Assembly (NCBI RefSeq): GCF_041248615.1
Contig: NZ_CP158426.1
From: Escherichia coli
GTDB lineage: Bacteria; Pseudomonadota; Gammaproteobacteria; Enterobacterales; Enterobacteriaceae
DNA length: 64,000 nucleotides
Direction: 5' to 3' (one strand)
Shown here: piece by piece, positions 1-64,000 of the stretch
Numbering within the stretch: position 1 is the first letter of the stretch
Layout: each line of letters opens with the position of its first letter
Program-made: the position numbers and the translations under genes
The notes under the pieces: model-generated
Told to the model about the DNA's origin: nothing
Databases searched by the model: none
The model's input: the letters and a program-made list of their open reading frames with translations, nothing else

Positions 1-264
1 CAGTTTTTCCAGATCTGATTTAAGACTCTTCGCCTGATCAACGAAATCAACAATATTCCGTACACCGGTGGCCGTTGCTAACTGGTCTTTATATGCCTGA
101 ATTTGGCTCTCATAATGCTGCGCTGTTTGTATCCAGCGTTGTGCCTCTTTCAGCCATTCGAGCTCACGTAGTGGGTCAGCATCCACCAGAACAGGGATAC
201 CTGCGTGTGCCATCGGGCTGATGATCACACACGCAATAATTAATGCATGAAAACGCCGTTTCAT
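1..264 (-). CDS. virB5: VirB5/TraC-like T4SS minor pilin, N-terminal part only (gene continues beyond window start)
   Basis: Minus-strand ATG at 264 preceded by AGGAG; translation MKRRFHALIIACVIISPMAHA (signal peptide) then coiled-coil-like QAYKDQLATATG; sits directly downstream of virB4; no stop before position 1. Confidence 0.45.
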   Translation of the reverse strand, partial: MKRRFHALIIACVIISPMAHAGIPVLVDADPLRELEWLKEAQRWIQTAQHYESQIQAYKDQLATATGVRNIVDFVDQAKSLKSDLEKL

Positions 265-284
265 CATGAATCTCCTGTGGATTT

Positions 285-3029
285 TCAGAGTGCCTGAGCC
301 AGGTAAGTATCCAGCCATTCATGGGGCTGCATTCCTTCCCGGTAGAGAGAGTCGAAGATTTCCAGGTTGTCGGCGCTGCCGCTCATGACTTTTGTGTACC
401 TGCCGATCCCGGAAAGATCGAGCGTCACACGTGCAGCAAAACGCTTTATGTCGCCACGTCTAAATTGATTTTTTACCACTACGTACTGACGGGCCTGAGG
501 ATCCAGGGCTTTCACGACGTCGAACACTTCCGGCTCAAACTTCATTCCGTCGACATAGTGTTCCCTGTCAGCACTGGGGTTGGCTGCCAGGATCTGCGTG
601 CCGCACTGCTCAATCACGGCAGGCGCAATTTCATCCCTGATGATCTCCGCCGGGGACTGTGTTCCAACAACCAGCATCCCGTTTAGCTTGCGGATAGTTT
701 TCAGTCGGTTATAGGCGAAATCCTTAAAAACCGGATCCCGTAGCCATTTCCAGAACTCATCCATGAAGATAACCAGTCGACGTCCGTCGAGTAGGCTGGT
801 AATGCGGTACAGCAGATAAAAGGAGATCGGTGCGCAGATATTCGTATCGTCAAGAAACTCTGTGCCGTCAATGCCAAAGTTATCGCAGCGACTGATATCG
901 AAGGTGTCTGATGCGTTATCAAACACCCAGCCAAACTCGCCACCCTGCGCCCACTGTGACAGGCGAATACTCAGGCCATTCTCCTGGGCTTCTCGGGTCG
1001 CAGGCTCCGGAAGATTCTCCAGTAAACGGGTGATCCCATGAATACGGTACTGTGGTTCATTACCGATCACCGCCAGTATGGCATCATTTAGACGTCGTTC
1101 ATTGCGGGGCGTGATGGTCGCACCGTTACGCGTACACAGCAGTTTCATCAGCTGACTGATAAAACTGATATTGCGTTTCGTGGGCGATAGCGAAAATGGG
1201 TTCCACCCGGTGGGCTCTCCATGTGTAATACGGTAATAACGGCCTTGCAATGCCCGGATATTCATTTCAGCGCCACGATCCTTATCCAGATAAACGGTTG
1301 TCAGTCGTTTGGTTTTTGCGTCGGGAGAAAAACTCTCCGTACGGCTATATTTCTGCTGCATGTTTTCCAGAAACGTCATGAGCATGGTTTTACCCGAACC
1401 GTTGGTACCGAGAATGCAGGTACTGGCTGGATTCTTCTCGTTGAATTCATCCTTATCCGCCAGCGTATTGTGAAGGTTCAGATAGTATCCATCCCCTGAT
1501 GGGGCACGCAGTAAGGCCATCGCATCCCCCCAGGGCGCATTATCGCGCTTGCCGGGATAGAAATTGTGTAGCGAAGCCAGCTCGACAAAATTCTGACTGC
1601 TCAGCTCACCCTTGCGGGGCCGCAAATGATAATTGCCAGGCAGTTGCGCCATATACCCGGCTGAAAGAGAAAGCGCGGCGGGAACCGATATAATGCCGAG
1701 GTTGTTCAGGGCATTGCTGATTTCGCTGGTATCGGCTACCAGACTATCCAGCGTCTGGGAAAACACCATGATGGAAAAATGGTGTTTTCCATACGCAATT
1801 TTTCCCGATGTCAGCAGGTCAAGCGCCACATCCAGATCCAGCCGCTGAGACACCGCATCATCATCTGAACTCATTAACAGACGTCGGGTGCGTTTGATGG
1901 CCTTCCGGGCTTCTTCCCGTGACATGCAGGTGTAGGACTGTGTGATGACATAATCACAGGGGGCATAAAGCAGAGAATCCATCATTCCAGTTGCTGTTTC
2001 TTCAGGGAACTCTTTAACTTCCAGACCCCGGAAATACTGGGTGCCGCCGGTATGGTTTATCTGTCCAGACTCCCCGGAGAAAAACAGCGCCGCCGATCCC
2101 ATGACGGAATATGCAGGAGCACGGGTGACGCGGATCCTGCGCCATTGGTGCGTCAAGAGATACTCGTAAAAGGATAACTGGGAGGAGAATACCGCCTGTT
2201 CTTCGCTGAAAGTACCAAGAGAGTGTGCGGCGTAGCGTGACAGAGCGGTATCGAGGGTACCTTTAATTTCCAGCATCCCCTGCAACACACCGTCAAGCTC
2301 TTTCAGTTTCTGGCCGTCTTTCATACGCCGGTGTCCGGCTTTTTCCAGACTGGCAAAAGGGCGGTAGCAGGCAGTCAGGAACAAGCGGTTACGGCGAAAC
2401 GGGTTAGCCTCCAGCGAGGCATAATACAGACGGCTGACTTCATCAGCGTAAGGGTTGCCGGATACCTTATGTAGCGAATCGGTAAATGGCTCCCTTACGT
2501 TATGGATATAGAAGGTGACCGGCATCCCCTCGAAAGAGCGGATAATTCCGTGCAACTGGTTACGGTCAATATTGAGCGTTTCTTCTGATTCACAATCGAA
2601 CGGAGTGCCCGTCAGTTCCCAGGTACAGTAGAGGTCACTATTGGGTGAGCGGACGACATGTTGATGAATATGCGATGAATACGGAATGTATTTCCTGAGC
2701 GTGGCACTCTGATTCAATTTCATGACGTTGAGAAACTCCGTGATATCAACAGCATCATGCTCAATGGGCATAAATGCTGTTGCGCCAAATAGACGGTTTG
2801 CCGCAGGTTTTCCTCTTGCCCTGAGCCAGACGGCTATCAGGCTGAACCGCATGGGTTCATTCTTGGTAAGCGATTTCATCAGCAGAAATTCAATCGGGAG
2901 TAGGGCGAGGAAAGCGACGGAGGTCCAGACAGCAATGATGATGGTGATACCCGTGACAGCCAGTAGAGGCACCATCGGCACTCCCCATAGTGCCGCCGGA
3001 CGTCTCATTGCCTTAAGCAGCTTTGCCAT
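285..3029 (-). CDS. virB4: VirB3-VirB4 fusion, T4SS ATPase
   Basis: 914-aa ORF; N-terminal membrane segment (VirB3-like), Walker A GTNGSGKT, CagE/TrbE/VirB4-like length and layout. Confidence 0.85.
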   Translation of the reverse strand: MAKLLKAMRRPAALWGVPMVPLLAVTGITIIIAVWTSVAFLALLPIEFLLMKSLTKNEPMRFSLIAVWLRARGKPAANRLFGATAFMPIEHDAVDITEFLNVMKLNQSATLRKYIPYSSHIHQHVVRSPNSDLYCTWELTGTPFDCESEETLNIDRNQLHGIIRSFEGMPVTFYIHNVREPFTDSLHKVSGNPYADEVSRLYYASLEANPFRRNRLFLTACYRPFASLEKAGHRRMKDGQKLKELDGVLQGMLEIKGTLDTALSRYAAHSLGTFSEEQAVFSSQLSFYEYLLTHQWRRIRVTRAPAYSVMGSAALFFSGESGQINHTGGTQYFRGLEVKEFPEETATGMMDSLLYAPCDYVITQSYTCMSREEARKAIKRTRRLLMSSDDDAVSQRLDLDVALDLLTSGKIAYGKHHFSIMVFSQTLDSLVADTSEISNALNNLGIISVPAALSLSAGYMAQLPGNYHLRPRKGELSSQNFVELASLHNFYPGKRDNAPWGDAMALLRAPSGDGYYLNLHNTLADKDEFNEKNPASTCILGTNGSGKTMLMTFLENMQQKYSRTESFSPDAKTKRLTTVYLDKDRGAEMNIRALQGRYYRITHGEPTGWNPFSLSPTKRNISFISQLMKLLCTRNGATITPRNERRLNDAILAVIGNEPQYRIHGITRLLENLPEPATREAQENGLSIRLSQWAQGGEFGWVFDNASDTFDISRCDNFGIDGTEFLDDTNICAPISFYLLYRITSLLDGRRLVIFMDEFWKWLRDPVFKDFAYNRLKTIRKLNGMLVVGTQSPAEIIRDEIAPAVIEQCGTQILAANPSADREHYVDGMKFEPEVFDVVKALDPQARQYVVVKNQFRRGDIKRFAARVTLDLSGIGRYTKVMSGSADNLEIFDSLYREGMQPHEWLDTYLAQAL

Positions 3030-3039
3030 AGATAACCTC

Positions 3040-3333
3040 TCAGCTCATCAGCAGTGCGCCGATTTCACTGCCTCCACCAATCAGGATGCCGCCAATGATG
3101 ATGTAGGCGCACTGGGACAGGCTTTCGCCTTTCCAGAGTGTCTTGTAACCTACCCAGATCACGGCCACGGTAATGGTGATGGCCGCCAGGCCATTAAGGC
3201 CGGTGGCGACTTTTTCCATCACGGTATTTGCGCGTTGAAAGCCATCGGCAAAAACCGGAGGTACAGAACAAACGATGAGTGCAAATGCGGAAACATGACT
3301 GAAAGCGGCCTTAAGTTTGCAGCAAAGTGTCAT
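3040..3333 (-). CDS. virB2: VirB2-like pilin
   Basis: 97-aa ORF with signal-like N-terminus and two hydrophobic segments, placed between virB1 and virB3/4. Confidence 0.55.
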   Translation of the reverse strand: MTLCCKLKAAFSHVSAFALIVCSVPPVFADGFQRANTVMEKVATGLNGLAAITITVAVIWVGYKTLWKGESLSQCAYIIIGGILIGGGSEIGALLMS

Positions 3334-4088
3334 TATTCTTTCTCCTCACGGGGTGACAGGGAGAGGCTCCGGCGCAATGACGGCGTAGAGATCTTTTCTA
3401 TGGCAATTTTCTTCTGGCGGAATTTTGAGGGGACGCCACGAACCACGCCCTTCGGCCAGATCACGCAGGGACGTAACTGGTCACCTGCAGGCGTAGGCTT
3501 CAGGAACGGCGGGGGTGTCAATTTATCCTCGTGGGTTCCGGGTACGGCATAGTGGGGAGCAGCAGCGTAACCGATTCGTTGCACATAGCTGGTTCCGGAA
3601 AAAGCCGCTTCCGGCTGTTCTCCGGTACGGAAATTGCCGGAGTAGTAGCAACTCAGTGCTCTTTTCAGCGAGCCGCCGCGTCGGTAACAGTCGTTGAGGA
3701 TGTGTTCGAAAACAGACAAATTGGTACAGGGATCAAGCAGCTCAGAGGCTGTCACACCGTAATGATGGAAATTGGTGCTGGTAATTTGCATCAGCCCCAC
3801 AGAATAACGGCGGCTCTGCGCCATAAGGCGACCTATGATTCGCTCGGCTCTTTCCCGGCTGGTGGGCTGATGAGAAATGATTTTATTGTGACCGAAGGTG
3901 CCTGAGCCCTTTGGGATAATTTCGGCGATCGCATAAGGGTTAAAATTGGACTCCACCCTTACGACGTCGAGTGCTGTGGACGGATGAATGCTGGTGGCAC
4001 ACTGCATGGCCACCGCCAGAAAGGCAGATGTGGAAAGCATAGTAGCCTCGGGAATGCGGGCAGCGTACATAGCCAAAGAACCATGCAT
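3333..4088 (-). CDS. virB1: VirB1-like lytic transglycosylase
   Basis: 251-aa ORF with SLT-type motifs (VESNFNPYA, GLMQI); first gene of the virB cluster; true start may be internal. Confidence 0.7.
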   Translation of the reverse strand: MHGSLAMYAARIPEATMLSTSAFLAVAMQCATSIHPSTALDVVRVESNFNPYAIAEIIPKGSGTFGHNKIISHQPTSRERAERIIGRLMAQSRRYSVGLMQITSTNFHHYGVTASELLDPCTNLSVFEHILNDCYRRGGSLKRALSCYYSGNFRTGEQPEAAFSGTSYVQRIGYAAAPHYAVPGTHEDKLTPPPFLKPTPAGDQLRPCVIWPKGVVRGVPSKFRQKKIAIEKISTPSLRRSLSLSPREEKE

Positions 4089-4677
4089 GCTGAGGGAAAC
4101 TTGAAGGGGTAATGTGTGGTTTCGAGATTGTGAGCACTTTGCGCCGGATTTCCGAAGCCATAATAAAGGGTTTCATGAGATATTCTTTACAGGGCTTTTG
4201 ATTCGGGTAAATGCGGCACTAATGTTTTTGAAGTAGATGTTTTATTTCAGCGTGTCTGTTGAAAATTCAAGACCGACAAAATGATGTCACTTGGTTTTAT
4301 CTGGATAGTCTCTAATCAAAATAATAATTAATGGGTCACATCCCAATTCTGCATTCCGATTTCAACGGGTCAGCGAGAACATTCAGCGGCACACTGAATT
4401 AAGGTTGTGTGATAGCCTGATATAAATTATTAAAGAACGGTGCTCGACCAGGCTGAATAAATGCCTAACTGTCAGGTCGATGAGCAGAAACACTATCAGG
4501 ATGGATTTAATTAATATAAATTGGAATGATAAAGTGAAAATGAAATGATAAGAGTTTTTCGGGGATGAATTTTAGTAGTGTAAGGGGAGGGGGATATAAT
4601 CGATGATTGTGTTTGTACTAATAGTGAAATATAAAGACGTGCGGGGTTTTAATTCCCTGCACGCCTTACTGTTAACA

Positions 4678-4887
4678 TTAGCGTTTACGTCGTTCAAGCA
4701 TTTCCTGGCATTCTCTACACGTTGTTACTCCTGGCAGAGTGTGCCTCCGCTTTTCAGGAATTGGTCTACCGCAGAACTGACAGTGATACAGGGAAGGTGT
4801 TGCTGCTGGTTTGAAACGGCTTTGTTCAATCATTTCCTCCAGACGTTGCTCATTGAATTCCTGGTCGCGATCAACTTCGTCAGGCAT
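4678..4887 (-). CDS. traR: TraR/DksA-family C4 zinc-finger protein
   Basis: Translation MPDEVDRDQEFNEQRLEEMIEQ...CQFCGRPIPEKRRHTLPGVTTCRECQ; CxxC...CxxC motif; start taken at the internal Met of the 88-aa ORF. Confidence 0.7.
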   Translation of the reverse strand: MPDEVDRDQEFNEQRLEEMIEQSRFKPAATPSLYHCQFCGRPIPEKRRHTLPGVTTCRECQEMLERRKR

Positions 4888-4888
4888 A

Positions 4889-5461
4889 TCATGTCCTCCT
4901 GTCTGTCCTTCCCTGCTCGCAAAATGTGATTCGGTTACACACAACAGTGAGTGAGGGGGGATTGGGCTCTGAGGCTAACTCTTCGGTGATCTGCATCATG
5001 ATGTTAATTGCTTCATTAGCATCAGGACTTTTCCCTTTTAACGCCTTCCATCGGCACCATATTGTGGCATCCATGGTTTCATCAGGAAGAGGTGAGCGTC
5101 CATACGGTACAGAGATGCCCTGTAATCTGCGGTTGAAACAGACATCGTTGGAAGTAAGACCAAAATAATGCTTTAGTAAGGCTATAGATCCACCTAACCG
5201 GATCGCCCGATTAATTTGCTGATGATGCTGGGTTTCAGTACGTGCTCTTTCCAGCTGTTTGCGTAAAATGTCATGGTGAATTTTGACTGTAATAAATGAT
5301 GCGGGAGAGTGGCAGATGTTCAATAATACATCAAGTGGTAACTGACTGATTTCGTTTATTTCTTCAAGAGTAAATCCAAGTGTTTCACCATAAGATAAGT
5401 CACCATCCTTCAATGCATAAATTACATCCGTGAGTACGTAATAATTCAGCAAGGGAAACAT
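4889..5461 (-). CDS. Hypothetical protein (element-associated)
   Basis: 190-aa ORF directly between alpA and traR on the same strand; no motif recognised. Confidence 0.4.
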   Translation of the reverse strand: MFPLLNYYVLTDVIYALKDGDLSYGETLGFTLEEINEISQLPLDVLLNICHSPASFITVKIHHDILRKQLERARTETQHHQQINRAIRLGGSIALLKHYFGLTSNDVCFNRRLQGISVPYGRSPLPDETMDATIWCRWKALKGKSPDANEAINIMMQITEELASEPNPPSLTVVCNRITFCEQGRTDRRT

Positions 5462-5478
5462 AAGTTATCTCTCTTATC

Positions 5479-5664
5479 TTAGCGGTTAGCTAATTTACAA
5501 TTAATCCATTCGTCAATCTCCGACTCGAGCCAGGCTACGCTGGCTGGGCCGATTTTTATTGAGAGTGGGAAACGCTTGTCTTTCATATACAGATAGATTT
5601 GTGAGCGTTTAAGACCTGTTTTTTGCTCGACCTGTCTGAGGCGTAATAATTGATGAGATGGCAT
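5479..5664 (-). CDS. alpA: AlpA-family transcriptional regulator / excisionase-like
   Basis: 61-aa ORF; LRLRQVEQKTGLKRSQIYLYMKDKRFP matches the AlpA HTH pattern as I recall it. Confidence 0.75.
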   Translation of the reverse strand: MPSHQLLRLRQVEQKTGLKRSQIYLYMKDKRFPLSIKIGPASVAWLESEIDEWINCKLANR

Positions 5665-5798
5665 TTGTTCCTCCAGGGGCTTATGGCATTGCTATCATAA
5701 AGGAACACAGAATGATGTTTAGATAAAGACAGTGAACCCGTATTACGACATTATTCACCCGTAATACGGATCTCAGAGCTATATACACGAAGGATGTA

Positions 5799-6752
5799 CT
5801 ACTTCACCGTAGTTTTAAACGATAAAGGGGAGCCACGCTCCAGCGCCGTTTTTAGCGTATCACCGCTGAGATGATCGGTGATACCATCAGAGATTGCCCA
5901 TTCCTCAAATATAGACAAGAGTTTGTAGGGTTGTTTCACCAGAGGGCGTATATCATCATTATGATAACAGGCTAGCCAGAACAGCCGGGATAAGGGCGTA
6001 GATATTCTCGTCGGAGATAACTTGGGGTTTTTGTCACTGGTTAGCTTTTCTATCAATCTCTCAATTTCAACACATTTGATAACGAAAAAAGCATCTTGTG
6101 GCAAGTCATGCATTGGGAAGTAGCATGGATCCGCATAGTCCCGCTTTTCATTCCGCAAGGAAGACTCTTTTATTATAGAGGTGGTTTCATTCGATAAGTA
6201 TTTTATCTTGCTCTGAATTTGTTCTTTCCATGATATTTTATTGAAAAGTAAGAAAAGTTCATTTCCACTCGTAACAGTGATGCCAAAATTAATGGTGTCA
6301 GGATTATCAATAGGTAGTGGCATGCTGAGCGAGTCTGCTAGATATCTTTGTATGATAATGTATTCAAATCCAAATAGGTTTGTGTCCAAAATATTCCTGC
6401 GAGATGAAAAGTAATCTCCTTCAGTAGATATGATAAGGTTCCTATTATTTTTGAAACAATGTTTATCAAGAAAGCAGAGTCTCTTTAGCTCTGAATTGTC
6501 CAAGGTAGATATTTTTACTTTTTCTCCATTTTTAGTTATTTTTCGTAATGTCACCGGAGACTGGAAGTAAATGGATAGATTGATTTGCCCATACAGTGCA
6601 CAGCGATATATTGTACTTTCTGTAATTGAAGTATCGAATGTCTCATTAATCACTTGCACAGCTTCGTGTATTGTTAACCAGTTTTTTGCCATAAGCTTGA
6701 GATTGCTATTCCAGGACATAAGTGATTTTCCTTCATTTATTTTCTTTGGCAA
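5799..6752 (-). CDS. Hypothetical protein, possible N-terminal HTH
   Basis: 317-aa ORF, AT-rich; N-terminus LTIHEAVQVINETFD...TIYRCA resembles an HTH; remainder unrecognised. Confidence 0.4.
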   Translation of the reverse strand: MPKKINEGKSLMSWNSNLKLMAKNWLTIHEAVQVINETFDTSITESTIYRCALYGQINLSIYFQSPVTLRKITKNGEKVKISTLDNSELKRLCFLDKHCFKNNRNLIISTEGDYFSSRRNILDTNLFGFEYIIIQRYLADSLSMPLPIDNPDTINFGITVTSGNELFLLFNKISWKEQIQSKIKYLSNETTSIIKESSLRNEKRDYADPCYFPMHDLPQDAFFVIKCVEIERLIEKLTSDKNPKLSPTRISTPLSRLFWLACYHNDDIRPLVKQPYKLLSIFEEWAISDGITDHLSGDTLKTALERGSPLSFKTTVK

Positions 6753-6987
6753 TTATCTGATGCCATAAGTTAATTGATTGCTATCAATGTGAGAAATACC
6801 TCAGCGTTTATAGACATGCGAGGTTCAGAAAAATAAATTATCTTATTGATATTTCTTCTTTATAGCTTGTAAGTGGTAGTCGCCAATGATGCAAGGGAAA
6901 GGGTCTTTATGGGCATATATCCTATCCGTTAATTTCAACCATGTTCTGTTGTCCAGAGTCAGAATACATCTAACTCTGGATACGTTT

Positions 6988-8037
6988 TCACCAGTGATAA
7001 CTTATCCCTGTATCAAGTTTATCTGCACAGTCAATCCCTGCAGGGCTATTTCTGACGTTATTAAATTTATAATCTAAAAATATCTGCATATTTTTGTTGA
7101 AGTAGTAGCTAAAGCCTATTTCTTCATAATCCAGCACTCGGGTTCGTTGGCCAGCGATTGTTTGCGTCAGGTGAGTGTAACCAATGTTGGGCTGAAATCT
7201 GTCGGTCAGCATATACTTAGCCAGGGCTTCATAGCTGAAGGAGTTGGTATTATTGTTGCGAGGTTGGGGGTTGATAGCATTATTACTCTGCGTGAAAACA
7301 GTGGCCAGATAAAGTTTTTTGCTCTGGTACTTGACCCCCTCTGCGAAAGTTCGAATATTTTTTTTGTAACCGGCATTTTGTTGCTGTGAAAATGTGGTCT
7401 CGGAAGATGACGCAGCAAAAATTGCACTGAGCTTTGGCGTAAAGAACCAGGACAGCGAAGTACCAATACCATTGCCGTTCTGTTGTCTTAAGGTACGATT
7501 CTCGTTGTTACTTTTGAACTGGTATTGCATCGCTAATTTCACTGTCTGTTGAAAGACCGAAAATTTTTTTCGCCACGTAATAAGATCAAGGGCTCGGCCA
7601 CGCATGAAGTTGTCAATGTAGTTATAGGACATTTCCCTGAATAAGGGAGAGCGGTCTGTTATTGAGGTAACGTCGTACAGTACCCCCCAGTTCCGACCGA
7701 TATCAAGGCTTCCCCAGTACGGGTTGTCTACACCCAGAAACGCTAGCCGGGTTGCATTTCTGCTGGCATCTGATGCACTAACCGTATATTCCCAATGAGC
7801 GTAGGTTTGCCAGTTGTGGGTAAGTTCATGCTTCCCAATCAACCCAAAATAGAGATAGCTACGATCGCCATCATCTTTTATGTTATTACTGGTAAAACGT
7901 CTCGCAATAATAGTGCCATAAAAATCGAGACTTTTACCGTCCTGGTTCAGAACGTTGACCGCAAAAGAGTAGGGTGAGAAGAGTAGTGTGATTGATATAA
8001 AATAATAGCGTAAGTAATGCAATGTCATGATAAACAT
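6988..8037 (-). CDS. Outer-membrane porin-like beta-barrel protein
   Basis: 349-aa ORF with signal peptide (LLFSPYSFA), alternating amphipathic strands rich in Y/G/N/T, aromatic C-terminus. Confidence 0.55.
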   Translation of the reverse strand: MFIMTLHYLRYYFISITLLFSPYSFAVNVLNQDGKSLDFYGTIIARRFTSNNIKDDGDRSYLYFGLIGKHELTHNWQTYAHWEYTVSASDASRNATRLAFLGVDNPYWGSLDIGRNWGVLYDVTSITDRSPLFREMSYNYIDNFMRGRALDLITWRKKFSVFQQTVKLAMQYQFKSNNENRTLRQQNGNGIGTSLSWFFTPKLSAIFAASSSETTFSQQQNAGYKKNIRTFAEGVKYQSKKLYLATVFTQSNNAINPQPRNNNTNSFSYEALAKYMLTDRFQPNIGYTHLTQTIAGQRTRVLDYEEIGFSYYFNKNMQIFLDYKFNNVRNSPAGIDCADKLDTGISYHW

Positions 8038-8133
8038 CCCTAAAGATGGCTCAGCATCTGAATGGTGGCAGGGTGGACAATTTACCGCGACATATGCTCA
8101 TTGCTTAAATCCAATGGAATGAGATTATTATCG

Positions 8134-8970
8134 TTATGCTGAAGCGTTTTGTTTATGGCTAAAATAACTGATGATGCCATTAGAAATGGCGGATGCAATT
8201 TTGTTGCGGAATGCTGTTGTGCCTAATAATTTCTCCTCCTGTGGGTTGGTGATAAAAGAGGTTTCAATCAGGACAGATGGGATATAGGGTGATTTAAGTA
8301 CGGCAAAAGCTGCCTGTTCTGTATGGTTTGAATGCATATGGTGGACAGGAGAAATATGGTGAACTATATGTGATCCCAGTAAAAGACTTTCCCTGATGGT
8401 TTCAGTCTGTTCAAGATCGAAGATGATTTTGTCGAGATACTTGTCTCTGTGAATGATTCGTTTTCCTGCAATATTATCAGCAGCATTCTCACTTTTAGAT
8501 AGATACCTTGCCATAGCGCTGCTGGCTCCCCGTGTTGAAAGTGCAAAAACGGAAGCGCCATGGGCTGCAGGACTTGCGAAACCATCGGCGTGAATGGACA
8601 TAAATAGATCGGCTTTGTGTGCGTGAGCAATCTGTACGCGATCGTATAGTGGAATAAATGTGTCATCCGATCGCGTCTGGAGTGCATTAATACCGTGGCT
8701 ATTGAGAATGGCTTTTATCTTAGAGGTAATATCCAGTACTACATGTTTTTCCAGCGATCCTTCACAACCCACTGCGCCGGAATCAATACCCCCGTGTCCA
8801 GGATCTAGCATTATCGTAAATTTGCTACGCCCATTTGTTGGGAGGGAGGAATGCTTATGACTTAGCTGAGGTCGCATATGTGCATATGTCAGCGGTATAG
8901 CCAGTGTATTGGCTGCGAGGGCCGCTAAACCAGTAAGAATAAGTTTTCGCCGGGTAATGTTGGTGTTCAA
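8134..8970 (-). CDS. N-acetylmuramoyl-L-alanine amidase (AmiA/AmiC-like)
   Basis: 278-aa ORF; Tat-like signal RRKLILTGLAALAA; amidase_3 motifs (DPGHGG, SIHADG, ETSFITN). Confidence 0.8.
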   Translation of the reverse strand: MNTNITRRKLILTGLAALAANTLAIPLTYAHMRPQLSHKHSSLPTNGRSKFTIMLDPGHGGIDSGAVGCEGSLEKHVVLDITSKIKAILNSHGINALQTRSDDTFIPLYDRVQIAHAHKADLFMSIHADGFASPAAHGASVFALSTRGASSAMARYLSKSENAADNIAGKRIIHRDKYLDKIIFDLEQTETIRESLLLGSHIVHHISPVHHMHSNHTEQAAFAVLKSPYIPSVLIETSFITNPQEEKLLGTTAFRNKIASAISNGIISYFSHKQNASA

Positions 8971-9412
8971 TGTTGACGCCTCATGCTGAATGATTTGTTA
9001 TGTTATAACGTTATGAATTATTTAAGGTCGAGGACTTGAATGTTATTTTTTGTTGCTTCGGGTTACTTAATATTAATCATTGGAAAATCACGAGGCTCCC
9101 AATGTATTGATAAATTGGATTTTTAATACCCATCACTACCTCTCATCGCTTGAATCATGATGACATCAGGCGTCCAGGTATGATCGTAATCTGCAAGAGC
9201 ACTGCTGATTAGCCTTTGTCCCATCTGTTTACTTTAAATCCTGAATTATCAAACAGGACAATGGAGTCCTGCTGGAAACATATTGATATAGATCCTTTCA
9301 AAAGATAATTATTCTCATTATTATTGGTTATGTTATAACGTAACAATTGAGGGTGTGCCGAGATTTAGAATGAGTCTATCCATTATTCGATGACTTATTC
9401 TGGGGAGGAATT

Positions 9413-10795
9413 ATGTCAACTGAACATATCAAAGAAGAAAAACTCAACATTGGTGCTGTGCTGGCTGTATCACTTAGTACAGTGATTGCGATGCTGGACA
9501 GCACTATCGCAAATGTTGCCTTACCTGTTATTGGCAAAGATTTTGCCGTCTCAGAAGCTGCATCCATCATGATAATCAATGCTTACCAGTTTGCTGTGGT
9601 CGCTTCATTGCTGGTATTCGCTGCATTGGGAGGCAAAATAGGTAACAAACGTATTTTTATTCTTGGAGTGATTTTTTTTGCGCTTTCCTCGTTAGGATGT
9701 GCACTTTCTGAAACACTGATGATGCTGACGGCTTTTCGCGTCATTCAGGGCTTTGGGGCTGCGGCCATTCTAAGTGTGAATGCGGTGTTGATTAAAGAGA
9801 TCTATCCTGCCCGGTTGTTAGGTCGTGGATTGGGGATTAATGTAATGGTGGTCTCTGTTTCCGCAGCGGCGGGCCCGTCAATTGCTTCAGCTATTATGTC
9901 AGTTGCGAACTGGAACTGGTTGTTTTCTATTAATGTACCGATCGCTTGTATTTCATTGCTGCTCTGTATTGTATCGTTCAAATCGACGCAACGTACCGAA
10001 AACCGGTTTGATAAAGCGGGTGCGTTGCTGGTTTTCCTGACGTTCGCTTCGTTTTCAACGATGATGCTGGGTCTGGCGAGGAACAACGTGTTAGACGTTA
10101 TCCCAAGCTCGATTATTCTTGTCGTGCTGGCAATCACTTTGTATCTGAATCAAAAAAGAAAGATTACTGATGCTTTGATCCCGGTTGCGATATTTCGCAA
10201 CAGGACATTTTCTCTGTCGTTATTAATGTCTTTGTTATCATATAGTACGCAGTTACTGGCATATGTCTCCTTACCATTTTATTTTCATAATGTATTAAAC
10301 CGCAATGTCGTTGAAATTGGCATGCTGTTAACGGCATGGCCGCTGGCGACAATGTTGACGTCATTGGTCGCGGGTGAACTAATCAAAAAGTTCGAGCCCA
10401 ACCTGGTAGCATTTACCGGACTATTACTACTTTTGATAGGCACTCTTTTAATGACATGGCTGCCCGTACAACCCTCGAATCTGCAGATCCTCTGGCGGAT
10501 CGCTATTTGTGGTTTTGGTTTTGGACTATTCCAGTCCCCTAATAATTTTCTCATTATGACTTCGGTCCCACATGAAAATAGCGGTATTGCCAGCGGATTA
10601 TTAGGCAGTTCACGTCTGATTGGGCAGATTATTGGTTCTGTGCTGGTGGCGTTTTTCTTTAATAACTTTGGGCGTAATGTAACAAATATTAGTCTTTTTG
10701 CCGGAGCATTGTTCTCATTTATGTCTCTGGCGGTGAGTTATCTCCGCTATAAATCTGCTTCTCATGACGTTGGTTTTGTTAAGAAAGTAATATAA
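9413..10795 (+). CDS. MFS transporter (drug:H+ antiporter-like)
   Basis: 460-aa ORF with about 14 hydrophobic segments and an MFS signature-like loop (GKIGNKR). Confidence 0.8.
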   Translation: MSTEHIKEEKLNIGAVLAVSLSTVIAMLDSTIANVALPVIGKDFAVSEAASIMIINAYQFAVVASLLVFAALGGKIGNKRIFILGVIFFALSSLGCALSETLMMLTAFRVIQGFGAAAILSVNAVLIKEIYPARLLGRGLGINVMVVSVSAAAGPSIASAIMSVANWNWLFSINVPIACISLLLCIVSFKSTQRTENRFDKAGALLVFLTFASFSTMMLGLARNNVLDVIPSSIILVVLAITLYLNQKRKITDALIPVAIFRNRTFSLSLLMSLLSYSTQLLAYVSLPFYFHNVLNRNVVEIGMLLTAWPLATMLTSLVAGELIKKFEPNLVAFTGLLLLLIGTLLMTWLPVQPSNLQILWRIAICGFGFGLFQSPNNFLIMTSVPHENSGIASGLLGSSRLIGQIIGSVLVAFFFNNFGRNVTNISLFAGALFSFMSLAVSYLRYKSASHDVGFVKKVI

Positions 10796-10854
10796 GTCTT
10801 TCAATAAAATAATCATGTGATGCTATTAAATTACAATTCATTTAACTCATTGAG

Positions 10855-11943
10855 GTGCTAAGTATGCTTAATGGAAAAATATTATTCTCATTATTCATAT
10901 CATCGATAATATTATTATCAACGGCAAGCTATGCCAATAGTAGTGAGGTGAGTAAGACGATAAATGACCAAAATATGAAAAATACTGAAGAAATACCCAT
11001 AAAATTCAACCGTATTATTATCACCGGCAATTGCCCCTTTGGTGTAATTATGGCAAATGATTTGGCATATAAACATGTTGTGGGCGTAGGACCTTGGGCT
11101 TTTCTGCATTCAAACATGAAACTTCTCAAGGATATGAAGCCAGATATCGACCGTATCACTACTGACTTTATTAATAAAGACTATGTTGTAAATATGGAAT
11201 CCTTACTAAATTTACAACCAGATATTATTTACTATTATGGTAAAAGTCAGAATGATAATCTGCAGCGGGCAGGGATCCCAACTATTAATCTTGATGCTGG
11301 TGGTGACACGAAATTTGAGCCAGTAGTAACGCAAACGTATTGGGAAAACGAATTTAACCAGACGCTTGGTTTACCTCACAGTCACAAATTTTCGGATGCA
11401 TGGAAGAGAAGCCTCAATGAGGCAAAACCATATGCCGAGAAGATCAAATCACAACATATTCGGGCATTATATCTTGAGCAGAGTGATGGGAAAGAGCTCA
11501 AGGTGAGTGGGCCGAAAACATATGGTGATACCTATCTTAAGATGGCGGGGATGGAAAATGTAGCAAGTGATCTGGTGGTAAAAGGGGATGCTGGCAGGTA
11601 CATTAATGTTTCAATGGAGCAAATAATTCAGTGGGATCCCGATGTTGTATTTGTGGTCTTTGGTAGCGCGAAGGATATTCTTAATAATAAAAATCCCGGG
11701 CAAGATTGGCATAATGTTAAAGCATTCAAAGATGGGAAAATATTTTCTACACCCGTAGGACTACATAATTGGGGAGGATTGTCTGCTGAGACTTCGCTAT
11801 TACCATTGTTTATGATTAATAAATTTAACCCTGACTATATAACAGATGCAGAATTGAAAGTTGCAACGCGGTTACACTATAAAAAAGTGTTTGATTATGA
11901 AATTCCGGACGCGCTATTAACCGATGAGTTAAGACAGCGGTAA
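10855..11943 (+). CDS. ABC importer substrate-binding protein (siderophore/heme/B12-type)
   Basis: 362-aa ORF with signal peptide, directly upstream of FecCD-type permease and ATPase genes. Confidence 0.7.
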   Translation: MLSMLNGKILFSLFISSIILLSTASYANSSEVSKTINDQNMKNTEEIPIKFNRIIITGNCPFGVIMANDLAYKHVVGVGPWAFLHSNMKLLKDMKPDIDRITTDFINKDYVVNMESLLNLQPDIIYYYGKSQNDNLQRAGIPTINLDAGGDTKFEPVVTQTYWENEFNQTLGLPHSHKFSDAWKRSLNEAKPYAEKIKSQHIRALYLEQSDGKELKVSGPKTYGDTYLKMAGMENVASDLVVKGDAGRYINVSMEQIIQWDPDVVFVVFGSAKDILNNKNPGQDWHNVKAFKDGKIFSTPVGLHNWGGLSAETSLLPLFMINKFNPDYITDAELKVATRLHYKKVFDYEIPDALLTDELRQR

Positions 11944-11986
11944 TAAAGTAATTCGGCGAATAGGTTTTTATTTTTAAAGGTTAGTT

Positions 11987-13000
11987 ATGCAGGAAAGACA
12001 AAAATACCGCATGCTGATGTGGATTTCAATCGTATTGTTACTGATTGTGGCTATGATTTCTTTGTTCATAGGTCGCTATACATTATCTATCCCCGAAATA
12101 ATGACGGAGGTATTACATGATAATGGTCACCGTTGTTTGAGCGCAGGATTCTCGGTTATATGCAATCTACGGTTGCCAAGGATTATTGCCGTCATGATGG
12201 TAGGGGCAGGGCTATCAGTAGCAGGCGTGACGTATCAAGCGGTGTTGCGAAATGCACTGGCTAGCCCGGATGTGCTCGGTACATCTTCCGCCGCAGCGTT
12301 CGGCGCAGCACTTGGGATACTGCTAGGTTTTCCACTACAACTCAGCGCTTTTTCCTCTTTCTTCTTTGGCATTGTCAGCCTTTTATGCGTGATGGGACTT
12401 TGCCATTTCAAGAAAAACAATGGGGAGCTCACGACTATCCTGTCGGGCATCATAGTGGCTTCGGTGTTTATGTCTTTTGTATCAATCATTAAATATGTTG
12501 CCGATCCACAGGACGAACTCCCGGCTATCGTCTTCTGGCTTATGGGGAGTTTCGCTTCTCTGGTCAAAGAGCAGGTTTATGGACTCATCCCGCTATACAT
12601 CATTTGTTATCTGGCTATTTACAAACTTCGATGGAAAATCAATGTGTTGTCTTTGGGAAATGATGAGGCCAAAATTGCTGGAATGAACCCACAATTGTTG
12701 AATACAGTTTTGCTAATCACAGCCTCAATTTTGGTGGCAGCATCAGTCACCATCGCTGGCGTGGTGGGCTGGGTTGGTCTGGTTATCCCGCATCTGGTTA
12801 GAACGCTGGTCGGGTACAACCATAGCAAGCTGATCCCGGCTTCGGCTGTATGTGGTGCGTTGTTTTTATTGGTCATCGACAACATTGCCAGGACCCTGAC
12901 TTACGCAGAGATCCCCATTGGAATACTTACTGCTCTGGTTGGTGCGCCTTTATTTGCTGTACTGTTCATCATGAGTAACCGATATGATCGAAGTGAATAA
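11987..13000 (+). CDS. ABC importer permease, FecCD/BtuC family
   Basis: 337-aa polytopic ORF with GWVGLVIPHLVR-type motif. Confidence 0.8.
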   Translation: MQERQKYRMLMWISIVLLLIVAMISLFIGRYTLSIPEIMTEVLHDNGHRCLSAGFSVICNLRLPRIIAVMMVGAGLSVAGVTYQAVLRNALASPDVLGTSSAAAFGAALGILLGFPLQLSAFSSFFFGIVSLLCVMGLCHFKKNNGELTTILSGIIVASVFMSFVSIIKYVADPQDELPAIVFWLMGSFASLVKEQVYGLIPLYIICYLAIYKLRWKINVLSLGNDEAKIAGMNPQLLNTVLLITASILVAASVTIAGVVGWVGLVIPHLVRTLVGYNHSKLIPASAVCGALFLLVIDNIARTLTYAEIPIGILTALVGAPLFAVLFIMSNRYDRSE

Positions 13001-13739
13001 TCTGACGTTCGCATTCAAAAAGAGTAAAACTGCCTTTAACAATATCAGCTTCTCCATTGATGAAGGTGAGGTACTGTGCGTATTAGGACCGAATGGTGTT
13101 GGCAAAACAACATTGCTTAAAACGGTTACCGGTCTGTATCAACCGGTTAGTGGCTCATGTCATATTGGCCGAGTGGGAAACCGGAAAGCTCGTATGGCGT
13201 ATGTCCCGCAGGCCAAACGTGTTCACTTTTCTTACAATGTACTCGATTTCATCTCCTTTGGGTGCCCATTACGGGGCGGAATGCTGGCATCTCCTGGGGC
13301 GAGGGACATCGAAAAAGCGGCGCGAATATTGTCGGGACTTGGCGCTTCATATCTTGCAACCAAAGACGTTAACCAGATAAGTGGAGGTGAACTACAGATG
13401 TGCTACATCGCGAAGGCGCTGGTCTCAGAGCCGGACATCCTTGTGCTTGATGAACCTGAATCAAATCTTGATTTTAATAATCAGTCTCTCATTATCAATT
13501 GGTTGCACACGTTGTCGCGAGAGAAAAAAGTTACTATTATCCTGAATACGCACTTCATCAATCATGCAAATAACATTGCAGATAAATGTTTGCTAATGGG
13601 AAAAGATAGTTACTGTTTTGGAACAACACAGAGTGTCTTACAAGAGTCTCTCCTCGCCGATTATTTCCATGTTCCCGTTAAACGCTGTCATTTTGAACAC
13701 AAAGGAATACAGAAAGAATCATTTATTGTTGCAGTGTGA
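12984..13739 (+). CDS. ABC importer ATP-binding protein
   Basis: Walker A GPNGVGKTT, signature LSGGELQM, Walker B LVLDEP; overlaps permease stop (coupled). Confidence 0.85.
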   Translation: MIEVNNLTFAFKKSKTAFNNISFSIDEGEVLCVLGPNGVGKTTLLKTVTGLYQPVSGSCHIGRVGNRKARMAYVPQAKRVHFSYNVLDFISFGCPLRGGMLASPGARDIEKAARILSGLGASYLATKDVNQISGGELQMCYIAKALVSEPDILVLDEPESNLDFNNQSLIINWLHTLSREKKVTIILNTHFINHANNIADKCLLMGKDSYCFGTTQSVLQESLLADYFHVPVKRCHFEHKGIQKESFIVAV

Positions 13740-13934
13740 TAGGTAGCCAATATCGCAGAGAAAATAAGAATTGAGGAATTGTTTATTGCGAAACCGTGCG
13801 AGTAGATGGTAATTCTGGTAGGAATATCATTTACGATTGATCAATTTTCCCACGGACTATATGCGATAAAATAACTTTGTCGATGCATGAAATAGCAGCT
13901 TCATTTTGTTAAAAGTAATAATAAAGGTGTAATT

Positions 13935-14552
13935 ATGATTAAAAAATTCGTTGAAGAATATCTTAATCAGATCTACATAAAAAAATACTCAATTATTACT
14001 ATTAATTCTCTTGATGAAGCTTCAATTATATCTAATATGCCTCATTGTTGGGAGCGTGATTTTCTGAAAAGAGAGCTGCATCTTCGAAGTGATATTGTAT
14101 TGAAAGCTAGAAGTAAAATAACCCCCTTCAAATGGTCTTCTGTAAATGGTAATAATGAAGATCTTAAGGCTTTATCCAATAGGTATAATATTAGCAATGG
14201 GGTGACTTTTGTTATAAAAATAAAACATGATGTCGTGATCTTCACGATGTACTACAATGAGGATGATGAGGATTTCATAAGATACTACTCTAGAAAGAAA
14301 CATAAAATATTGTATGATGTTATGAGTCTTTTTGAATCCCATTATGAACAAACACCCAAACATGTATTCACTGTACGAGAAAAGGAAGTTATGAATTTGC
14401 TGAAGTTTGGAAAAACTTATATTGAAATAGCATTTATTCTTGGTGTAAGTGAAAGGACCGTCAGATTTCATATCAATAATATTCTTGATAAATTGAATGT
14501 GACATCAGTTCGTTATGCGATCTTTAAAGCAGCTTCCGAAGGTTTGATCTGA
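13935..14552 (+). CDS. LuxR-family transcriptional regulator
   Basis: 205-aa ORF; C-terminal LuxR HTH (REKEVMNLLKFGKTYIEIAFILGVSERTVRFHINNILDKLN); AT-rich N-terminal domain. Confidence 0.7.
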   Translation: MIKKFVEEYLNQIYIKKYSIITINSLDEASIISNMPHCWERDFLKRELHLRSDIVLKARSKITPFKWSSVNGNNEDLKALSNRYNISNGVTFVIKIKHDVVIFTMYYNEDDEDFIRYYSRKKHKILYDVMSLFESHYEQTPKHVFTVREKEVMNLLKFGKTYIEIAFILGVSERTVRFHINNILDKLNVTSVRYAIFKAASEGLI

Positions 14553-14883
14553 CAAGGTTTTCCTTGTCAGATCATCTATCAATGACGATAGAATTCTGAA
14601 AGGCGTAATCTCAAGCCATCGGTATCAAATCCATGCGCCCGAATGTGTTCTTCTGGGGTCCAAAATTGTCTGAGCTCCTTTGGTTTTGCACCAATGGACA
14701 AGATTCTGTGAGGTATATCGGACAATGCCTCACCTATAGCATGAATTGTCGTTCCTTCTAGGTATGGTTAACCTAGCCGGTTTATTACTACATGTCGTGG
14801 CAACTCCAGCGGAGTACATAATAGTCCATTCAGCATTGTTACTTTTTGTGAACTAGACTGGAAAAGAACTGGGTCAAATCACA

Positions 14884-16188
14884 TTAAATGAAGATACGTA
14901 GGCCGACCGCCGCCAGATGATCTGATACATTATATGACGCATCAGTGTTACCGCTTGCTTTCTCATAACCGTATTCAATATAGGTCACTGCGTTTTTCCC
15001 CAGCCAGTAATCGGTACCCAGCGTGGTGGACTGGAAGTGTTGACCGTCCATCGCATCACCGCCTTCGGTCCAGTCAAAGTTGGCATAGACGCTCCACTCA
15101 GGGGTAATTTTGAACTGTGAGGCATATTCCAGACCCAGAATCGTTTCTTGGTCGTTAGTCTGTTTGCTGGCGCCGCTGGTTGCTGCCTGAACGTCATCAA
15201 CTTTGTTGATATAGTAAGTCGCTTGCGCGCCGTTATACCAGGTGAAACTATCAAAGCTGGTTGTGTACTTAGCGTTCATCCCCATCGAATAGGTATTACC
15301 GTCATATGAAGGGCCGGTCACCGTTGTAACTGGAACAGTACCACCGTGCGGACCTATGGGCACATCCGTGGTTATGGTACCCTGATTGACAGAATAGTTG
15401 TTATAAGCTGCCGTACCGGAAAGTGAGAAACCATTATCGAAGCGATATTGTGCTGCTAACGCAGCGCCGCCGTGAACAGTCGCGGAACCATCGTGGTACG
15501 CATCATGCATATCCGGTCCGTTGCCGTAACCGCTGCCAAAACCAATTTTATCGACATCGTCATTCCCTTGGCCCATTACACCCACCGTGAAGGCCTTGGT
15601 GTTGTAATAATAAATAACAGCCGAGTTAATAATATCGGTCGACATACCAGTGGTATCATGTTTGGCTTTGCCACCGTATGCATAGGTGGTATCAATTCCC
15701 AGCCCCCAGTCGGTTGGGGAATATTGCTTACCGAAAGTCACCACCCCATATTCATCATTACCTATCCCCGCATACGCCTGACGGGTATAAACATCGTTAC
15801 CCTGATTATCAGTTGCGGAATCCAGACCGTGTATGCCAGTTTCATAATAACCTGCTGCGTAATAGCCTTTGTCATTAATATTGTGTCGTAGTGCGACACC
15901 CAGACGTGAGTCGTTGTTTTGTATATTATGTTCTACACTGTGCGCTGAATCGTTCTTTGCCATGAGACGTAAGGATCCCATAACTGAAATGGCTGTATCA
16001 TCATTTTGATAAATCATCTCCCCCTTGGTCTGTGTAGCAGTATATGCTGGAGCCGTATGTTCCCCGCTACTCACCTGTGCACAGGCAGGTGCGACTATTG
16101 CTGCAGTAATAAGCGGAGCAACAATAAATGGTTTAAGTCTTATATATTTTACGTGCATAGAAACCCCATGATCATTGTTTAAGTTCAT
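14884..16188 (-). CDS. Outer-membrane beta-barrel protein (porin-like)
   Basis: 434-aa ORF, likely start at internal MHVKYIRLKPF (16158); signal peptide, G/Y/T-rich strands, C-terminal ...GLRIFI. Confidence 0.5.
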   Translation of the reverse strand: MNLNNDHGVSMHVKYIRLKPFIVAPLITAAIVAPACAQVSSGEHTAPAYTATQTKGEMIYQNDDTAISVMGSLRLMAKNDSAHSVEHNIQNNDSRLGVALRHNINDKGYYAAGYYETGIHGLDSATDNQGNDVYTRQAYAGIGNDEYGVVTFGKQYSPTDWGLGIDTTYAYGGKAKHDTTGMSTDIINSAVIYYYNTKAFTVGVMGQGNDDVDKIGFGSGYGNGPDMHDAYHDGSATVHGGAALAAQYRFDNGFSLSGTAAYNNYSVNQGTITTDVPIGPHGGTVPVTTVTGPSYDGNTYSMGMNAKYTTSFDSFTWYNGAQATYYINKVDDVQAATSGASKQTNDQETILGLEYASQFKITPEWSVYANFDWTEGGDAMDGQHFQSTTLGTDYWLGKNAVTYIEYGYEKASGNTDASYNVSDHLAAVGLRIFI

Positions 16189-16370
16189 TTTTAGAGTGTT
16201 TTTTAAATATGGAGAGTCTATTAAAAGCTTTTGAATATAAAATAAAACTGTCAGTTCTGACAGGAGTGTTTTTTATTTTCAATTAAATTATTAAGCATTT
16301 TTTCGGAGATGTGGGTTTTTTACACGGTATTAGCGAAACGGTTTGCCATGTAGTTTGGACAAAGTAAAAA

Positions 16371-16400
16371 GCCGCATCAGTCTGCACTGATGCGGCTTTG
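16371..16400. terminator. Hairpin terminator downstream of island integrase
   Basis: Perfect 11-bp stem GCCGCATCAGT/ACTGATGCGGC with 4-nt loop, flanked by A-run and T-run. Confidence 0.55.
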
Positions 16401-16422
16401 ATTTGTCAGGGTGACTAAATCA

Positions 16423-17694
16423 CTAGCCAGCTTGAAGCGTCGTTTTTCCTCTCCCCAGTATGTAGGGCGGTACATAGGATTTGCGGCAAGTATCCAGATA
16501 ATCCGACCACCACTGCATCATTGCCTTTCTTGCTTCCAGATGCTCTGCTCTGTGAATATATGCCTGGCGTACGGAGTTACGTTCCTGGTGGCTCATTTGC
16601 CGTTCAACAGCATCCTGTGACCATATACTGGATTCCATAAGGGCACTGCATGCCATTGTCCTGAAACCGTGACCACAGATTTCCATTTTCGTATCCCAGC
16701 CCATCAGGCGTAGCGCCTTGTTCACCGTATTTTCACACATGGGTTTATACGGATTATGGTCCCCGGGGAACACGAGTGCATTATCTCCTGAGATATCCTT
16801 AATCTTTTTCAAGATCGCGATCGACTGTTGTGAGAGGGGTACGATATGAGGCCTGCGCATTTTGGCACCACGACCAGAGTAACGCACGCCTTCAATAGCT
16901 TCGCGCGTGGCGGGTATTGTCCAGACCTGGTTTCCGAAATCAATTTCATGCCAGCGGGCAAAACGCAATTCACTCGAGCGAATGAACAGATGCAGTGTTA
17001 GCAGGATGGCAAGGCGAGTGAGTTCACGGCACTGCTGAAAACTCTCAATGCTCTCAAGCAGTTCTGGAAGACGCTCCAGTGGTAGAGCGGGGTAGTGTCG
17101 TTTTACTGGTGGAGCCGTCACTCCGTCAAGGTTTGCTGCCGGATTAAAATCGATTAATCCATGATGCACGGCGTAGCGCATGATATTCCGGAGGTGCTGG
17201 CGTGTACGGGATGCAACTTCCAGGAGACCCTTTTCCTCAATTCCTTTTAATAAAGTGATGAAATGGCGGGGTTTCAGTTCTGAAACTGACATGGTGCCAA
17301 TGACTGGGAAGATATGATTATTCATGCTGGCGAGCAAACGGTCGGCGGTGTTCTCTGACCATTTTTTATTGCTCTTGTGCCATGCAAGTGCAACGTTTCT
17401 AAACACTTTCTTTGGCATGCGAGAACTGCGTTCGGCTGCTCGCTGCTCTGCTGGATTGATGTTCAGTACCAGCATTTTGCGAATACCTTCACGTTGACTA
17501 CGGGCGTCTGAGAGGGAGATGACTGGGTAGGCACCGAGTGCAATACGTGATTCTTTACCCTTAATACGGTACTTGAGATACCAGTGACGTGAACCGCCAG
17601 GTTTGACCAAGAGATACAGACCGTGGGAATCGGAAACTTTAAAGGGTTTATCAGATGGTTTGAGACTGCGGATTTTGGTGTCGGTAAGAGACAT
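16423..17694 (-). CDS. Tyrosine integrase, P4/CP4-57 type
   Basis: 423-aa ORF; N-terminus MSLTDTKIRSLKPSDKPFKVSDSHGLYLLVKPGGSRHWYLKYR is typical of P4-like integrases; adjacent to tRNA 3' end. Confidence 0.9.
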   Translation of the reverse strand: MSLTDTKIRSLKPSDKPFKVSDSHGLYLLVKPGGSRHWYLKYRIKGKESRIALGAYPVISLSDARSQREGIRKMLVLNINPAEQRAAERSSRMPKKVFRNVALAWHKSNKKWSENTADRLLASMNNHIFPVIGTMSVSELKPRHFITLLKGIEEKGLLEVASRTRQHLRNIMRYAVHHGLIDFNPAANLDGVTAPPVKRHYPALPLERLPELLESIESFQQCRELTRLAILLTLHLFIRSSELRFARWHEIDFGNQVWTIPATREAIEGVRYSGRGAKMRRPHIVPLSQQSIAILKKIKDISGDNALVFPGDHNPYKPMCENTVNKALRLMGWDTKMEICGHGFRTMACSALMESSIWSQDAVERQMSHQERNSVRQAYIHRAEHLEARKAMMQWWSDYLDTCRKSYVPPYILGRGKTTLQAG

Positions 17695-17855
17695 ATGGGG
17701 TCACTCCATAATAGAACGAACCGGACCCCAGATTTGACCACCAATTTTTCCCGATGCGGAGGATAAAATCAAAATGCATCAGGAGAAGTTTTCACGCTAA
17801 GCTGTTGTATTAAAACCATAGAGGCATTAATGAATGCTGCACGAAAACAAGAATT

Positions 17856-17931
17856 TGGCTCCTCTGACTGGACTCGAACCAGTGACATACGGATTAACAG
17901 TCCGCCGTTCTACCGACTGAACTACAGAGGA
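17856..17931 (-). tRNA. tRNA-Asn (anticodon GTT)
   Basis: Reverse complement reads TCCTCTGTAGTTCAGTCGGTAGAACGGCGGACTGTTAATCCG...GGTTCGAGTCCAGTCAGAGGAGCCA; 76 nt cloverleaf. Confidence 0.9.
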
Positions 17932-18031
17932 ATCGTGTGAACGGGGCGCATATTACTTAGCGGTACCTTGTCTGTCAACACTAAATTTCATAAGCCATTT
18001 CAATTGGTTAATTAATCTGCAAAGTTGTTAA

Positions 18032-18868
18032 TTAATGAACATTCGTCGCCGAAAACGAGTCTGTATCATTAGCGTGATGCAGTCTCTGCAAAGGATCTTG
18101 TTGATAAAATTGGCAGAAACGTTGCCACAATGAAGGGAAACGAGGAGCAAAAAGTTCTGGGGCGCTAAAGAAATATTCAGAAAGTACGGCAAAACACTCA
18201 GCAGGATCACTGGCAGCATAAGCATCGATGCTCGCCGCATTCTCGCCAACTAATTCGATTTCTTCCTGAATGTTGTTCATTGCAGCATGAAGATCGTGTT
18301 CCCAGCTAGCAACCTCACGCAACGGAATAAAGGGAACTCCGCTGGCGCGATCGCCGTTACGGGTGTCCAGCTTATGAGCGACTTCATGAATAATCAGGTT
18401 AAAACCAGAAGCATCAAAAGAATCTTGTATATCCAACCAGTTCAAAACGATAGGCCCTTGCTGCCAGCTCTGACCTGACTGAACAATACGTTGGTTATGC
18501 ACCAGACCGATATCGTCTTCCCATTCGTCATCGACCACAAATGGCGCAGGATAAATTAAGACTTCATGAAAACCATCCAGCCATTCCAGTCCTAACTCCA
18601 GAACGGGCAGGCAAAATAGAAGTGCTATCCGGCAGCTTCTTAATGAATCCAGTTCAAAGCCCTGTAAAGGAACAAGCCGCTTTTGCTGTAAAAAACGTTC
18701 GGCAAGAGTGACTAATTTGCTTTGTTCCTGTTCCGTCAGACACGTTAAAAGGGGGATCGATAGTGCTTCCTGCCAGGGAAGGGCAGTTTGATGTGCTGAT
18801 TCTTGTACTTTCCAGGGCCACTTAATCATCGTTTTGCTCGCAAACTCGTCACTTGAACAAAATTGCAC
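18032..18868 (-). CDS. mtfA: MtfA (Mlc titration factor A, zinc peptidase)
   Basis: 278-aa ORF; HEVAHKLD zinc-binding motif; sequence matches my recollection of E. coli YeeI/MtfA. Confidence 0.85.
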
Positions 18869-18922
18869 GGACAGGGACTGTTAAAATGCCAAATTTCCTG
18901 GCATCATGGCAACCATCTGAAC

Positions 18923-19012
18923 GGAGAGATGCCGGAGCGGCTGAACGGACCGGTCTCGAAAACCGGAGTGGGGGCAACTCCACCGGGGGTTCAAATCCCC
19001 CTCTCTCCGCCA
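18923..19012 (+). tRNA. serU: tRNA-Ser (anticodon CGA), serU-like; 3' half is attL
   Basis: GGAGAGATGCCGGAGCGGCTGAACGGACCGGTCTCGAAAACC...GGGGGTTCAAATCCCCCTCTCTCCGCCA; long variable arm; 90 nt. Confidence 0.9.
18951..19012 (+). repeat. attL (3' portion of tRNA-Ser)
   Basis: 62 bp matching 60161-60222 with two substitutions. Confidence 0.8.
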
Positions 19013-19057
19013 AAATTCAATCACTTACACATCATTAAGTCAGTGACAAAAATCACA

Positions 19058-19090
19058 CTTGGAATTACTTGGAATATTTTCTTGGAATAT
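19058..19090. repeat. Three direct CTTGGAAT repeats in the attL arm (putative Int/Xis arm sites)
   Basis: CTTGGAATTACTTGGAATATTTTCTTGGAATATTTTC overlapping the int 3' end. Confidence 0.4.
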
Positions 19091-20090
19091 TTTCAGGTAA
19101 CGGGACATCAAGTGTTGGTGAAACTTTAACCTTCCTGTCATAGATTAGCACTTGCCCTTCGGTTTTGTGACCAGAGAAAAGTTGCTTATCCCGGCTGCTT
19201 CCTTCATAGTCTGAAATTCCTTTCGCCTTCAGATCATGAAAGGTGAAGTCGGTTAAAATACCTGAAATTTTTCCAGCACGATTTCTTGCATCTACCCACA
19301 TTTCGTTAAAGCCTTTGTACATATATCGGTTGCCGTATTGATTGCTGATCACATAGGCAGATTTTGGTAACTGTTTTGCTTTTTCGATCGCTGCCTGTAA
19401 TCGTGGACTCCATGCTTTTATCTGTTTTTTTCCGGTTTTCCCTTGCTGGATGAATATCCCGTCGTTTCCAATCTGTTCCCATTTCAGCGATAACACATCG
19501 GAAACCCTCGCTGCACACAGATAGGCAATTTCCATTGCGATAAAAACAGGAAGAGGTGCAACGCTTAATACTGCCTGGTATTCTTTGTCGGTTACATATC
19601 GTTCGCGGTTTTTGGCCTTGAATTTACTTACACCTGCACATGGGTTAGCCTTCACGTACCCTCGCTCATACCCCCAACTGTAAACACGGGACATACTGCT
19701 TTTTTCATGGTTGGCTTGCGTTTTACTCTGCTCCCCTCTTTTGTCCATGTATCGACGGATGTGTTCTGGTTTTATGGAATCCGCTGGTACCTTACCGAAT
19801 ACGGCAAGCAACTTTTTTTGATGTTGCAGATAATCTTTTTGTGTTCTTGGACTAAGGTCACTGTAATAGGCGCTGGCGAGGAATTTTTCCCACAAGCGAC
19901 CGAATGTCATTGCACGATCGCGATTATTTACAGTTTCCTCATACTTTTTCCATAAAGCAGCTAAACCATCCTTGATGGCGGTTAGTGTGACAGATTCTCT
20001 GGATGTTGGTTTCCATACATAACTATATTTATTTGGGTATACATTTGGAGGTAATTTTTCGTGTTCAGGATTTTTCCTTCGTCTTCCCAT
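19065..20090 (-). CDS. Phage tyrosine integrase
   Basis: 341-aa ORF adjacent to attL; C-terminal catalytic region with conserved R...H..R...Y spacing. Confidence 0.9.
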   Translation of the reverse strand: MGRRRKNPEHEKLPPNVYPNKYSYVWKPTSRESVTLTAIKDGLAALWKKYEETVNNRDRAMTFGRLWEKFLASAYYSDLSPRTQKDYLQHQKKLLAVFGKVPADSIKPEHIRRYMDKRGEQSKTQANHEKSSMSRVYSWGYERGYVKANPCAGVSKFKAKNRERYVTDKEYQAVLSVAPLPVFIAMEIAYLCAARVSDVLSLKWEQIGNDGIFIQQGKTGKKQIKAWSPRLQAAIEKAKQLPKSAYVISNQYGNRYMYKGFNEMWVDARNRAGKISGILTDFTFHDLKAKGISDYEGSSRDKQLFSGHKTEGQVLIYDRKVKVSPTLDVPLPENIPRKYSK

Positions 20091-20293
20091 CAGATCGCAC
20101 CAAAATTCGGCTCTACCTCGCGTGGTGGTAAAGTTTTATTGCAGGTAAATAGATCCCGGCTGACAATCGGTTTGCCACTACGATTGGTATAGAACGGAAG
20201 CCCGTTTTCCATTAACCATTTTCGCTGGTGGCTTGCATATTTGCAGCCCGTTAATATTAGCAATTCATCTTCGGTTAAAAATAAGCTGCTCAT
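20090..20293 (-). CDS. Excisionase-like protein (DUF4224-like)
   Basis: 67-aa ORF upstream of and overlapping int; LTEDELLILTGCKYASHQRKWLMENGLPF pattern. Confidence 0.6.
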   Translation of the reverse strand: MSSLFLTEDELLILTGCKYASHQRKWLMENGLPFYTNRSGKPIVSRDLFTCNKTLPPREVEPNFGAI

Positions 20294-20351
20294 AGCTATA
20301 TCTCATAACCGCCGCTAACTATATACGGTTAGCGGCAATTAGGGTTGAACA

Positions 20352-22793
20352 TTAAAAATCAGCCTGACTCGGGATCAGTTTTTGCCAGATAGCTGAAACG
20401 TATTTTGCCTGGTAACGAGCGTCATCAAGTGCATTATGGCGCTCACCTTCGAATGGAATAGCCGTTCTGGCATCGAAGTCTATGGCTTTCCCCAGCTCAA
20501 CGATTGTGCGTACATCGCGATCGTTGTAGTAACGCCACGGGCAGGGGATCCCCTGCCGTTCGTATGAACGGCGCAAAATCGTGTTGTCGAAGTTGGCTCC
20601 ATTTCCCCAAACCTGAACAAAAAATTCACCGGAGTTTTCGTCGATAAATTCCCGCAATTGTAACAGTGCATCATCTAACGGGATTTCATCGGTCATAATG
20701 GCAGATTGCGCTTCGCGTGATTGCTTAAGCCACCATTTAATGGTGTCCCGATCAATGACTCCGCCAGCAGTTTCCAGATCGATAGTCTTACTAAATTCCG
20801 GTCCCATATCTCCGGTTTGCGGATCGAAAAATATTGCACCTATTGAGATGATCGGGGCATCAGGATTTTTTCCCATGGTTTCAAGGTCGATCATTAGATG
20901 GTCACACGTCCTGCTGGTGGATGTGATTTCGTGATGACCGTTCACCTTAATTGGGTGATCTGCCGTCTCGCCAGTTTTATTATCGCTGGCGTGATGCTGA
21001 TTGCCGCCAGGGTTCTCCTTGTGTGGATGTTCAGCGCCTTCCATTTCCTCCGGATCATTTTCCTGAACTTCAACCTGATTCTCTTCATCGAATGTTTCCT
21101 GGTATGTTGCGTCGCCCATCACCGCGCCACAATCAGGGCAGTTGCCGCCACCGCTCTGACCGCAGGCGGTGCAGACTTTTTCCGGTTCCTGTTGCGCTAC
21201 TGGTTCGGATTGTTTCGTTTCTGGCTCGTTTTGTAACGCATTTGGGCTGTTTTGTTCCGCTTTTTGGTCGTTCCGTTCCGATTCATGCTGGTTCTGGTTC
21301 ACAGAATCGCGAGTCTGGATCCCCTTGACCCATTTCGGATCATTAGGGTCGCTAATCCCCTCAACAAATTCACCACGCGATACAGCAAGTAACTTATCGG
21401 CGTCAGGCTGGCTGATATTGGCTGCCTGCATAATTTTGTTTACTTCGTCAGCGGTGACTTTTACTTGGTTAGCGGAACTCACCTGCGACTGAGCATCCAG
21501 CGACTGCGCGTTCTGGCCATGTTCAGTTGTATCCGGTTCCATTGTTTCAGTTGTTGCCTGTTCACCTGCCATTGCGTCAGATGGTTGTGGTTTTTCTTCT
21601 TCTGTTTCACGCTCAGTAACCACCTCGCGGTTAATTTCTTCCAGGATATCTTTTTCCGGCGTATGCCGGGCAGCTGTGAGAGTTTCCTTGCTGGGGTTCT
21701 CGTGATCAGTTTCCGTCAAATAGGCGTTGATATACCCCTGAAGGCGTCCCGGGTAGTGATAAAATTCAGGGTGTGCGCTTCGGATAAGTGCAAAAATAGC
21801 GGCGCGGGAATAGTCCAGAATACCCGGGGTTGCACGAAGTGCTGCGGACCATTCTTTGAACGGACTTTCTTTGTTCAGGACTACTTCTTTTGCGCGACGA
21901 TAAACGCTGCCCGGAATTTCATAAATATTAAAATCCATCGGAAGTGTGGCTGCTGCAATCTCCACATCCAGTGTGTCGAGGGTGTGTACTAAATTCGGAT
22001 TGCGATCGGTTTTGTTCCCACCGCCAGCATTAGCACCGGAAGCCGTGCGGGTGATGCGTGAAACACGATTTCCTTTCATCCACTCTTTTGTCAGCAGACC
22101 CCGATCAGTGTAGTCAGCGTCCAGGTATGCTTCGAAAAAAGCAGTTATTAGTCCCAGGTCTGAATTACCAGGATTAGGGAAAACTTTGTCAGTGTCACGA
22201 ACCAGTTTGTGGAGGTCGCGAATCTCCAGCGAGTCGAGCAGACTGGTTTTATGCGAAATAGCCAGGGCAGTAACAGCCGGTAGTTCTTCAGCCCGTGCAA
22301 TGTGTAATGCCTGGAGTTCGTCGCGTGAAACGTGCGTTACTGGTTTTTCGCTGCCGTGTTGAGCAAGCCAACGAATGGGCAGTTCCTGACCGGAGACAGG
22401 CAGAAGCATGCTCTCCTCAATCTCAGTCATGTCTTCGCCGTTGATGTTGGTATTGTCAGTGCTGGCTGGTTTGTCCTGAACAGAGGGGGAAGGGCCGATA
22501 AATGTCATTGTGATGCCATCTTTCCCGCCTTTTTCATAGCGGTTGCAGAATTCAGTATCAAACACGCCTTCTGGCGGAAGGTCGTCAACAACGGGCAAAT
22601 TGACGCGGACGGGTTTTTTAAAGTCGTCTTCATCATAATCGTTGTCATCCATTGCGGTAATGCAGCGGGAGATTGCAACAGATAATTTTTTTGCTGTAGT
22701 CCAGTAAAAACCACCTTTAATTCCCAGGCGTTTTCTTACTTTGTCATTTTTTGCTTCGCAATATAGTGCAAATTCTTCTTTATCAGTGCTCAT
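20352..22793 (-). CDS. Large early protein with C-terminal DnaQ-like 3'-5' exonuclease domain (intact YdfE-like)
   Basis: 813-aa ORF; C-terminal MIDLETMG ... WGNGANFD ... HNALDDA (DEDDh motifs); central [16 protein letters not shown] zinc ribbon; acidic low-complexity linker. Confidence 0.7.
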
Positions 22794-22886
22794 TATTGGT
22801 AAACCTCATCACAGATTTAAGGGTGAACAAATCTCTGCCATTGCTGACATATAAGAATGAAACTGGATATTTATTACGGTGCTGTT

Positions 22887-23078
22887 TTAAAATCCTGCCG
22901 GGATTTCGTTATTATCCTGGTGAATAACTTTATCGACCGGATAACAGTTGCCTGGAATTTTCTGTTCGGTTGCTGCTGCCATACATTCCTGCTTTGTTCT
23001 GTGAACACTGACTGCAATATCAACTGGCCCTCCGGAAACAAGAAAAACCGTCAGAATAAGTGCAAATACTGGATTCAT
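22887..23078 (-). CDS. ydfD: YdfD-like small protein (63 aa)
   Basis: Start at MNPVF with AAGGA RBS; hydrophobic N-terminus; 4-bp overlap with dicB stop; position matches the Qin ydfD slot. Confidence 0.5.
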   Translation of the reverse strand: MNPVFALILTVFLVSGGPVDIAVSVHRTKQECMAAATEQKIPGNCYPVDKVIHQDNNEIPAGF

Positions 23079-23263
23079 TGTGCACATCCTTTTGGCATCA
23101 GACGTAAACGGGCCAGCATTGAAACAATGCATACTTTATTTAATAACTCCCGTTCGTGTTTTCTTTTGTTAATGGCATCTTCAGTAAATACAGGATTACT
23201 GATAGTGACACCAATTTCAAAACAACCTTCAGACGTATTAACGTTTGGTAATAACGTTTTCAT
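23075..23263 (-). CDS. dicB: DicB cell-division inhibitor (62 aa)
   Basis: MKTLLPNVNTSEGCFEIGVTISNPVFTEDAINKRKHERELLNKVCIVSMLARLRLMPKGCAQ, close to E. coli DicB as I recall it; GAGGG RBS. Confidence 0.75.
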   Translation of the reverse strand: MKTLLPNVNTSEGCFEIGVTISNPVFTEDAINKRKHERELLNKVCIVSMLARLRLMPKGCAQ

Positions 23264-23432
23264 TATCGCGCCCTCAACAATGAGTTTTGTGATGCGGTGC
23301 CTGGTGCCTCCAGGTGACGTTAACCAGTTAACAATTAACGCCGGATACAGAGAATCCACCCATAACACTGTTTTTGGTTTTAACTGTTCCGCGTGCGCTT
23401 AGCCGCATTCACCGCATCACAAAATTCACTTT

Positions 23433-23490
23433 AAAAAGGGCGGCAGAGCAGTCACGGAGTAAAACTGATACCGCCAAACGTCACCAGAAA
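23433..23490 (-). ncRNA. dicF: DicF small RNA
   Basis: Minus strand reads TTTCTGGTGACGTTTGGCGGTATCAGTTTTACTCCGTGACTGCTCTGCCGCCCTTTTT, matching DicF from memory, with intrinsic terminator; lies between ydfC and dicB. Confidence 0.7.
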
Positions 23491-23830
23491 ATTGATAACA
23501 GAGGGCGTTGCAGCGGGGTTGTCACTTAAGCGTATGGTCAACCTGACAACCCGGTGTCCTCAACGGGGAAGGAATAACCCCGCCATACTTACCGCCGCGC
23601 CATTTCGCGGAGTGCCACAACCGGAAGCGCACGGTCGACGAAAATTTAACGACAGGCTATCTATGAACCAGCTACCTCGCCGTGCGCTTTCGCGTTATGG
23701 TCTGACTTTTCAGGGAAATATCCTTTCAGTAAACTGTCAGTGCCGGATGCTCACCCGTGTCCGGCGCACGCACTCCACCTCACCCGTGGAGAACTCCTTA
23801 ATTACCAACCTTAGCTTCGTTGGTTAGCTA

Positions 23831-24049
23831 TTAACGCGGGTATGTAATCATTCTGGCAATGCTTAATGCCGCTGCTTTTTCCAGATTGGTGATATCCTGC
23901 TCCAGAGCGGACAGATTTTCAGCCTGCTTAGCCCTGGCTTCATTAGCCCATTTCAGATCCTGCGCTGCATTAATTTTCTGGCGCATCCACTCATAAAGTT
24001 CATCATCGGTATAGTCTGGCGCGATTATGACGGGTTCTCGTTTCTGCAT
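23831..24049 (-). CDS. ydfC: YdfC-like protein (72 aa)
   Basis: 72-aa ORF in the expected operon position. Confidence 0.55.
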   Translation of the reverse strand: MQKREPVIIAPDYTDDELYEWMRQKINAAQDLKWANEARAKQAENLSALEQDITNLEKAAALSIARMITYPR

Positions 24050-24078
24050 ACTGATTCCTCGCGGTGCTACTTCGCTTA

Positions 24079-24207
24079 TCAGCCGTTAGATTTTGCCGAG
24101 CTGGAAAGCGCCTGTTTAAACTCACTGAAGCTGAGAGCTTCTTCGCCTTCGGCAAGGTCTTCGAAGTATTCTTCGTAAGCCTTTTCCATGATTGTGTCGA
24201 AATCCAT
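24079..24207 (-). CDS. ydfB: YdfB-like small protein (42 aa)
   Basis: Hand-translated MDFDTIMEKAYEEYFEDLAEGEEALSFSEFKQALSSSAKSNG; too short for the ORF track. Confidence 0.45.
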   Translation of the reverse strand: MDFDTIMEKAYEEYFEDLAEGEEALSFSEFKQALSSSAKSNG

Positions 24208-24208
24208 A

Positions 24209-24364
24209 TCACTCACCTGAGTTTCTTTCCAGCCAGCGACGGGCACCATTTTCGGTTTTAAACGTTTTGCTTTTGGTATACGTCATCGCGGTGAACGTGC
24301 CGTCCTGGTTGGGAAACACGCCGTACACCAGAGATTCGTTGTTGCCAAGATCGATAGTATCCAT
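24209..24364 (-). CDS. ydfA: YdfA-like protein (51 aa)
   Basis: Internal start MDTIDLGNNESLVYGVFPNQDGTFTAMTYTKSKTFKTENGARRWLERNSGE. Confidence 0.55.
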   Translation of the reverse strand: MDTIDLGNNESLVYGVFPNQDGTFTAMTYTKSKTFKTENGARRWLERNSGE

Positions 24365-24550
24365 GCTGACCTCATTTCCCCTTAACGCCGGGGTAGCGGA
24401 ACAAAAACCTGCTGCATAGTTATTAAAGTTGAACCCTGCCGTCATGTTCTTACGCCTCGGGCTGGCTACTTAACCCCTGACCACTGCCTGGTAACTCGAA
24501 GTATTGCCCTGCATTCTGTGGGGCGGGGTGGGTTGGTATGAAAAGAAGGA

Positions 24551-24586
24551 TACCCATAGGTATTTAAAAAGTAAATACCCATGGGT
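24551..24586. promoter_or_regulatory. Paired operator-like palindromes upstream of the early-left operon
   Basis: TACCCATAGGTA (24551-24562) and TACCCATGGGTA (24575-24586), 24 bp apart. Confidence 0.45.
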
Positions 24587-24629
24587 AACTTTTTGCGGTG
24601 TCTTAACTGGTGACTAGTTGTTTGGTGAG

Positions 24630-25049
24630 CTATGATGCGTTTTGTGCTTTCTTTTTACGGATTTCTTCGTAGATCATATTGTAATACTGTTTTTTCTCTT
24701 CAAGAGTTTTTAATAAGTTATCCGCTTCACTTTCTGGCAGTTCGTCTAAGAGATCTAAAAAAATACGTTGTCGTGGCGTTAGAACCCTTGTTTCATAACT
24801 GGAGGCTGTGTTCGTTGATGATGAAACGATACCATCCATCCATCCCCGGGGTAACCCAAAGGACTCTTCGATAATCTCCACCATATCATCAGCGATCCGT
24901 TTTTTTCCCTTTTTCCCCTCTGGGTACAACATTCTTGATACATAAGAAGGCTCGCGCCCGATCTTTCTGGCCACGTTAACCGCTTTACCATCGCATTTCT
25001 CATCACGAATTTTGATGAGTTGCTGTCGTCTAAATTCATATTTGTCCAT
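24630..25049 (-). CDS. Prophage repressor (DicA/RacR-like HTH protein)
   Basis: 139-aa ORF divergent from cro-like gene; HTH AVNVARKIGREPSYVSRML; C-terminal LPESEADNLLKTLEE. Confidence 0.65.
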   Translation of the reverse strand: MDKYEFRRQQLIKIRDEKCDGKAVNVARKIGREPSYVSRMLYPEGKKGKKRIADDMVEIIEESFGLPRGWMDGIVSSSTNTASSYETRVLTPRQRIFLDLLDELPESEADNLLKTLEEKKQYYNMIYEEIRKKKAQNAS

Positions 25050-25149
25050 AGGTAAATAATAGATGCGATTACCGCAAGGTAAACAACCTGTGGGTATTGA
25101 CTTTTGTTTACCTGCGGGTATTCTTTACTGTGTTTACTAAGGAGTAGCT
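25050..25149. promoter_or_regulatory. Divergent immunity promoter/operator region
   Basis: Inverted repeats built on GGTA/TACC half-sites (GGTAAATAATAGATGCGATTACC; AGGTAAACA...TGTTTACCT); TTGACT-16 nt-TATTCT promoter-like; AGGAG RBS before 25150. Confidence 0.5.
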
Positions 25150-25431
25150 ATGGAAGAATTAAGAATATTTCTCAATTCTCTTTCGTCAGATGAACAGCGT
25201 ATGTTTGCATGCGAGTGTGGTACCAGCATCGGTTATCTAAGAAAGGCATTGAGTAAAGGTCAAGTGTTAGGGGCATCGTTATGTGTCCTTATTGAGCGAG
25301 CCAGTAATGGTGAAGTTACACGTCAGCAACTAAGGCCTTTTGATTGGATGAATATTTGGCCCGAGCTGGAAGATACCAAAACGTTAACACAACCACTTTC
25401 TAGGAGCTTGATTCATGAAAATCAAGCATGA
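25150..25431 (+). CDS. Cro-like HTH regulator (YdaS-family-like)
   Basis: 93-aa ORF, first rightward gene; HTH-like CGTSIGYLRKALSKGQ. Confidence 0.55.
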   Translation: MEELRIFLNSLSSDEQRMFACECGTSIGYLRKALSKGQVLGASLCVLIERASNGEVTRQQLRPFDWMNIWPELEDTKTLTQPLSRSLIHENQA

Positions 25432-25840
25432 ACACATCCGCATGGCGATGAATGCCTGGGCGCATCCGGACGGTGAAAAAGTTCCGGCAGCTGAAATAAC
25501 CAGGGCTTATTTTGAACTGGGTATGACGTTCCCAGAACTGTATGACGACAGCCATCCGGAAGCCCTGGCTCGCAATACCCAGAAAATTTTCCGCTGGGTA
25601 GAGAAAGACACCCCTGATGCAGTTGAAAAAATTCAGGCGTTGTTACCAGCGATCGAAAAGGCAATGCCACCTTTGCTGGTGGCCAGAATGCGCAGCCACA
25701 GTTCAGCTTATTTTCGGGAACTGGTGGAGACGCGGGAGCGACTGGTGAGAGACGCTGATGATTTTGTCGCAGTGGCAATCGCCGGTTTCAATCAGATGAA
25801 CCGTGGTGGCCCGGCAGGAAATGCTGTGGCAGTACATTGA
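25415..25840 (+). CDS. YdaT-like protein (cII-position gene)
   Basis: 141-aa ORF beginning MKIKHEHI, which I associate with YdaT. Confidence 0.5.
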   Translation: MKIKHEHIRMAMNAWAHPDGEKVPAAEITRAYFELGMTFPELYDDSHPEALARNTQKIFRWVEKDTPDAVEKIQALLPAIEKAMPPLLVARMRSHSSAYFRELVETRERLVRDADDFVAVAIAGFNQMNRGGPAGNAVAVH

Positions 25841-27000
25841 CTGACAATAGCCATATCGAATCGCTTCCGGCAACTCGTGAGGAAAAAGATTCGGTATCAG
25901 AAGAGGTGAGTATGGCTAACGCCTGGCTCAGATTATGGCATGACATGCCAAATGACCCTAAGTGGCGAACAATTGCCAGGGTGTCAGGGCAGCCAATTGC
26001 AACAGTGATGGCAGTGTATATCCACCTCCTGGTGAGCGCGTCACGAAATGTCACGCGAGGTCACATTGATGTCACGACAGAAGATTTGGCAAGTGCGCTC
26101 GACGTGACAGAAGAGGTAATTGATTCAATTTTGCAGACGATGCAGGGGCGGGTACTTGATGGTGATTTAATCACTGGATGGGAAAAACGCCAGGTGCTTA
26201 AAGAGGACAACGGCAATATTTCGCAAACCGCAAAATCTCCTGCAGAGCGCAAGAGGGCGCAGCGAGAGAGGGAAAGAAAGCGGGAACAAAATGGCGATTG
26301 TCACGGCGCGTCACGAAATGTCACGCACATGTCACGACGAGTCACGACAGATAAAGATACAGATAAAGATACAGATAAAGATACAGATACAGATCAAGAA
26401 GATCAAAACACTATGGTCCATGGCGTAAAAAACGCCACGAACCAGGCAGGGGATGTTCAGACCGTCAATCTTGGTCAGCCAGCAGGCACGACACCGGAAG
26501 CCGATTCAGCGTATGCGCTGAAAGCCGATTCGGGCGCTGTGCAGCAGGTGATGACCGCAAGGCCGGAGCAATCACACCAACTGCAGCAGCCTGAAGCCGA
26601 TTCCGCCATTCAGCGGGAAGCCGATCGGGTAGTCCCGGAAAACACCGGGCAGCCTGTGGGACGAGTAGATTATCCGGATGTGTTCGAACAGGTCTGGCGG
26701 GAATACCCGTTGCGTGCTGGGGCAAACCCGAAGAAATCCGCTTTCAGTGCTTGGAAGGCCAGATTACGCGAGGGGGTGCCACCAGAGGCCATGCTGGATG
26801 GTGTGAGGCGTTACGCAAGATACCTGGCGGCTACCGGGAAAACGGGAACGGAATTTGTTCAGCGAGCGACGACGTTTTTTGGACCGGACCGGAATTTTGA
26901 AAACCCCTGGTTTCTCCCGGTAAGCAGTACGAACAACCAGCGTTGTGTGAATCATATTTCTGAACCGGATACCGAAATTCCACCGGGCTTCAGGGGGTAA
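25837..27000 (+). CDS. Replication initiator (O-like N-terminus, DUF1376/YdaU-like C-terminus)
   Basis: 387-aa ORF; N-terminal ANAWLRLWHDMPNDPKWRTIARVSG; iteron arrays inside the coding sequence; DKDT repeats. Confidence 0.7.
   Translation: MTDNSHIESLPATREEKDSVSEEVSMANAWLRLWHDMPNDPKWRTIARVSGQPIATVMAVYIHLLVSASRNVTRGHIDVTTEDLASALDVTEEVIDSILQTMQGRVLDGDLITGWEKRQVLKEDNGNISQTAKSPAERKRAQRERERKREQNGDCHGASRNVTHMSRRVTTDKDTDKDTDKDTDTDQEDQNTMVHGVKNATNQAGDVQTVNLGQPAGTTPEADSAYALKADSGAVQQVMTARPEQSHQLQQPEADSAIQREADRVVPENTGQPVGRVDYPDVFEQVWREYPLRAGANPKKSAFSAWKARLREGVPPEAMLDGVRRYARYLAATGKTGTEFVQRATTFFGPDRNFENPWFLPVSSTNNQRCVNHISEPDTEIPPGFRG
26040..26385. repeat. Phage origin: two GTCACG iteron arrays plus 3x12-bp AT-rich repeats
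   Basis: GTCACG at 26040, 26050, 26060 (GTCACA), 26071 and at 26300, 26310, 26320, 26331, 26341 (10-11 bp phasing); GATAAAGATACA x3 at 26350-26385. Confidence 0.65.
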
Positions 27001-27040
27001 GTGTGTATTTCTGGTCATGAGGTAATTTTCAGGAGGGCTT

Positions 27041-27463
27041 GTGGCAAAAGTTTTTACACAAGAAGAGCGGGAAAAAATTAAAGGGCAGGTTCTTGAACTC
27101 GTACGCCAGAGTGGGCGCGAGACGTTACGACAACTGGAAGCTAAAACTGGGGCAACAAGATATCTGATGAGCGTTCTGGCCAGAGAGCTGGTTGCCAGTG
27201 GCGATGTATACAACTCTGGTTACGGGTTATTCCCGTCTGAACAGGCGCGTAAGGACTGGCAAAATGCCCGTAAAAAGCTCTCAAGGGCAAAGCTGAAGAA
27301 ACCATCTGCGGTTGATCCGGACCTTATCTGGTCATTACCTGATGGAGAAATACGTCGTTACGACAGGCGTCATAATATAATTTGTACTGAGTGTCGTAAA
27401 AGCGAAGTTATGCAGCGGATATTGTCGTTTTATCAGGGGGATGTTCGGTATTTTTTGAAGTGA
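27041..27463 (+). CDS. Hypothetical protein, possible winged-helix
   Basis: 140-aa ORF after the replication gene; C-terminal CxxC; function unclear. Confidence 0.45.
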   Translation: MAKVFTQEEREKIKGQVLELVRQSGRETLRQLEAKTGATRYLMSVLARELVASGDVYNSGYGLFPSEQARKDWQNARKKLSRAKLKKPSAVDPDLIWSLPDGEIRRYDRRHNIICTECRKSEVMQRILSFYQGDVRYFLK

Positions 27464-27701
27464 CGAGATTAAAGTGCATTAGTTCAGATGTAAATTGACA
27501 TTTTGTGGCACAGGGTAGAGCTAGCGTGGTTGTCCGCTTTGTGCCAAAAGCAGACATTGATAACATTGAGATATGTTAATTTATAGGGAGCAGCTCAAGG
27601 CCCACTGGAACTTCCAGTTTTTGCCCCTGAAACCGTTCCCAATGAGCACTTCCATCTGAAGACTGCGCAGTCTTAGTTTTCGTTGCCTTTAGTTTATCCC
27701 T

Positions 27702-29036
27702 TTATGATACCGATAAAAACTTTGTTGCAATTTCTGCTGCCGTTTTCTCCATGCTGGGATATACAGTGCTTTCGGATATATTAAGCTGCGCCAGCTCTTC
27801 CAGAATTTTATTTTTGTTCGCTATCTCCACTCTGTTAAGAGGAAACTCAGCATCTGTTTCCGGTAAAATGGGATCAAGTCCGAACAGAAGAAAAGCTCCT
27901 GCCTGAGATTGTATGCGTTCATTATTTATTTTAGCCTTAAGGAAAACAACTTTCCTTAAGTCATCAGGAATTATTCTGTTTCTGAAATATGATTTTTCAT
28001 TCTGTATAAGGTCTGCAAGTTTATCCGTGAGTTCAGATAACTCCATATTACCTTTTCTGGAATCAGAGGAGGACAATTTTTCCAACTCTTCGTAAGATAA
28101 AAGTGATAAGTTTGCTATACAGCTCACTGTATCTGAGTCGAAATATTTAATTTTCTTTCTATTTGTTGAAAACGAAATCACCTGTCCGTTTTCATCGGGG
28201 TTCGAACAGCAAGCAAAATATAATGCTATCAGTGGGTTAGATGTAATGTCTAAGAGTCTTGTAGGCAAGCCATAATGCTGCATGCGGACAAGTTTATCAA
28301 TCGTAAATTTATCCTCCTTAAATTCATTTGGTCTTGCGCTGAGTATTTCACGTACTAAATCAGATTCTGAAGCAAGATGCCTGTACGTCCCGTTTTGATT
28401 TTTTCTGTAAAGAGAGGGGACAAGCTCATATGAGCTTTTAGAGTGTCCACGATAAAAGGTAATGAGACCATCACGAAAGTTTTTCTTTATGAAATTAAGA
28501 TAATCTATAATATTCTCGACTACTGGGTATGTTTGTTTTTTTAATTTGATTGTACCTTTCAGTTGGCTATTTTGTTTGTTTAAACCAAGTGATTCCAGAA
28601 CAATATTTAAATCCTTATTTTTTACTGCCCAATGTGTACGACTTAACCCGAAAGATCCTAGCCCTAGGGTTTCTTTATATAATGTCGTTTGGGGATTCGT
28701 TATTTCTCCAAAATTATGATTAATCTTGAAAGAAAATAAAATATCGCCACCATCTTTACGTAAGTTTCTTATTTCCCCAAGTCTGATCCTGATGTACTTG
28801 TTTGTATCATATTCATCATCTTTTGTATAAGTTTCGGTCATGAACAATACTGGTAGCTTGGCGAGTTCTCTTAAGGTATCGGGTCTTATTGGTGTTAATT
28901 TACTGTAAATATCGCTTGGGGTGCCTTCCAGCATGCGGGACATCGAGAATCTTTCCTCGCCTTCTTTAAGCCCAGGGTCCATACACGGCCAGCGGTCAAA
29001 AACGTCCGGTTCTCCGGCCATGATTAAGCTAAACAT
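27702..29036 (-). CDS. FRG-domain protein (candidate anti-phage/abortive-infection moron)
   Basis: 444-aa ORF on the opposite strand to neighbours, in ~1.9 kb AT-rich block; motifs FYRGHS, LVPSLYR, QHYGLPTRLLDITSNPLIALYFA fit the FRG domain as I recall it; palindromic hairpin at its 3' end. Confidence 0.6.
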   Translation of the reverse strand: MFSLIMAGEPDVFDRWPCMDPGLKEGEERFSMSRMLEGTPSDIYSKLTPIRPDTLRELAKLPVLFMTETYTKDDEYDTNKYIRIRLGEIRNLRKDGGDILFSFKINHNFGEITNPQTTLYKETLGLGSFGLSRTHWAVKNKDLNIVLESLGLNKQNSQLKGTIKLKKQTYPVVENIIDYLNFIKKNFRDGLITFYRGHSKSSYELVPSLYRKNQNGTYRHLASESDLVREILSARPNEFKEDKFTIDKLVRMQHYGLPTRLLDITSNPLIALYFACCSNPDENGQVISFSTNRKKIKYFDSDTVSCIANLSLLSYEELEKLSSSDSRKGNMELSELTDKLADLIQNEKSYFRNRIIPDDLRKVVFLKAKINNERIQSQAGAFLLFGLDPILPETDAEFPLNRVEIANKNKILEELAQLNISESTVYPSMEKTAAEIATKFLSVS

Positions 29037-29324
29037 CGCAATCTCCTAAATTTACTTGCTAAAGTCAGTGTACTTTTATCATGTTGCTTCATTGTGTATG
29101 AAAGTAACATTGGTTGTCCATGCTCGTTTGTCTCTCATAATTCACAAATTTGCGAATATTTTTTATAAAAAATTCAAAACAGATAGGTTGACACAATCAA
29201 AATTCACAAAGGGCACCTGCTTCTAATGTGGTTACGGCCCGATCATACGGGCAATGTCTTTCCATTATTGAAAACTCCGGGATCAACCATGATATATGAA
29301 GTCTCTTGCTATCCAGTTAAGTAA

Positions 29325-29615
29325 ATGTCTGCTTCTCGCTCAAAGCGGGCTAGAAGGTTAGCTTGCGTCGGACTTGGCGTATTTAAAGAAGTGCTGGTGG
29401 TGACAGGTTATTATGTTCCATTTCTACAGAACAAAATCACAGAAACTATACCCAATAGTTGTATTGAATCACTGACGAGACATCCTCATATTTATCAGGA
29501 CTGGTGTACGTCCAATACAGGAGGTTGTGGTGCTGGTTCTCAAATGTGCGCTGGCTATTGCTGCTGTAATGGCAATTTATTGCCTTGCTGTTGTTCTTAT
29601 GGATCGCCTTTCTGA
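29325..29615 (+). CDS. Possible small Cys-rich protein (uncertain)
   Basis: 96-aa ORF ending GGCGAGSQMCAGYCCCNGNLLPCCCSYGSPF; no convincing RBS; divergent from the FRG gene. Confidence 0.25.
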   Translation: MSASRSKRARRLACVGLGVFKEVLVVTGYYVPFLQNKITETIPNSCIESLTRHPHIYQDWCTSNTGGCGAGSQMCAGYCCCNGNLLPCCCSYGSPF

Positions 29616-29830
29616 TTGATTTTATATTGGCGAGGTGACGTGAGTTAAGTAGAATTGCTGCGGGTGCTTGAGGCTATCTGCCTCAGGCATGAACACCAAA
29701 GGCAGATAGAGAAAAGCCCCAGTTAACATTACGCGTCCTGCAAGACGCTTAACATTAATCTGAGGCTCAATCTATGAACGGCAAATCTAGGTTAGCCTCT
29801 TACGTGCCGAAAGGCAAGGAGAAGCAGGCT

Positions 29831-29986
29831 ATGAAGCAGCAAAAGGCGATGTTAATCGCCCTGATCGTCATCTGTTTAACCGTCATTGTGACGGCACTGG
29901 TAACGAGGAAAGACCTCTGCGAGGTACGAATCCGAACCGGCCAGACGGAGGTCGCTGTCTTCACAGCTTACGAACCTGAGGAGTAA
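29831..29986 (+). CDS. hokD: Hok/Gef-family type I toxin (HokD-like), with overlapping mok frame from 29774
   Basis: MKQQKAMLIALIVICLTVIVTALVTRKDLCEVRIRTGQTEVAVFTAYEPEE; upstream leader stem-loop CTATCTGCCT...AGGCAGATAG. Confidence 0.85.
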   Translation: MKQQKAMLIALIVICLTVIVTALVTRKDLCEVRIRTGQTEVAVFTAYEPEE

Positions 29987-30129
29987 GAGACCTGGCGGGG
30001 GAGAAATCCCTCGCCACCTCTGATGTGTCAGGCATCCTCAACGCACCCGCACTTAACCCGCTTCGGCGTTTTTTCCGTTGATTAACTCTAGTTATTAGAG
30101 AACCGAACTTTTATTGATGGGGCAGGGAG

Positions 30130-30522
30130 ATGAAGAAACTTGTTTTAGTCGCAGGTGTAATGATTGCAACAGTAATGTTGGGAGGGTGTGCAGCAAAGGT
30201 CGATCCAGCGTTGAAAGCAGAAGCAATGAAGCCACTAACATGTAATGATGAAAAGCAATGTGACTTTTATTGGAAACGAGCGCAATTCTGGTTGGCTAAT
30301 AATTCCTCATGGAAAATTCAAACGGCGACAGACACGCTAATTTCCACTTATAATCCCTCTCCAAATAGTCCATTCCTCGCTTATCAAGTGAGTAAAATGC
30401 CAAATGAAGATGGATCCTCAAGAATTTTCATCAAGCCTTTTTGCGATAATATGTTTGGCTGTCAACCAAACCCCTATCAGGCAGTTGTTTCCTTTAAAAA
30501 CTTCGTTAAAACAGGGCAGTAG
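30130..30522 (+). CDS. Prophage lipoprotein
   Basis: 130-aa ORF with lipobox LGGC after a hydrophobic signal; Cys-containing mature part. Confidence 0.6.
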   Translation: MKKLVLVAGVMIATVMLGGCAAKVDPALKAEAMKPLTCNDEKQCDFYWKRAQFWLANNSSWKIQTATDTLISTYNPSPNSPFLAYQVSKMPNEDGSSRIFIKPFCDNMFGCQPNPYQAVVSFKNFVKTGQ

Positions 30523-30720
30523 TGTATAGCTTGGACGATAAATTATTAGTGAAAACGCCGTAAACCCTCACCCAATGTGGACTAAGCCTATCAAACATGA
30601 CTGTGATGATTAGTCCGTAGTTGTTGCCTATGAAATCTGGATTGAGTCAGGGTTTAATCCAATAATTATTCTATCGTTCCTTTACAAGTCTGGTATATTA
30701 CTTTCAGTTTGTTTTAGCAT

Positions 30721-30747
30721 ACCCGCTTCGGCGGGTTTTGTTTTTTC
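30721..30747 (+). terminator. Intrinsic terminator
   Basis: ACCCGC-TTCG-GCGGGT hairpin followed by TTTGTTTTTT. Confidence 0.5.
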
Positions 30748-30818
30748 CTGGCATTCTGGTTTACAATTCGCACGCCAGCCTGAACAACTGGCACCTGCTG
30801 CGCCAGCAGAGACAACCG

Positions 30819-31097
30819 ATGGCGCACGATACCAAATTACACAATTCTGATGATTCTGCCGTCTTTGCCAGCAGGCACGGGCGACGTTCCCGCACTTTCA
30901 AATCTGACTGGTTCCAGCATGATCCATGTACTGAAGAACAGGCCGAATGGCTAATTCATAACTATCGCAGACGCGGATACGAGATTAAGAAAGCCCTCAG
31001 CCTCGATTATCGTCACTGGATAATCTATGTCAGGCTCCCTTATTCCGAACGCCCACCGCGCCCATCCCGCACATACCAGCAACGGATCTGGAGGTAA
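30819..31097 (+). CDS. Hypothetical protein (92 aa)
   Basis: Start at internal Met MAHDTKLH after the terminator; basic C-terminus. Confidence 0.35.
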   Translation: MAHDTKLHNSDDSAVFASRHGRRSRTFKSDWFQHDPCTEEQAEWLIHNYRRRGYEIKKALSLDYRHWIIYVRLPYSERPPRPSRTYQQRIWR

Positions 31098-31170
31098 CGT
31101 GCGGATATTACTTCGACCTGTTCTGGTACCGGAACTCGGGCTGGTGGTCCTTAGGCCGGGCCGTGAATCC

Positions 31171-32154
31171 ATGCAAGTATTTCATAACCCTCGAGTGCTG
31201 GTGGAGCCTGAACCGAAAAGCATGCGCGGTCTGCCGTCCGGAGTCGTCCCTGCCGTTCGCCAGCCGCTGGCGGAGGATAAATCATTACTGCCATTTTTCA
31301 GCGATGAGCGGGTGATTCGTGCTGCTGGCGGCGCTGGGGCACTGTCTGACTGGCTGTTGCGTCATGTCAAATCCTGCCAGTGGCCTCATGGTGACTATCA
31401 TCACAGTGAAATCGTCATACATCGTTACGGTACCGGCGCGATGGTGTTGTGCTGGCACTGCGACAACCAGTTGCGTGACCAGACATCCGAATCACTCGGG
31501 CAACTTGCTCATCAAAACCTGTCAGCATGGATGATTGACGTCATACGCCATGCAATGAATGGCACGCAGGAGCGGGAATTGTCGCTGGCTGAATTATCCT
31601 GGTGGGCGGTCTGCAATCAGGTGGCGGACGCGCTTCCGGAGGCAGTATTACGTCGTTCTCTGGGGTTACGTGCGGAAAAAATCCGCTCCTTGTACCGCGA
31701 AAGCGACATCGTACTGGGAGAGCAGACCGCCACCAGCATACTGAAGCAGCGCACAAAAAATCTTGCGCCGTTGCCTCATGCCCACCAGCAAAACCCGCCA
31801 CAGGAAAAGACGGTGGTCAGCATTGCCGTTGATCCGGAGTCACCGGCTCAGTATCTCCAGCGCCAGAAACCACAACGGGAAGAGATGCCTGTATACACGC
31901 GTTGGGTAAAAACGCAGAAATGCATGACGTGCGGTAATCAGGCAGATGATCCGCATCACATCATTGGTCATGGACTGGGAGGGATGGGAACAAAGGCTGA
32001 TGATTTGTTTGTTATTCCGCTGTGCCGTAAATGTCATAACGAACTGCACGCCGGGGTAAAAGATTTTGAAGAAAAACACGGCAGCCAGCTGTTGTTGCTG
32101 ATTCGTTTTTTAATGCACGCGAGAAATTCGGGTGTCCTGAAGTGGAAAGCATGA
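31171..32154 (+). CDS. DUF968-family protein (YdfU-like)
   Basis: Start at MQVFHNP; C-terminal CxxC...HH..CRKCHNELH zinc-binding/HNH-like motif; upstream of rusA and Q. Confidence 0.6.
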   Translation: MQVFHNPRVLVEPEPKSMRGLPSGVVPAVRQPLAEDKSLLPFFSDERVIRAAGGAGALSDWLLRHVKSCQWPHGDYHHSEIVIHRYGTGAMVLCWHCDNQLRDQTSESLGQLAHQNLSAWMIDVIRHAMNGTQERELSLAELSWWAVCNQVADALPEAVLRRSLGLRAEKIRSLYRESDIVLGEQTATSILKQRTKNLAPLPHAHQQNPPQEKTVVSIAVDPESPAQYLQRQKPQREEMPVYTRWVKTQKCMTCGNQADDPHHIIGHGLGGMGTKADDLFVIPLCRKCHNELHAGVKDFEEKHGSQLLLLIRFLMHARNSGVLKWKA

Positions 32155-32520
32155 ATGACTGAACGCATAGAATTTGTTTTGCCTTACCCGCCGACGGTGA
32201 ATACCTACTGGCGACGTCATGGCAATACGTATTTCATCTCGGAAGCCGGAAAGCGTTATCGCCGTGATGTGGCGCTAATTGTTCGCCAGCAGCGGCTGAA
32301 ATTAAGCCTGTCCGGAAGGCTGGCGATAAAGATTATTGCAGAGCCACCGGATAAGCGCCGCCGCGACCTGGACAATATCCTGAAGGCACCACTGGATGCG
32401 CTGACGCATGCCGGACTACTTATAGACGACGAGCAGTTTGATGAAATCAATATTGTGCGCGGTCAGCTCGTTCCTGGTGGGCGGCTGGGGATAAAAATCA
32501 CAGAACTGGAGTGCGCATGA
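32155..32520 (+). CDS. rusA: RusA Holliday-junction resolvase
   Basis: 121-aa ORF MTERIEFVLPYPPTVNTYWRRHG...DLDNILKAPLDALTHAGLLIDD. Confidence 0.85.
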   Translation: MTERIEFVLPYPPTVNTYWRRHGNTYFISEAGKRYRRDVALIVRQQRLKLSLSGRLAIKIIAEPPDKRRRDLDNILKAPLDALTHAGLLIDDEQFDEINIVRGQLVPGGRLGIKITELECA

Positions 32521-33206
32521 ATAACCAGTATTTACAGTTTGTGCGTGAGCAGCTCATTATCGCCACCGCTGATTTGAGTGGGGCAACAAAAGGTCAGCTT
32601 GAAGCCTGGCAAGAGAATGCCATGTTCGATACAGGGCGTTACAGGCGAAAAAAAATCCGGTACCGCGATGAAGTGACTGGAAAAATGATAACGCGGGATA
32701 ATCCACCAATCCCGGGAAAGCAATCGCTGGCGAAGGGGACGTCAATTCCTCTGGTCAGTCCGGTTGAGTTTTCGACATCATCGTGGCGGCGGGCTGTTCT
32801 GTCTCTTGAAGAACATCATAAAGCCTGGTTGTTGTGGTGTTACAGCGGGAGTATTTGTTGGGAATATCAGATCGCGATAACACAGTGGGCGTGGAATGAA
32901 TTTAATACTCAATCCGGTACCAGAAAAATTGCAGGGAAAACGCAGGAACGCCTGAAAAAATTAATCTGGCTGGCGGCGCAGGCAGTAAAAGCAGAACTTT
33001 TTGGTGGGGAAGGTTATGAATACCAGGAGCTGGCATTACTGGCGGGAGTGACAACTAAAAACTGGTCCAAAACATTTACTCGTCACTGGGTTGCAATGAA
33101 ACACATTTTTCACCGACTTGATAGTGAGGCTTTATTGTTTGTAATGAGAACACGTTCAAAACAAAAGGCGGCATTTTCAAAGCAAAGTATTGCAAAAGTA
33201 GATTGA
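32511..33206 (+). CDS. Late-gene antiterminator Q-like protein
   Basis: 231-aa ORF after rusA and before tR'-like terminator, tRNAs and lysis genes; family assigned by position and length. Confidence 0.6.
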   Translation: MRMNNQYLQFVREQLIIATADLSGATKGQLEAWQENAMFDTGRYRRKKIRYRDEVTGKMITRDNPPIPGKQSLAKGTSIPLVSPVEFSTSSWRRAVLSLEEHHKAWLLWCYSGSICWEYQIAITQWAWNEFNTQSGTRKIAGKTQERLKKLIWLAAQAVKAELFGGEGYEYQELALLAGVTTKNWSKTFTRHWVAMKHIFHRLDSEALLFVMRTRSKQKAAFSKQSIAKVD

Positions 33207-33273
33207 AAGGCATATATTTCATGCAAATCTGATATTTTGCCGATTTTGTACGTGATGGCAAAAGCAAACAAAA

Positions 33274-33295
33274 CCCGCCCACAAGCGGGTTTTTT
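33274..33295 (+). terminator. tR'-like intrinsic terminator after Q
   Basis: CCCGC-CCACAA-GCGGG hairpin followed by TTTTTTG. Confidence 0.55.
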
Positions 33296-33401
33296 GTGCC
33301 ACTTATCTCGGATAGACATGGTGAATGCGCTAGTGGAGGAGATAAGGGTGATTTTTGAATGCTTGCAACATTGATTTCGTAACGTTATTATCCTGCGCCC
33401 G

Positions 33402-33477
33402 GCCCTTTAGCTCAGTGGTGAGAGCGAGCGACTCATAATCGCCAGGTCGCTGGTTCAAATCCAGCAAGGGCCACCAG
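33402..33477 (+). tRNA. tRNA with CAT anticodon (Met or Ile2, ileZ-like)
   Basis: GGCCCTTTAGCTCAGTGGTGAGAGC...CTCATAATCGC...GGTTCAAATCCAGCAAGGGCCACCA. Confidence 0.8.
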
Positions 33478-33478
33478 C

Positions 33479-33555
33479 CGCCACTAGCTCATCAGGAAAG
33501 AGCGTCAACCCTTTAAGTTGAGTGTGCGAGGTTCGAGTCCCCGGTGGCGGTCCAG
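33479..33555 (+). tRNA. tRNA-like gene, anticodon ambiguous (loop CCTTTAA, nominal TTT)
   Basis: 7-bp acceptor stem CCGCCAC/GTGGCGG, D and T arms present, CCA end; atypical C at position 33; T-stem has one A-C mismatch. Confidence 0.5.
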
Positions 33556-33556
33556 T

Positions 33557-33633
<77 letters not shown>

Positions 33634-33635
33634 AT

Positions 33636-33711
<76 letters not shown>

Positions 33712-33916
33712 TTAGAGTCTTTCAGTCTGCGATGATGGGAAATCCCGGAGTGACTGAAAGACGTTTAAGTTATGAATGATCGCTTTTTTTGCAAAATTGC
33801 TGTGCAGAAATACTAACCTTCGGGCAGGCGATCATTCATAAGCACTCTGCTTTTATTCCGATTAACTGTGGGTGGTTTGTTGGATAGAGTGCTTCCCTTA
33901 CTGTATATATCGTTTC

Positions 33917-33940
33917 GCCCGCTTTTGCGGGTTTTTCTTT
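33917..33940 (+). terminator. Intrinsic terminator upstream of holin
   Basis: GCCCGC-TTTT-GCGGG hairpin plus TTTTTCTTTTC. Confidence 0.5.
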
Positions 33941-34001
33941 TCAAATCCCTTTCATTTCTCAGTGTAAAACTACGCCATCCGTTATTTGCGGAGGTGAGGC
34001 T

Positions 34002-34217
34002 ATGAAATCCATGGACAAAATTTCAACGGGCATTGCCTACGGCACCTCCGCAGGCAGTGCTGGCTACTGGTTTTTACAGTGGCTTGATCAGGTCAGTCCG
34101 TCACAGTGGGCTGCGATTGGTGTACTGGGGAGTCTGGTTCTGGGCTTCCTGACTTATCTGACAAATCTGTACTTCAAAATCAGAGAAGACAAGCGTAAGG
34201 CTGCACGGGGAGAGTAA
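34002..34217 (+). CDS. Holin, phage 21 S-like pinholin (dual start MKSM/MDKI)
   Basis: 71-aa [32 protein letters not shown]...; two TM segments; GAGG RBS. Confidence 0.8.
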
Positions 34218-34221
34218 TTCA

Positions 34222-34572
34222 ATGACTCAAAACTATGAACTGATTGTGAAAGGGATCCGCAATTTTGAGAATAAAGTTACGGTAACTTTAGCGTTACGGG
34301 ACAAAAAACGCTTTGACGGCGAAATTTTTGACCTGGACATCTCGCTGGACCGTGTTGAAGGTGCCGCGCTGGAGTTTTATGAGGCAGCAGCCAGAAGGAG
34401 CATCAGACAGGTCTTCCTGGATGTTGCTGCCGGGTTATGTGAAGGGGATGAGCAGTCGCCGGAAAAGCGCCCCGTAATTTTAGAGGCGCAGAATGTGTGG
34501 ATAACCTACAAAGGAAAGCTACCAGGAAGAATTACTGGTTCTCTGAAGACTCCTCCGGAATCACAACCTTAA
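34222..34572 (+). CDS. YdfR-like protein between holin and endolysin
   Basis: 116-aa ORF in the slot YdfR occupies in Qin as I recall; no catalytic motif. Confidence 0.45.
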   Translation: MTQNYELIVKGIRNFENKVTVTLALRDKKRFDGEIFDLDISLDRVEGAALEFYEAAARRSIRQVFLDVAAGLCEGDEQSPEKRPVILEAQNVWITYKGKLPGRITGSLKTPPESQP

Positions 34573-34635
34573 GTCACTGACCGGAACAGATAAACCTGTC
34601 CGTGGGCAGAAACCGATAAATCCTGATAAATATCC

Positions 34636-35169
34636 ATGAACGCAATAATCAGATACGGCCTGTCGGCTGCCGTTCTGGCACTGATTGCCGTCGGTGCGCC
34701 CGCGCCTGATATTCTCGACCAGTTTCTGGATGAAAAAGAAGGTAACCACACAACGGCATACCGCGATGGTTCCGGCATCTGGACCATCTGTCGGGGTGCC
34801 ACGATGGTGGATGGAAAACCCGTTTTTCCCGGTATGAAACTGTCGAAGGAAAAATGCGACCAGGTCAACGCCATTGAGCGTGATAAGGCGCTGGCATGGG
34901 TGGAGCGCAATATTAAAGTACCACTGACCGAACCACAAAAAGCGGGTATCGCGTCATTTTGTCCCTATAACATTGGCCCCGGTAAGTGTTTTCCATCGAC
35001 GTTTTATAAGCGGCTGAATGCTGGTGATCGTAAGGGCGCATGCGAGGCGATTCGCTGGTGGATAAAAGATGGTGGGCGCGATTGCCGCATACGTTCAAAT
35101 AACTGCTATGGACAGGTTATTCGTCGTGACCAGGAAAGCGCATTAGCCTGTTGGGGAATAGATCAGTGA
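34636..35169 (+). CDS. SAR endolysin (T4-type lysozyme fold)
   Basis: 177-aa ORF; N-terminal SAR-like [18 protein letters not shown]; EG..T catalytic region ([22 protein letters not shown]). Confidence 0.85.
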
Positions 35170-35633
35170 GCAGAGTCGCCGCGATTATTTATGCTCTGGT
35201 TATCTGCATCATCGTCTGCCTGTCGTGGGCGGTCAATCATTACCGTGATAACGCCATCACCTACAAAGAACAGCGTGATAAAAAAGTCAGTGAGCTGAAG
35301 CAGCTGACCGCCACCATCGCTGACATGCAGCAGCGTCAGCGTGATGTTGCTGCGCTCGATGCAAAGTACTCGAGAGAATTAGCCAATGCGAAAGCTGAAA
35401 ATGAAACTCTGCGCGCTGATGTTGCCGCTGGTCGTAAGCGCCTGCGGGTCAATGCCAGTTGCTCCGCAGCCGTGCGTGAAGCCACCGGACCCACCAGCGT
35501 GGATAATGCAACCAGCCCCAGACTGGCAGACACCGCTGAACGGGATTATTTCACCCTCAGAGAACGGTTGATGACGATGCAGAAGCAACTGGAAGGGGCA
35601 CAGCTATACATTCGTGAGCAATGTCTCAGATAA
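35151..35633 (+). CDS. Rz i-spanin (start may be GTG at 35166)
   Basis: N-terminal TM, coiled-coil body; overlaps endolysin stop. Confidence 0.75.
35386..35571 (+). CDS. Rz1 o-spanin lipoprotein, embedded in Rz in the +1 frame
   Basis: [24 protein letters not shown]... lipobox VVSAC, Pro-rich mature part. Confidence 0.65.
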
Positions 35634-35788
35634 AAACCGGCCAAGGATAATCCGCTAAAGATTCGCCGGTGGCGAAAGAGAGCCAAGGTGTCAACCTACG
35701 CTATTACTTATGATAATGCAACAGACGAAGCGGGACATATTGGCGCATAACAAATCAGTGCAGGCTAACTGCAGGAAGAACTTAGGGC

Positions 35789-36055
35789 GTGAACGTAGAA
35801 AACCTAAGTAACGCACATTACATCTATAACGAGATGAAAGAGCTACAGCGACAGAAAGGTATACTGGAAAGTGGTGCAGGGCTTGGTGTGACAATCCAGT
35901 CTGCCTATCAATATAGTGCTTTTCTTGAGGCCATACGCCCGCATGCAGTTGCTGAACTTAACAGCCGTATTGAGGAAAAGAAATCCGCGCTGGTTAATTT
36001 GGGTGCTTCCTTCTCTATATACGAGCATAATAAGGCGGGTTGGAAACCCGCCTAA
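35789..36055 (+). CDS. Hypothetical protein (88 aa)
   Basis: ORF between lysis cassette and packaging genes; no motif recognised. Confidence 0.35.
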   Translation: MNVENLSNAHYIYNEMKELQRQKGILESGAGLGVTIQSAYQYSAFLEAIRPHAVAELNSRIEEKKSALVNLGASFSIYEHNKAGWKPA

Positions 36056-36060
36056 AGCAC

Positions 36061-36600
36061 TTAGAAACTGCGTGGAGCTGTGGAAAGAATGGATGTCAGT
36101 TCTTCCTTCGATAAATCCCAGCTTCGATTTACAGCGTCAATTTTCTTAAACTCATCAAGCATTGCGTTATAGAGATGTTCTGTACGTGAATGAGTATTGG
36201 CAATGGGCTGTTTCTGTTCGGGGAAGCGATCAATTTTCTGATATGCCTCAATGATACTGAAGTAATCGCATTCATTATGACCGTCGAAACCTGGGAGCTG
36301 AATTTCCCCATCATGTATTTTTAGATGATGGTCACGGACTAATTCTTTTTGCTCGTCATCACTAAGTTTCCTGAAAGCATTGGAAAGTCCGCGGTACATA
36401 TTCAAGACAGCAGTAACAAAATCACGATCTTCTTTACTTGGTTCATCAACATCCAAATGTGAATATTCGGCCTTCATAACCCAATCATTACCAGATGACA
36501 CAGCATATTTTACAAGCTGTGGATCAATATCAGTTTCGATACCTAGGTGGATGGCAATGTCACATAACAAAATGGTATTGATTTTATCCTTAATATCCAT
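36061..36600 (-). CDS. YfbU-family (UPF0304)-like protein, opposite-strand moron
   Basis: 179-aa ORF; resemblance to E. coli YfbU in the C-terminal half is by recollection only. Confidence 0.45.
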   Translation of the reverse strand: MDIKDKINTILLCDIAIHLGIETDIDPQLVKYAVSSGNDWVMKAEYSHLDVDEPSKEDRDFVTAVLNMYRGLSNAFRKLSDDEQKELVRDHHLKIHDGEIQLPGFDGHNECDYFSIIEAYQKIDRFPEQKQPIANTHSRTEHLYNAMLDEFKKIDAVNRSWDLSKEELTSILSTAPRSF

Positions 36601-36738
36601 GAGTTAACCCTCTGAAGTAAAAAGTAATATCTACACCCGTTAGCTCATGAAGTCTATTGATCTGGCTCATATCAGCGGCAAATCTATTTCATGGAGATAC
36701 TCAATGCAGGTCACTTTTGATTTATATAAGGGCGAAAC

Positions 36739-37089
36739 ATGCCAGCACTAATCCCACGAGCCTGCCGTAAACGTGGATGTGCAGGTACAACCACAGACAG
36801 TTCTGGTTACTGCGATAAACATCGTGGCGAAGGATGGGTACAGCATCAGCGCGGACTGAGTCGCCACCAGCGTGGCTATGGCTCGAAATGGGATGCCATA
36901 CGTGCGCGCATACTGAAGCGTGATAATCATCTGTGTCAGAACTGCCTGCGCAATGGGAGAGCCGTTGAAGCCAGAACTGTGGACCACATCATTCCGAAAG
37001 CTCATGGTGGCACGGATGCAGACAGTAACCTGCAGAGTCTGTGCTGGCCCTGTCATAAAGCAAAAACAGCGCGCGAACGCATCAATTGA
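36739..37089 (+). CDS. HNH endonuclease (packaging-associated)
   Basis: CxxC...HIIPKAHGGTDADSNLQSLCWPCHKAK motif; directly upstream of terminase. Confidence 0.8.
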   Translation: MPALIPRACRKRGCAGTTTDSSGYCDKHRGEGWVQHQRGLSRHQRGYGSKWDAIRARILKRDNHLCQNCLRNGRAVEARTVDHIIPKAHGGTDADSNLQSLCWPCHKAKTARERIN

Positions 37090-37237
37090 TAACAGTTCCC
37101 ATCTGTAGGGGAGGGGCGGGTCAAATCTCTGCAACCCTGGCTGCTCAGTACCGCCGCCTGACCCTTCCTCACATCGCCGCAGGTTCGAAAACTTTTTTTT
37201 GGAAATGTGAACAAACGATTGATAGGTAAGACCGATT

Positions 37238-37720
37238 ATGTCAGGACCTCCGAAAACCCCGCCACGCCTGCATTTGATTCGAGGCAACCCCTCAAAGCGC
37301 CCCGTTAAAGACCACAAAAAAACCGCTAAAAAGGATGAAAAAGGTCTTCCTAAAATTCCGCAGCATTTAGGGGCTCAGGGGAAGTACTGGTTCAGGCGAA
37401 TGGCGGAAGAGCTGAATGCGGAAGGGATCATTTCTCAGCTTGATGCGCGTGCGCTCGAGTTGCTGGTGGAAGCCTACACCGAATATCGGCATCACTGCGA
37501 AACACTCGATGTTGAGGGGTATACCTACCGCACGGAAACGCAGAGCGGTGATGTACTGATTAAGGCGCACCCCGCGGCGGCAATGAAAGCGGATGCCTGG
37601 AAGCGGATCCGGGCAATGCTTGCAGAGTTTGGTATGTCACCGGCAAGCCGGGCTAAAGTAAATATCGCCGGACCGGATGATGTTGATCCGCTGGCGGAGC
37701 TTTTAAAAGCGAGAGACTGA
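37238..37720 (+). CDS. Terminase small subunit
   Basis: 160-aa ORF immediately upstream of and coupled to terminase large subunit. Confidence 0.75.
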   Translation: MSGPPKTPPRLHLIRGNPSKRPVKDHKKTAKKDEKGLPKIPQHLGAQGKYWFRRMAEELNAEGIISQLDARALELLVEAYTEYRHHCETLDVEGYTYRTETQSGDVLIKAHPAAAMKADAWKRIRAMLAEFGMSPASRAKVNIAGPDDVDPLAELLKARD

Positions 37721-39477
37721 TGGCAAAAGTGGCTGACGGGATCCGCTACGCCGAACGTGTTGTTGCAGGAGAAATTGTTGCTGGCGAATTTGTCCGCCTG
37801 GCCTGCCAGCGTTTTCTTGATGATCTGAAGTACGGCGAAGAGCGGGGGATTTATTTCAGTGAACCCCGTGCGCAGCACATCCTGAATTTCTACAAATTTG
37901 TGCCTCATGTAAAAGGGGCGCTGGCAGGCCAGCCCATTGAGTTGATGGACTGGCATGTATTTATCCTCATTAATATTTTTGGTTTTGTCATTCCGCTGGT
38001 CAATGAAGAGACCGGGGAAGTTGTCATGCGCAGCGATGGCAGCGGACGTCCGGTGATGGTGCGCCGGTTCCGGACGGCGTACAACGAAGTCGCCCGTAAA
38101 AACGCAAAATCAACTCTGTCATCGGGTATCGGCCTGTATATGACGGGGGCAGATGGTGAAGGCGGAGCTGAGGTGTATTCAGCCGCAACCACGCGTGACC
38201 AGGCCAGAATCGTGTTTGAAGACGCCAAAAATATGGTCAGAAAAGCCCGGTCGACACTCGGGCGGTTGTTTGATTTCAACAAGCTGGCGATTTACCAGGA
38301 GCAGAGCGCATCAAAATTTGAACCGCTTTCTTCGGATGCAAACAACCTGGATGGTCTGAACATCCACTGCGCCATTATTGATGAGCTGCATGCACATAAA
38401 ACTCGTGACGTGTGGGACGTTCTGGAAACGGCAACCGGTGCCCGTCTGCAGTCCCTTTTATTTGGTATCACCACGGCAGGGTTTAACAAGGAAGGGATTT
38501 GTTACGAGCAGCGTGATTACGCCATCAAGGTATTGCGTGGCTATAACAGCGACGTGGAGGGCGCGGTAAAAGACGACTCCTACTTTGCGATTATTTACAC
38601 CCTCGATGAGGGAGATGATCCGTTTGATGAAACGGTCTGGCAGAAAGCGAATCCCGGCCTGGGCATCTGTAAACGCTGGGATGATCTGCGTCGCCTGGCG
38701 AAAAAAGCGAAAGAACAGGTCTCTGCGCGGGTGAATTTTTTTACCAAACACATGAATGTGTGGGTAACAGCAGAGTCTGCCTGGATGGACATGATTAAGT
38801 GGGATAAGTGCGAATACATTGCCCCACGACATGAGCTGAAAACGTATCCCATGTGGGTCGGCGTTGACCTTGCTCATAAGATTGATATCTGTGCGGCGGC
38901 AAAACTCTGGCGAACGGATAACGGGCATGTTCATGCCGATTTTAAATTCTGGCTTCCGGAAGGACGGCTGGAACGATGCTCGCGGCAGCAGGCAGAACTT
39001 TACCGGAAGTGGGCGGAGATGGATAAGCTGATTCTGACGGATGGTGATGTTATCGATCATGCTCAGATAAAAAGTGACTTACTGGAATGGATTGGTGGTG
39101 AAAACCTCAGGGAACTGGGATTTGACCCGTGGAGCGCGATGCAGTTCAGCCTGGCACTGGCTGAAGAAGGGATACCGCTGGTGGAGGTTCCGCAGACGGT
39201 TCGCAATCTGTCAGAGGCCATGAAGGAAACGGAATCACTGGTCTATGCCGGGCGTTTCCATCACAGCAATCATCCGGTCATGAACTGGATGATGTCTAAC
39301 GTTACGGTAAAACCGGACAAAAACGACAATATCTTCCCGAATAAATCCACGCTGGAAGCCAAAATCGACGGCCCTGTTGCGATGTTTACAGCAATGAGCC
39401 GGATGCTGGTCAATGGTGGTGAACCGGAGCTGGATCTGTCTGAACATCTGGTCAGCGTGGGCATCCGCTCGCTTTAA
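37720..39477 (+). CDS. Terminase large subunit
   Basis: 585-aa ORF with ATPase and nuclease-domain motifs (IIDELHA; [10 protein letters not shown]). Confidence 0.9.
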
Positions 39478-39488
39478 CCGAGGTCATT

Positions 39489-39671
39489 ATGTTTCTGATA
39501 ATTCTCGCGCCACTGGTGGGCGTGCTGGGGGCGCTTTTGCTGGCGTATGGTGCCTGGCTGATTTATCCCCCGGCGGGTTTTGTTGTTGCCGGGGTGCTGT
39601 GCCTGTTCTGGTCGTGGCTGGTGGCGCGATATCTCGACCGTACACAGCCGTCTGTCGGCGGAGGTAAATAG
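39489..39671 (+). CDS. Small two-TM membrane protein between terminase and portal
   Basis: 60-aa [29 protein letters not shown]...; abuts portal start. Confidence 0.4.
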
Positions 39672-40912
39672 TGTTCTTTTCGGGATTATTTCAACGAAAA
39701 AGTGATGCGCCGGTGACCACGCCAGCAGAGCTGGCGGATGCCATCGGGTTGTCTTACGACACCTATACCGGAAAGCAGATCAGCAGTCAGCGGGCCATGC
39801 GACTGACGGCGGTTTTTTCCTGCGTCAGAGTGCTGGCAGAGTCGGTCGGGATGTTGCCCTGCAATCTGTATCACCTGAACGGCAGCCTGAAACAGAGGGC
39901 CACCGGCGAACGTCTGCATAAGCTGATCTCCACGCATCCCAATGGCTATATGACGCCGCAGGAGTTCTGGGAGCTGGTGGTCACCTGTCTGTGCCTGAGG
40001 GGAAACTTTTACGCCTACAAAGTGAAAGCATTTGGCGAAGTGGCTGAACTGCTGCCCGTCGATCCCGGTTGTGTGGTACCGAAGCTTAACAGTCGCTGGG
40101 AGCCGGTCTATCAGGTCACATTCCCGGACGGTTCCACGGATGTACTGAGCCAGGAAGATATCTGGCATGTGCGCACGCTGACGCTGGACGGTCTGGTGGG
40201 ACTGAATCCCATCGCCTATGCCCGCGAGGCAATATCGCTGGCAGCAGCGACCGAAGAGCACGGGGCCAGACTGTTCAGCAATGGTGCGGTGACGTCCGGT
40301 GTGTTGCGTACAGAACAGACGCTGTCGGATCAGGCTTATGAGCGCCTGAAGAAAGATTTTGAGGAGCGTCACACCGGGCTTGGCAATGCTCACCGCCCGA
40401 TGATCCTTGAGATGGGGCTGGACTGGAAGTCGATGGCGCTGAACGCCGAGGACAGCCAGTTCCTGGAAACCCGCAAGTTTCAGCTTGAAGAAATCTGTCG
40501 TCTGTTCCGGGTGCCGTTGCACATGGTGCAGAACACCGATCGCGCCACCTTCAACAATATCGAAGAGCTGGGGCTGGGATTTATCAACTATTCACTGGTG
40601 CCGTATCTGACCCGCATCGAACAGCGGATCAACACCGGACTGGTACGAAAAAGTAAGCAGGGCGTTTATTACGCCAAATTTAACGCCGGGGCGTTACTGC
40701 GCGGGGATATGAAGTCCCGTTTTGAAGCCTACGCCACCGGGATCAACTGGGGAATTTACTCTCCCAATGACTGCCGCGACCTGGAAGATATGAATCCGCG
40801 TCCCGGTGGGGATGTCTATCTCACACCGATGAACATGACCACGAAACCCTCCGATGGCAGTAAAGCCGGTAAGCAGAAGGATAACGCCAATGCAGACGAA
40901 ACAACGTCTTGA
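39671..40912 (+). CDS. Portal protein (HK97-like)
   Basis: 413-aa ORF following terminase; portal-like length and position. Confidence 0.85.
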   Translation: MFFSGLFQRKSDAPVTTPAELADAIGLSYDTYTGKQISSQRAMRLTAVFSCVRVLAESVGMLPCNLYHLNGSLKQRATGERLHKLISTHPNGYMTPQEFWELVVTCLCLRGNFYAYKVKAFGEVAELLPVDPGCVVPKLNSRWEPVYQVTFPDGSTDVLSQEDIWHVRTLTLDGLVGLNPIAYAREAISLAAATEEHGARLFSNGAVTSGVLRTEQTLSDQAYERLKKDFEERHTGLGNAHRPMILEMGLDWKSMALNAEDSQFLETRKFQLEEICRLFRVPLHMVQNTDRATFNNIEELGLGFINYSLVPYLTRIEQRINTGLVRKSKQGVYYAKFNAGALLRGDMKSRFEAYATGINWGIYSPNDCRDLEDMNPRPGGDVYLTPMNMTTKPSDGSKAGKQKDNANADETTS

Positions 40913-41540
40913 TGTACCGCTGAGTCTGAAATCTGTCAGTGACTCCGGTGAGTTTGAAGGGTATGGCTCCGTCTTTGGTGTAAAGGACAGCCACGATGAT
41001 GTGGTGATGTCCGGGGCATTTGCTGCTTCCCTGCGGGCGTGGAGTGACAGAAAAGCGTTACCTGCGCTGCTCTGGCAGCACCGCATGGATGAACCCATCG
41101 GTGTTTACACCGAAATGAAGGAAGACGATGTCGGGCTTTACGTCAGGGGACGGTTGCTTATTGATGATGATCCCCTCGCAAAACGCGCACATGCACACAT
41201 GAAGGCCGGTTCGTTAACCGGCCTTTCTATTGGGTACGTCCTGAAAGACTGGGAATACGACCGGAGCAAAGAAGCCTTTCTGCTGAAAGAAATCGACCTC
41301 TGGGAAGTCAGCCTGGTGACGTTCCCGTCTAACGACGAGGCGCGGATCAGCGACGTCAAGAACGCACTGGCCCGCGGGGAAATCCCCGAACAGAAAAAAA
41401 TCGAAAGAGTCCTGCGTGATGTCGGACTCTCCCGTACCCAGGCCAAAGCATTCATGGCCGGGGGCTATGGCGCACTGTCCCTGCGCGACGCTGAGGATGT
41501 GGGCTCTGCACTGAATGCACTGAAAAATCTGAACTTCTAA
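40890..41540 (+). CDS. Prohead protease (HK97-like)
   Basis: Start at MQTKQRL; catalytic-region motifs; overlaps portal 3' end. Confidence 0.8.
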   Translation: MQTKQRLDVPLSLKSVSDSGEFEGYGSVFGVKDSHDDVVMSGAFAASLRAWSDRKALPALLWQHRMDEPIGVYTEMKEDDVGLYVRGRLLIDDDPLAKRAHAHMKAGSLTGLSIGYVLKDWEYDRSKEAFLLKEIDLWEVSLVTFPSNDEARISDVKNALARGEIPEQKKIERVLRDVGLSRTQAKAFMAGGYGALSLRDAEDVGSALNALKNLNF

Positions 41541-41554
41541 TCAGGAGAAATACG

Positions 41555-42760
41555 ATGGCGGTTGATATTAAAGATGTCGAACAGGTCGCGCAGGAGCTGC
41601 AGCAGAAGTTTGACGACTTCAAAGCAAAGAACGACAAGCGCGTGGATGCGATTGAGCAGGAAAAAGGCAAACTTGCCGGGCAGGTGGAAACCCTGAACGG
41701 GAAACTCAGCGAGCTGGAAAACCTCAAAAGCGATCTTGAAAAAGAGCTGCTTGAGCTGAAACGTCCGGCAGGTGGTGCGCAAAATAAACTGGCCACCGAG
41801 CATAAAGAAGCGTTTGTGGGCTTCCTGCGTAAAGGCCGTGAAGATGGTCTGCGCGATCTGGAGCGCAAGGCATTACAGGTGGGCACCGATGAAGACGGCG
41901 GCTATGCCGTGCCGGAAGCACTGGATCGCAACATTCTCACCCTGCTGAAAGATGAAGTGGTGATGCGCCAGGAAGCCACGGTGATCAGCGTTGGTGGTTC
42001 CGACTACAAAAAACTGGTGAATCTGGGCGGCACGGCTTCCGGATGGGTTGGCGAGACTGACGCGCGCTCCCAGACTGCCACCTCAAAACTGGGCCTGATT
42101 GAACCTTTCATGGGGGAAATCTACGGTAACCCGCAGGCCACCCAGAAAATGCTGGATGATGCCTTTTTCAACGTGGAAGCATGGATCAACAGCGAGCTGG
42201 CAACCGAATTTGCCGAACAGGAAGAAATTGCCTTTACCACCGGCGATGGTACCAAGAAGCCGAAAGGGTTCCTGGCGTATGAGTCCACGGATGAAACAGA
42301 CAAGGTCCGGGCGTTCGGCAAACTTCAGCATATTGTATCCGGCGAAGCGACGGCGGTGACCGCAGATGCCATTATCAAACTGATTTACACGCTGCGTAAG
42401 GCACACCGCACTGGCGCGAAGTTCATGATGAACAACAACAGTCTGTTTGCCATCCGTCTGCTGAAAGACAGTGAGGGTAACTATCTGTGGCGTCCGGGGC
42501 TGGAGCTGGGGCAGCCGTCCTCTCTGGCGGGTTACGCTATCGCTGAAAACGAACAGATGCCGGATATTGCCGCTGATGCGAAAGCCATTGCATTTGGTAA
42601 CTTCAAACGGGGTTACACCATCGTTGACCGTATCGGTACCCGCATTCTGCGTGACCCGTACACCAATAAACCGTTTGTCGGTTTTTATACCACCAAGCGC
42701 ACCGGCGGCATGCTGGTCGATTCGCAGGCCATCAAACTGCTGAAGATTGCAGCGGCGTAA
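41555..42760 (+). CDS. Major capsid protein (HK97 fold)
   Basis: 401-aa ORF with N-terminal coiled-coil delta domain then capsid core. Confidence 0.85.
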   Translation: MAVDIKDVEQVAQELQQKFDDFKAKNDKRVDAIEQEKGKLAGQVETLNGKLSELENLKSDLEKELLELKRPAGGAQNKLATEHKEAFVGFLRKGREDGLRDLERKALQVGTDEDGGYAVPEALDRNILTLLKDEVVMRQEATVISVGGSDYKKLVNLGGTASGWVGETDARSQTATSKLGLIEPFMGEIYGNPQATQKMLDDAFFNVEAWINSELATEFAEQEEIAFTTGDGTKKPKGFLAYESTDETDKVRAFGKLQHIVSGEATAVTADAIIKLIYTLRKAHRTGAKFMMNNNSLFAIRLLKDSEGNYLWRPGLELGQPSSLAGYAIAENEQMPDIAADAKAIAFGNFKRGYTIVDRIGTRILRDPYTNKPFVGFYTTKRTGGMLVDSQAIKLLKIAAA

Positions 42761-42766
42761 TCATTC

Positions 42767-43000
42767 ATGGGGCGCAGAAGTGCGCCCCCTGTTCTGACAG
42801 GTGAAAGAATCATGATCCTGAAACAAGATCTGAAATGGTCACCGGACGGTATGCGTGTTGAGATTATTCGGGCCGGTGAGTATGAAGATAAAGAATTACC
42901 CGAACGGGTACGCGAAATTGCCACTGCAGCTGGGATTGTCTCTGATAAGAGAACACCTGTTGCGCGGGGGGCTGATAAGTCTAAAAAACAGCATTCATAG
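42767..43000 (+). CDS. Hypothetical small protein after capsid
   Basis: 77-aa ORF, start uncertain (alternative Met at 42812). Confidence 0.3.
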   Translation: MGRRSAPPVLTGERIMILKQDLKWSPDGMRVEIIRAGEYEDKELPERVREIATAAGIVSDKRTPVARGADKSKKQHS

Positions 43001-43011
43001 AGGTTGCCCAA

Positions 43012-43317
43012 ATGATGCCCACTCTGGAAGAGCTTCGTGTTCAGTGCCGGATTGATGATGACAATGAACAGGAGAATTCTCTTCTTATGATGTATCTGGC
43101 TGCTGCCAGGGAAGAGGCTGAAAAGTTTTTAAACCGGACGCTTTACGATGAAACTGTTTCTGAGCAGGATACGACCGGGCTTGTAATAACACCTCTGATA
43201 AAACTGCGTCTTATGCAACTGGTTGGCTACTGGTACGAGAACAGGGAAATGCAGGATGCAGTGCCTGATTTTTTCTATACCGGACTGCGGATGTATCGAT
43301 TTCATCCCGGAACATAG
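43012..43317 (+). CDS. Head-tail connector (gp6-like)
   Basis: 101-aa ORF in the conserved position. Confidence 0.65.
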   Translation: MMPTLEELRVQCRIDDDNEQENSLLMMYLAAAREEAEKFLNRTLYDETVSEQDTTGLVITPLIKLRLMQLVGYWYENREMQDAVPDFFYTGLRMYRFHPGT

Positions 43318-43325
43318 GAGGATTC

Positions 43326-43664
43326 ATGCAGGCAGGAAGATTACGTGATCGTGTGGTTATTCTGAATGCCACCACCGTTCGGTCTCCGTCAGGGCACCCT
43401 GTGGAAACAATGACGGAGGGGGCAACCATATGGGCAGAAGTTAAGGGGATCAGTGGCAGGGAGAGAATATCCGGAGGCGCAGAAACTGCTCAGGCTACAG
43501 TGAGGGTCTGGATGAGATTCCGGCGAGATGTAACAGCAACTTCATGTCTGAAAGTGCTGACTGGTGCATTCAAAGGCGCGATTCTGAGTATAGACGGTCC
43601 GCCGATACCGGATGCTCGTGCCACACGGCTTGAGATACTCTGTTCTCAGAAGGGGAATGTGTGA
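43326..43664 (+). CDS. Head closure protein
   Basis: 112-aa ORF in conserved order. Confidence 0.65.
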   Translation: MQAGRLRDRVVILNATTVRSPSGHPVETMTEGATIWAEVKGISGRERISGGAETAQATVRVWMRFRRDVTATSCLKVLTGAFKGAILSIDGPPIPDARATRLEILCSQKGNV

Positions 43665-44110
43665 TGGATTTCAGTCTTGATTTTTCAGGTCTGGCGGATA
43701 TTGCACGGGATCTGGAGACGCTCAGCAGGGCAGAAAATAATAAGGTACTGCGCGATGCCACCCGTGCCGGTGCTGAAGTTATGCGGGATGCAGTTGTTGA
43801 ACGTGCGCCGGAGCGAACCGGGAAACTGAAGAAAAATGTGGTTGTTCTCACTCAGCGTTCAAAGCGTCGCGGGGAAATTATCTCGGGTGTCCACATTCGT
43901 GGACGGAATCTGCGAACCGGAAACAGTGATAACAGCATGAAAGCCAGTGATCCCCGAAATGCGTTTTACTGGCGCTTTGTGGAGCTGGGAACGATAAACA
44001 TGCCCGCGCATCCGTTCATTCGCCCGGCTTTCGATACGACAGAGGAACTGGCAGCACAGATTGCCATACAGCGAATGAATCAGGCTATTGATGAGGTCTT
44101 AAGTAAATGA
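43661..44110 (+). CDS. HK97 gp10-like tail/neck component
   Basis: 149-aa ORF, overlapping stop/start with neighbours. Confidence 0.6.
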   Translation: MMDFSLDFSGLADIARDLETLSRAENNKVLRDATRAGAEVMRDAVVERAPERTGKLKKNVVVLTQRSKRRGEIISGVHIRGRNLRTGNSDNSMKASDPRNAFYWRFVELGTINMPAHPFIRPAFDTTEELAAQIAIQRMNQAIDEVLSK

Positions 44111-44451
44111 GAGAGACCACACTGTATTCCCTGCTGTCTCAACTGGCCGGAGGACAGGTTTATCCTTATGTGGTCCCGCTGACGGAGGGAAAGCCTGCGG
44201 TATCTCCGCCATGGCTGGTATTTTCTGTGGTGTCTGACACTGCGTCTGATGTGCTTGATGGTCAGGCTGAATCCAGAATTACCGTGCAGATCGATGTCTG
44301 GGCAACAGTACCTGATGACGCAGATGATATCCGTGAGCAGGCGCTTGATGCGGTAAGGCAACTTGCACCCTCCGTTATTTCTAAAACTCAGGGTTATGAT
44401 CCTGATTCCCGTCTGAGCAGAGCCACGCTTGAATTTCAGGTAATAGCCTGA
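44107..44451 (+). CDS. Tail completion protein
   Basis: 114-aa ORF preceding major tail gene. Confidence 0.55.
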   Translation: MRETTLYSLLSQLAGGQVYPYVVPLTEGKPAVSPPWLVFSVVSDTASDVLDGQAESRITVQIDVWATVPDDADDIREQALDAVRQLAPSVISKTQGYDPDSRLSRATLEFQVIA

Positions 44452-44472
44452 GGTCGTTAATGATTTTACCCA

Positions 44473-44498
44473 CCCGCCGCTGGCGGGTTTTTTATTTT
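44473..44498 (+). terminator. Strong hairpin plus T-run upstream of major tail gene
   Basis: CCCGCC-GCT-GGCGGG then TTTTTTATTTT. Confidence 0.5.
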
Positions 44499-44510
44499 CA
44501 GGAGACGAGT

Positions 44511-45215
44511 ATGTCCTCTAATTTTGAGCGTTCGCAACTGACGAAAATTATGATTTCGTCTGCACCGGTAACAGCAGAAACCCTGGATTCTGCCAGCTAT
44601 CTTGGCCTGAGCTGTACAATCAAAGAGGTGCAGTTTACCGCAGGACAAAAGCAGGATATTGATGTCACCACGCTGTGTTCTGTTGAGCAGGAAAATATTA
44701 ACGGCCTTGGTGCCGCGTCAGAGATTTCCATGTCAGGCAACTTTTACCTCAATGCTGCCCAGAACGCGTTGCGCAGTGCCTATGACAATGACACCACGTA
44801 TGGCTTTAAAGTTATTTTTCCGTCAGGCAACGGATTTACCTTTATGGCAGAGGTGCGTCAGCATACCTGGTCTGCAGGAACTAATGGTGTTGTGGCTGCA
44901 ACGTTTTCCCTGCGCCTGAAAGGTAAACCTGTGCTGACGACAGAGCCGCTGAAAGTGAAGGTCGATTTAAACAGCACGCTGCAGGTTTCTGCCGGAGCGA
45001 AACTCGAAATGGTGGTTGAGGCTGCCGGTGGTGTGCCGCCTTATTCTTATGTCTGGAAGAAAGGTAGTTCTCCTGTTTCCGGACAGACGGCGGCAACATT
45101 CAGTAAGGCATCAGCAGCATCAGGTGATGCCGGTGCGTATACCTGCGAGATTTCTGATTCAGCAAGCCCTGTTAACAAGGTGACCTCCACTTCCTGCACT
45201 GTTACCGTCAGTTAA
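44511..45215 (+). CDS. Major tail protein with C-terminal Ig-like domain
   Basis: Start MSSNFERS; C-terminal ~90 aa with Ig-like pattern (LQVSAGAKLEMVVEAAGGVPPYSYVWKKG...YTCEISD). Confidence 0.8.
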   Translation: MSSNFERSQLTKIMISSAPVTAETLDSASYLGLSCTIKEVQFTAGQKQDIDVTTLCSVEQENINGLGAASEISMSGNFYLNAAQNALRSAYDNDTTYGFKVIFPSGNGFTFMAEVRQHTWSAGTNGVVAATFSLRLKGKPVLTTEPLKVKVDLNSTLQVSAGAKLEMVVEAAGGVPPYSYVWKKGSSPVSGQTAATFSKASAASGDAGAYTCEISDSASPVNKVTSTSCTVTVS

Positions 45216-45229
45216 TGAGGATAGATGTG

Positions 45230-45601
45230 ATGACTAAAAATATCCGCAATCTGGCACTGGCAACGATGTCGGGGTTTCGCCACAAAACTGTTGATGTGCC
45301 TGAATGGGAAGGGGCAACGGTTGTATTACGGGAACCTTCTGCAGAAGCCTGGTTGCGCTGGCAGGAGATCGTTAAAGCAAAAGATGATGAGACACCGTTA
45401 TCCGTTGCGGAGCGCGCCCGCCGAAATCTGGAGGCAGATGTTGAACTGTTCATTGATGTTCTGTGTGATACCGGACTGCAACCTGTATTTTCAGAGGATG
45501 ATCGTGAACAGGTGATTGCCGTGTATGGCCCGGTGCATGCGCGGCTTCTTCGGCAGTCTCTGGAACTGATCAGTGATGCCGGCGAGGTTAAAAAAAAGTA
45601 G
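45230..45601 (+). CDS. G: Tail assembly chaperone G
   Basis: Start MTKNIRN with GAGGA RBS; ends ...GEVKKK at the slippery A-run. Confidence 0.75.
   Translation: MTKNIRNLALATMSGFRHKTVDVPEWEGATVVLREPSAEAWLRWQEIVKAKDDETPLSVAERARRNLEADVELFIDVLCDTGLQPVFSEDDREQVIAVYGPVHARLLRQSLELISDAGEVKKK
45588..45598 (+). other. Programmed -1 ribosomal frameshift site (G to GT)
   Basis: A-run GTTAAAAAAAAG at end of G; -1 frame opens right after TAA at 45589-45591 and continues to 45903. Confidence 0.55.
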
Positions 45602-45903
45602 AGCTTCCGGGGATGCGTTTTCTGATGATGCTGGCGCTCAGGATGGGGCGCACATTGTCAGAGTTACGCCGGGAAATGTCCGCATCAGAAATCATGATGT
45701 GGGCAGAATTTGACAGGTTCAGCCCGCTGGGTGACGAGCGGGCTGATATCCGGGCTGCCCAGATAGTTTCTGCGGTTTACGGTGCGCAGGGTGTCAAAGT
45801 CCCACTGAATGATGCGCTTCTTCAGTGGGAACAAGAGCAGACAGAAGGCGTCTCAGATCCATTTGCCGGACTGGAAAACGCGCTTTTAATAGTGTCTCAG
45901 TGA
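45592..45903 (+). CDS. T segment of the GT frameshift chaperone
   Basis: -1 frame relative to G; KKVELPGMRFLMMLALRMGRTLSELRREMSASEIMMWAEFDRF... Confidence 0.6.
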   Translation, partial: KKVELPGMRFLMMLALRMGRTLSELRREMSASEIMMWAEFDRFSPLGDERADIRAAQIVSAVYGAQGVKVPLNDALLQWEQEQTEGVSDPFAGLENALLIVSQ

Positions 45904-45911
45904 GTCAACAT

Positions 45912-45932
45912 AACCGCTTCGGCGGTTTTTTT
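45912..45932 (+). terminator. Hairpin plus T-run between GT and tape-measure gene
   Basis: ACCGC-TTCG-GCGGT then TTTTTTT. Confidence 0.45.
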
Positions 45933-45948
45933 CGTCCGGAGAACGAGT

Positions 45949-48900
45949 GTGGCGACATTACGTGAACTGATTATTAAAATCTCGGCAAATTCCCGGTCAT
46001 TCCAGTCAGAGATCTCCCGGGCTTCGCGTATGGGGCAGGATTACTACCGTACCATGCAGAACGGAGGCCGGCAGTCCGCTGCTGCATCCCGTGAAATGCG
46101 GCGTGCACTGGCAGAAGTGACGGATCAGATAAATACAGCTAAATCTTCGGCACTGAATATGGCGGGGGCATTTGCCGGAGCTTTTGCTACCGGTCATCTT
46201 ATTTCTCTCGCCGATGAGTGGAATTCAGTAAATGCCCGTCTGAAGCAGGCTTCACAGTCCAGTGATGATTTTCGGGTATCACAACGTGAATTAATGGCAA
46301 TCAGCCAGAGAACGGGAACGGCGTTTTCTGATAACGCCAGCCTTTTTGCCCGCTCTGCAGCTTCCATGCGGGAGTATGGCTACAGTTCTGAGGAGGTACT
46401 GAAAGTCACCGAGGCGATCTCCACGGGCCTGAAATTATCCGGTGCCAGTACAGCAGAAGCCAGTTCGGTGATCACGCAGTTCAGTCAGGCACTGGCGCAG
46501 GGAGTGCTGCGCGGTGAAGAATTTAACTCTGTGAATGAGAACGGCGATCGTGTTATTCGTGCGCTGGCTGCGGGAATGGGTGTTGCCCGTAAGGATCTGA
46601 AGGCCATGGCGGATAACGGAAAACTGACCGCCGATAAGGTTGTTCCTGCACTGATTAGTCAGCTTGGGGCGTTGCGTGATGAATATGCAGCAATGCCTGA
46701 TACTGTTTCATCCTCTGCAACCAAAGTTGAAAACGCCTTTATGGCCTGGGTTGGTGGTGCGAACGAGGCAAGCGGAGTGACAAAGACACTCACCGGGGTG
46801 TTGAATGGTGTTGCAGACAATATTGATACCGTGGCTGCTGCAGCTGGCGCACTGGTTGCCGTCGGGGTAGCCCGATATTTTGGCAATATGGCGTCGTCTG
46901 CTGGATCTGCAACTGCCGGATTAATTACTGCAGCCAGAAACGAAGTGGCTCTTGCTGAAGCGCAACTTCGGGGGACACAGATAGCAACCGCCAGGGCGCG
47001 TGCGGCGGTTTATCGTGCGCAACAGGCGGTTGTTGCTGCTCGCGGTACCGAAAGGCAGGCCGCAGCAGAAGCGAAGCTGACAGCTGCCCAGGCGTCACTT
47101 ACCCGTAATATTGCGGCCAGAACAGCGGCACAGACAACGCTGAATACTGTCACGTCAGTGGGGAGTCGTCTGTTAAGTGGTGCGCTGGGGTTGGTTGGTG
47201 GTGTGCCGGGACTAGTCATGCTGGGGGCGACGGCCTGGTACACGATGTATCAGAATCAGGAGCAGGCCAGAGAATCTGCACGCCAGTATGCCGCAACAAT
47301 CGACGAAATTCGCCAGAAAACGTCGGCAATGTCGCTTCCTGAAGCGTCAGATAATGAGGAAAAGACGCGGCAGGCACTTGATGAGCAAAACAGGTTAATT
47401 GACGAGCAGAAAAGTAAGATTAAATCCTTACAGGAAAAAATTGCTGGCTATCAGTATGTGCTGGCAAACCCGGGCTGGACAACCGATAACGGTTTTATGA
47501 TTAACCACATGACGTCGGTAAAAACTGTCACAGAAGGGCTTGCAGAAGCAACAAATCAACTGGCAGTTGAACAGTCCCGTCTCACACAAATGCAGGGCAA
47601 AGCGCAATCCATTCAGGATGTGCTTGCCGGGCTGGAGGAGCGACGGGTGGCGTTGATCCGTCAACAGGCCGCGGAACAAAACAAAGCGTATCAGTCCCTG
47701 TTGATCATGAATGGGCAGCATACCGAGTTTAATCGCCTTCTCGGGCTCGGTAATGAATTACTTCAGCAGCGACAGGGGCTGGTGAATGTACCGTTACGGC
47801 TACCACAGGCAACCCTGGATGATAAACAGCAGACCGCACTGAATAACAGCGAGCGCGAACTGGCTCTGTCCCGCCTGAAGGGGGAAGCCCGTGAGCGTGC
47901 CCGCCTGGGTTATGCTGCGGATGATCTCGGCTTTGTGGGAGAGGCGTATCAGACAGCCAGACAGAATTATATCAATAACTCACTGGATGCCTGGCGAAAT
48001 AACCAGGCAAATAAACCCAAAGCGCATAAAAAGACCGAAGCGGAAAAAACAGAAGATATTTATAAACGGCTGATTAAACAGCAAAAAGAACAAATAGCAC
48101 TGGCAGGGCAGAATACTGAACTGGCTAAGATGAAATATCAGGTCAGTCAGGGCGAATTATCAACCCTGTCAGAAGCGCAGAAAAAAACGCTTTTGCAGAA
48201 TGCAGCACTCATCGACCAGAAAAAGATTCGTGAGCAGCTTGCTGCGTATGAGAGCAGTCTGGCGGACAGTAATGCCAGTGCCCGGGCATCTGACGAAGCG
48301 CAGTTGCTGGGATATGGTGAAGGCTCACGGATGCGTGAACGACTCCAGGAAATGTGGAGTATCCGGCAGGCGTTTGAGCAGAAAAATAACGAGCTGCTGA
48401 GACAGTATCAGGCCGGAGAAATTGAAGAAGCCCTGTGGAAACAGGAGAAAGAACTGAATAAAAAATATCTGGAAGAGCGTCTCAGCGATCAGCAGGATTA
48501 TTATGCAAAGGCCGATGCTTTACGTAATAACTGGAATGCCGGACTCCAGGAGGGACTGACCAACTGGGCAGACAGTGCTACCGATTATGCTTCACAGGCG
48601 GCAGATGCTGTCGTTTCCACGATGGACGGGCTGGTATCAAATATTTCCGATGCACTGGCCGGGAATGTTGTGGACTGGAGGAACTGGGGGAGTTCAGTTC
48701 TCCGGGAAGTTTCAAAAATTCTGATGAATGCAGCCATTGTTAACGGACTGAAATCACTCTCCGGTGCCGGAGGGTGGCTTGGTACGGTCGGCGGATGGAT
48801 TTCGGGGGCAGTGGCAAACGCAAAAGGTGGTGTTTACACATCGGCAAATCTGAGTGCTTACAGTAACACTATTGTGGATACACCGACGTATTTTGCTTTT

Positions 48901-49176
48901 GCGAAAGGTGCCGGGTTGATGGGCGAGGCCGGGCCTGAAGCAATCATGCCACTGACACGGGCAGCGGACGGCTCTCTTGGGGTCAGGGCCATTGGAAATG
49001 TGAATGGTGGCGGTGGATTTGTTTATTCTCCCGTGTATCACATCAGCATTCAGAATCAAGGGAGCAATGGCGAGATAGATGCGCGCTCAGCCAGGGGACT
49101 GGTGGATCTGATCGACAGCAGGGTTGTGTCAATTATGCAGTCATCGCGTCGGGATGGAGGATTGTACAGTGCCTGA
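45949..49176 (+). CDS. H: Tail tape measure protein (lambda H-like)
   Basis: 1075-aa ORF, coiled-coil/Ala-Gln-rich, position after G/GT. Confidence 0.9.
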   Translation: MATLRELIIKISANSRSFQSEISRASRMGQDYYRTMQNGGRQSAAASREMRRALAEVTDQINTAKSSALNMAGAFAGAFATGHLISLADEWNSVNARLKQASQSSDDFRVSQRELMAISQRTGTAFSDNASLFARSAASMREYGYSSEEVLKVTEAISTGLKLSGASTAEASSVITQFSQALAQGVLRGEEFNSVNENGDRVIRALAAGMGVARKDLKAMADNGKLTADKVVPALISQLGALRDEYAAMPDTVSSSATKVENAFMAWVGGANEASGVTKTLTGVLNGVADNIDTVAAAAGALVAVGVARYFGNMASSAGSATAGLITAARNEVALAEAQLRGTQIATARARAAVYRAQQAVVAARGTERQAAAEAKLTAAQASLTRNIAARTAAQTTLNTVTSVGSRLLSGALGLVGGVPGLVMLGATAWYTMYQNQEQARESARQYAATIDEIRQKTSAMSLPEASDNEEKTRQALDEQNRLIDEQKSKIKSLQEKIAGYQYVLANPGWTTDNGFMINHMTSVKTVTEGLAEATNQLAVEQSRLTQMQGKAQSIQDVLAGLEERRVALIRQQAAEQNKAYQSLLIMNGQHTEFNRLLGLGNELLQQRQGLVNVPLRLPQATLDDKQQTALNNSERELALSRLKGEARERARLGYAADDLGFVGEAYQTARQNYINNSLDAWRNNQANKPKAHKKTEAEKTEDIYKRLIKQQKEQIALAGQNTELAKMKYQVSQGELSTLSEAQKKTLLQNAALIDQKKIREQLAAYESSLADSNASARASDEAQLLGYGEGSRMRERLQEMWSIRQAFEQKNNELLRQYQAGEIEEALWKQEKELNKKYLEERLSDQQDYYAKADALRNNWNAGLQEGLTNWADSATDYASQAADAVVSTMDGLVSNISDALAGNVVDWRNWGSSVLREVSKILMNAAIVNGLKSLSGAGGWLGTVGGWISGAVANAKGGVYTSANLSAYSNTIVDTPTYFAFAKGAGLMGEAGPEAIMPLTRAADGSLGVRAIGNVNGGGGFVYSPVYHISIQNQGSNGEIDARSARGLVDLIDSRVVSIMQSSRRDGGLYSA

Positions 49177-49510
49177 GCCTGAAGTTTTTAACTGGATCCC
49201 CCGTGAGGGGATGGAGACGACACGAAAGCCATCAGTTATTACGGTAAAGTTTGGTGACGGATATGAACAGCGACGGGCTGGTGGTCTGAATGCGGATCTG
49301 AAAACGTTTAAACCGGTATTTCGTGTCACAGATGAATATTCCCGTGCCGCGCTGGACAGTTTTTTATCCCGTCATGCCGGGATTCGTGCTTTTTTGTGGC
49401 GTCCGCCAAAACACAACAGGACTGTCCGGGTTGTCTGCAGGGAGTGGAGCATTTCGGATAATGCCATGTATACCGATTTTAACTGTACCTTTGAAGAGGT
49501 CACTCACTGA
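49154..49510 (+). CDS. M: Minor tail protein M
   Basis: VKFGDGYEQRRAGGLNADLKTFKPV and FLWRPP resemble lambda M; start among three in-frame Met uncertain. Confidence 0.8.
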   Translation: MEDCTVPEPEVFNWIPREGMETTRKPSVITVKFGDGYEQRRAGGLNADLKTFKPVFRVTDEYSRAALDSFLSRHAGIRAFLWRPPKHNRTVRVVCREWSISDNAMYTDFNCTFEEVTH

Positions 49511-50208
49511 TGCAGGATATACAGCAGGATACACTCAATGAGTGCACTAAAACGGAGCAATCCGCGCTGGTCGTGCTCTGGGAAATTGATCTGACAGAGG
49601 TCGGCGGAGATCGTTATTTCTTCTGTAATGAGCAGAACGAAAAAGGTGAACCAGTCACCTGGCAGGGGCGGCAGTATCAGGCTTATCCCATTCAGGGAAG
49701 CGGATTTGAGATGAACGGCAAAGGAGCCAGTGCAAGGCCAACGCTTAAAGTCTCTAACCTGTACGGCATGGTCACCGGGATGGCGGAAGATCTGCAGAGT
49801 CTGGTCGGCGGAACGGTGGTCCGGCGTAAGGTTTACGCCCGTTTTCTGGATGCGGTGAACTTCGTCAACGGAAACAGTGACGCCGATCCGGAGCAGGAGG
49901 TGATCAGCCGCTGGCGCATCGAACAGTGCAGCGAACTGAGCGCGGTGAGTGCCTCTTTTGTGCTGTCCACACCGACGGAAACGGATGGCGCTGTTTTTCC
50001 GGGGCGCATCATGCTGGCCAACACCTGCACCTGGATCTACCGCGGCGATGAGTGCGGTTATGATGGCCCGGCGGTCGCGGATGAATATGACCAGCCAACG
50101 TCCGATATCACGAAGGATAAGTGCAGCAAATGCCTGAGTGGTTGCAAGTTCCGCAATAATGTCGGCAATTTTGGCGGCTACCTTTCCATTAACAAACTTT
50201 CGCAGTAA
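49510..50208 (+). CDS. L: Minor tail protein L
   Basis: 232-aa ORF with C-terminal Cys cluster, lambda L-like. Confidence 0.9.
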   Translation: MQDIQQDTLNECTKTEQSALVVLWEIDLTEVGGDRYFFCNEQNEKGEPVTWQGRQYQAYPIQGSGFEMNGKGASARPTLKVSNLYGMVTGMAEDLQSLVGGTVVRRKVYARFLDAVNFVNGNSDADPEQEVISRWRIEQCSELSAVSASFVLSTPTETDGAVFPGRIMLANTCTWIYRGDECGYDGPAVADEYDQPTSDITKDKCSKCLSGCKFRNNVGNFGGYLSINKLSQ

Positions 50209-50212
50209 ACCC

Positions 50213-50956
50213 ATGACAGAGACAGAATCAGCGATTCTGGCGCACGCCCGGCGATGTGCGCCAGCGGAGTCGTGCGGCTTCGTGGTGAGAACGCCGGAGG
50301 GGGTCAGATATTTTCCCTGCGTGAATATCTCCGGTGAGCCGGAGGCGTATTTCCGGATGTCGCCGGAGGACTGGCTGCGTGCACAAATGCAGGGGGAGGT
50401 TGTGGCACTGGTCCACAGCCACCCCGGTGGTCTGCCCTGGCTGAGTGAGGCTGACAGGCGGCTGCAGGTGCAGAGTGATTTGCCGTGGTGGCTGGTCTGC
50501 CGGGGGGCGATTCACAAGTTCCGCTGTGTGCCACATCTTACCGGGCGGCGCTTTGAGCACGGGGTGACGGACTGTTACACGCTGTTCCGGGATGCATACC
50601 ATCTGGCGGAAATTGAGATGCCGGATTTTTATCGCGGGGATGACTGGTGGCGTAACGGCCAGAATCTCTATCTTGAAAATATGGAGGCGACTGGTTTTTA
50701 CCGTGTCGCACTGACAGAGGCGCAGCCGGGCGATGTGCTGCTGTGCTGTTTTGGTTCATCGGTGCCGAATCATGCCGCCATTTACTGCGGCGACGGCGAG
50801 CTGCTGCACCATATTCCTGAACAACTGAGCAAACGAGAGAGGTATACCGACAAATGGCAGCGACGCACACACTCCCTCTGGCGTCACCGGGCATGGCACG
50901 CATCTGCCTTTACGGGAATTTACAACGATTTGGCCGCCGCATCGACCTTCGTGTGA
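50213..50956 (+). CDS. K: Tail assembly protein K (MPN/JAB plus NlpC/P60 domains)
   Basis: Start MTETESAILAHARRC; HSHP motif; lambda K-like. Confidence 0.85.
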   Translation: MTETESAILAHARRCAPAESCGFVVRTPEGVRYFPCVNISGEPEAYFRMSPEDWLRAQMQGEVVALVHSHPGGLPWLSEADRRLQVQSDLPWWLVCRGAIHKFRCVPHLTGRRFEHGVTDCYTLFRDAYHLAEIEMPDFYRGDDWWRNGQNLYLENMEATGFYRVALTEAQPGDVLLCCFGSSVPNHAAIYCGDGELLHHIPEQLSKRERYTDKWQRRTHSLWRHRAWHASAFTGIYNDLAAASTFV

Positions 50957-51501
50957 AAACGGGGGCCGAAGCCATCCGGGCGCTGGCCATGCAGATCCCG
51001 GCGTTTCGTCAGAAACTGAGTGACGGCTGGTATCAGGTACGGATTGCCGGGCGTGATGCAGGTGAAACCGAATTGTCTGCCCGTCTTAATGAGCCGCTGG
51101 CAAATGGTGCCGTGATCCACATCGTTCCGCGTCTGGAGGGGGCCAAAAGTGGCGGTGTGTTTCAGGCGGTGCTGGGTGCGGCGCTGATTGCGGTGGCATG
51201 GTGGAACCCTGTAGGCTGGCTGGGGGCCGCGGCTGTATCGGGTATGTATGCAGCAGGGGCCAGTATGATCCTGGGTGGTGTGGCGCAGATGCTGGCACCG
51301 AAAGCCCGGACGCCCACGGCAGCCAGTACAGATAACGGCAAACAGAACACGTATTTCTCGTCACTGGATAACATGGTTGCCCAGGGCAATGTTCTGCCCG
51401 TTCTGTACGGTGAAATGCGTGTGGGGTCGCGGGTGGTATCTCAGGAGATCAGCACGGCAGATGAAGGTGATGGTGGTCAGGTTGTGGTGATTGGTCGCTG
51501 A
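50854..51501 (+). CDS. I: Tail assembly protein I
   Basis: MAATHTLPLASPGMARICLYGNLQRFGRRIDLRVKTGAEAIRALA... close to lambda I as I recall it. Confidence 0.9.
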   Translation: MAATHTLPLASPGMARICLYGNLQRFGRRIDLRVKTGAEAIRALAMQIPAFRQKLSDGWYQVRIAGRDAGETELSARLNEPLANGAVIHIVPRLEGAKSGGVFQAVLGAALIAVAWWNPVGWLGAAAVSGMYAAGASMILGGVAQMLAPKARTPTAASTDNGKQNTYFSSLDNMVAQGNVLPVLYGEMRVGSRVVSQEISTADEGDGGQVVVIGR

Positions 51502-51520
51502 TGAAAAATGTTTTATGTGA

Positions 51521-51547
51521 AACCGCCTGCGGGCGGTTTTGTCGTTT
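51521..51547 (+). terminator. Hairpin plus T-run upstream of J
   Basis: ACCGCC-TGCG-GGCGGT then TTTTGTCGTTT. Confidence 0.4.
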
Positions 51548-51561
51548 ATGGAGCGTGAGGA

Positions 51562-54500
51562 ATGGGTAAAGGCAGCAGTAAGGGGCATACCCCGCGCGAA
51601 GCGAAGGACAACCTGAAGTCCACGCAGTTGCTGAGTGTGATCGATGCCATCAGCGAAGGGCCGATTGACGGTCCGGTGGATGGATTAAAAAGCGTGCTGC
51701 TGAACAGTACGCCAGTGCTGGACAGTGAGGGGAATACCAATATCTCCGGTGTCACGGTGGTGTTCCGGGCAGGTGAGCAGGAGCAGACACCGCCGGAGGG
51801 ATTTGAATCCTCCGGCTCCGAGACGGTGCTGGGTACGGAAGTGAAATACGACACGCCGATCACCCGGACCATCACGTCGGCAAACATTGACCGACTGCGT
51901 TTTACCTTCGGCGTGCAGGCACTGGTGGAAACCACCTCAAAGGGGGACAGGAATCCGTCGGAAGTCCGCCTGCTGGTTCAGATACAACGTAACGGTGGCT
52001 GGGTGACGGAAAAAGACATCACCATTAAAGGCAAAACCACCTCACAGTATCTGGCCTCGGTGGTGGTGGATAACCTGCCGCCGCGCCCGTTTAATATCCG
52101 GATGCGCAGGATGACGCCGGACAGCACCACAGACCAGCTGCAGAACAAAACGCTCTGGTCGTCATACACCGAAATTATCGATGTGAAACAGTGCTACCCG
52201 AACACGGCACTGGTCGGCGTGCAGGTGGATTCGGAGCAGTTCGGCAGCCAGCAGGTGAGCCGTAATTATCATCTGCGCGGGCGTATTCTGCAGGTGCCGT
52301 CGAATTATAATCCGCAGACGCGGCAATACAGCGGTATCTGGGACGGAACGTTTAAACCGGCATACAGCAACAACATGGCATGGTGTCTGTGGGATATGCT
52401 GACCCACCCGCGCTACGGCATGGGGAAACGTCTTGGTGCGGCGGATGTGGACAAATGGGCGCTGTATGTCATCGGCCAGTATTGCGACCAGTCGGTGCCG
52501 GACGGTTTTGGCGGCACGGAGCCGCGCATCACCTGTAACGCTTACCTGACCACACAGCGTAAGGCGTGGGATGTGCTCAGTGATTTCTGCTCGGCGATGC
52601 GCTGTATGCCGGTATGGAACGGGCAGACGCTGACGTTCGTGCAGGACCGACCGTCGGATAAGGTGTGGACCTATAACCGCAGTAATGTGGTGATGCCGGA
52701 TGATGGCGCGCCGTTCCGCTACAGTTTCAGCGCCCTGAAGGACCGCCATAATGCCGTTGAGGTGAACTGGATTGACCCGGATAACGGCTGGGAAACGGCA
52801 ACAGAGCTTGTGGAGGACACGCAGGCCATTGCCCGTTACGGTCGTAATGTCACGAAGATGGATGCCTTTGGCTGTACCAGTCGGGGGCAGGCGCACCGCG
52901 CCGGGCTGTGGCTGATTAAAACGGAACTGCTGGAAACGCAGACCGTGGACTTCAGCGTGGGTGCGGAAGGGCTTCGCCATGTACCGGGGGATGTCATTGA
53001 AATCTGCGATGATGACTATGCGGGTATCAGCACCGGCGGGCGCGTGCTGGCGGTGAACAGCCAGACCCGGACGCTGACGCTCGACCGTGAAATCACGCTG
53101 CCATCCTCCGGTATCACGCTGATAAGCCTGGTTGACGGAAGTGGCAATCCGGTCAGCGTGGAGGTTCAGTCCGTCACCGACGGCGTGAAGGTAAAAGTGA
53201 GCCGTGTTCCTGACGGTGTTGCTGAATACAGCGTATGGGGGCTGAAGCTGCCGACGCTGCGCCAGCGACTGTTCCGCTGCGTGAGTATCCGTGAGAACGA
53301 CGACGGCACGTATGCCATCACTGCCGTGCAGCATGTACCGGAGAAAGAAGCCATCGTGGATAACGGGGCGTACTTTGACGGCGACCAGAGCGGAACGGTG
53401 AACGGTGTCACGCCGCCCGCGGTGCAGCACCTGACTGCAGAAGTCACCGCAGACAGCGGGGAATACCAGGTGCTGGCGCGCTGGGACACGCCGAAGGTGG
53501 TGAAGGGGGTGAGCTTTATGCTTCGCCTGACCGTGGCAGCGGATGACGGCAGTGAGCGGCTGGTCAGCACGGCCAGGACGACGGAAACCACATACCGCTT
53601 CAGGCAACTGGCGCTGGGGCGTTACACGCTGACGGTCCGGGCGGTAAATGCGTGGGGACAGCAGGGCGATCCGGCATCGGTATCGTTCCGGATTGCCGCA
53701 CCGGCAGCGCCGTCGCGGATTGAGCTGACGCCGGGCTATTTTCAGATAACTGCCACGCCGCATCTTGCGGTTTATGATCCGACGGTACAGTTTGAGTTCT
53801 GGTTCTCGGAAAAGCGGATTGCGGATATCAGGCAGGTTGAAGCCAGCGCGCGTTATCTTGGTACGGCGCTGTACTGGATAGCCGCCAGTATCAATATCAA
53901 ACCGGGCCATGATTATTATTTTTACATTCGCAGTGTGAACACCGTTGGCAAATCGGCATTCGTGGAGGCTGTTGGCCAGCCGAGTGATGATGCATCCGGC
54001 TATCTGGATTTTTTCAAAGGCGAGATAGGGAAAACCCATCTGGCTCAGGAGCTGTGGACGCAGATTGATAACGGTCAGCTTGCGCCTGACCTGGCTGAAA
54101 TCAGGACGTCCATTACGGATGTCAGCAATGAAGTCACGCAGACCGTCAATAAGAAACTGGAAGACCAGAGTGCGGCAATTCAGCAGATACAGAAGGTTCA
54201 GGTTGATACAAATAATAACCTGAACAGCATGTGGGCTGTGAAGCTGCAGCAGATGCAGGACGGACGCCTTTATATCGCGGGTATTGGTGCCGGTATTGAG
54301 AATACCCCTGACGGCATGCAGAGTCAGGTGCTGCTGGCGGCGGACAGGATTGCGATGGTTAATCCTGCGAATGGCAACACAAAGCCGATGTTTGTTGGTC
54401 AGGGCGATCAGATATTCATGAACGAAGTGTTCCTGAAATATCTGACGGCTCCCACCATTACCAGCGGCGGTAATCCTCCGGCATTTTCCCTGACACCGGA

Positions 54501-55041
54501 CGGGCGGCTGACGGCGAAAAATGCCGATATCAGCGGTAACGTGAATGCGAACTCCGGGACGCTCAACAACGTCACGATTAACGAGAACTGCCGGGTTCTG
54601 GGAAAACTGTCCGCGAACCAGATTGAAGGCGATCTCGTTAAAACAGTGGGCAAAGCTTTCCCCCGGGACTCCCGTGCACCGGAACGCTGGCCATCAGGGA
54701 CCATTACCGTCAGGATTTATGACGATCAGCCGTTTGACCGGCAGATTGTTATTCCGGCGGTGGCATTCAGCGGCGCTAAGCATGAGAGAGAGCATACTGA
54801 TATTTACTCCTCATGCCGTCTGATAGTGCGGAAAAACGGTGCTGAAATTTATAACCGTACCGCGCTGGATAATACGCTGATTTACAGTGGCGTTATTGAT
54901 ATGCCTGCCGGTCACGGTCACATGACGCTGGAGTTTTCGGTGTCAGCATGGCTGGTAAATGACTGGTATCCCACAGCAAGTATCAGCGATTTGCTGGTTG
55001 TGGTGATGAAGAAAGCCACCGCAGGCATCAGTATCAGCTGA
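51562..55041 (+). CDS. J: Host specificity protein J (central tail fibre)
   Basis: 1159-aa ORF, lambda J-like position and length. Confidence 0.9.
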
Positions 55042-55060
55042 ATTTTATAACCCCAATACG

Positions 55061-55087
55061 GGCGTCAGAAATGACGCCTTTTTTATT
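55061..55087 (+). terminator. Intrinsic terminator after J
   Basis: GGCGTCA-GAAA-TGACGCC then TTTTTT. Confidence 0.55.
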
Positions 55088-55108
55088 GCAGAAAAGCGAG
55101 AGGTAATT

Positions 55109-55708
55109 ATGCGTAAATTATGTGCTGTTATTCTGTCCGCAGTAGTCTGGCTGGTTGCCGCTGGTACGCCAGCGAGCGCAGCAGAGCATCAGTCCACACT
55201 AAGCGCCGGGTATCTTCAGACCCATACTGATATGCCAGGCAGTGATGACCTGAAGGGCATTAACGTGAAATACCGTTATGAATTTACGGACACGCTGGGG
55301 CTGGTGACGTCATTCAGTTATGCCAATGCCAAAGATGAGCAAAAAACGCATTACAGCGATACCCGCTGGCATGAAGATTCAGTGCGTAACCGCTGGTTCA
55401 GCATGATGGCGGGGCCATCTGTACGCGTGAATGAATGGTTCAGTGCTTATGCGATGGCAGGTGTGGCTTACAGCCGTGTTTCGACGTTCTCCGGGGATTA
55501 TCTCCGCGTAACTGACAACAAGGGGAAAACGCACGATGTGCTGACCGGAAGTGATGACGGTCGCCACAGCAACACGTCTCTGGCGTGGGGAGCTGGCGTG
55601 CAGTTTAACCCGACCGAATCCGTGGCCATTGATATTGCTTATGAAGGCTCCGGCAGTGGTGACTGGCGCACTGACGGTTTCATCGTGGGTGTCGGTTATA
55701 AATTCTGA
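55109..55708 (+). CDS. lom: Lom/Ail-family outer-membrane protein
   Basis: 199-aa ORF with signal peptide and 8-strand beta-barrel pattern, C-terminal GVGYKF. Confidence 0.85.
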   Translation: MRKLCAVILSAVVWLVAAGTPASAAEHQSTLSAGYLQTHTDMPGSDDLKGINVKYRYEFTDTLGLVTSFSYANAKDEQKTHYSDTRWHEDSVRNRWFSMMAGPSVRVNEWFSAYAMAGVAYSRVSTFSGDYLRVTDNKGKTHDVLTGSDDGRHSNTSLAWGAGVQFNPTESVAIDIAYEGSGSGDWRTDGFIVGVGYKF

Positions 55709-55734
55709 TTAGCCAGGTAACACAGTGTTATGAC

Positions 55735-55761
55735 AGCCCGCCGGTTCAGGCGGGCTTTTTT
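55735..55761 (+). terminator. Intrinsic terminator after lom
   Basis: AGCCCGCC-GGTTCA-GGCGGGCT then TTTTTT. Confidence 0.55.
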
Positions 55762-55766
55762 GTGGA

Positions 55767-58151
55767 GTGGATATGGCAGCAGTAAAAATCTCAGGTGTGC
55801 TGAAAGATGGTGCGGGAAAACCAATACAGAACTGCACTATTCAACTGAAGGCAAAGCGTAACAGCACCACGGTACTGGTGAACACGGTGGCTTCTGAAAA
55901 TCCGGATGAAGCCGGACGTTACAGCATGGATGTTGAGTATGGCCAGTACAGCGTCACCCTGCTGGTTGAAGGTTTTCCGCCTTCACATGCCGGGACCATT
56001 ACCGTCTATGAAGGTTCCAGACCAGGTACGCTGAATGATTTTCTCGGTGCCATGACGGAAGATGATGTCATGCCGGAGGCATTGCGTCGTTTTGAGGCAA
56101 TGGTGGAAGAAGCGGCACGCAACGCCGAAGCCGCCTCTCAGAGCGCAGCGGCGGCAAAGAAATCCGAAACTGCAGCGGCATCATCGAAGAACGCGGCGAA
56201 AACCTCAGAAACGAATGCAGCTAACAGCGCACAGGCGGCAGCGACCTCACAGACTGCATCGGCAAACTCCGCGACAGCAGCCAAAAAATCAGAAACCAAC
56301 GCGAAAAACAGCGAGACAGCCGCAAAGACGAGCGAAACCAACGCAAAGTCCAGCCAGACGGCAGCGAAGACCAGCGAAACGAATGCCAAAGCCAGTGAAA
56401 CTGCGGCAAAAAACAGCCAGGTTGCAGCAGCCCAAAGCGAGAGCGCGGCAGCCGGTTCTGCGACTTCAGCAGCCGGATCAGCAACTGCTGCGGCTAACAG
56501 CCAGAAAGCTGCGAAGACGAGTGAAACTAACGCAAAGTCCAGCCAGACGGCAGCGAAGACCAGCGAAACGAATGCCAAAGCCAGTGAAACTGCGGCGAAA
56601 AACAGTCAGGATGCTGCAGCCCAAAGCGAGAGTGCCGCAGCTGGTTCTGCAAGTGCGGCGGCTTCTTCTGCCACTGCATCAGCCAACAGTCAAAAAGCTG
56701 CAAAAACCAGTGAAACCAACGCAAAGGCGAGCGAGACTGCGGCGGCTAACTCGGCGAAAGCATCCGCTGCAAGCCAGACGGCTGCAAAAGCAAGTGAAGA
56801 CGCAGCCAGAGAGTATGCAAGCCAGGCTGCGGAGCCGTATAAACAAGTTTTGCAGCCGCTTCCCGATGTGTGGATACCGTTTAACGATTCACTGGATATG
56901 ATTACGGGCTTTTCGCCATCATATAAAAAGATTGTTATTGGCGACGACGAAATAACGATGCCTGGTGACAAGGTTGTTAAGTTTAAACGCGCATCGAAAG
57001 CAACCTATATTAATAAATCTGGTGTACTGACAGAGGCTGCCATTGACGAGCCGCGATTTGAACGTGATGGCCTGCTTATTGAGGGGCAAAGAACTAATCT
57101 TCTGCTTAATTCAACAAATCCATCTAAATGGAATAAGTCAGGCAATCTGGAACTCACAGAAATATCCACGGATTCTTTTAATTTTACTTATGGGAGATTT
57201 ACTGTAAAAGATACTCTTATTGATCAGACAAGTGCGATTAATATCGTAACGGTTTCTGGCAGTAAAGGATTTGATGTCACAGGTGATGAAAAATATGTGA
57301 CCATTTCATGCCGTGTCAGAAGTGATGTTGAAAATATAAGGTGTCGTTTAAGATTTGAACATCATGATGGTTCTACTTACACTTTTTTGGGAGATGCTTA
57401 CCTCAATTTATCAACACTTGTAATTGATAAGACTGGTGGTGCAGCAAATCGTATTATTGCAAAGGCTGTAAAAGATGAGGCTACTGGTTGGATTTTCTAT
57501 CAGGCTACAATTAATGCACTAGATACAGAGAGCATGATTGGTGCGATGGTTCAATATGCTCCAGTAAAAGGTTCAGGCACAGCATCTGGAGACTATCTGG
57601 ATATCGCAACTCCACAAGTGGAAGGTGGATCAAGTGCTTCGTCATTTATTGTAACTGATATAATTGCAAGCACTCGCGCAAGCGATATGGTGACAGTCCC
57701 AATCAAGAATAACCTTTATAATCTTCCTTTTACAGTTCTTTGTGAGGTACATAAGAACTGGTATAAAACGCCAAATGCAGCACCGCGTGTTTTTGATACC
57801 GGCGGTCATCAAACCGGAGCGGCTATTATTCTTGGCTTCGGTCGTTCAACAGATTACGACGGATTTCCTTATTGCGATATAGGTTTGGCTAACAGACGGG
57901 TAAACGAAAACGCATCGCTTGAAAAAATGGTTATGGGGATGCGTGTAAAGTCAGATCAGTCTACGTGCTCAGTAAGTAACGGGCGTATATCCAGCGAAAA
58001 GAAAGCCACATGGTCCTATATTCAGAACACCGCAATTATCCGTATTGGAGGCCAGACTACAGCCGGGTTGCGTCATTTATTTGGTCATGTCAGGAATTTC
58101 AGAATATGGCACAAGGCATTGACTGATGCTCAGGTGGGGGAGTCAATCTAA
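55767..58151 (+). CDS. stf: Side tail fibre (Stf-like) with Ala-rich repeat region
   Basis: N-terminus MAAVKISGVLKDGAGKPIQNCTIQLKAKRNSTTVLVNTV close to lambda Stf; variable C-terminal half. Confidence 0.8.
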   Translation: MDMAAVKISGVLKDGAGKPIQNCTIQLKAKRNSTTVLVNTVASENPDEAGRYSMDVEYGQYSVTLLVEGFPPSHAGTITVYEGSRPGTLNDFLGAMTEDDVMPEALRRFEAMVEEAARNAEAASQSAAAAKKSETAAASSKNAAKTSETNAANSAQAAATSQTASANSATAAKKSETNAKNSETAAKTSETNAKSSQTAAKTSETNAKASETAAKNSQVAAAQSESAAAGSATSAAGSATAAANSQKAAKTSETNAKSSQTAAKTSETNAKASETAAKNSQDAAAQSESAAAGSASAAASSATASANSQKAAKTSETNAKASETAAANSAKASAASQTAAKASEDAAREYASQAAEPYKQVLQPLPDVWIPFNDSLDMITGFSPSYKKIVIGDDEITMPGDKVVKFKRASKATYINKSGVLTEAAIDEPRFERDGLLIEGQRTNLLLNSTNPSKWNKSGNLELTEISTDSFNFTYGRFTVKDTLIDQTSAINIVTVSGSKGFDVTGDEKYVTISCRVRSDVENIRCRLRFEHHDGSTYTFLGDAYLNLSTLVIDKTGGAANRIIAKAVKDEATGWIFYQATINALDTESMIGAMVQYAPVKGSGTASGDYLDIATPQVEGGSSASSFIVTDIIASTRASDMVTVPIKNNLYNLPFTVLCEVHKNWYKTPNAAPRVFDTGGHQTGAAIILGFGRSTDYDGFPYCDIGLANRRVNENASLEKMVMGMRVKSDQSTCSVSNGRISSEKKATWSYIQNTAIIRIGGQTTAGLRHLFGHVRNFRIWHKALTDAQVGESI
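56322..56700 (+). repeat. Tandem duplication (~2 x 189 bp) inside stf
   Basis: Near-identical units starting at 56322 and 56511, encoding KTSETNAKSSQTAAKTSETNAKASETAAKNSQ.AAAQSESAAAGSA. Confidence 0.6.
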
Positions 58152-58432
58152 TGAAAGATTTAACACTCAAATTTGCCGACAGGGCCGACTTTTCGGCCTT
58201 TATGGAGAGTGCCGGCTATTATGATGACGAGTCGATGCAGGATGATATTCTTATTGACGTGATAGGTAACGTGTACAAAGAAACCGGAGAACTTACCGAA
58301 GATGGCGAGCCGGTATGTGTTAAGGAAGACGGATATTTTGTAAACGTGCGCATCATTAATGATGCAAAAAAATCGTCAATATTCGATGAATACGTGGTTG
58401 CTGTTGAGCATCAACTTCGTGGCTGGATGTGA
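58151..58432 (+). CDS. Hypothetical protein (93 aa), coupled to stf
   Basis: ATG overlaps stf stop; acidic protein; unlike known Tfa chaperones to my recollection. Confidence 0.4.
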   Translation: MKDLTLKFADRADFSAFMESAGYYDDESMQDDILIDVIGNVYKETGELTEDGEPVCVKEDGYFVNVRIINDAKKSSIFDEYVVAVEHQLRGWM

Positions 58433-58441
58433 GGAAGAAAA

Positions 58442-59482
58442 ATGGCTACATCGACAGTAATTCCTGAAGACATCAAAACGCTAAAATCCGACGTTAGCAA
58501 ATTAAAAAACGATCAAGGAAGCTACGCAACAAAATCATATGTAGACAATAAAACAACATGGAATAGTTATTGCAATGTAATCTATGATCAAAAGACATTG
58601 CCGACCACTGGAACTATATTTAGCGGTAAGATTCACTTGTCAAATAAGACAGGAGAAACCGAAAACGCTTATAGTGAGATGTACACTAGAAAAAATATTG
58701 ACGGTACAAAAGATACAATGACAAGGATTGTCACACACAATGGAACAAAAGGTATCTTTTGGGATTTTAGCGATCTTTACGGTGGAACATTAATTTTTCC
58801 AGGCAGTGATGGTTACCTTAAGATGGGGAACTGTCTCATGTCGTATGGTGTGCGGGGAAGTAACGCGCTTATTAAGTTTGACTGCACAGACACATTACAA
58901 ATCAAATATGCCAATCATGGGTCAACCATGACAATCAACACACAGGGAACCGCTCATTCTGGCGCTACTACTAGTTTGTGGGGTAACTCTACCCGTCCGG
59001 TTGTATATGAAGTTGGTGCTGATGGTGGCGCTTATATGTTCTATGCGCAGAAAAATACCGATAACACCTATATGTTAAGCGTTAATGGTGCATGTCATGC
59101 CACCGCATTTAACCAGCATTCCGACCGGGATCTGAAAGACAACATTCAGGTGATCGATAATGCAACCGACCGCATCCGTAAAATGAACGGCTATACATAC
59201 ACGCTTAAAGAAAACGGTATGCCCTATGCTGGTGTCATTGCACAGGAAGCTCTGGAAGCAATCCCAGAAGTTGTAGGTTCCGCAATGAAATATCAGGACG
59301 GTGCAAGCGGATCGGAAGGTGAAGAAGGTGAACGTTATTACACAGTAGATTATTCTGGTGTTACTGGCTTGCTTGTTCAGGTAGCCAGAGAGTCAGACGA
59401 CAGAATAACAGCACTGGAAGAAGAAAACGCAGAATTAAGACAAAGATTATCTGCAATTGAGGCGGCGCTTGCGTCTAAATAA
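58442..59482 (+). CDS. Tail fibre/tailspike-like protein with C-terminal intramolecular chaperone (S74-like) domain
   Basis: C-terminal DRDLKDNIQVIDNATDRIRKMNGYTYTLKENGMPYAGVIAQEALEAIPEVV...RITALEEENAELRQRL. Confidence 0.65.
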   Translation: MATSTVIPEDIKTLKSDVSKLKNDQGSYATKSYVDNKTTWNSYCNVIYDQKTLPTTGTIFSGKIHLSNKTGETENAYSEMYTRKNIDGTKDTMTRIVTHNGTKGIFWDFSDLYGGTLIFPGSDGYLKMGNCLMSYGVRGSNALIKFDCTDTLQIKYANHGSTMTINTQGTAHSGATTSLWGNSTRPVVYEVGADGGAYMFYAQKNTDNTYMLSVNGACHATAFNQHSDRDLKDNIQVIDNATDRIRKMNGYTYTLKENGMPYAGVIAQEALEAIPEVVGSAMKYQDGASGSEGEEGERYYTVDYSGVTGLLVQVARESDDRITALEEENAELRQRLSAIEAALASK

Positions 59483-59488
59483 TATCAA

Positions 59489-59511
59489 GGGGCCGAGCGC
59501 CCCGTTTTATT
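59489..59511 (+). terminator. Intrinsic terminator after tail fibre gene
   Basis: GGGGC-CGAGC-GCCCC then GTTTTATT. Confidence 0.45.
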
Positions 59512-59812
59512 GGGTAGGATGAAAATGGATATAACACCTTTCCTTCATGCGCTTTGTGCTGTGGCTGCGCAGCTACTGATTGGTCTTTTTACCGGGAACT
59601 GGGCTTACGGGGCGATAGCCGGTTGTACGTTCTTCATTGCGCGTGAACACACCCAGGCAGAATATCGCTGGATTGAAATGTTTGGGCATGGCAAGAGGAT
59701 TAACATGCCGTGGTGGGGCGGTTTTGATCCGCGCGTGTGGGATGTGGCAAGCCTGATGGATTTTGCTGTGCCGGTGGTGGCGTGTCTGCTGATCTGGATG
59801 TTGATCCGTTAA
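59510..59812 (+). CDS. Small membrane protein at prophage right end
   Basis: 100-aa ORF with 2-3 hydrophobic segments; last ORF before attR. Confidence 0.4.
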   Translation: MGRMKMDITPFLHALCAVAAQLLIGLFTGNWAYGAIAGCTFFIAREHTQAEYRWIEMFGHGKRINMPWWGGFDPRVWDVASLMDFAVPVVACLLIWMLIR

Positions 59813-60160
59813 ATATAAAAAGTAAAAAGCCGCAGTAACTTGTCATGATAGGATACTGCGGCTGGCTGGTTAACTTTCGATAGTGCGAGTATTGAATGAT
59901 TTCCAGCCGTTACCGATTTTATATAACTGCAGTGGAATTATTCAACACACAGGCAAAACGGAATAAGCTGAGAAAAAAGCGTGCTTACCCAATCTGGGGT
60001 AAATCACGTCTGAATGACACCTGAAAACAGGTGGTGGCCTCAAGAAGGCTTGGAATATTCTTCTTTAATGTTATGTAATTTATTGATTTTTCGTGTACGA
60101 TTTTAAGACATTTATTCCAAGAAAAGTTTTTAACTCTTTGATTTTTCGACTCTGTATCAT

Positions 60161-60222
60161 CGGTCTCGAAAACCGGAGTAGGGGCAACTCTACCGGGGGT
60201 TCAAATCCCCCTCTCTCCGCCA
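60161..60222 (+). repeat. attR (displaced 3' fragment of tRNA-Ser)
   Basis: 62 bp matching attL/tRNA 3' half with two substitutions (GAGTAGGGG...CTCTACC versus GAGTGGGGG...CTCCACC). Confidence 0.8.
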
Positions 60223-60776
60223 CTTTATCAATGACTTATCTCCCGATTTCCCGCCTTGCTTTTCCTAAACAGAACAATCGTAGAATATTCTTGAAGGGTT
60301 AGATCGTCACTGTTTTCTGTTCGATACTGTGACATTCAGCACTTGATTCGCTATGGATCTGACAGGAAGCTTTCGAGCGAAAATCTGCAGTTATTCAGTC
60401 GTTTTCTTATCGGTCACCATTATTCTTTTAGACATTGATCCTACAAAGCTGCCGCAAAGTTGGTGGTGGGAACTGAAGTTGCGTAGAGAAGGGGGCAATA
60501 ATTGAGCAAAAAAAGGAACGCGGCCGTCAGATTAAAGCCGCGGGACAAAGTCCATAATTTCCAAGAGTTGTTGAATTTCCCAGCTTTTTTGAAAGCCTTT
60601 GTATCATACTAACAAGTAAAAAAGGTTTAAATACCAAAATTAACCTATATTTCTGGTTAGCTTTACCATGACAGATGACTTGCTCCTGGAGACATTGGCG
60701 CAGCCAGTCTGTATTGGTGAGTTGTGTATTTATTGTTCGCCGTTTTCTCAGTTTTTTCTACAGACATAATAAAAAA

Positions 60777-60806
60777 GACACGTCTCAAGCATGAGCGTGT
60801 CTGAGT
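60777..60806 (-). terminator. Putative zinT terminator
   Basis: Imperfect hairpin GACACGTCTC...GAGCGTGTC followed on the minus strand by a T-run. Confidence 0.4.
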
Positions 60807-60890
60807 TTGTCTTATTTATTTGTCTTGGTAAATTATTGTCGTTACTACCAGGCACTATTCTGTTAAATAATTGAAGTCAGCGCAAAAAAA

Positions 60891-61541
60891 TCAATGAGAC
60901 ATCATTTCCTCGACCACTTCTTCGCTACTCAACTGATACGGATAATACGTTGGCCAGTTTTCCATTTCATTCAATAAAGATTGCTGTGAATCATTACCCA
61001 TAAAAATGTGAAAATGAGATGATTTTCGTGGTGCAATTATATGATCGCTAAATTGAATATATTTAGGGGCTTTGCTTTCAGGATCTTTACATTCGAATAA
61101 GTAACGAACGCCTTTCTTGCCTGATTTATAGGTGAGTATTTTGTATCCCTCGTAATCATATTTACAGGATATTGTTGAATTATTTCTATGGAATTCAACA
61201 ATGCCGTCCTCAATGCCAATCATCTCGATATCTGTCACATAACCTTTGCGATAATAATCTTTAATTTCAGCAAATGTTTTAGTTTTATCTGCATCCGCTT
61301 TCTTCTGAAAGACGGGGTCAAGTTTGCCACTTTGCAGTAAAGGATAAACGGATTGCCAGACTCCATCCCAGTCACTTAGCGTTCGGTTTTGTACATTGGC
61401 ATCATCAAAAACACCATTAGCAGCTTTTTGTTCGACCTCTGTTAAGGGTTTGCCGTGTGAGTGATGACCATGCGAAAAGGCAGGAGCGCTAACAATAAAG
61501 ACACCTAAAGCAACAGCCAGTTTATGAAGACGAATCGCCAA
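60891..61541 (-). CDS. zinT: ZinT (YodA) periplasmic zinc/cadmium-binding protein
   Basis: 216-aa ORF; signal peptide and His-rich HGHHSHGKP metal site. Confidence 0.85.
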
Positions 61542-61797
61542 AACAGTTTCCTCCAGAGTTAATGTATATGATGTGTAATGTTATATTGTAACATATAACA
61601 AAATGCAACAACTCTTAGGAGACAAGAGAATAGTTCTCTCAGGTGTGCTTAGCTATCTTATTGAAATAAAATAAATTATGTCGATGATTTGAGGTTGATG
61701 ACAAACGAAACATAACTTGATGCGATCTGTGTGGGCCGGATAGGGCGCTCGCGCCGCATCCGGCAGGGATAACGCGTACTTTGTCGGCAATATGAAG

Positions 61798-62433
61798 TTA
61801 TAGAGATAATTTGTTGTGAACCTGCTTGCGTAACCGGTTGAAAAAGGAAAGCAACTTCTTATACCGTAAGGCTAAAAGCAGTACCGCCAGCCCAGCGTAG
61901 ATGAGTGGCTGCGGTGAAATAATCTTCACTGACCACAGATAATGTATTGGGGCCAGGATCGCGACAAGATAGACGAAGTTATGCAACTGTTGCCAGTGTT
62001 TACCGAGTTTTCGCTGCATCGCCTGGGTTGAAGTAAACGCTAAAGCAAGCAAAATAACCCAGCTGATAATTCCTAACGTTAAATAAGGCCGGGTAATTAA
62101 CTCCTTACCTAATAACGCCAGATTATTCACGCCCAGCTCCAGTAATGCGTAACTGGTTAAATGCAGTGTCGCCCAGGCAAAGCACCATAAGCCTAACAGG
62201 CGGCGAGTGCGTATCAATAACGGCTGTTTTGCGTAGCGTGCCAGAGGTGTGATTAACAAGGTCGCCAGCAAAAATTTCAGTGCAGTGCGACCAGTAAAAT
62301 GCTGAATATCTTTCACCGGATCGGCACCCAATCCACCGTGATTAATCGCCCAGACCAGCCAGAGAAACGGCAACAATCCGGCAAGATGCAGGCAAACTTT
62401 CAGCCATGTCACCTGTTTTGCTGTCAGACGCAT
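61798..62433 (-). CDS. msrQ: MsrQ (YedZ) heme-binding membrane subunit
   Basis: 211-aa polytopic ORF, stop abutting msrP start. Confidence 0.85.
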
Positions 62434-63444
<1,011 letters not shown>

Positions 63445-63546
63445 TCACACTTTTTTGTCGTTAGCCAGCAAGAGCCGTTTACTGTTAATCTGTCAGGGAG
63501 TGTCCTCCCTAACAGTAGCAGAGAGCTGCTTTTACATATTTATGCA

Positions 63547-63960
63547 TTAACTGCCACGATAGGTTGAATACCCATATTGGCTAAGTAATAAAGGCACATG
63601 ATAATGCTCGTTCACTTTATTAATATGAAATTCAACGGGGATCTCAGGGAAGAAACTTTCAAGATTTTGTTTCTTGAAATAGTCCCCGGTTTTAAATACG
63701 ACACGGTAATCGCCCGTAGTCGCAGTTTGCTCGGGCCACAGTGCCTTAATTCGTCCATCCTTATCTGTTTTGGCGGTATTAAGTTGTAACCAGCCGTTAT
63801 CCGCTTTCTTTTCAAGAGTGACTGTCACGTCGGCAGCGGGTTTTCCTGTTTGCTGGTTCAAAATGTGCACGCTAAGAATGTTTTGTTGTGCAGCATAGAC
63901 CAAAGAAGGTAATGAAAATGCAGCCGTTACTACGGAGAGTACTAAATAACGCTTTAACAT
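63547..63960 (-). CDS. hiuH: HiuH (YedX) 5-hydroxyisourate hydrolase, transthyretin-like
   Basis: 137-aa ORF with signal peptide and C-terminal YRGS. Confidence 0.85.
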
Positions 63961-64000
63961 GTTTATATCCTTGTCATGTGAATGAGTTTTGAGGATAGCG

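Follow-up and report, generated by a model that had tools for sequence, protein, structure and literature searches.

Bacteria have recently been found to sense phage attack through modified or unusual nucleotides that are bound by PUA-like domains. In the Metis system, also known as PUA-Cal-HAD (MisA-MisB), the PUA-like domain senses m6dAMP that comes from degraded host DNA, and the outcome is the depletion of NAD+ or dNTPs; activation depends on Dam and on the phage-driven degradation of the host DNA, and the pocket of PUA-Cal comprises residues R8, F9, R10, H23, W35, W38, K40, Y100 and Y101. PUA-Cal and the TIR effectors oligomerise in response to their ligands. TIR, HEPN and DrHyd are further fusion partners of the same PUA-like family, whose HAD partner is mostly absent when the effector is not of the calcineurin type. 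On the effector side, PDC-S15 is one of the 145 unvalidated 'phage defence candidates' of PADLOC, which have been nominated because such genes occur inside established defence systems (BREX, DISARM, type I RM), and FRG is already being scored by PADLOC in genome surveys. The FRG domain has been classed by the Aravind group in the ADP-ribosyltransferase (ART) superfamily and is predicted to be a NAD+-targeting (NADase-type) antiviral effector.

Here, we have analysed a prophage gene of Escherichia coli (contig NZ_CP158426.1, assembly GCF_041248615.1) whose product combines an FRG core with an additional N-terminal domain, referred to below as the N-domain; the whole stretch of DNA that was analysed, 64,000 nucleotides in length, is called the window. 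The original prediction had regarded this gene as a prophage moron and a candidate single-gene anti-phage system, and this is supported by the match of the product to FRG, by its match to PDC-S15 and by the recurrence of its homologues in cargo slots; the lone gene is very probably an anti-phage gene of a type that is already listed as a candidate. The explanation that we favour, giving it somewhat better than even chances, is that the gene encodes a one-protein abortive-infection module, in which the sensing of a nucleotide or base by the N-domain would activate an NAD+-consuming or ADP-ribosylating FRG effector. The place of the FRG family among the PADLOC candidates and the prediction of FRG as a NADase-type effector of the ART superfamily were already known; the new elements are that the C-terminus is part of the FRG core, that the N-domain is shared with TIR, HEPN, kinase, nucleosidase and SEFIR proteins, that the prophage slot holds defence-type cargo and that homologues are cargo of P2-like prophages.

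Table 1. Coordinates of the FRG gene, its domains and the surrounding cassette in the window.
Feature	Position	Strand	Remarks
FRG ORF	27702..29036	-	444 aa + stop; RefSeq WP_021549781.1 'FRG domain-containing protein'; PHROG 4962 over the full length, E 2e-83
Shine-Dalgarno AGGAG	29043..29047	-	6 nt 5' of the ATG; read directly from the sequence
N-domain, predicted ligand sensor	28572..29036	-	residues 1 to ~155; PUA-like (EVE/YTH/ASCH-type) beta-barrel in the predicted structure
FRG-family core, predicted effector	27717..28541	-	residues 166-440; PADLOC PDC-S15 model PDLC04936, E 7e-99; ART class from the literature
Pfam FRG (PF08867) segment	28191..28460	-	residues 193-282; E 6e-22
Single-gene cargo cassette (FRG gene plus the non-coding DNA on both of its sides)	27563..29321	.	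~1.76 kb; GC 0.375; borders from blastn
Conserved left flank	27464..27562	+	present in prophages whatever the cargo; inverted repeat 27503-27512 / 27540-27549; one arm of the exchange site
AT-rich 5' region	29037..29321	-	travels with the cassette; presumed to hold its own promoter; border from blastn
16-nt perfect palindrome AAGACTGCGCAGTCTT	27659..27674	.	inside the cassette; 28 nt 3' of the stop codon; no canonical terminator of the FRG gene

The reading frame, its ATG start and its minus-strand orientation were confirmed, and the motifs FYRGHS, LVPSLYR and QHYGLPTRLLDITSNPLIALYFA are all found in its translation; the gene also runs against the surrounding transcription, as had been proposed, since both of its neighbours are located on the plus strand, i.e. 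a DUF977/Ren-like gene (27041-27463) and the sok/hokD locus (from 29662). Full-length homologues of the protein, with 40-88% identity, occur in Enterobacterales, Aeromonas and Rhizobiales, while the deposited genome of phage Tritos encodes a protein that is 95.7% identical, with a dN/dS of 0.37 between the two genes; the full-length homologues across these taxa and the dN/dS value indicate that the ORF is genuine and not a chance frame. The gene is rare, with at least 80% of the block being present in 40 of 5426 complete E. coli genomes, and copies that are 100% identical occur in ten genomes. That the gene is a decaying remnant without a current function, as the truncated 'partial' copies of the protein in the databases and a frameshift of the prophage integrase in identical RefSeq genomes might suggest, is in our view extremely improbable: its 444 codons are intact in spite of the AT-rich region, where stop codons arise easily, the identical copies and the dN/dS value speak against decay, as does the protein of phage Tritos, and the alignment shows that every family-invariant residue has been kept. 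The frameshifted integrase does, however, make it uncertain whether the cargo is under selection in the present lineage.

The borders of the inserted DNA were mapped by a blastn comparison of positions 26600-30550 with six prophages that carry other cargo, where the homology on the left stops at 27557-27562 and the homology on the right restarts at 29322-29325. The AT-rich block of ~1.9 kb that was described in the original prediction is thus AT-rich as stated (GC of 0.33-0.40 in 400-nt windows), but shorter, because its left ~100 nt lie before the left border and belong to the conserved flank. The GC content of the ORF is 0.372, against 0.479 for the whole window and 0.498 for the region 19000-60000. 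In the 5' region, the motif AATTCA(C)AAA is repeated three times at a spacing of 31 nt (29139, 29170 and 29201, read from the sequence). The divergent promoter that had been placed at this side did not hold up, as promoter-like matches occur at chance level (8 found, 6.7 expected); the same scan identified no promoter for the FRG gene, the matches being weak only, e.g. at 29120-29091 on the minus strand. A gene on the plus strand (29325-29615), which such a divergent promoter could have served, has been rejected: no PHROG matches it, and neither RefSeq nor any of three phage records annotates it. On the 3' side, the perfect palindrome is present, but its role as a hairpin terminator of the FRG gene has also been rejected, since the gene strand has no U-tract, the folding z-scores against shuffled sequences are close to zero (0.14 and -0.57) and it was not picked up by the terminator scan.

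The cassette is inserted in a variable slot between the ren-like gene and hok/sok. Elsewhere, this slot is occupied by a SIR2 protein, by a DUF262 protein that resembles NsnA and PD-T4-2_A, by PDC-S39 or by a pair of NUDIX (PDC-S07) and HAD genes, and also by cargo without an obvious role in defence (QueH, methyltransferases, small hypothetical genes). The homologues of the FRG gene recur in mobile cargo slots, in agreement with the original prediction: they are located in the portal-gpA slot of P2-like prophages, in one case beside a reverse-transcriptase gene, in the tail-module slot of a P2-like Klebsiella prophage and in an integrase-bounded island of Sinorhizobium; the TIR protein of the latter island does not contain the N-domain.

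The position next to the hok/sok addiction module, together with the cargo of no clear defence role in the same slot, could also be read as the mark of a moron with no part in defence, i.e. a prophage-stabilising toxin, similar to its neighbour, or a factor acting on host physiology or on lysogeny; the literature search found no experimental test of any FRG protein. We consider this reading distinctly unlikely. The cassette contains no second conserved ORF, and hence no antitoxin-like partner, and the sole match in Rfam is the sok RNA, which belongs to the adjacent hokD locus and lies beyond the cassette; the gene therefore differs from a toxin-antitoxin module in having no adjacent cognate antitoxin gene or RNA. 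Moreover, the family was nominated as one embedded in defence systems, the partners of the N-domain are overwhelmingly immune effectors (see below) and PDC-S15 is among the top predictors of phage infectivity in a phage-host model of P. aeruginosa, although this last result is only correlative.

The FRG signature that had been recognised in the translation is matched by Pfam over positions 3-92 of the 94 positions of the model. The scan with the PADLOC models, a check that the original prediction had called for and that was run without the coverage cut-offs of PADLOC itself, identifies the protein as PDC-S15, a single-gene phage defence candidate: the alignment with PDLC04936 spans profile positions 17-296 of 300, and thirteen further PDC-S15 models also match. 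The view that both terminal regions match nothing is therefore only half correct, as the C-terminus is located within the FRG core and the fold of the N-domain is recognisable; NCBIfam, for its part, contains nothing relevant for the whole protein. With PDC-S15, the protein shares a core that is matched nearly end to end and the organisation as a single-gene unit on a mobile element, but the PDC-S15 models leave its N-terminal 165 aa uncovered, so that the sensor-like domain lies outside the PDC-S15 definition. The original prediction knew of no characterised defence system with this architecture; the family is nevertheless catalogued as a candidate, and FRG is in print as a predicted effector.

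The primary analysis of the FRG family is reportedly that of Burroughs and Aravind in 2020. In our alignment, the invariant residues of the core include R196, G197, H198, S208, R211, D263, S301-D302-T303, Q378 and G380; R196/H198, S301-D-T-V-S305 and Q378 follow each other in the order that is expected for an ART triad, with the glutamate being absent at the third position, where no glutamate of an 'ExE' motif was found. Compared with ART toxins and effectors (RES, DarT, TreX and the pertussis-like ArtA), the fold match of the core is marginal, and the canonical R-S-E or H-Y-E triad is not assignable from the alignment. The consumption of NAD+ or the ADP-ribosylation of a target by FRG is a predicted activity, consistent with the published class.

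The structure models have a pLDDT of 85 for the whole protein and 89 for the N-domain alone, and the comparison of the predicted structures indicates that the N-domain shares its pseudo-barrel fold with the EVE, YTH and ASCH domains. Sequence searches do not reveal this relationship: Pfam gives no PUA-clan match for the N-domain and no match in the N-domain of any of 63 diverse carriers, no NCBIfam model matches it, the search of PDB chains with the whole protein and with the N-domain gave no significant match (one at chance level, E 0.96), and a word-indexed profile search with the N-domain yielded little more. The family comprises at least 877 clusters at 50% identity, and residues R34, E37, T39, E68, R133, H135 and W136 are conserved in all effector contexts; judged from sequence, the conserved arginines (two), histidine, tryptophan, glutamate and threonine would suit a nucleotide pocket.

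The best structural neighbours include THYN1 with 5mC DNA, YTH with m6A RNA, VcaM4I, the archaeal McrB N-terminal domains and PD-T4-3, i.e. readers that are bound to DNA or RNA, which raises the alternative of a modification-dependent sensor: the PUA-like domain would recognise a modified base of the phage DNA or RNA that enters the cell, in the way of type IV enzymes, and FRG would ADP-ribosylate nucleic acid or protein in the manner of DarT, without NAD+ depletion. Macromolecule-modifying enzymes do occur in the ART superfamily, and yet we find this alternative fairly unlikely. The protein itself differs from the type IV restriction enzymes with PUA-like readers (the EVE-HNH enzyme VcaM4I, the archaeal McrB N-terminal domains, PD-T4-3) in that its output is FRG, with no Pfam or PADLOC match to a nuclease (HNH, PD-(D/E)XK, GIY-YIG) or a McrBC-type NTPase; among the 63 carriers, no HNH-, Mrr- or McrB-type nuclease was seen, since most of their effectors are metabolite-depleting or Abi proteins (TIR, SEFIR, PNP, kinase, HEPN), and the literature leans towards FRG being a NADase.

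The partners of the N-domain in the 63 carriers are a CAP12/Pycsar-type TIR (17), FRG (13), Abi_C (6), TIR_2 (5) and a protein kinase (4), with single occurrences of SEFIR, PNP_UDP_1, a KAP NTPase, Schlafen and a DncV-like NTase; searches of PADLOC and AFDB50 agree with this picture of a modular domain. When three carriers with a TIR were checked against PADLOC, the TIR half matched PDC-S35 in all three. Because the same N-domain is fused to the CAP12/Pycsar-type TIR in 17 of the 63 carriers, FRG and the TIR NADase are suggested to be interchangeable outputs of the N-domain. These fusions link the family to TIR-SAVED, TIR-STING, PycTIR and PDC-S35; the sensor, however, is not a SAVED, STING or cNMP-binding domain, and there is no cyclase partner.

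One protein, P0189, is a single ORF in which a CD-NTase (PADLOC cyclase model, E 1e-112) is fused to the N-domain and FRG; this fusion makes a small-nucleotide ligand a fitting one, and it also speaks against a polymer as the ligand. The binding of a small nucleotide by the N-domain is a prediction, and the same fusion invites the question of an orphan effector of the CBASS or Pycsar type, whose N-domain would recognise a cyclic nucleotide from a cyclase that is encoded elsewhere in the host or on another element. The prevalence of the CAP12/Pycsar-type TIR among the partners would agree with this, as would another partner that matches the CBASS 'PN-superfamily' effector model. Nevertheless, we hold it to be very doubtful: a cyclase domain is found in only one of the 63 carriers; unlike the CBASS and Pycsar operons, the cassette has no CD-NTase or pyrimidine cyclase in or beside it, the fused P0189 being the exception elsewhere, and its single gene is flanked by the ren-like gene and hok/sok; no cyclase is located beside the FRG homologues in their prophage and island contexts or beside the N-domain+TIR genes, which stand alone; and cargo that needs a cyclase in trans would fail after its transfer to a new host.

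In its overall design, the protein resembles Metis type I: in both, a PUA-like ligand domain at the N-terminus is joined to an effector at the C-terminus for which the destruction of an essential nucleotide cofactor has been predicted or shown, and both occur in E. coli. They differ in that the effector here is FRG and not a calcineurin-like metallophosphatase (the protein has no PF00149 match, and no metallophosphatase carrier occurs among the sampled relatives of the N-domain), and in that there is no HAD partner (MisB), the neighbours being the Ren-like gene and hok/sok. The conserved residues of the N-domain are also set apart from the published PUA-Cal pocket residues by their different linear arrangement, with the motif RTHWAVK at positions 133-139; owing to this placement, the N-domain may bind a ligand quite different from that of PUA-Cal.

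[quoted passage not shown] A broader and more tentative proposal, which we see as possible though clearly on the doubtful side, is that the N-domain is a family of PUA-like 'danger-nucleotide' sensors outside Pfam that drives at least 10 immune effectors (TIR, FRG, HEPN, kinase, nucleosidase, SEFIR and KAP NTPase among them); its ligand would be a nucleotide that stems from the infection and is not necessarily m6dAMP, FRG would represent a novel class of effectors that consume NAD+ or ADP-ribosylate, and the prophage gene would exemplify, in a single protein and in the simplest form, a second Metis-like line that is independent of the first.

The FRG cassette is a small, clonable candidate, in which R34 and W136 of the sensor and R196 and H198 of FRG are the residues to mutate, and further cargo can be sought in a well-delimited place, namely the site that the ren-like gene and hok/sok flank. 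The FRG domain is widespread and, to our knowledge, has been without an assigned function since its first description in Pfam; the favoured reading, if true, would provide its first functional assignment, and the principle of nucleotide sensing by PUA-like domains would be extended by another sensor family and by a novel effector, both in a single ~1.8-kb cassette that is exchanged among phages.

The FRG gene is a minus-strand reading frame whose translation contains the motifs quoted in the original prediction, and whose identical protein (WP_021549781.1) is labelled ‘FRG domain-containing protein’ in RefSeq; the Pfam FRG profile (PF08867) matches residues 193-282 significantly (E 6e-22), and both neighbouring genes are located on the plus strand, as had been described. 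The AT-rich character of the block also holds: the GC content is 0.33-0.40 in windows across the reading frame and 0.372 overall, against 0.479 for the whole window. The ATG is preceded, at a distance of 6 nt, by AGGAG, which makes a good Shine-Dalgarno sequence. The host element is a lambdoid, HK97-type prophage, integrated at tRNA-Ser next to mtfA; phage Tritos encodes, at the corresponding genome position, a protein of 95.7% identity, and full-length homologues (40-88% identity) occur in Enterobacterales, Aeromonas and Rhizobiales. Peduovirus P22H1 and phage PhiR11_1 encode full-length homologues too. With a dN/dS of 0.37 relative to Tritos, the reading frame is under purifying selection; that the gene is a decaying remnant is considered barely credible.

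Features of the prophage and of the FRG cassette, in window coordinates (L022, a RefSeq genome identical across the region)
Feature	Coordinates	Strand	Remarks
Prophage integrase	~19040-20090 (L022:11577-12627)		frameshifted in RefSeq annotation
DicF sRNA	23438-23489	minus	Rfam
DUF977 gene	27041-27463	plus	upstream of FRG ORF; PHROG match to Ren-like exclusion proteins
Inverted repeat	27503-27549		TTGTGGCACA ... TGTGCCAAAA, 27-nt spacer
Mobile unit	~27563-29321		
Perfect palindrome	27659-27674		AAGACTGCGCAGTCTT
FRG ORF	27702-29036	minus	444 codons
AATTCA(C)AAA, three copies	29139, 29170, 29201 (region 29139-29210)		exact 31-nt spacing; AT-rich
Imperfect palindrome	29140-29157		overlaps the AATTCA(C)AAA copies
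96-codon ORF	29325-29615	plus	begins exactly at right cassette border
sok (sok/hokD locus)	29662-29836	plus	downstream of FRG ORF; antitoxin RNA of hokD by Rfam
Four-tRNA cluster	33401-33707	plus	Rfam; Ile, Lys, Thr, Gly in RefSeq
YfbU-family gene	~36061-36600 (L022:28598-29137)		opposite-strand

Elsewhere in the prophage, the tRNA cluster closely follows the gene for the Q antiterminator, and the YfbU-family gene, the second opposite-strand gene of the prophage, is located between the lysis and the HNH/terminase genes and may be another moron. Because the integrase is annotated as frameshifted in RefSeq genomes identical across the region, the prophage may be unable to excise in those strains; in contrast, a complete genome has been deposited for the related phage Tritos.

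The family of the FRG gene is an already catalogued and already predicted candidate family, and the original reading of a candidate single-gene anti-phage system in a prophage is essentially right, with defence itself being a prediction. The PADLOC-DB models of PDC-S15, the FRG-domain class among the single-gene ‘phage defence candidates’ (PDC), match residues 166-440 (E 7e-99); therefore, the C-terminal 150 residues, which had been said to match nothing, are assigned by these models to the conserved FRG core. According to the published description, PDC candidates were nominated because genes of this kind lie within established defence systems (BREX, DISARM, type I RM); they entered PADLOC as candidates, and a later study reports leaving them out as unvalidated. 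The Aravind group has placed Frg in the ADP-ribosyltransferase (ART) superfamily as a predicted antiviral effector, possibly an NADase, and an independent survey gives the same classification; in a modelling preprint on P. aeruginosa, PDC-S15 is one of the features that best predict phage infectivity, a correlative result only. Our literature search yielded no experiment on an FRG protein.

The borders of the cassette were mapped by comparing positions 26600-30550 (blastn) with six prophages that have common flanks and different inserts: the left homology stops at 27557-27562 and the right homology restarts at 29322-29325, which delimits the mobile unit. It consists of one gene, ~140 nt of 3' DNA that include the perfect palindrome, and ~285 nt of 5' DNA; no more than 40 of 5426 complete E. 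coli genomes hold 80% or more of the FRG block (27464-29324). Between the ren-like (DUF977) gene and hok/sok there is a sharply bounded exchange site, occupied in other E. coli prophages (loci L002-L007) by other cargo: a SIR2-family protein (weak SIR2 matches in PADLOC), a DUF262 protein like NsnA and PD-T4-2_A (E 9e-28), a DUF7380 protein (PDC-S39, E 3e-102), a NUDIX and HAD hydrolase pair (the NUDIX protein matching PDC-S07), QueH with or without a methyltransferase, for which a defence link was not found, and the minus-strand alpha/beta hydrolase of O157 Sp4 and small hypothetical genes, for which the PADLOC search gave no match. The reading of the FRG gene as a moron without a defence role, or as an addiction toxin, is judged improbable, and defence activity likely.

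Homologues do recur on mobile elements. In E. coli P2-like prophages, homologues of 60% and 45% identity are located between the portal gene and gpA, which in P2 is the tin/old cargo position, and one of them adjoins a reverse-transcriptase gene; a Klebsiella homologue (51%) occupies a second cargo slot, among the tail genes of a P2-like prophage. A Sinorhizobium homologue (42%) is located in an island bounded by an integrase gene; the island also carries a radical-SAM gene and genes for an MqsA-like antitoxin, a CAP12-type TIR protein and a DNA methyltransferase. In the portal-gpA slot (L009:8474-9902; L014-L017:7773-9183), other cargo accompanies the homologues: in one case, an RVT_1 reverse transcriptase and two small ORFs, a set of retron-like appearance, and in another a pair of unannotated genes (198 and 243 aa).

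The signals proposed for the flanks have fared less well. The palindrome at the 3' side is real, but not credible as an intrinsic terminator: the gene strand has no U-run, the folding energies cannot be told apart from those of shuffled sequence, and the palindrome is absent from the output of the terminator scan. The divergent promoter proposed at the 5' side is not sustained, with promoter-like matches in this region occurring only at chance frequency and no supported plus-strand gene to be served; the 96-codon ORF has no PHROG match and no annotation in RefSeq and three phage records, and it is conserved as DNA in three phages and probably belongs to a non-coding stretch in front of hok/sok. 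The AATTCA(C)AAA repeats, located 5' of the FRG gene, may serve as an operator array or reflect bent DNA. The inverted repeat is located in the conserved left flank, just past the ren-like gene, and is present with any cargo.

The N-domain (residues 1 to ~155) has no sequence match in Pfam, NCBIfam or the PDB, but its fold is recognisable. In a confident AlphaFold2 model from a 36-sequence alignment (pLDDT 85, pTM 0.84), its structural neighbours (scores in parentheses) are EVE domains, i.e. 2ar1, 2gbs, THYN1 with 5mC DNA and PH1033 (7.6-7.1), YTH m6A readers (6.9-5.6), ASCH (6.1), the Type IV enzyme VcaM4I (5.8), archaeal McrB N-terminal domains (4.8 and 4.6) and PD-T4-3 (4.5), so the predicted fold is that of a PUA-like base-reader. 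Structural support for an ART fold in the FRG core is weak, and this assignment rests on the published classification, which our structure comparison did not reproduce. That the N-domain reads modified nucleic acid polymers and is coupled to a DarT-like transferase is regarded as rather unlikely.

The N-domain profile covers 877 clusters at 50% identity. In a Pfam scan of 63 diverse carriers, each 260 aa or longer, its partners are CAP12/Pycsar-type TIR (17), FRG (13), Abi_C (6), TIR_2 (5), protein kinase (4) and TIR (3), with SEFIR, PNP_UDP_1, KAP NTPase, Schlafen AlbA_2, EAD2 and DncV-like NTase once each; PADLOC scans of carriers concur (PDC-S35 on TIR halves, PD-T4-6-like kinases, a CBASS ‘PN-superfamily’ effector), and a Foldseek search of AFDB50 brings in further partners, of the nucleoside 2-deoxyribosyltransferase-like and NYN types. 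The N-domain is thus a module that recurs on different immune effectors. Residues R34, E37, T39, E68, R133, H135 and W136 are invariant or nearly so in all partner contexts, a composition more in keeping with a nucleotide pocket than with a contact surface for any single effector. Two clusters of 152-159-aa E. coli ‘partial FRG’ proteins (P0271 and P0272, 60-79 members) consist of the N-domain alone, and may be truncated alleles or contig-end artefacts.

In a single 760-aa metagenomic ORF (P0189, L008:6001-8283), bordered by transposase genes, a CBASS-type CD-NTase (residues 1-307) precedes the N-domain (312-444) and an FRG core (478-750); the N-domain–TIR genes examined are standalone, with no cyclase found nearby. 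That the FRG protein is the orphan effector of a cyclic-nucleotide signal is considered very improbable.

The closest worked precedent is the recently described Metis (PUA-Cal-HAD, MisA-MisB), which likewise fuses a PUA-like domain to an effector. As described, its PUA-like domain binds m6dAMP freed as phages degrade Dam-methylated host DNA, which activates the fused metallophosphatase to destroy NAD+ or dNTPs, while the HAD partner clears basal ligand; fusions of this PUA-like family to TIR, HEPN and DrHyd effectors are also described, usually without a HAD partner. The FRG protein itself does not belong to Metis, because its effector is FRG rather than a metallophosphatase, the HAD partner is absent, and its conserved N-domain residues are arranged unlike the published PUA-Cal pocket. 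By analogy with Metis, the PUA-like N-domain would bind a nucleotide or modified base, presumably a small nucleotide, and binding would unleash the FRG core, whose chemistry, presumably NAD+-directed, would consume NAD+ or ADP-ribosylate a target; the outcome would be abortive infection, in a one-gene version of the Metis logic. We hold this full chain, from defence through small-nucleotide ligand to NAD+-directed chemistry, only tentatively, as close to evenly poised; it would build on the architecture, predicted N-domain fold, N-domain modularity and cassette and cargo-slot context established here. To a family that was already catalogued, our analysis adds a precise cassette, an N-terminal region that is predicted to be a PUA-like sensor in use on many effectors, and a specific mechanism, open to testing and tied to Metis.

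Follow-up and report, generated by a model that had tools for sequence, protein, structure and literature searches.

Does an open reading frame of 96 codons with a cysteine-dense C-terminus, located on a 64,000-nucleotide stretch of Escherichia coli DNA (contig NZ_CP158426.1, hereafter the window), encode a protein, and if not, what occupies its place? An earlier note on this DNA had suggested that the frame could specify a metal-binding or secreted peptide or an accessory partner of the neighbouring FRG gene, and held a structured RNA or a chance ORF to be equally possible. The analysis presented here indicates, with a probability that we put at roughly 85%, that the 96-codon frame is not a gene but an out-of-frame reading of a 29-codon gene, the latter being a genuine protein-coding member of a family linked to hok. 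The features that bear on the original proposals are as follows.

29325..29615, plus strand: 96-codon Cys-rich ORF, taken from the ORF list; frame broken and start unconserved among relatives, judged not to be a gene.
29327..29463, no strand assigned: non-coding conserved flank forming the right border of a variable cargo slot; homology to other prophages runs from about 29327 whatever the cargo.
27702..29036, minus strand: FRG-domain cargo gene (PF08867, E = 2.6e-22).

The location of the ORF (ATG 29325, stop at 29615) and the tail quoted for it were confirmed, and the cysteine density of that tail is indeed above chance, although the count is 8 Cys per 29 residues rather than the 9 in 28 given before; the entire 96-aa ORF contains 11. 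The remark that ATG 29325 has no good ribosome binding site was likewise borne out, in that the sequence preceding it reads ccagttaagtaaATG and a search for an upstream Shine-Dalgarno sequence found none. A genuine metal-binding or secreted, cysteine-knot-like protein, possibly acting with the FRG gene product, would be consistent with a frame that is open within the window, with a Cys density exceeding that predicted from random recoding of the overlapping peptide, and with the annotation of some GenBank submitters, who called the frame a "hypothetical protein" (a 62-member cluster with products of 47-98 aa). Comparison across homologous prophages, in contrast, revealed a frame that is neither conserved nor uninterrupted. 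ATG 29325 is positioned at a mosaic or homology breakpoint and is missing from many relatives, the frame of relatives is disrupted by a 1-bp indel (at approximately 29432-29436) and a 14-bp deletion (29387-29400), and ORF length varies between 23 and 102 aa over 127 loci. Its Cys residues are replaced by Tyr, Arg, Gly and Ser; the stretch in the window has 7 Cys and the copy on the Shigella pINV plasmid pWR100 has 2, while orthologue L139 retains 3 Cys plus a stop codon, L140 also has a stop, and close relatives have 3 to 9 Cys. Furthermore, omega for the Cys frame is 0.4-4.6 in eight diverged orthologues (a range also given as 0.5-4.6), and the frame matches the neutral expectation among close relatives (25 variant sites). 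In the comparison with pWR100 only 1 of the 17 nucleotide differences over 84 nt is synonymous in this frame, corresponding to an omega of 4.6, or 5.1 in another computation. Family-library searches returned no match for the ORF, and we regard a real Cys-rich protein as extremely improbable.

The suggested partnership with the FRG gene fared no better. The FRG slot is occupied by other genes in other genomes, FRG representing one of many interchangeable cargo genes, and the segment occurs together with the FRG side in only 27 genomes as compared to 1684 genomes that possess the segment; the small peptide described below is unrelated to its FRG neighbour. The flank bordering the slot (29327-29463) is never annotated by PGAP, and is absent from the diverged lineages and pWR100, whose homology begins at approximately 29430-29455. 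A trans-acting sRNA within this flank was considered and rejected, as no direct repeats with the mRNA of the small ORF were present.

The Cys cluster, which covers the 3' third of the 96-aa ORF, represents the -1 frame reading of a shorter ORF, for which the following features were defined.

29464..29469, plus strand: candidate -35 hexamer TTGAAT; in five lineages TTG is kept and lies exactly 17 nt from CATATT.
29487..29492, plus strand: candidate -10 hexamer CATATT, kept in all lineages including pWR100.
29519..29524, plus strand: Shine-Dalgarno sequence AGGAGG, 5 nt upstream of GTG 29530.
29530..29619, plus strand: 29-codon small gene with a single predicted transmembrane helix, GTG start and TGA stop; peptide (f)MLVLKCALAIAAVMAIYCLAVVLMDRLSD.

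The 29-codon ORF, extending from GTG 29530 to TGA 29619, has the sequence VLVLKCALAIAAVMAIYCLAVVLMDRLSD. The ORF list starts this frame at the adjacent GTG 29527, which varies among relatives, whereas GTG 29530 is invariant, apart from an exchange of start codons: the start is ATG in pWR100, and either ATG or GTG in the second type of the family introduced below. A length of exactly 29 codons is kept in 124 of 130 loci, a count of intact ORFs that is biased, many loci having been retrieved by patterns or profiles made from the 29-codon frame itself. The sole length change among orthologues is that of L139, which differs by exactly one codon, in frame. In most loci a longer ORF is precluded by an in-frame stop located 17-18 codons upstream of the GTG. 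An ancestral 97-aa protein, in which the N-terminus of the Cys frame would be joined to the hydrophobic C-terminus (compare rare entries such as P0017), was rejected on account of this same stop and of the lack of an ATG between it and the GTG.

The substitution pattern indicates that the 29-codon frame is under purifying selection. For example, 10 of the 17 differences between pWR100 and the window (84 nt) are synonymous in the 29-aa frame, yielding an omega of 0.16. Omega ranges from 0.07 to 0.55 across the eight diverged orthologues, and from 0.07 to 0.40 in the seven with at least 16 differences, with pS values of 0.36-0.53 and pN values of 0.07-0.27; the orthology of these diverged copies is based on the flanking hok leader and promoter and not on the ORF. 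The close relatives vary at 25 sites, 12 of which are synonymous in the 29-aa frame versus 7.6 expected (P = 0.03), a modest result given that the ORF is short and substitutions within this group are few.

The unusual composition of the Cys frame follows from the gene beneath it. In the real frame 17 of the 29 codons end in T, many of them being followed by Ala or Val codons (GCN/GTN), and as the helix codons for Ala, Val and Leu mostly come after a codon ending in T, reading one base earlier produces TGC or TGT. Random synonymous recoding of the 29-aa peptide gave a mean of 2.3 Cys in the shadow frame, and at least 7 in just 0.16% of trials; since such counts are rare under recoding, the cluster reflects the codon choice of the window's copy. 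The fallback of a chance ORF was right in so far as the 96-aa ORF is not real, but the frame is the shadow of an overlapping small gene and not a product of chance. As in other shadow ORFs that lie over real genes, the frame is open only due to the bias of the underlying frame, and its odd composition is the frame-shifted image of Ala, Val and Leu codons. Unlike in the usual case, the real gene is here the shorter of the two and is not annotated in RefSeq, so that the shadow looked like the only candidate.

Translation of the 29-codon gene would proceed from a strong Shine-Dalgarno site, a GGAGG-type motif at the same spacing being present in approximately 100 of 112 type-1 loci and in 121 of 121 type-2 loci. 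The small gene probably has its own weak sigma-70 promoter (TTGAAT 29464, 17 nt, CATATT 29487), and would in addition receive read-through from the rightward early operon of the prophage. The TTGAAT-17-CATATT pair scores 8/12, which is just under the threshold of the promoter scan. Across the five lineages the -35 element appears as TTGAAT, TTGAAG, TTGAGT or TTGCTG and the spacer sequences differ, while one subgroup has TCTCAT at the -35 position. From these elements transcription is inferred to start at approximately 29497-29500.

The peptide consists of 29 residues comprising one hydrophobic helix with an Ala-x3-Ala-x3-Ala face and a short charged tail, MDRLSD, and an Ile/Val-Tyr-Cys-Leu motif within the helix is invariant. 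AlphaFold2 modelled a helix over residues 2-29 (pLDDT 93.5), and the best 19-residue hydropathy window scores 2.70 for this peptide and 2.4-3.0 overall. It is accordingly predicted to form a single transmembrane helix, and insertion into the inner membrane is expected.

The gene and its relatives make up a family of two types that had not been described before, type 1 being 29-30 aa and type 2 being 34 aa in length, with a mutual identity of 54% (28 aa, E = 5e-10). A profile search recovered 17 cluster representatives with E values down to 1.7e-15; Pfam, NCBIfam and PHROGs contained nothing significant for either type. Type 1 was found in 1684 genomes, including those of strain LF82 and of E. 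coli B/BL21, the copy in the latter reading VLVLKCTLAIVAVMAIYCLVIVLMDHLSD, and its pINV copy is present in approximately 135 plasmids, yet the type-1 ORF is never called by RefSeq PGAP. Type 2, in contrast, corresponds to the PGAP-annotated RefSeq protein WP_001278450.1 and occurs in 674 E. coli genomes. A peptide-degenerate DNA pattern applied to one genome from each of 100,044 species returned only two mis-binned E. coli-like MAG contigs, and the family is essentially limited to Escherichia and Shigella. Searches of the main texts of the literature for the peptide string and for WP_001278450 gave no match, and no description of the family, of its hok link or of the pINV copy was found.

The type-2 homologue is the novel gene XECs145 of O157:H7 strain Sakai, which has been ribosome-profiled and is reported to be both transcribed and translated (Huecker et al. 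2017, PMC5597208), with an RPKM of 346 in the LB translatome, a ribosome coverage value of 4.35 and a coverage of 0.99 (PMC5597208, S2 Table); the Sakai reads derive from a multi-copy locus, and the footprints concern type 2 rather than the type 1 of the window. XECs145 shares with the gene of the window its place immediately before hok, behind a DUF977 gene in the same region of the prophage, and likewise encodes a single-helix product. It differs in possessing an 8-residue polar N-terminal extension of its own (MSDDISLA), an ATG start, a tail reading LMDRLGN instead of LMDRLSD, and a perfect 20-bp palindrome between the gene and the hok promoter.

Downstream of the small gene the window contains a hok/sok locus with the following components.

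29627..29655, plus strand: promoter-like site of hok (TTGGCG, 17 nt, TAGAAT), which begins 8 nt past the stop of the small ORF.
29659..30051, plus strand: hok mRNA body with 5'-3' long-range pairing of the tac/fbi type and the Sok antisense region inside, from Rfam and complementarity.
29831..29986, plus strand: hokD toxin CDS, as annotated by PGAP in NZ_CP043033, where the sequence is identical.

In the lambdoid prophages of Escherichia the family is tied to a place immediately before this type I toxin locus, the hok ORF being found at a fixed distance downstream in 88 of 100 loci for type 1 and 102 of 109 for type 2 (a linkage of ~90%, counted over loci with enough downstream sequence). The Rfam sok family (RF01794) matches at 29662-29836 with 111.7 bits, positions 29659-29667 are 100% complementary to 30043-30051, 29668-29685 pairs with 30024-30041, and a mok-type extended frame is formed by the ORF at 29774-29986. 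In pWR100 the hok promoter hexamers are kept with an altered spacer, and on the virulence plasmid of Shigella and EIEC a copy of the family survives upstream of icsP, while the K-12 hokD copy is without the small peptide gene. The small gene lies upstream of both the hok promoter and the 5' end of the hok mRNA, as set by the 5'-3' pairing, and is therefore not mok, nor part of the canonical hok/sok/mok unit.

Several candidates at this locus were set aside. The L028 group had appeared to represent an ORF without hok, but its divergence after 29620 is an IS3 insertion, with hok located beyond the IS3 element. O157 and O104 genomes contain 44-nt matches to 29597-29640, but these are recombination scars beside other genes rather than ORF variants, and a degenerate hok duplicate was dismissed in view of no PF01848 match and no convincing alignment by eye. 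The hokW-sokW paper is silent on the upstream region, and a literature search for icsP together with hok returned nothing relevant. Tight linkage to hok might also be nothing more than a consequence of lying 8 nt from its promoter, a caveat for any functional tie between the two genes.

Two explanations dispense with a translated product altogether. The tract at 29500-29620 might be a structured RNA or sRNA, as the local dyad symmetry pointed out previously would suggest, and hairpin-like matches do occur at 29554-29573 and 29571-29584; the tract nevertheless folds no better than shuffled sequence on either strand (z = -0.61 and -0.97), the GGCAATTTATTGCC palindrome is disrupted in relatives by substitutions that leave the encoded peptide unchanged, and Rfam produced nothing above threshold within 29325-29615, only sub-threshold chance matches. 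This explanation is thus highly improbable. Somewhat less so, though still improbable, is that nothing is translated and that the segment is DNA or RNA serving hok, for instance as a promoter element lying upstream, a leader for read-through or a flank for recombination, with the 29-codon ORF being coincidental. It would account for an ORF stop just 8 nt before the hok -35 hexamer, for the nearly constant co-inheritance of the segment with hok, and for the missing PGAP call of type 1. The excess of pS over pN is, however, the opposite of nucleotide-level constraint, and the start codon switches only between GTG and ATG, both the Shine-Dalgarno sequence and its distance from the start are preserved, the one difference in length between orthologues amounts to a complete codon, and the type-2 homologue is strongly footprinted by ribosomes, all of which argue for a translated gene.

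A further alternative accepts the peptide but sees it as a type I toxin, i.e., a second membrane-depolarising peptide next to Hok that is held in check by an unrecognised antisense or trans-acting RNA. Short type I toxins (TisB, DinQ, ZorO, Ibs, Ldr and Fst) measure 26-35 aa, have one hydrophobic helix and a polar or charged end, and often go unannotated. The 29-aa peptide, which by prediction is a small hydrophobic membrane peptide as a type I toxin should be, resembles them in its size, its single helix, its polar C-terminal tail and its missing annotation, and it adjoins a proven type I system. A promoter-like site was also found on the opposite strand, running from 29648 to 29619, but it is not conserved in pWR100. 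No cognate antisense or trans-acting RNA antitoxin emerged from the antisense promoter scan, the search for direct repeats or the analysis of synonymous-site constraint at the locus: there is no direct repeat through which a divergent sRNA would be complementary to the mRNA, synonymous sites are unconstrained and therefore indicate no overlapping antisense gene, and the 5' UTR, which appears to be ~30 nt long, forms only a weak hairpin masking the Shine-Dalgarno sequence. The peptide showed no similarity in sequence to the known toxins; in contrast to them, its homologue XECs145 undergoes heavy translation in cells that are healthy and growing (ribosome coverage value of 4.35), and the ORF is also preserved at loci from which hok is gone or is separated by IS3. 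A toxin is consequently considered unlikely.

The peptide may instead be a non-lethal membrane microprotein that is expressed in lysogens and acts via helix-helix contacts. Hok, as its constant neighbour, would be the prime candidate partner, and the peptide may modulate Hok insertion or pore formation. This Hok-linked modulation is the leading guess, put forward tentatively from synteny and the shape of the peptide. AcrZ, MgtS, PmrR, KdpF and MgrB are single-helix peptides that bind and tune larger membrane partners, and the resemblance to them is one of kind, being confined to the proposed mode of action; they share no homology with the peptide described here, which is borne by a prophage and not by the chromosomal core, and whose partner is only a candidate. 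Hok/Gef proteins (PF01848) are likewise small prophage-borne peptides with a transmembrane helix, N-terminal in Hok, and hok is adjacent on the same strand; the peptide, however, has no Pfam match up to E = 10 and no NCBIfam match, and is devoid of the periplasmic C-terminal domain of Hok. A bolder and more doubtful version is that prophage hok/sok modules have, in the 29-34-aa peptide, a dedicated third protein component, which would bind the Hok transmembrane helix and set whether and when pores form, as an antidote in lysogens or a co-factor at lysis. Such a role would explain why two diverged peptide types both remain fixed beside hok.

The locus illustrates that an ORF of odd composition may be no more than the off-frame image of a real gene shorter than itself. 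The type-1 gene is missing from the RefSeq annotation of ~1700 complete E. coli genomes, whereas its 34-aa sister is annotated, and the gene has gone unnoticed probably because the K-12 hokD copy lacks it. Present in some 40% of the complete E. coli genomes as well as on the virulence plasmid of Shigella, the family places a conserved, predicted membrane microprotein, the sister form of which, at least, is translated, directly upstream of hok/sok. The hok/sok loci are among the most studied toxin-antitoxin systems, and their control is thought to be exerted by RNA only. If the peptide does interact with Hok, a protein layer would be added to this RNA-controlled system; if it does not, it would represent one more phage microprotein expressed in lysogens.

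The 96-aa cysteine-rich ORF (29325-29615) singled out in the earlier note is present in a RefSeq-unannotated stretch between the FRG gene and hok, and lacks a Shine-Dalgarno sequence before its ATG, as had been observed. Its tail is cysteine-dense, with 8 Cys in 29 residues and not the claimed 9 in 28. The region (window 27-32 kb) represents the early-right region of a Rac/Qin-like lambdoid prophage of E. coli; in strain XDL, whose sequence is identical, the annotated order is a DUF977 gene, the FRG-domain gene (opposite strand), hokD, a hypothetical gene, a DUF968 gene, RusA, Q and tRNAs. Matches to a 316-bp query taken from it were present in 2514 of 5426 complete E. coli genomes, and in none of the 1684 genomes with at least 80% query coverage (85-100% identity) was any feature annotated at the matched segment.

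The Cys frame was not found to be conserved across related prophages. In an alignment of 13 diverse copies, homology to other prophages starts at ~29327, i.e., at the ATG of the Cys ORF, while the sequence to the left varies by genome and many copies have no ATG there. The frame is broken by a 1-bp deletion at ~29432-29436 in six of these copies and by a further 14-bp deletion at ~29387-29400 in two, and homology of the two most diverged copies starts only at ~29450-29487. Among 127 further loci the longest ORF in this frame spans 23 to 102 aa, with 96 aa or more in only 23 loci and a mere 23 aa from the first ATG in 65; database entries are 47, 71, 72, 78, 96 and 98 aa long, and stop codons interrupt the frame in the comparison loci L139 and L140. 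Regarding the proposed structured RNA with local dyad symmetry, hairpin-like matches do exist, yet folding was no stronger than that of shuffled sequence for either strand (z = -0.61 and -0.97). The Cys-cluster protein as described is an artefact of the reading frame.

The real element underneath is a small membrane-peptide gene that lacks RefSeq annotation and belongs to an undescribed hok-linked family. Its features, and those of its surroundings, are as follows.

Features of the small ORF and its surroundings (window coordinates)
27470-29326, cargo slot, from the end of the DUF977 gene (~27463) to the start of the conserved segment (29327), occupied in the window by the FRG gene (27702-29036, minus strand)
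29464-29469, candidate -35 hexamer TTGAAT, upstream of the small ORF
29487-29492, candidate -10 hexamer CATATT, 17 nt from TTGAAT
29519-29524, Shine-Dalgarno sequence AGGAGG, 5 nt upstream of GTG 29530
29530-29619, plus strand, small ORF, GTG to TGA
29627-29655, hok promoter-like site (TTGGCG, 17 nt, TAGAAT), beginning 8 nt after the small ORF stop
29831-29986, plus strand, hokD CDS

A mechanical ORF list places a 30-codon ORF (GTG 29527 to TGA 29619) in frame +2 relative to the Cys frame. GTG 29527 is variable among relatives (GTC, ATC, ATT, TAT) and GTG 29530 is invariant; the product is (f)MLVLKCALAIAAVMAIYCLAVVLMDRLSD, and exactly 29 codons are kept in 124 of 130 loci. That the small ORF forms the end of a longer protein is excluded, because most loci contain an in-frame stop 17-18 codons upstream with no ATG in between.

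Substitution patterns favor the 29-codon frame. Of the 25 variant sites among close relatives, 12 are synonymous in this frame versus 7.6 expected (P = 0.03), and 7 versus 7.4 expected in the Cys frame; amino-acid replacements in the 29-codon frame are conservative (V/A, A/T, A/V, V/I, M/T, D/E, R/H, L/F). By tblastn, an orthologue was located on the virulence plasmid of Shigella and EIEC (~135 records). The copy on pWR100 (locus L137, 2900-3200) is intact and starts with ATG; it sits in the long regulatory region that precedes icsP, ~350 bp upstream of this gene, and is flanked by the same upstream sequence, the hok promoter and a leader stub of ~90 nt, the hok gene being gone. The virulence plasmid bears a fragment of this prophage module. 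Of 84 nt, 17 differ between pWR100 and the window, ten of them synonymous in the 29-codon frame (omega 0.16) and only one in the Cys frame (omega 4.6-5.1), where the cysteines drop from 7 in the window to 2. Against eight diverged orthologues, omega is 0.07-0.55 for the 29-codon frame (0.07-0.40 where at least 16 nt differ) and 0.4-4.6 for the Cys frame, and the L139 orthologue differs in length by exactly one codon.

The cysteine cluster mirrors a helix rich in Ala, Val, Leu and Ile that is spelled in T-ending codons. Such codons make up 17 of the 29, many of them followed by GCN or GTN, and xxT-GCx or xxT-GTx read one base earlier therefore yields TGC or TGT. Since random synonymous recoding of the peptide gives a mean of only 2.3 Cys in the shadow frame, the cluster reflects the codon choice of the window copy; close relatives have 3 to 9.

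Upstream of the small ORF, the TTGAAT/CATATT pair reaches a score of just 8 of 12. Five lineages, pWR100 among them, differ in the spacer sequence but retain TTG, CATATT and the 17 nt between the hexamers, a pattern expected of a promoter, and the pair may thus serve as one; in one subgroup the -35 position reads TCTCAT. The small ORF is probably also expressed by read-through from the early operon, because in type-2 loci (a sister type described below) and in L139 the ORF follows plus-strand genes and the motif is missing. No intrinsic terminator was found between the small ORF and hok. Rfam recognizes a full hok/sok leader at 29662-29836 (111.7 bits), and the 5' end of the hok mRNA pairs with its 3' end at 30024-30051 (a perfect 9-nt and an imperfect 18-nt pairing). 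Together, this match and pairing set the hok mRNA 5' end at ~29657-29662, which places the small ORF outside the canonical hok/mok/sok unit. Among near-identical hok leaders, the mok start region (29774-29986) falls into two sequence classes, AATCTATGAACGGCAAATCTAGG versus CATTCTATGCTACACAAACGTAGG-like, which switch as one block at ~29767-29790 in the 13-copy alignment.

Searching 1.84 billion representatives with a profile built from 12 variants yielded 17 proteins, among them the more distant forms MLAALKGFVAILAVVAIYCLVVVLMDRLSD, ...LVLKGALAIAAVAVIYCLVIVLMDRIFE and MLIIKGVLAIVIVVAIYCLVVTLWERLSD, and a 34-aa sister type (type 2), MSDDISLAMEGALAV(I/V)AVVGVYCLVVFLMDRLGN, which is 54% identical to the window peptide (type 1). 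PGAP lists type 2 as hypothetical protein WP_001278450.1. At least 120 IMG/VR contigs contain it, and 674 complete E. coli genomes have it at a median of three places each; the range of the family is essentially Escherichia and Shigella. Where enough downstream sequence is available, 88 of 100 type-1 and 102 of 109 type-2 loci are followed by hok at a fixed distance, and a HOK_GEF gene lies directly downstream of every diverged member inspected, the database protein P0047 falling outside this check as its short contig ends at the ORF. One inspected exception carries an IS3 between ORF and hok. In E. coli E21845/O/A (L136, 5700-7121) and the L028 group, IS3 is inserted directly after the small ORF stop (window equivalent ~29620), separating the hok promoter and leaving a shortened Hok-family CDS, which resembles the IS-inactivated hok loci of K-12. 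The K-12 hokD abuts relE and the small ORF is missing there, a possible reason why it never appeared in small-protein surveys of K-12.

At the type-2 locus L140, a second small hydrophobic ORF (MNWPEAFAITGVAMAIAFLVYVICRWG, 27 aa, 2771-2854), with AGGAGG 7 nt before its ATG and only weak PHROG matches (best E = 0.0065), overlaps the end of a DUF551 gene directly upstream of the type-2 gene. Between the type-2 stop and the hok promoter of L140, at ~2996-3015, lies a perfect 20-bp palindrome, GATATGGGAATTCCCATATC, that has no T-run on either side, is missing from type-1 loci and could be an operator or an RNA 3'-end hairpin.

The slot to the left of the conserved segment is a cargo hotspot that resembles an anti-phage defence or moron island, its right border being sharp at ~29327. 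Other E. coli prophages carry SIR2, RelA/SpoT-domain, DUF4209, YobI P-loop NTPase, QueH, HigBA and ORF6N/AntA-type genes there, as well as several hypotheticals, in both orientations. Given these alternatives, and since the FRG side is common to only 27 genomes, the FRG gene is not a partner of the Cys ORF as had been suggested. Directly downstream of hok, a 130-aa ORF (30130-30522, plus strand; WP_000737636.1, annotated only as hypothetical and without a Pfam family) begins MKKLVLVAGVMIATVMLGGCAAK, a lipoprotein-type signal with a lipobox-like LGGC. A 44-nt piece (29597-29640), comprising the last seven codons of the small ORF and the hok promoter start, is found again, 95% identical, in many prophages of O157:H7, O104:H4 and others without hok at that place, for example between QueH and a restriction-modification pair in locus L264 (2501-2544); it looks like a recombination scar or preferred mosaic joint.

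Searches of Pfam, NCBIfam and PHROG with the peptide returned no family match. AlphaFold2 predicts a single helix (residues 2-29, mean pLDDT 93.5), and in all family members the most hydrophobic 19-residue window has a hydropathy of 2.4-3.0. In the type-1 alignment, the invariant positions include L9, A10, I11, A13, V14, I17, Y18, C19, L20, S29 and D30 (numbered on the 30-residue sequence from GTG 29527, i.e., the 29-residue product position plus one), and the core (I/V)YCL and tail LM(D/E)R(L/F) persist family-wide. Type 2 corresponds to XECs145, a novel gene of O157:H7 Sakai that was called with a longer N-terminus and is a predicted inner-membrane protein with one transmembrane helix (Huecker et al. 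2017, PMC5597208). Its transcriptome and translatome RPKM were 79.1 and 346.1 in LB (ribosome coverage value 4.35, coverage 0.99) and 121.3 and 150.1 in BHI (1.14 and 0.84) (PMC5597208), figures that concern type 2, for a locus that is multi-copy in O157 with read assignment shared among copies. The small ORF is a conserved coding frame with conserved translation signals, a membrane-helix build and fixed synteny with hok, and a homologue of it is translated in uninduced lysogens.

The peptide would insert into the inner membrane and work via helix-helix contacts. Our leading guess, at a probability of about 0.3, is that it acts as a non-lethal modulator, partnered by Hok or by another membrane protein; a modulator specific to Hok is rather doubtful. 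That the peptide is itself a type I toxin seems improbable, as no conserved antisense promoter or complementary repeat was found at the locus, synonymous sites are free to change and XECs145 is heavily translated in growing cells. The interest of the small gene is modest, and would be higher if the link to Hok proves functional.

Follow-up and report, generated by a model that had tools for sequence, protein, structure and literature searches.

The segment at positions 29627-30074 on the plus strand of the window, as we call the whole 64,000-nucleotide stretch of Escherichia coli DNA that was analyzed (contig NZ_CP158426.1), is very probably an intact and autonomous hok/mok/sok type I toxin-antitoxin cassette of the hokD/hokW lineage, carried by an E. 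coli lambdoid prophage and operating by the mechanism of the R1 paradigm. All of the defining parts of a hok/mok/sok locus that sequence can test are present and intact in this interval, and over 417 bp the DNA is 93.5% identical to hokW-mokW-sokW of 933W / Sakai Sp5, a pair characterized by experiment. Both findings support the first-pass annotation, which had read a hok/mok/sok-type locus at 29616-30060; the cassette does lie there, but the functional unit extends slightly beyond the right end of that range. The locus is an allele of hokW-sokW and, as such, already known: a textbook module with nothing new in the cassette itself. Its features are as follows.

29627-29655, plus strand: sigma-70-like hok promoter, with -35 TTGGCG (29627-29632), a 17-nt spacer and -10 TAGAAT (29650-29655), 9 of 12 matches in a promoter scan.
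29662-30074, plus strand: predicted full-length hok mRNA of about 413 nt, its 5' end placed by position 1 of the Rfam model and by the R1-type locus, its 3' end at the T-run.
29662-29683, plus strand: tac element, with three alternative partners (a local metastable hairpin, fbi and ucb) according to folds and inverted repeats.
29664-29690, plus strand: metastable hairpin predicted at the 5' end of nascent RNA, GUGCUUGAGGC/GCCUCAGGCAU (fold; inverted repeat I8).
29700-29720, plus strand: ucb, the anti-SD of mok, whose partner in the folds is the mok SD as long as the RNA is full length and tac once it has been processed.
29762-29765, plus strand: SD of mok, GAGG, 8 nt 5' of the mok ATG, pairing with ucb in the full-length fold and with dcb in the truncated one.
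29774-29986, plus strand: mok reading frame of 70 codons, containing hok in frame (list of open reading frames; layout as in mokW).
29794-29799, plus strand: dcb, which in the minimum free energy fold of the truncated RNA pairs with the mok SD region at 29762-29767 and so forms the Sok-target hairpin of the processed RNA.
29816-29821, plus strand: SD of hok, AAGGAG, sequestered in a local hairpin (sequence and fold; helix 6, 94.7% paired in 68 sequences).
29831-29986, plus strand: hok (hokD allele), encoding the 51-residue membrane toxin (reading frame, Pfam, PHROG and RefSeq name).
29994-30015, plus strand: 3' stem-loop GGCGGGGGAG-AAAU-CCCUCGCC, expected to shield the 3' end of the mRNA once it is processed (folds).
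30036-30048, plus strand: fbi, CCUCAACGCACCC, which but for a single bulged C is complementary to GGGUGCUUGAGG at the 5' end (fold; inverted repeats I7 and I2).
30057-30074, plus strand: degenerate intrinsic terminator, CCCGCUUCGGCG plus U6, with a 3-bp stem (folding and homology).
29782 to 29712, minus strand: putative Sok antisense gene of 71 nt, whose 5' tail of 14 nt is single-stranded and is followed by a long terminator hairpin and UUUU (positional homology to the sokW misc_RNA of 933W).
29789-29817, minus strand: putative Sok promoter, with -35 TTGCCT (29817-29812), a 17-nt spacer, -10 TAACCT (29794-29789) and a start near 29782, read from the sequence.

The product of hok, MKQQKAMLIALIVICLTVIVTALVTRKDLCEVRIRTGQTEVAVFTAYEPEE (the translation of 29831-29986), matches Pfam model HOK_GEF, PF01848, with an E-value of 1.2e-23 (82.9 bits, for a cutoff of 22) and PHROG 251, "MokW-like host killing," with an E-value of 2.8e-33. 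Hok-family models of NCBIfam match it as well, under their cutoffs (48.5 bits vs. 73). RefSeq, on identical DNA, names the gene hokD, with accession WP_000813254.1; the term "HokD-like" in the first-pass annotation thus put the toxin in the right family but was worded too weakly, as the protein has the HokD accession itself. The Tyr47 codon of hok falls within a TACG motif, at 29969-29972, that is invariant in 68 sequences, and TACG at the Tyr47 codon of hokD is a reported site of A-to-I editing by TadA (PMC5630033).

The ATG of mok, at 29774, is 57 nt upstream of hok and in the same frame, so that mok is an N-terminal extension of hok and not a shifted overlapping frame. An upstream mok frame had been noted in the first pass; its place was right, but the description of it as an overlapping frame does not suit an in-frame extension. 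With its own SD, an upstream start and overlap with hok, mok has, on its sequence, the architecture through which translation of the two would be coupled. The in-frame form of 70 codons occurs in 70 of 88 related cassettes. The layout does vary within the family, the alternative to this in-frame form being a leader ORF of 19 codons with a UGA that overlaps the AUG of hok.

Folding predictions for the mRNA, which were compared to the R1 scheme with element definitions taken from PMC9841398, contain all of the R1-type switches: metastable 5' hairpin, tac/fbi, tac/ucb, ucb/mok-SD and mok-SD/dcb. The full-length RNA (29662-30076) has a minimum free energy of -167 kcal/mol and a z-score of -7.8, with none of 100 shuffled sequences as good. 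In its fold, the 5' GGGUGCUUGAGG pairs with CCUCAACGCACCC at 30036-30048, as tac/fbi, and the SD of mok pairs with AGCCCCAG in ucb. When fbi is removed (29662-30035, z -6.5), the predicted fold changes to a tac/ucb stem plus a hairpin between GAGGCU (29762-67) and AGCCUC (29794-99), the mok SD and dcb. The first 31 nt taken alone (29662-29692) form a tight local hairpin of -19.6 kcal/mol, with a z-score of -5.0. A 10-bp stem-loop described in the first-pass annotation, with arms CTATCTGCCT (29674-29683) and AGGCAGATAG (29700-29709), is real, and its positions and pairing are exactly as claimed; an inverted repeat of 21 nt, I1, has these arms at its core, as does a hairpin with a free energy of -30.3 kcal/mol and a z-score of -5.2. 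The stem-loop is, however, no generic leader hairpin but the tac/ucb stem of the processed mRNA. The flanking hairpins mentioned alongside it are likewise real in the folds. By analogy to R1 (PMC9841398), the stem-loop at 29994-30015 is expected to protect the processed 3' end.

A scan for consensus promoters and terminators found the hok promoter but neither the Sok promoter nor the hok terminator, and these two were placed by homology and folding. The -10 of hok, TAGAAT, is kept in 933W and in Rac and lies 7 nt upstream of the start of the Rfam model. The hok terminator has a free energy of just -3.1 kcal/mol and a 3-bp stem, vs. -11.8 kcal/mol and a 7-bp stem for the family consensus, a weak variant found in 5 of about 140 related loci. 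It could alter the 3' end and the kinetics of processing.

The predicted Sok RNA folds at -30 kcal/mol (z -5.6), leaving free a 14-nt 5' tail that is complementary to 29769-29782, mok start included. A cis-antisense Sok gene that covers the mok start, with a promoter and terminator of its own, can thus be read from the sequence, and the antisense Sok region predicted in the first pass is borne out at that level: the annotated sokW and the minus-strand stretch from 29782 to 29712 are collinear. Both hexamers of the Sok promoter are identical to those of sokW in 933W, where a mutation of the -10 abolished antitoxicity (PMC8621323).

The 933W locus resembles the one in the window in further ways. 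It is prophage-borne; mok is in frame there too, mokW having the same coordinates relative to hokW as mok has to hok in the window; a 71-nt Sok occupies the same relative position; and the Hok proteins are 92% identical. The two differ at the Hok C-terminus (FTAYEPEE in the window, FVDYESEK in 933W), in the Sok 5' tail with mok codons 2-5 (AACGGCAAATC in the window, CTGAACACATG in 933W), in the -35 region and in the terminator. They differ also in their position within the phage genome, between replication genes and Q for the window but near the right end of the record for 933W. Experiments have shown hokW-sokW to be a type I toxin-antitoxin pair, in which sokW, acting from its own promoter, counteracts the toxicity of HokW, in part dependent on RNase III and Hfq (PMC8621323). 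After mitomycin C treatment, sokW was lost and HokW was induced in a RecA-dependent manner; a strain deleted for hokW-sokW showed half the phage release, and the locus speeds release (PMC8621323).

Three other known systems help to place the cassette. The hokD gene linked to relBE encodes a protein with the same accession, WP_000813254.1, and has a homologous 3' UTR, fbi and terminator region, but in the relB-relE-hokD record examined, from strain AR_0369, homology begins only at 29817, 14 nt before the hok ATG, which leaves that copy without promoter, tac, ucb, mok start and sok. This relB-relE-hokD arrangement is one we take to be that of E. coli K-12 (hokD/relF, Qin prophage). The window does not have it: the full leader is present along with mok and sok, and no relBE lies upstream. 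The hok/mok/sok locus of R1/NR1 shares the architecture, the predicted RNA switches and a homologous tac/ucb hairpin with the window, and Rfam model RF01794 matches both. However, R1-type Hok is only 42% identical to Hok of the window, the mok of the R1-type locus starts in another frame than its hok (ATG at 428 vs. 466 in the sequence of that locus) whereas mok of the window is in frame, and the R1/NR1 locus is plasmid-borne with a role in plasmid stabilization. We assume that the hokC/mokC (gef) locus of K-12, on the chromosome, is a Hok/Gef member in which mok extends hok in frame, as in the window. It is a different locus and a different allele, and a leader resembling that of mokC, ...PLTDRKVKEK, is found in some relatives of the window cassette. 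The K-12 copy of hokC is reported as inactivated in work cited in PMC5630033.

The prophage setting agrees with the first-pass annotation, in which an accessory cluster with an FRG gene and a lipoprotein lay between the replication and Q modules; the cassette is found between replication-region genes and DUF968/RusA/Q. Strain XDL and seven other complete genomes among the matches listed are 100% identical to the window over the 3-kb block at 27600-30600. Gene order in XDL runs from tRNA-Ser, integrase, exonuclease, DicB, YdfC/B/A, repressor/Cro-like genes, YdaT and replication-region genes to the FRG-domain gene (minus strand), hokD, three hypothetical genes, DUF968, RusA, Q, tRNAs, lysis genes and terminase. 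Rfam additionally places DicF at 23438-23489 on the minus strand. On the other side of the cassette from the FRG gene, an ORF of 130 residues has a lipobox-like LGGC in its N-terminus, as read from the translation; Pfam, NCBIfam and PADLOC return nothing for it, and PHROGs only phrog_16082, of unknown function.

Because the adjacent FRG-domain protein matches the PADLOC candidate defense family PDC-S15 with an E-value of 7e-99, one might propose that the cassette serves mainly in abortive infection or phage exclusion, as part of a defense islet with the FRG gene, and not as a lysis helper or an addiction module. The finding, cited in PMC8621323, that R1 hok/sok on a high-copy plasmid lowered the plating efficiency of T4 by 42% points in the same direction. 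We nevertheless consider a defense role unlikely. In a survey of 44,248 Hok homologs (bioRxiv 10.1101/2025.08.07.668861), hok is enriched in prophages and not beside defense systems, and a PADLOC search with Hok itself gives no match. Nor is the FRG gene a fixed neighbor: strain 165 has an identical cassette with a different upstream gene, and the block of FRG plus hok is common to only 27 genomes.

Of 5426 complete E. coli genomes, 4767 contain the cassette family, at a median of two copies and at most ten. Most copies are chromosomal, and 536 places are on plasmids. Among 80 IMG/VR loci with an identical Hok, homology to the window typically starts at 29642/3, just before the -10, and ends at 30068-30074, at the terminator. 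Since these boundaries recur, the cassette behaves as a mosaic unit of 433 bp. For 6 of the 80, homology starts only at 29817; we infer that these six are of the relB-relE-hokD type, one record with the same boundary having been inspected.

The structure derived from the window fits its relatives well. Across 68 distinct cassettes, the paired fraction of cells is 95.6%, whereas slid controls reach 35-42%, and six pairs show a compensatory change. These include one A-U to G-C pair in ucb helix 2 (6 sequences) and one pair in helix 15, the 3' stem-loop (AU:30 GU:30 GC:7). Helix 1, tac/fbi, is 99.6% paired in the 68 sequences, with constant paired columns and a bulged column that varies among C, T and A, and tac columns G9-G19 are invariant (alignment A2, 68 sequences). 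Most tac/fbi pairs never vary, and for that reason close relatives are uninformative about this pairing. Distant ones carry more weight: the end-pairing arms TGCGGGTGC/GCACCCGCA are 375 nt apart in the window, while NR1 has arms of different sequence, GGCGCTTGAG/CTGAAGCGCC, 378 nt apart. On these sequences, tac/fbi covaries with the R1-type pair at the scale of the family, a stronger argument than covariation within it.

Intact motifs might still belong to a silent relic, unexpressed or unable to kill, that simply travels with the prophage. Chromosomal hok loci are reported to go unexpressed or to be unable to kill, the terminator of the window copy is degenerate, some relatives are broken or truncated at the start of hok, and the relBE-linked hokD is itself a truncated copy without leader, mok or sok. 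Disruption of the hok frame in close copies, which the first-pass annotation had named as grounds for giving up its reading, is not what the relatives show. These were chosen by an 18-nt tac motif alone, a choice unbiased for hok integrity, and in 90 of the 109 cassettes that could be evaluated, the 51-codon frame of hok is unbroken; those outside the 90 comprise three broken frames, a few cassettes truncated at the hok start, and several intact ones that the regular expression had missed. Within the same selection, Hok is 100% conserved in 58 of the 93 cassettes scored. The hok coding columns are the least variable of the cassette, with an entropy of 0.024 vs. 0.175 overall, a difference partly built in by an alignment chosen for 100% Hok identity. 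With every regulatory element intact, including Sok promoter hexamers identical to those of the functional hokW-sokW, a relic seems quite improbable, and we favor a working cassette.

The first-pass annotation had suggested an Rfam scan, and this returned model RF01794, "sok," at 29662-29836 on the plus strand (full model, 1-157) with 111.7 bits against a threshold of 59 and an E-value of 1.4e-24. On the R1-type NR1 locus, the same model also matches the sense strand, with 88.9 bits, from the known 5' end of the hok mRNA to the hok AUG, from which it follows that the Rfam "sok" family describes the sense-strand leader of hok. It is hardly credible, therefore, that the plus-strand match is the Sok gene itself, co-directional with hok, as the family title "sok antitoxin" and the high score would have it: the minus strand of the window scores only 20.5 bits, the annotated sokW of 933W is opposite in strand to hokW, and a 5' tail followed by a terminator hairpin is the predicted shape of the 71-nt antisense stretch. 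Automated annotation based on this family will misplace the strand of Sok.

One patch of the cassette, 29766-29793, which holds the mok start, the Sok 5' end, and the Sok promoter from start site through -10, is hypervariable, with an entropy of 0.68 vs. 0.175 cassette-wide, or about four-fold higher. The variation takes the form of 8-10 discrete alleles with multiple substitutions, in cassettes that are otherwise mostly 94-99% identical. The Sok-tail allele of the window, AACGGCAAATC, is the second most common of about ten. The notion that co-resident cassettes avoid sharing a Sok 5' allele found no support, as 7 of 18 within-genome pairs, some of them possibly from duplicate contigs, share an allele, against an expectation of 0.12 for random pairs.

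Directly upstream of the cassette is a conserved ORF of 29 codons for a membrane protein, 29530-29619, with a GTG start, AGGAGG 5 nt before it and the product MLVLKCALAIAAVMAIYCLAVVLMDRLSD. It stops 7 nt before the -35 of hok. A 300-bp module containing it (29327-29626) occurs in 1713 of 5426 E. coli genomes, and the ORF is unannotated in RefSeq among the matches listed. Of the 19 sites that vary across nine alleles, 11 fall on third codon positions, and 12 of 20 changes are synonymous, where 26% would be expected (p 0.0016). A diverged homolog of 34 residues, with an SD of its own, is also found directly upstream of hok cassettes. No family in Pfam, NCBIfam, PADLOC or PHROGs matches the 29-residue peptide. 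Only names from exact matches were used for it; the cluster look-up puts short peptides together with long proteins that are unrelated, among them a DUF551 protein and one of 407 residues in which the peptide does not occur.

Two further candidates in this module were rejected. A second type I toxin-antitoxin system with a folded mRNA at 29327-29626 is contradicted by z-scores of +0.35 and -0.91 for the two strands relative to shuffled sequences; RNAalifold found no compensatory pair there among 11 sequences, and Rfam gave no match. A Cys-rich ORF of 96 residues, 29325-29615, has its frame broken in 5 of 13 homologs, and substitutions track the other frame. It is conceivable, if doubtful, that the 29-codon ORF is a functional partner of the cassette, for instance one that modulates Hok or acts as another membrane effector, and that the Sok-tail alleles are specificity groups allowing independent control of co-resident copies.

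For the window copy, prediction and homology together suggest the following mechanism, each step of which is itself a prediction. A constitutive promoter would yield a stable hok mRNA of about 413 nt. As the mRNA emerges, its 5' end would be held by the local metastable hairpin, until fbi, once transcribed, pairs with the 5' tac and the ucb anti-SD buries the ribosome-binding site of mok. Because of this pairing and burial, the full-length RNA should be neither translated nor bound by Sok. Slow 3' trimming to the stem-loop at 29994-30015 would then remove fbi, letting the RNA refold into the tac/ucb stem and the mok-SD/dcb hairpin. Abundant but unstable, the 71-nt Sok would pair through its 14-nt 5' tail with the mok start region, block translation of mok and therefore the coupled translation of hok, and mark the duplex of Sok and hok mRNA for RNase III. 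Should the supply of Sok stop, through loss of the DNA, a shut-off of transcription or prophage induction, processed hok mRNA would be translated, and the 51-residue Hok, the 70-residue Mok-Hok form or both would insert in the inner membrane and kill or lyse the cell.

By analogy to hokW-sokW, the most likely role here is faster lysis and phage release upon induction. The lysis role in 933W may not transfer, since the 933W copy occupies a different region of the phage genome. Retention of the prophage, or addiction to it, is a second possibility. A passage in bioRxiv 10.1101/2025.08.07.668861, citing Pedersen & Gerdes, reports that chromosomal hokA, hokB and hokC do not mediate post-segregational killing. 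In the window, the cassette is co-oriented with the early-right genes, from replication to Q, and antiterminated read-through on induction could therefore disturb transcription of Sok. By our own reckoning, such read-through could also yield hok transcripts that lack the tac 5' end.

The discovery value of the cassette is low, as several sequenced E. coli chromosomes carry an identical copy and a close relative has been characterized experimentally. RefSeq annotates only the hokD coding sequence at this locus and omits mok and sok. What the window does show is the complete ancestral form of the truncated hokD gene that is linked to relBE.

In comparisons of the hok/mok/sok cassette with 80 homologous loci from IMG/VR, homology usually begins a little ahead of the hok -10 element, at 29642/3, and stops at 30068-30074. 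The cassette thus behaves as a mosaic unit of 433 bp (29642-30074). The left-hand start lies inside the hok promoter, and the -35 region therefore differs among copies. Features of the cassette and its immediate surroundings are as follows.

27702-29036, minus strand: FRG-domain protein of 444 aa (Pfam PF08867, E 2.6e-22)
29519-29619, including the Shine-Dalgarno sequence AGGAGG, plus strand: conserved 29-codon ORF with GTG start at 29530, not annotated
29766-29793: hypervariable patch, spanning the region of the mok start codon, the 5'-most Sok nucleotides and the Sok promoter from start site through -10
30057-30074: degenerate hok terminator, CCCGCTTCGGCG followed by TTTTTT, with a 3-bp stem (-3.1 kcal/mol)
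30130-30522, plus strand: 130-aa ORF with a signal peptide and lipobox-like LGGC (MKKLVLVAGVMIATVMLGGCAAK)

The terminator change in the window copy falls at the right-hand mosaic boundary. The consensus hok terminator, CCCGCTTCGGCGGGTTTT, has a 7-bp stem (-11.8 kcal/mol), whereas the degenerate variant, with its much weaker hairpin, occurs in five of about 140 loci. Transcripts could read past this weak terminator into the ORF that starts at 30130. That ORF matches phrog_16082, a family of unknown function (E 2.6e-84), and its N-terminus shows a faint match (E 0.007) to the Cor family of superinfection-exclusion proteins.

Entropy in the hypervariable patch is 0.68 vs 0.175 across the whole cassette. 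The patch exists as about 8-10 discrete alleles, each differing by multiple substitutions; the allele found in the window is the second commonest, carried by 28 of 180. No sign of allele exclusion within genomes was seen for this patch, as within-genome pairs included seven with the same allele and eleven with different ones. The layout of mok (29774-29833 in the window; related loci L088-L207) is also variable inside an otherwise near-identical cassette family. In seventy of 88 related cassettes mok runs for 70 codons and shares the reading frame of hok; in sixteen of the 88 there is instead a leader ORF of 19 codons, and its stop codon UGA overlaps the AUG of hok (AUGA). In the R1-type locus, by contrast, mok is out of frame with hok. 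The Tyr47 codon TAC of hok sits in a TACG motif (29969-29972), which shows no variation among 68 cassette sequences; TadA-dependent A-to-I editing, changing Tyr to Cys, has been reported at the Tyr47 position in hokC, hokD and hokE (PMC5630033).

Just 7 nt separate the hok -35 element from the end of the 29-codon ORF, which belongs to a 300-bp module carried by 1713 out of 5426 E. coli genomes; its annotation is "none" in all of the matches listed. Eleven of its 19 variable sites are at codon position 3, with twelve synonymous vs eight non-synonymous changes, and this substitution pattern indicates that the ORF is under coding constraint. A diverged homologue of 34 aa is encoded directly upstream of the hok cassettes in four related loci (L016, L074, L077 and L078). 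Protein family searches with the ORF returned no match, and no RNA-structure signal was seen in the region. The predicted product, MLVLKCALAIAAVMAIYCLAVVLMDRLSD, has a single transmembrane helix followed by a polar tail. A Cys-rich ORF of 96 aa that overlaps the 29-codon ORF (29325-29615, plus strand) was rejected as a candidate: because its frame is interrupted in five of 13 homologous loci, it is probably not a gene.

The FRG-domain protein matches PADLOC family PDC-S15, a candidate single-gene defence family (E 7e-99). The FRG gene is not fixed beside the hok cassette. Strain 165, whose cassette is identical to that in the window, has a different gene in its place, and only 27 genomes have the FRG-plus-hok block in common.

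Other RNA genes of the prophage and its flank, together with matches to the Rfam "sok antitoxin" model RF01794, are these.

17856-19012: host tRNA-Asn and tRNA-Ser(CGA), adjoining the integrase end of the prophage
23438-23489, minus strand: DicF sRNA (76.7 bits)
33401-33710, plus strand: four phage tRNA genes downstream of Q (CAT anticodon, Lys-TTT, Thr-TGT, Gly-TCC)
29662-29836, plus strand: RF01794 match in the window
292-468, plus strand: RF01794 match in L208, the R1-type hok/sok locus of plasmid NR1

The phage tRNA with the CAT anticodon is called Met by ARAGORN, and its homologue is Ile in RefSeq. RF01794 matches the sense strand of the hok mRNA, starting at the 5' end of the transcript and stopping at the AUG of hok, and the canonical R1-type locus behaves alike. 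Annotation pipelines based on this model will assign "Sok" to the wrong strand, and at about twice the length of the true RNA.

Follow-up and report, generated by a model that had tools for sequence, protein, structure and literature searches.

Positions 33711-33942 of the 64,000-nt stretch of Escherichia coli DNA analysed here (the window) constitute a conserved structured RNA on the + strand, and purifying selection acts on the whole unit. The original prediction had left a choice between a structured RNA and a recombination scar; covariation upholds the former, whereas a scar is the poorer description, the RNA being itself the selected cargo. Judging from the sequence and its relatives, there is about an even chance that this RNA represents the 3' trailer of an autonomous tRNA operon within the prophage and is set free by processing as a stable non-coding RNA.

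The window represents a lambdoid prophage of E. coli, and the features surrounding the element are collected in Table 1. The slot between the tRNA array and the holin gene had been proposed to be one where morons are carried, in agreement with the gene order found here: Q, pR', tR' and the tRNAs precede it and a P21-type holin follows. The stop codon of Q is overlapped by the pR'-like promoter, and the sequence at 33222-33295 bears a weak, sub-threshold resemblance to isrK/isrJ (Rfam). The -10 hexamer of the tRNA-operon promoter is followed by the GC-rich discriminator CCTGCGCCC, which ends 9 nt 5' of the first tRNA. At the opposite end of the slot, similarity to phage lambda is confined to window positions 33971-34010, the final ~40 bp before the holin being lambda-like, and a 10-nt inverted repeat (I5) pairs an arm at 33987-33996 with one at 34043-34052 inside the holin gene. 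A promoter scan of both strands found no internal promoter within 33711-34001.

Table 1. Features of the prophage segment carrying the structured RNA (window coordinates)
Feature	Position	Strand	Evidence and remarks
DUF968 and RusA genes, followed by the Q antiterminator gene	upstream of 33712		Pfam
Late antiterminator Q gene	32511..33206	+	Pfam PF06323 Phage_antiter_Q, E 8.6e-92
pR'-like late promoter, TTGCAA-17-TATATT	33190-33218	+	promoter scan
tR'-like hairpin with T run	33264-33299	+	inverted repeat I2; would yield a short leader RNA from the pR'-like promoter
Putative sigma-70 promoter of the tRNA operon, TTGCAA-17-TATTAT	33363..33391	+	promoter scan; activity predicted
Four-tRNA array: Met-type CAT, Lys TTT, Thr TGT, Gly TCC	33401..33710	+	ARAGORN; Rfam tRNA 44-74 bits
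Region under study	33712-34001		290 bp, from tRNA-Gly to the holin start codon at 34002
SL1	33712..33767	+	11-bp perfect stem lengthened by outer pairs; optional module
SL2	33770..33841	+	basal stem of 13-15 bp, inner hairpin UUUUUGCA-AAAUUGCUG-UGCAGAAA, small CC-UUCG-GG hairpin
SL3	33841..33894	+	9-bp basal stem, asymmetric internal loop, 10-bp upper stem
A/U-rich single-stranded linker	33895..33916	+	sequence differs between the two clades
Intrinsic terminator, GCCCGC-UUUU-GCGGGU and U-rich tail	33917..33942	+	stem 33917-33932
Spacer and lambda-like holin leader	33943..34001	+	outside the conserved RNA
Holin S, P21 class II type	34002..34217	+	Pfam PF04971, E 1.4e-35; gene 1 of the lysis cassette
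Lysis cassette after holin S: DUF1327, lysozyme, Rz			Pfam PF07041, PF00959, PF03245

The region had been described as devoid of ORFs, and indeed only mechanical ORFs of 25-45 aa overlap it, none of which keeps its frame in the homologs. In HK639-type homologs, a 1-nt indel shifts the frame of the longest one in the conserved part (33789-33887, TTG start), and the alignment contains frame-breaking 1-nt indels inside SL2 as well as unrelated sequence between the clades downstream of SL3. A conserved small ORF was rejected because no frame is kept among the homologs, and the search for a small protein or type I toxin gene found no conserved frame with a start codon and a ribosome-binding site.

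Within 33711-33942 of the window, three strong hairpins (SL1-SL3) are followed by an intrinsic terminator. The two long inverted repeats reported earlier from the sequence are both present and perfect, their coordinates having been off by 1-4 nt only; the first is 11 nt long (33717-33727 / 33752-33762, GTCTTTCAGTC / GACTGAAAGAC) and the second 14 nt (33770-33783 / 33828-33841, TTATGAATGATCGC / GCGATCATTCATAA), and a third perfect repeat of 9 nt (33840-33848 / 33886-33894) had been overlooked. We estimate that chance would produce a perfect inverted repeat of 14 nt within 120 nt ~1e-4 times per 290 nt, and one of 11 nt in the same setting ~8e-3 times. SL1 contains the internal loop UGCGAUGAU / GGAGU and is capped by an apical GGG/CCC hairpin of 3-4 bp, while SL3 adjoins SL2 directly, with no gap between them. 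The terminator previously placed at 33917-33940 was recovered as well, as the stem at 33917-33932 followed by the T-rich run TTTTCTTTTC, and 33917-33942 is predicted to form the 3' end of the tRNA-operon transcript in the lysogen. Folding of the + strand RNA (33711-33945) gives a minimum free energy (MFE) of -80.9 kcal/mol versus -56.6 +/- 4.1 kcal/mol in 200 dinucleotide shuffles, none of which was as good (z = -5.9), and the - strand, at -61.3 kcal/mol, is 20 kcal/mol worse than the + strand. Very little of the RNA is left single-stranded, which sets it apart from typical Hfq sRNAs with a seed.

Conservation of the paired arms, on which the structural interpretation depends, was borne out by compensatory and G-U-compatible changes in about 90 homologs from several genera. 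Pairs were counted in an alignment of 89 distinct full-length homologs using the MFE structure of the window, a structure thus derived from one of the aligned sequences: 88.9% of 6270 pair cells were paired, compared to 38-46% when the 3' partners were slid by 1-3 columns, although these cell counts overstate the number of independent events because the sequences fall mostly into two clades. Double-sided changes were observed in 30 of the 72 pairs of this alignment, and the covariation score reached 0.208, versus 0.149 +/- 0.003 for column shuffles, none of 500 being as high, and no more than 0.095 for the slid controls. All parts of the structure contribute to this signal. Pairs in SL1 swap between U-A and C-G (40:28), C-G and U-A (41:34) and A-U and G-U (44:28), with 11 of the 15 pairs of its helix 2 varying on both sides; swaps at the base of SL2 include U-A/A-U (48:41) and G-C/U-A (46:35); at the base of SL3, three neighbouring pairs swap U-A/C-G, C-G/U-A and C-G/U-A in ratios of about 40:30; and 5 of the 6 pairs of the terminator stem covary. 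Some pairs occur in three states, e.g. U-A, U-G and C-G. From a separate 72-sequence alignment of SL2-SL3, RNAalifold independently predicted both stem-loops, with 12 of 38 pairs compensatory (in SL2: U-A/A-U 45:27, G-C/U-A 42:24 and G-C/U-A 44:21). Compensatory helices thus exceed both slid and shuffled controls, as expected for a structured RNA under selection. Moreover, cells with G-U (850) outnumber those with A-C (265), indicating that pairing works on the + strand RNA and neither on its complement nor simply on DNA. A covariance model of SL2-SL3 (R1) recognizes a single copy in the window (33764-33896, 138 bits), all other matches being at noise level.

The 235-bp stretch is present in 535 of 5426 complete E. 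coli genomes at 95-100% identity, in all cases on the chromosome and without any annotated feature at the element. The E. coli copies form two clades, one of about 525 window-type and the other of 10 HK639-type copies. Four sequenced coliphages carry the element at 98-100% identity, and the version of phage HK639 is 77% identical; in the GenBank record of the latter, only 'terminator' features are annotated around the element. Scanning one genome per species additionally located it in Citrobacter sedlakii, Yokenella regensburgei, Phytobacter ursingii and a Pseudocitrobacter MAG. Homologs from IMG/VR (roughly 190 loci) were collected by exact-pattern scans with three different conserved strings, lying in SL1, in the SL2 loop or in the SL3 strand. 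Five IMG/VR contigs (L007, L010, L035, L056 and L081) that share the 20-mer TTTTGCAAAATTGCTGTG were discarded as chance matches, as they are missed by the covariance model.

Since exact-string retrieval inflates the invariance of a motif within its own retrieval set, invariance was judged only among loci retrieved via another motif. By this cross-ascertainment, the most constant sequences are UUUUUGCA-AAAUUGCUG-UG at the SL2 apex and GGGUGGUUUGUUGGAU, which forms the 3' strand of the upper stem of SL3. This G/U-rich SL3 strand is near-invariant even in loci retrieved by SL1 or SL2 patterns, whereas its partner strand is variable (UCCGAUUAACU, UCCAGUUAACC, UCCGUACAACC and others), pairing being maintained by G-U flexibility. 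A constant strand with a drifting intramolecular partner is what one would expect of a strand that has a second, external partner, and the pattern suggests that the SL3 G/U strand may indeed have another partner besides the intramolecular one.

Alignment to related prophages, which had been put forward as a means of learning what occupies the slot, revealed an element that is modular and recurs 3' of tRNA arrays. SL1 is missing in about 12 of 150 loci, where SL2 either follows the tRNA directly or simply lacks SL1 before it. Three loci (L180, L190 and L193) retain the basal stem of SL2 and all of SL3, the interior of SL2 having been swapped out; homology to some prophages ends after SL2; and in another locus (L185) an IS element truncates the RNA. 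In Salmonella phage Fels-1, a moron ORF is inserted between SL1 and SL2, and SL3 is lost. The boundaries of the modules, as read from these sequences, are mosaic (recombination) junctions.

Several more specific identities were considered for parts of the element and rejected. Similarity of SL1 to a decayed tRNA-Gly is at the chance level (local score of 14 versus 12.0 +/- 2.1 for shuffles, 432 of 2000 being as high). A hammerhead or a C/D-box k-turn, suggested by UGAUGA...CUGA in SL1, does not hold, as the CUGA lies in a stem and Rfam snoRNA matches score 10-15 bits. Kissing of the SL2 loop AUUGC with GCGAU of SL1 is contradicted by the uncompensated SL1 variants ACUAU, GAGAU and GCUAU. Finally, a boxA/boxC-like reading of the SL2 3' arm and SL3 loop was dismissed upon inspection, the boxA-like stretch being base-paired and covarying.

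The linkage to tRNA genes is tight. The element starts 1-6 nt 3' of tRNA-Gly(TCC), the last gene of the array, in 116 of 150 loci, and 1-3 nt after tRNA-Thr or another tRNA in others. The arrays read Met-X-Thr-Gly, the second tRNA being variable. The element accompanies the array whatever the type of Q or of the holin/lysis genes, both of which differ among HK639, FAM21845, OW1E2 and the window. Diverged loci keep TTGCAn, a 17-nt spacer, TATTAT, TATCAT or TATCTT, and GC-rich sequence up to ~9 nt from the first tRNA. Such a combination of -35 and -10 hexamers with a GC-rich stretch is the layout of stringently controlled promoters of stable RNAs. On the distal side, 57 of 86 distinct downstream sequences have a terminator 10-29 nt past SL3 and 60 have one within 150 nt, often with a second terminator in tandem; in many of the remaining sequences, which belong to window-type copies, G-to-T changes in the 3' arm have weakened this same terminator. 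Some loci lack the terminator, and that of the HK639-type clade has another sequence. Together, the promoter, the tRNAs, the structured RNA and the terminator make up an autonomous unit between tR' and the lysis genes, that is, a moron.

Exceptions to this linkage are informative. Prophage PP6 of strain E2348/69 possesses the same promoter and first tRNA, but its last tRNA is directly followed by a terminator, and the covariance model detects no RNA of this kind in it. The RNA is thus a separate cargo that is not required for making the tRNAs, and published RIL-seq data for E2348/69 are consequently uninformative about it. PP6 carries an IS insertion and may be defective. Conversely, HK639 keeps the full RNA, yet the tRNA-operon promoter is missing and the tRNAs are decayed, so that the RNA could there be produced only by read-through from pR'; in Fels-1 and a few IMG/VR loci, SL2 persists, in some cases along with SL3, in the absence of any tRNA. 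These cases indicate that the RNA does not strictly require the operon and that it may act as part of the late transcript.

The trailer reading proposed above can be laid out as follows. The promoter, the four tRNAs, the three stem-loops and the intrinsic terminator would form one operon, of which the last part is a ~230-nt RNA gene on the + strand. In the window, the end of tRNA-Gly (33710), the hairpins (33712-33894) and the terminator (33917-33942) follow one another on the + strand, the arrangement expected of a 3'ETS-type RNA. In a lysogen, the operon would be transcribed from its own sigma-70 promoter, and the terminator would halt RNA polymerase before the holin gene, so that holin and endolysin stay silent. 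The junction between tRNA and element is conserved as CCA-G|UU(U/A), which resembles the RN|WUU preference of RNase E, and tRNA 3' maturation may cut there, freeing a trailer of ~225 nt. The 5' end of the trailer would be base-paired almost from its first nucleotide and its 3' end would be the terminator hairpin; with both ends protected, the RNA should accumulate. During lytic growth, Q-modified polymerase coming from pR' would pass through the terminator, and following excision of the tRNAs the same hairpins would become the 5' end of the late mRNA for lysis and morphogenesis.

A more tentative possibility is that the element is the founding member of an undescribed phage RNA family that is carried on prophage tRNA operons and whose targets in trans are the host or competing phages. 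It might, for instance, be a protein or sRNA sponge, or a counter-defence decoy accompanying the variable tRNA cassette. Trans action, if any, would most plausibly proceed through the two most constant sequences described above, the SL2 apex (UUUUUGCAAAAUUGCUGUG) and the G/U-rich SL3 strand, which is normally masked. Within the 64-kb window, the conserved loops have no complement.

Alternatively, the hairpins could act purely in cis, with no function in trans. Excision of the tRNAs would leave an exposed monophosphorylated 5' end on the lysis/morphogenesis mRNA, and the hairpins would shield this processed late mRNA from 5'-end-dependent decay by RNase E, in much the same way as the 5' hairpin of ompA shields its mRNA. 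This explanation, which we regard as somewhat unlikely, accounts well for the location of the first hairpin (SL1 or SL2), always 1-6 nt from the 3' end of whichever tRNA precedes it, for the fact that the element goes together with the tRNA array and not with one type of Q or lysis cassette, for the retention of the RNA in HK639 after loss of the operon promoter and for stems that covary while their exact sequence drifts. On the other hand, it leaves unexplained the near-invariant SL2 apex and SL3 strand, as well as the presence of three hairpins with one or two terminators immediately behind them, and it sits uneasily with the tRNAs without RNA in PP6 (bearing in mind that this prophage may be defective). 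Stabilization in cis is compatible with the trailer reading, and both could hold.

An RNase III processing signal akin to the inter-cistronic sites of T7, with SL3 and perhaps SL2 being cut in the internal loop, is improbable. SL3 forms an irregular helix of ~20 bp with an asymmetric internal loop between two stems, a shape that resembles the T7 R-sites, and cleavage at this tRNA/mRNA boundary would separate the stable-RNA part from the late mRNA. However, the element has no testable sequence similarity to known RNase III sites, tRNA processing by RNase E or RNase P already separates the RNAs, and invariance of one strand is not expected of a pure double-stranded-RNA signal.

Even less probable is a put-like or riboswitch-like regulator in cis that would control read-through of the terminator into the lysis genes. 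SL2 and SL3 abut just upstream of one or two terminators, in superficial resemblance to HK022 put, and HK639, a carrier of the element, is a phage that uses put RNAs. Nevertheless, the element measures about 125-180 nt and lies in the late region; Q, which itself reads through terminators, is present at every locus examined; holin and endolysin expressed by constitutive read-through from the tRNA promoter would be expected to kill the lysogen; and no conserved alternative pairing between SL3 and the terminator was found, the terminator sequences differing between clades. Finally, although the locus is mosaic, with an optional SL1, homology breaks at module boundaries and IS and moron insertions, and although MAFFT aligned 3' halves of tRNA-Gly under SL1 in loci without SL1, a non-functional remnant (a recombination scar, or a decayed tRNA or other cargo with chance palindromes) is highly unlikely, as all helices are maintained by compensatory changes across genera, loop sequences are invariant under independent ascertainment and ~10% of E. 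coli genomes carry the element at 95-100% identity.

The element is therefore widespread, unannotated and clearly selected, and new members of its class are to be expected, whereas its function is what we infer from architecture and conservation. About 1 in 10 complete E. coli genomes carry the RNA, among them those of ST131, APEC, EAEC 042 and environmental strains, and it also occurs in prophages from at least five further genera of enterobacteria. Should it prove to be stable in lysogens, it would add a widespread regulator to the accessory genome of E. coli, and the tRNA morons in the slot of the Stx toxin would hold two classes of cargo, the tRNAs and this RNA. If it is a stabilizer in cis, it would show how phages reconcile the excision of tRNAs with the survival of the downstream late mRNA.

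Comparison with known RNAs started from Rfam 15. Scanning positions 32500-35000 with cmscan (E up to 1) returned the four tRNAs and weak isrJ, isrK and Phe-leader matches at 33215-33299, while for positions 33705-33960 (E up to 10) the seven matches obtained were at chance level, scoring 10-18 bits where the thresholds are 37-99. No Rfam 15 family reached its gathering threshold, including AgvB, AsxR, STnc100, Esr41, isrK, Sok, rtT, ribozymes and riboswitches, and no homology to 3'ETS-leuZ or rtT was detected at E up to 10. AgvB, AsxR, STnc100, Esr41 and Sok are Rfam families of this prophage neighbourhood (Pas preprint, 2026). The Pas sRNAs were compared by blastn (word size 7) between window positions 33200-34100 and the PasA (L005) and PasB (L004) loci of E2348/69, which yielded only chance matches of up to 18 nt (E >=0.017); the PasA and PasB intergenic regions had no match anywhere in the window. 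Identity with a Pas sRNA was rejected for lack of similarity to these two loci, PasC and PasD being judged via a relative, in that STnc100, a reported relative of PasD, is an Rfam family and gave no match. A literature search using diagnostic sequence strings, and covering tRNA-trailer and late-region prophage RNA topics, found no paper naming the element. With no match to a family, to the Pas loci or in the literature, we treat it as an undescribed RNA family, and as belonging to two known kinds of RNA, prophage moron RNAs and trailer RNAs of tRNA operons.

As for the first kind, PasA/PasC/PasD, AgvB/AsxR, STnc100 and StxS occupy the same Q-to-holin slot, have an intrinsic terminator at their 3' end and differ in their presence from one E. 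coli strain to another; PasA, PasC and PasD adjoin the holin gene in lambdoid prophages of EPEC. Pas/AgvB-type sRNAs are 60-240 nt long, have their own promoters and are bound by Hfq, whereas the element is fused to a tRNA operon, and PasA, unlike the element, is on the opposite strand. The put RNA of HK022 consists of two adjacent stem-loops in a V shape (PMC9378689). Put RNAs are about 70 nt long and located downstream of PL and PR; the element is larger (~125 nt for SL2 and SL3, ~180 nt with SL1) and lies downstream of Q and the late promoter, which sets it apart from HK022-type put RNAs, and the terminators behind it must function in the lysogen. HK639 carries both a put RNA and the element.

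Regarding the second kind, phage T4 encodes the species 1 and species 2 RNAs (rnaC and rnaD), small, stable and structured RNAs, within its tRNA cluster and processes them together with the tRNAs. The element likewise resides in a phage tRNA cluster, a likeness by description only for which no relation is claimed; T4 is a virulent myovirus, while the carriers of the element are lambdoid prophages. The closest mechanistic likeness is to 3'ETS-leuZ of the glyW-cysT-leuZ operon and to rtT of tyrT (Rfam RF00391), non-coding RNAs located between the last tRNA and the intrinsic terminator of their operon. These RNAs share with the element both its place and its expected release by tRNA 3' processing. 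What specifically defines 3'ETS-leuZ is that it pairs with sRNAs and sequesters them as a sponge. They are chromosomal, whereas the element is prophage-borne, and 3'ETS-leuZ, at ~50 nt, exposes a pairing region, whereas the ~230-nt element is nearly all base-paired.

The structured RNA between the tRNA array and the holin gene is not a fixed component of the prophages compared. In prophage PP6 of EPEC E2348/69, the pR'/tR' region, the tRNA promoter and the first tRNA are near-identical to those of the window; its array ends with a tRNA-Arg followed at once by a terminator and then by ISEc13. PP6 is a natural variant without the structured RNA and could be used as a control. In Salmonella prophage Fels-1, a small ORF, STM0906.1n, the N-terminus of which looks like a signal peptide, has been inserted precisely at the boundary of the SL1 and SL2 modules, making it a moron inside the moron slot. 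The terminator closing the RNA is itself variable: in many copies of the window type (L027, L031, L040, L066 and others) its 3' arm is eroded in steps, from GCGGGTTTTT through GCGGTTTTTT to GCGTTTTTTT, with the length unchanged and the stem shrinking from six to four to three pairs. Part of the population may carry a tuned terminator, or one that is in decay.

Positions of features in the window and in the comparison loci
Feature	Locus	Position	Remark
pR'-like promoter and tR'-like terminator	window	33190-33299	
second tRNA of the array, Lys(UUU)	window	33478-33554	Rfam score 44 bits, low
3' arm of the terminator	window	33926-33936	
inverted repeat at the holin start	window	33987-33996 / 34043-34052	10 nt, perfect
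pR'/tR' region, tRNA promoter, tRNA array	PP6 (L200)	12690-13010	
STM0906.1n	Fels-1 (L199)	2122-2484	
TCACCGGGAGGCACCCGGCAC hairpin	HK639 (L001)	~3385-3410	
TCACCGGGAGGCACCCGGCAC hairpin	Fels-1 (L199)	~1395-1420, ~1775-1800, ~2940-2965	three copies
TCACCGGGAGGCACCCGGCAC hairpin	L023		
G(T/C)GAATCCCCCTnnGCGGnGGGG	FAM21845 and OW1E2 (L002/L003)	~1750-1775	
G(T/C)GAATCCCCCTnnGCGGnGGGG	Fels-1 (L199)	~1305-1335, ~1700-1730, ~2840-2870	
G(T/C)GAATCCCCCTnnGCGGnGGGG	PP6 (L200)	13082-13100	adjoined by ISEc13

Comparison of the window with IMG/VR loci identified the second position of the tRNA array as a variable cassette: Met(CAT), Thr and Gly are constant, while position 2 is occupied elsewhere by Arg(UCU), Phe, Leu(UAA) or, in one case, a tRNA with a stop-reading anticodon (UUA). 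Some position-2 tRNAs have odd anticodon loops and are given no name by ARAGORN. Codon supply, or escape from defences that target tRNAs, might account for this variability.

Two further motifs recur in the leaders between Q and the lysis genes. One, the short hairpin TCACCGGGAGGCACCCGGCAC, occurs in HK639, Fels-1 and other prophages and is absent from the window. G(T/C)GAATCCCCCTnnGCGGnGGGG is shared by FAM21845, OW1E2, Fels-1 and PP6, and, since ISEc13 adjoins the PP6 copy, could be either the end of an IS or a further structured element of small size.

An inverted repeat flanks the holin start codon, within the segment matching the lambda S leader. Its upstream arm, TGCGGAGGTG, includes the Shine-Dalgarno sequence, its downstream arm, CACCTCCGCA, lies within the holin gene, and the repeat probably controls holin translation.

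Finally, the pR'-like promoter and tR'-like terminator should together yield a short leader RNA of ~70 nt, the predicted equivalent of lambda 6S or StxS. The resemblance of this region in Rfam to two sRNAs of Salmonella prophages is weak and below threshold in both cases: 22.7 bits for isrK, which requires 50, and 24.5 bits for isrJ, which requires 37.
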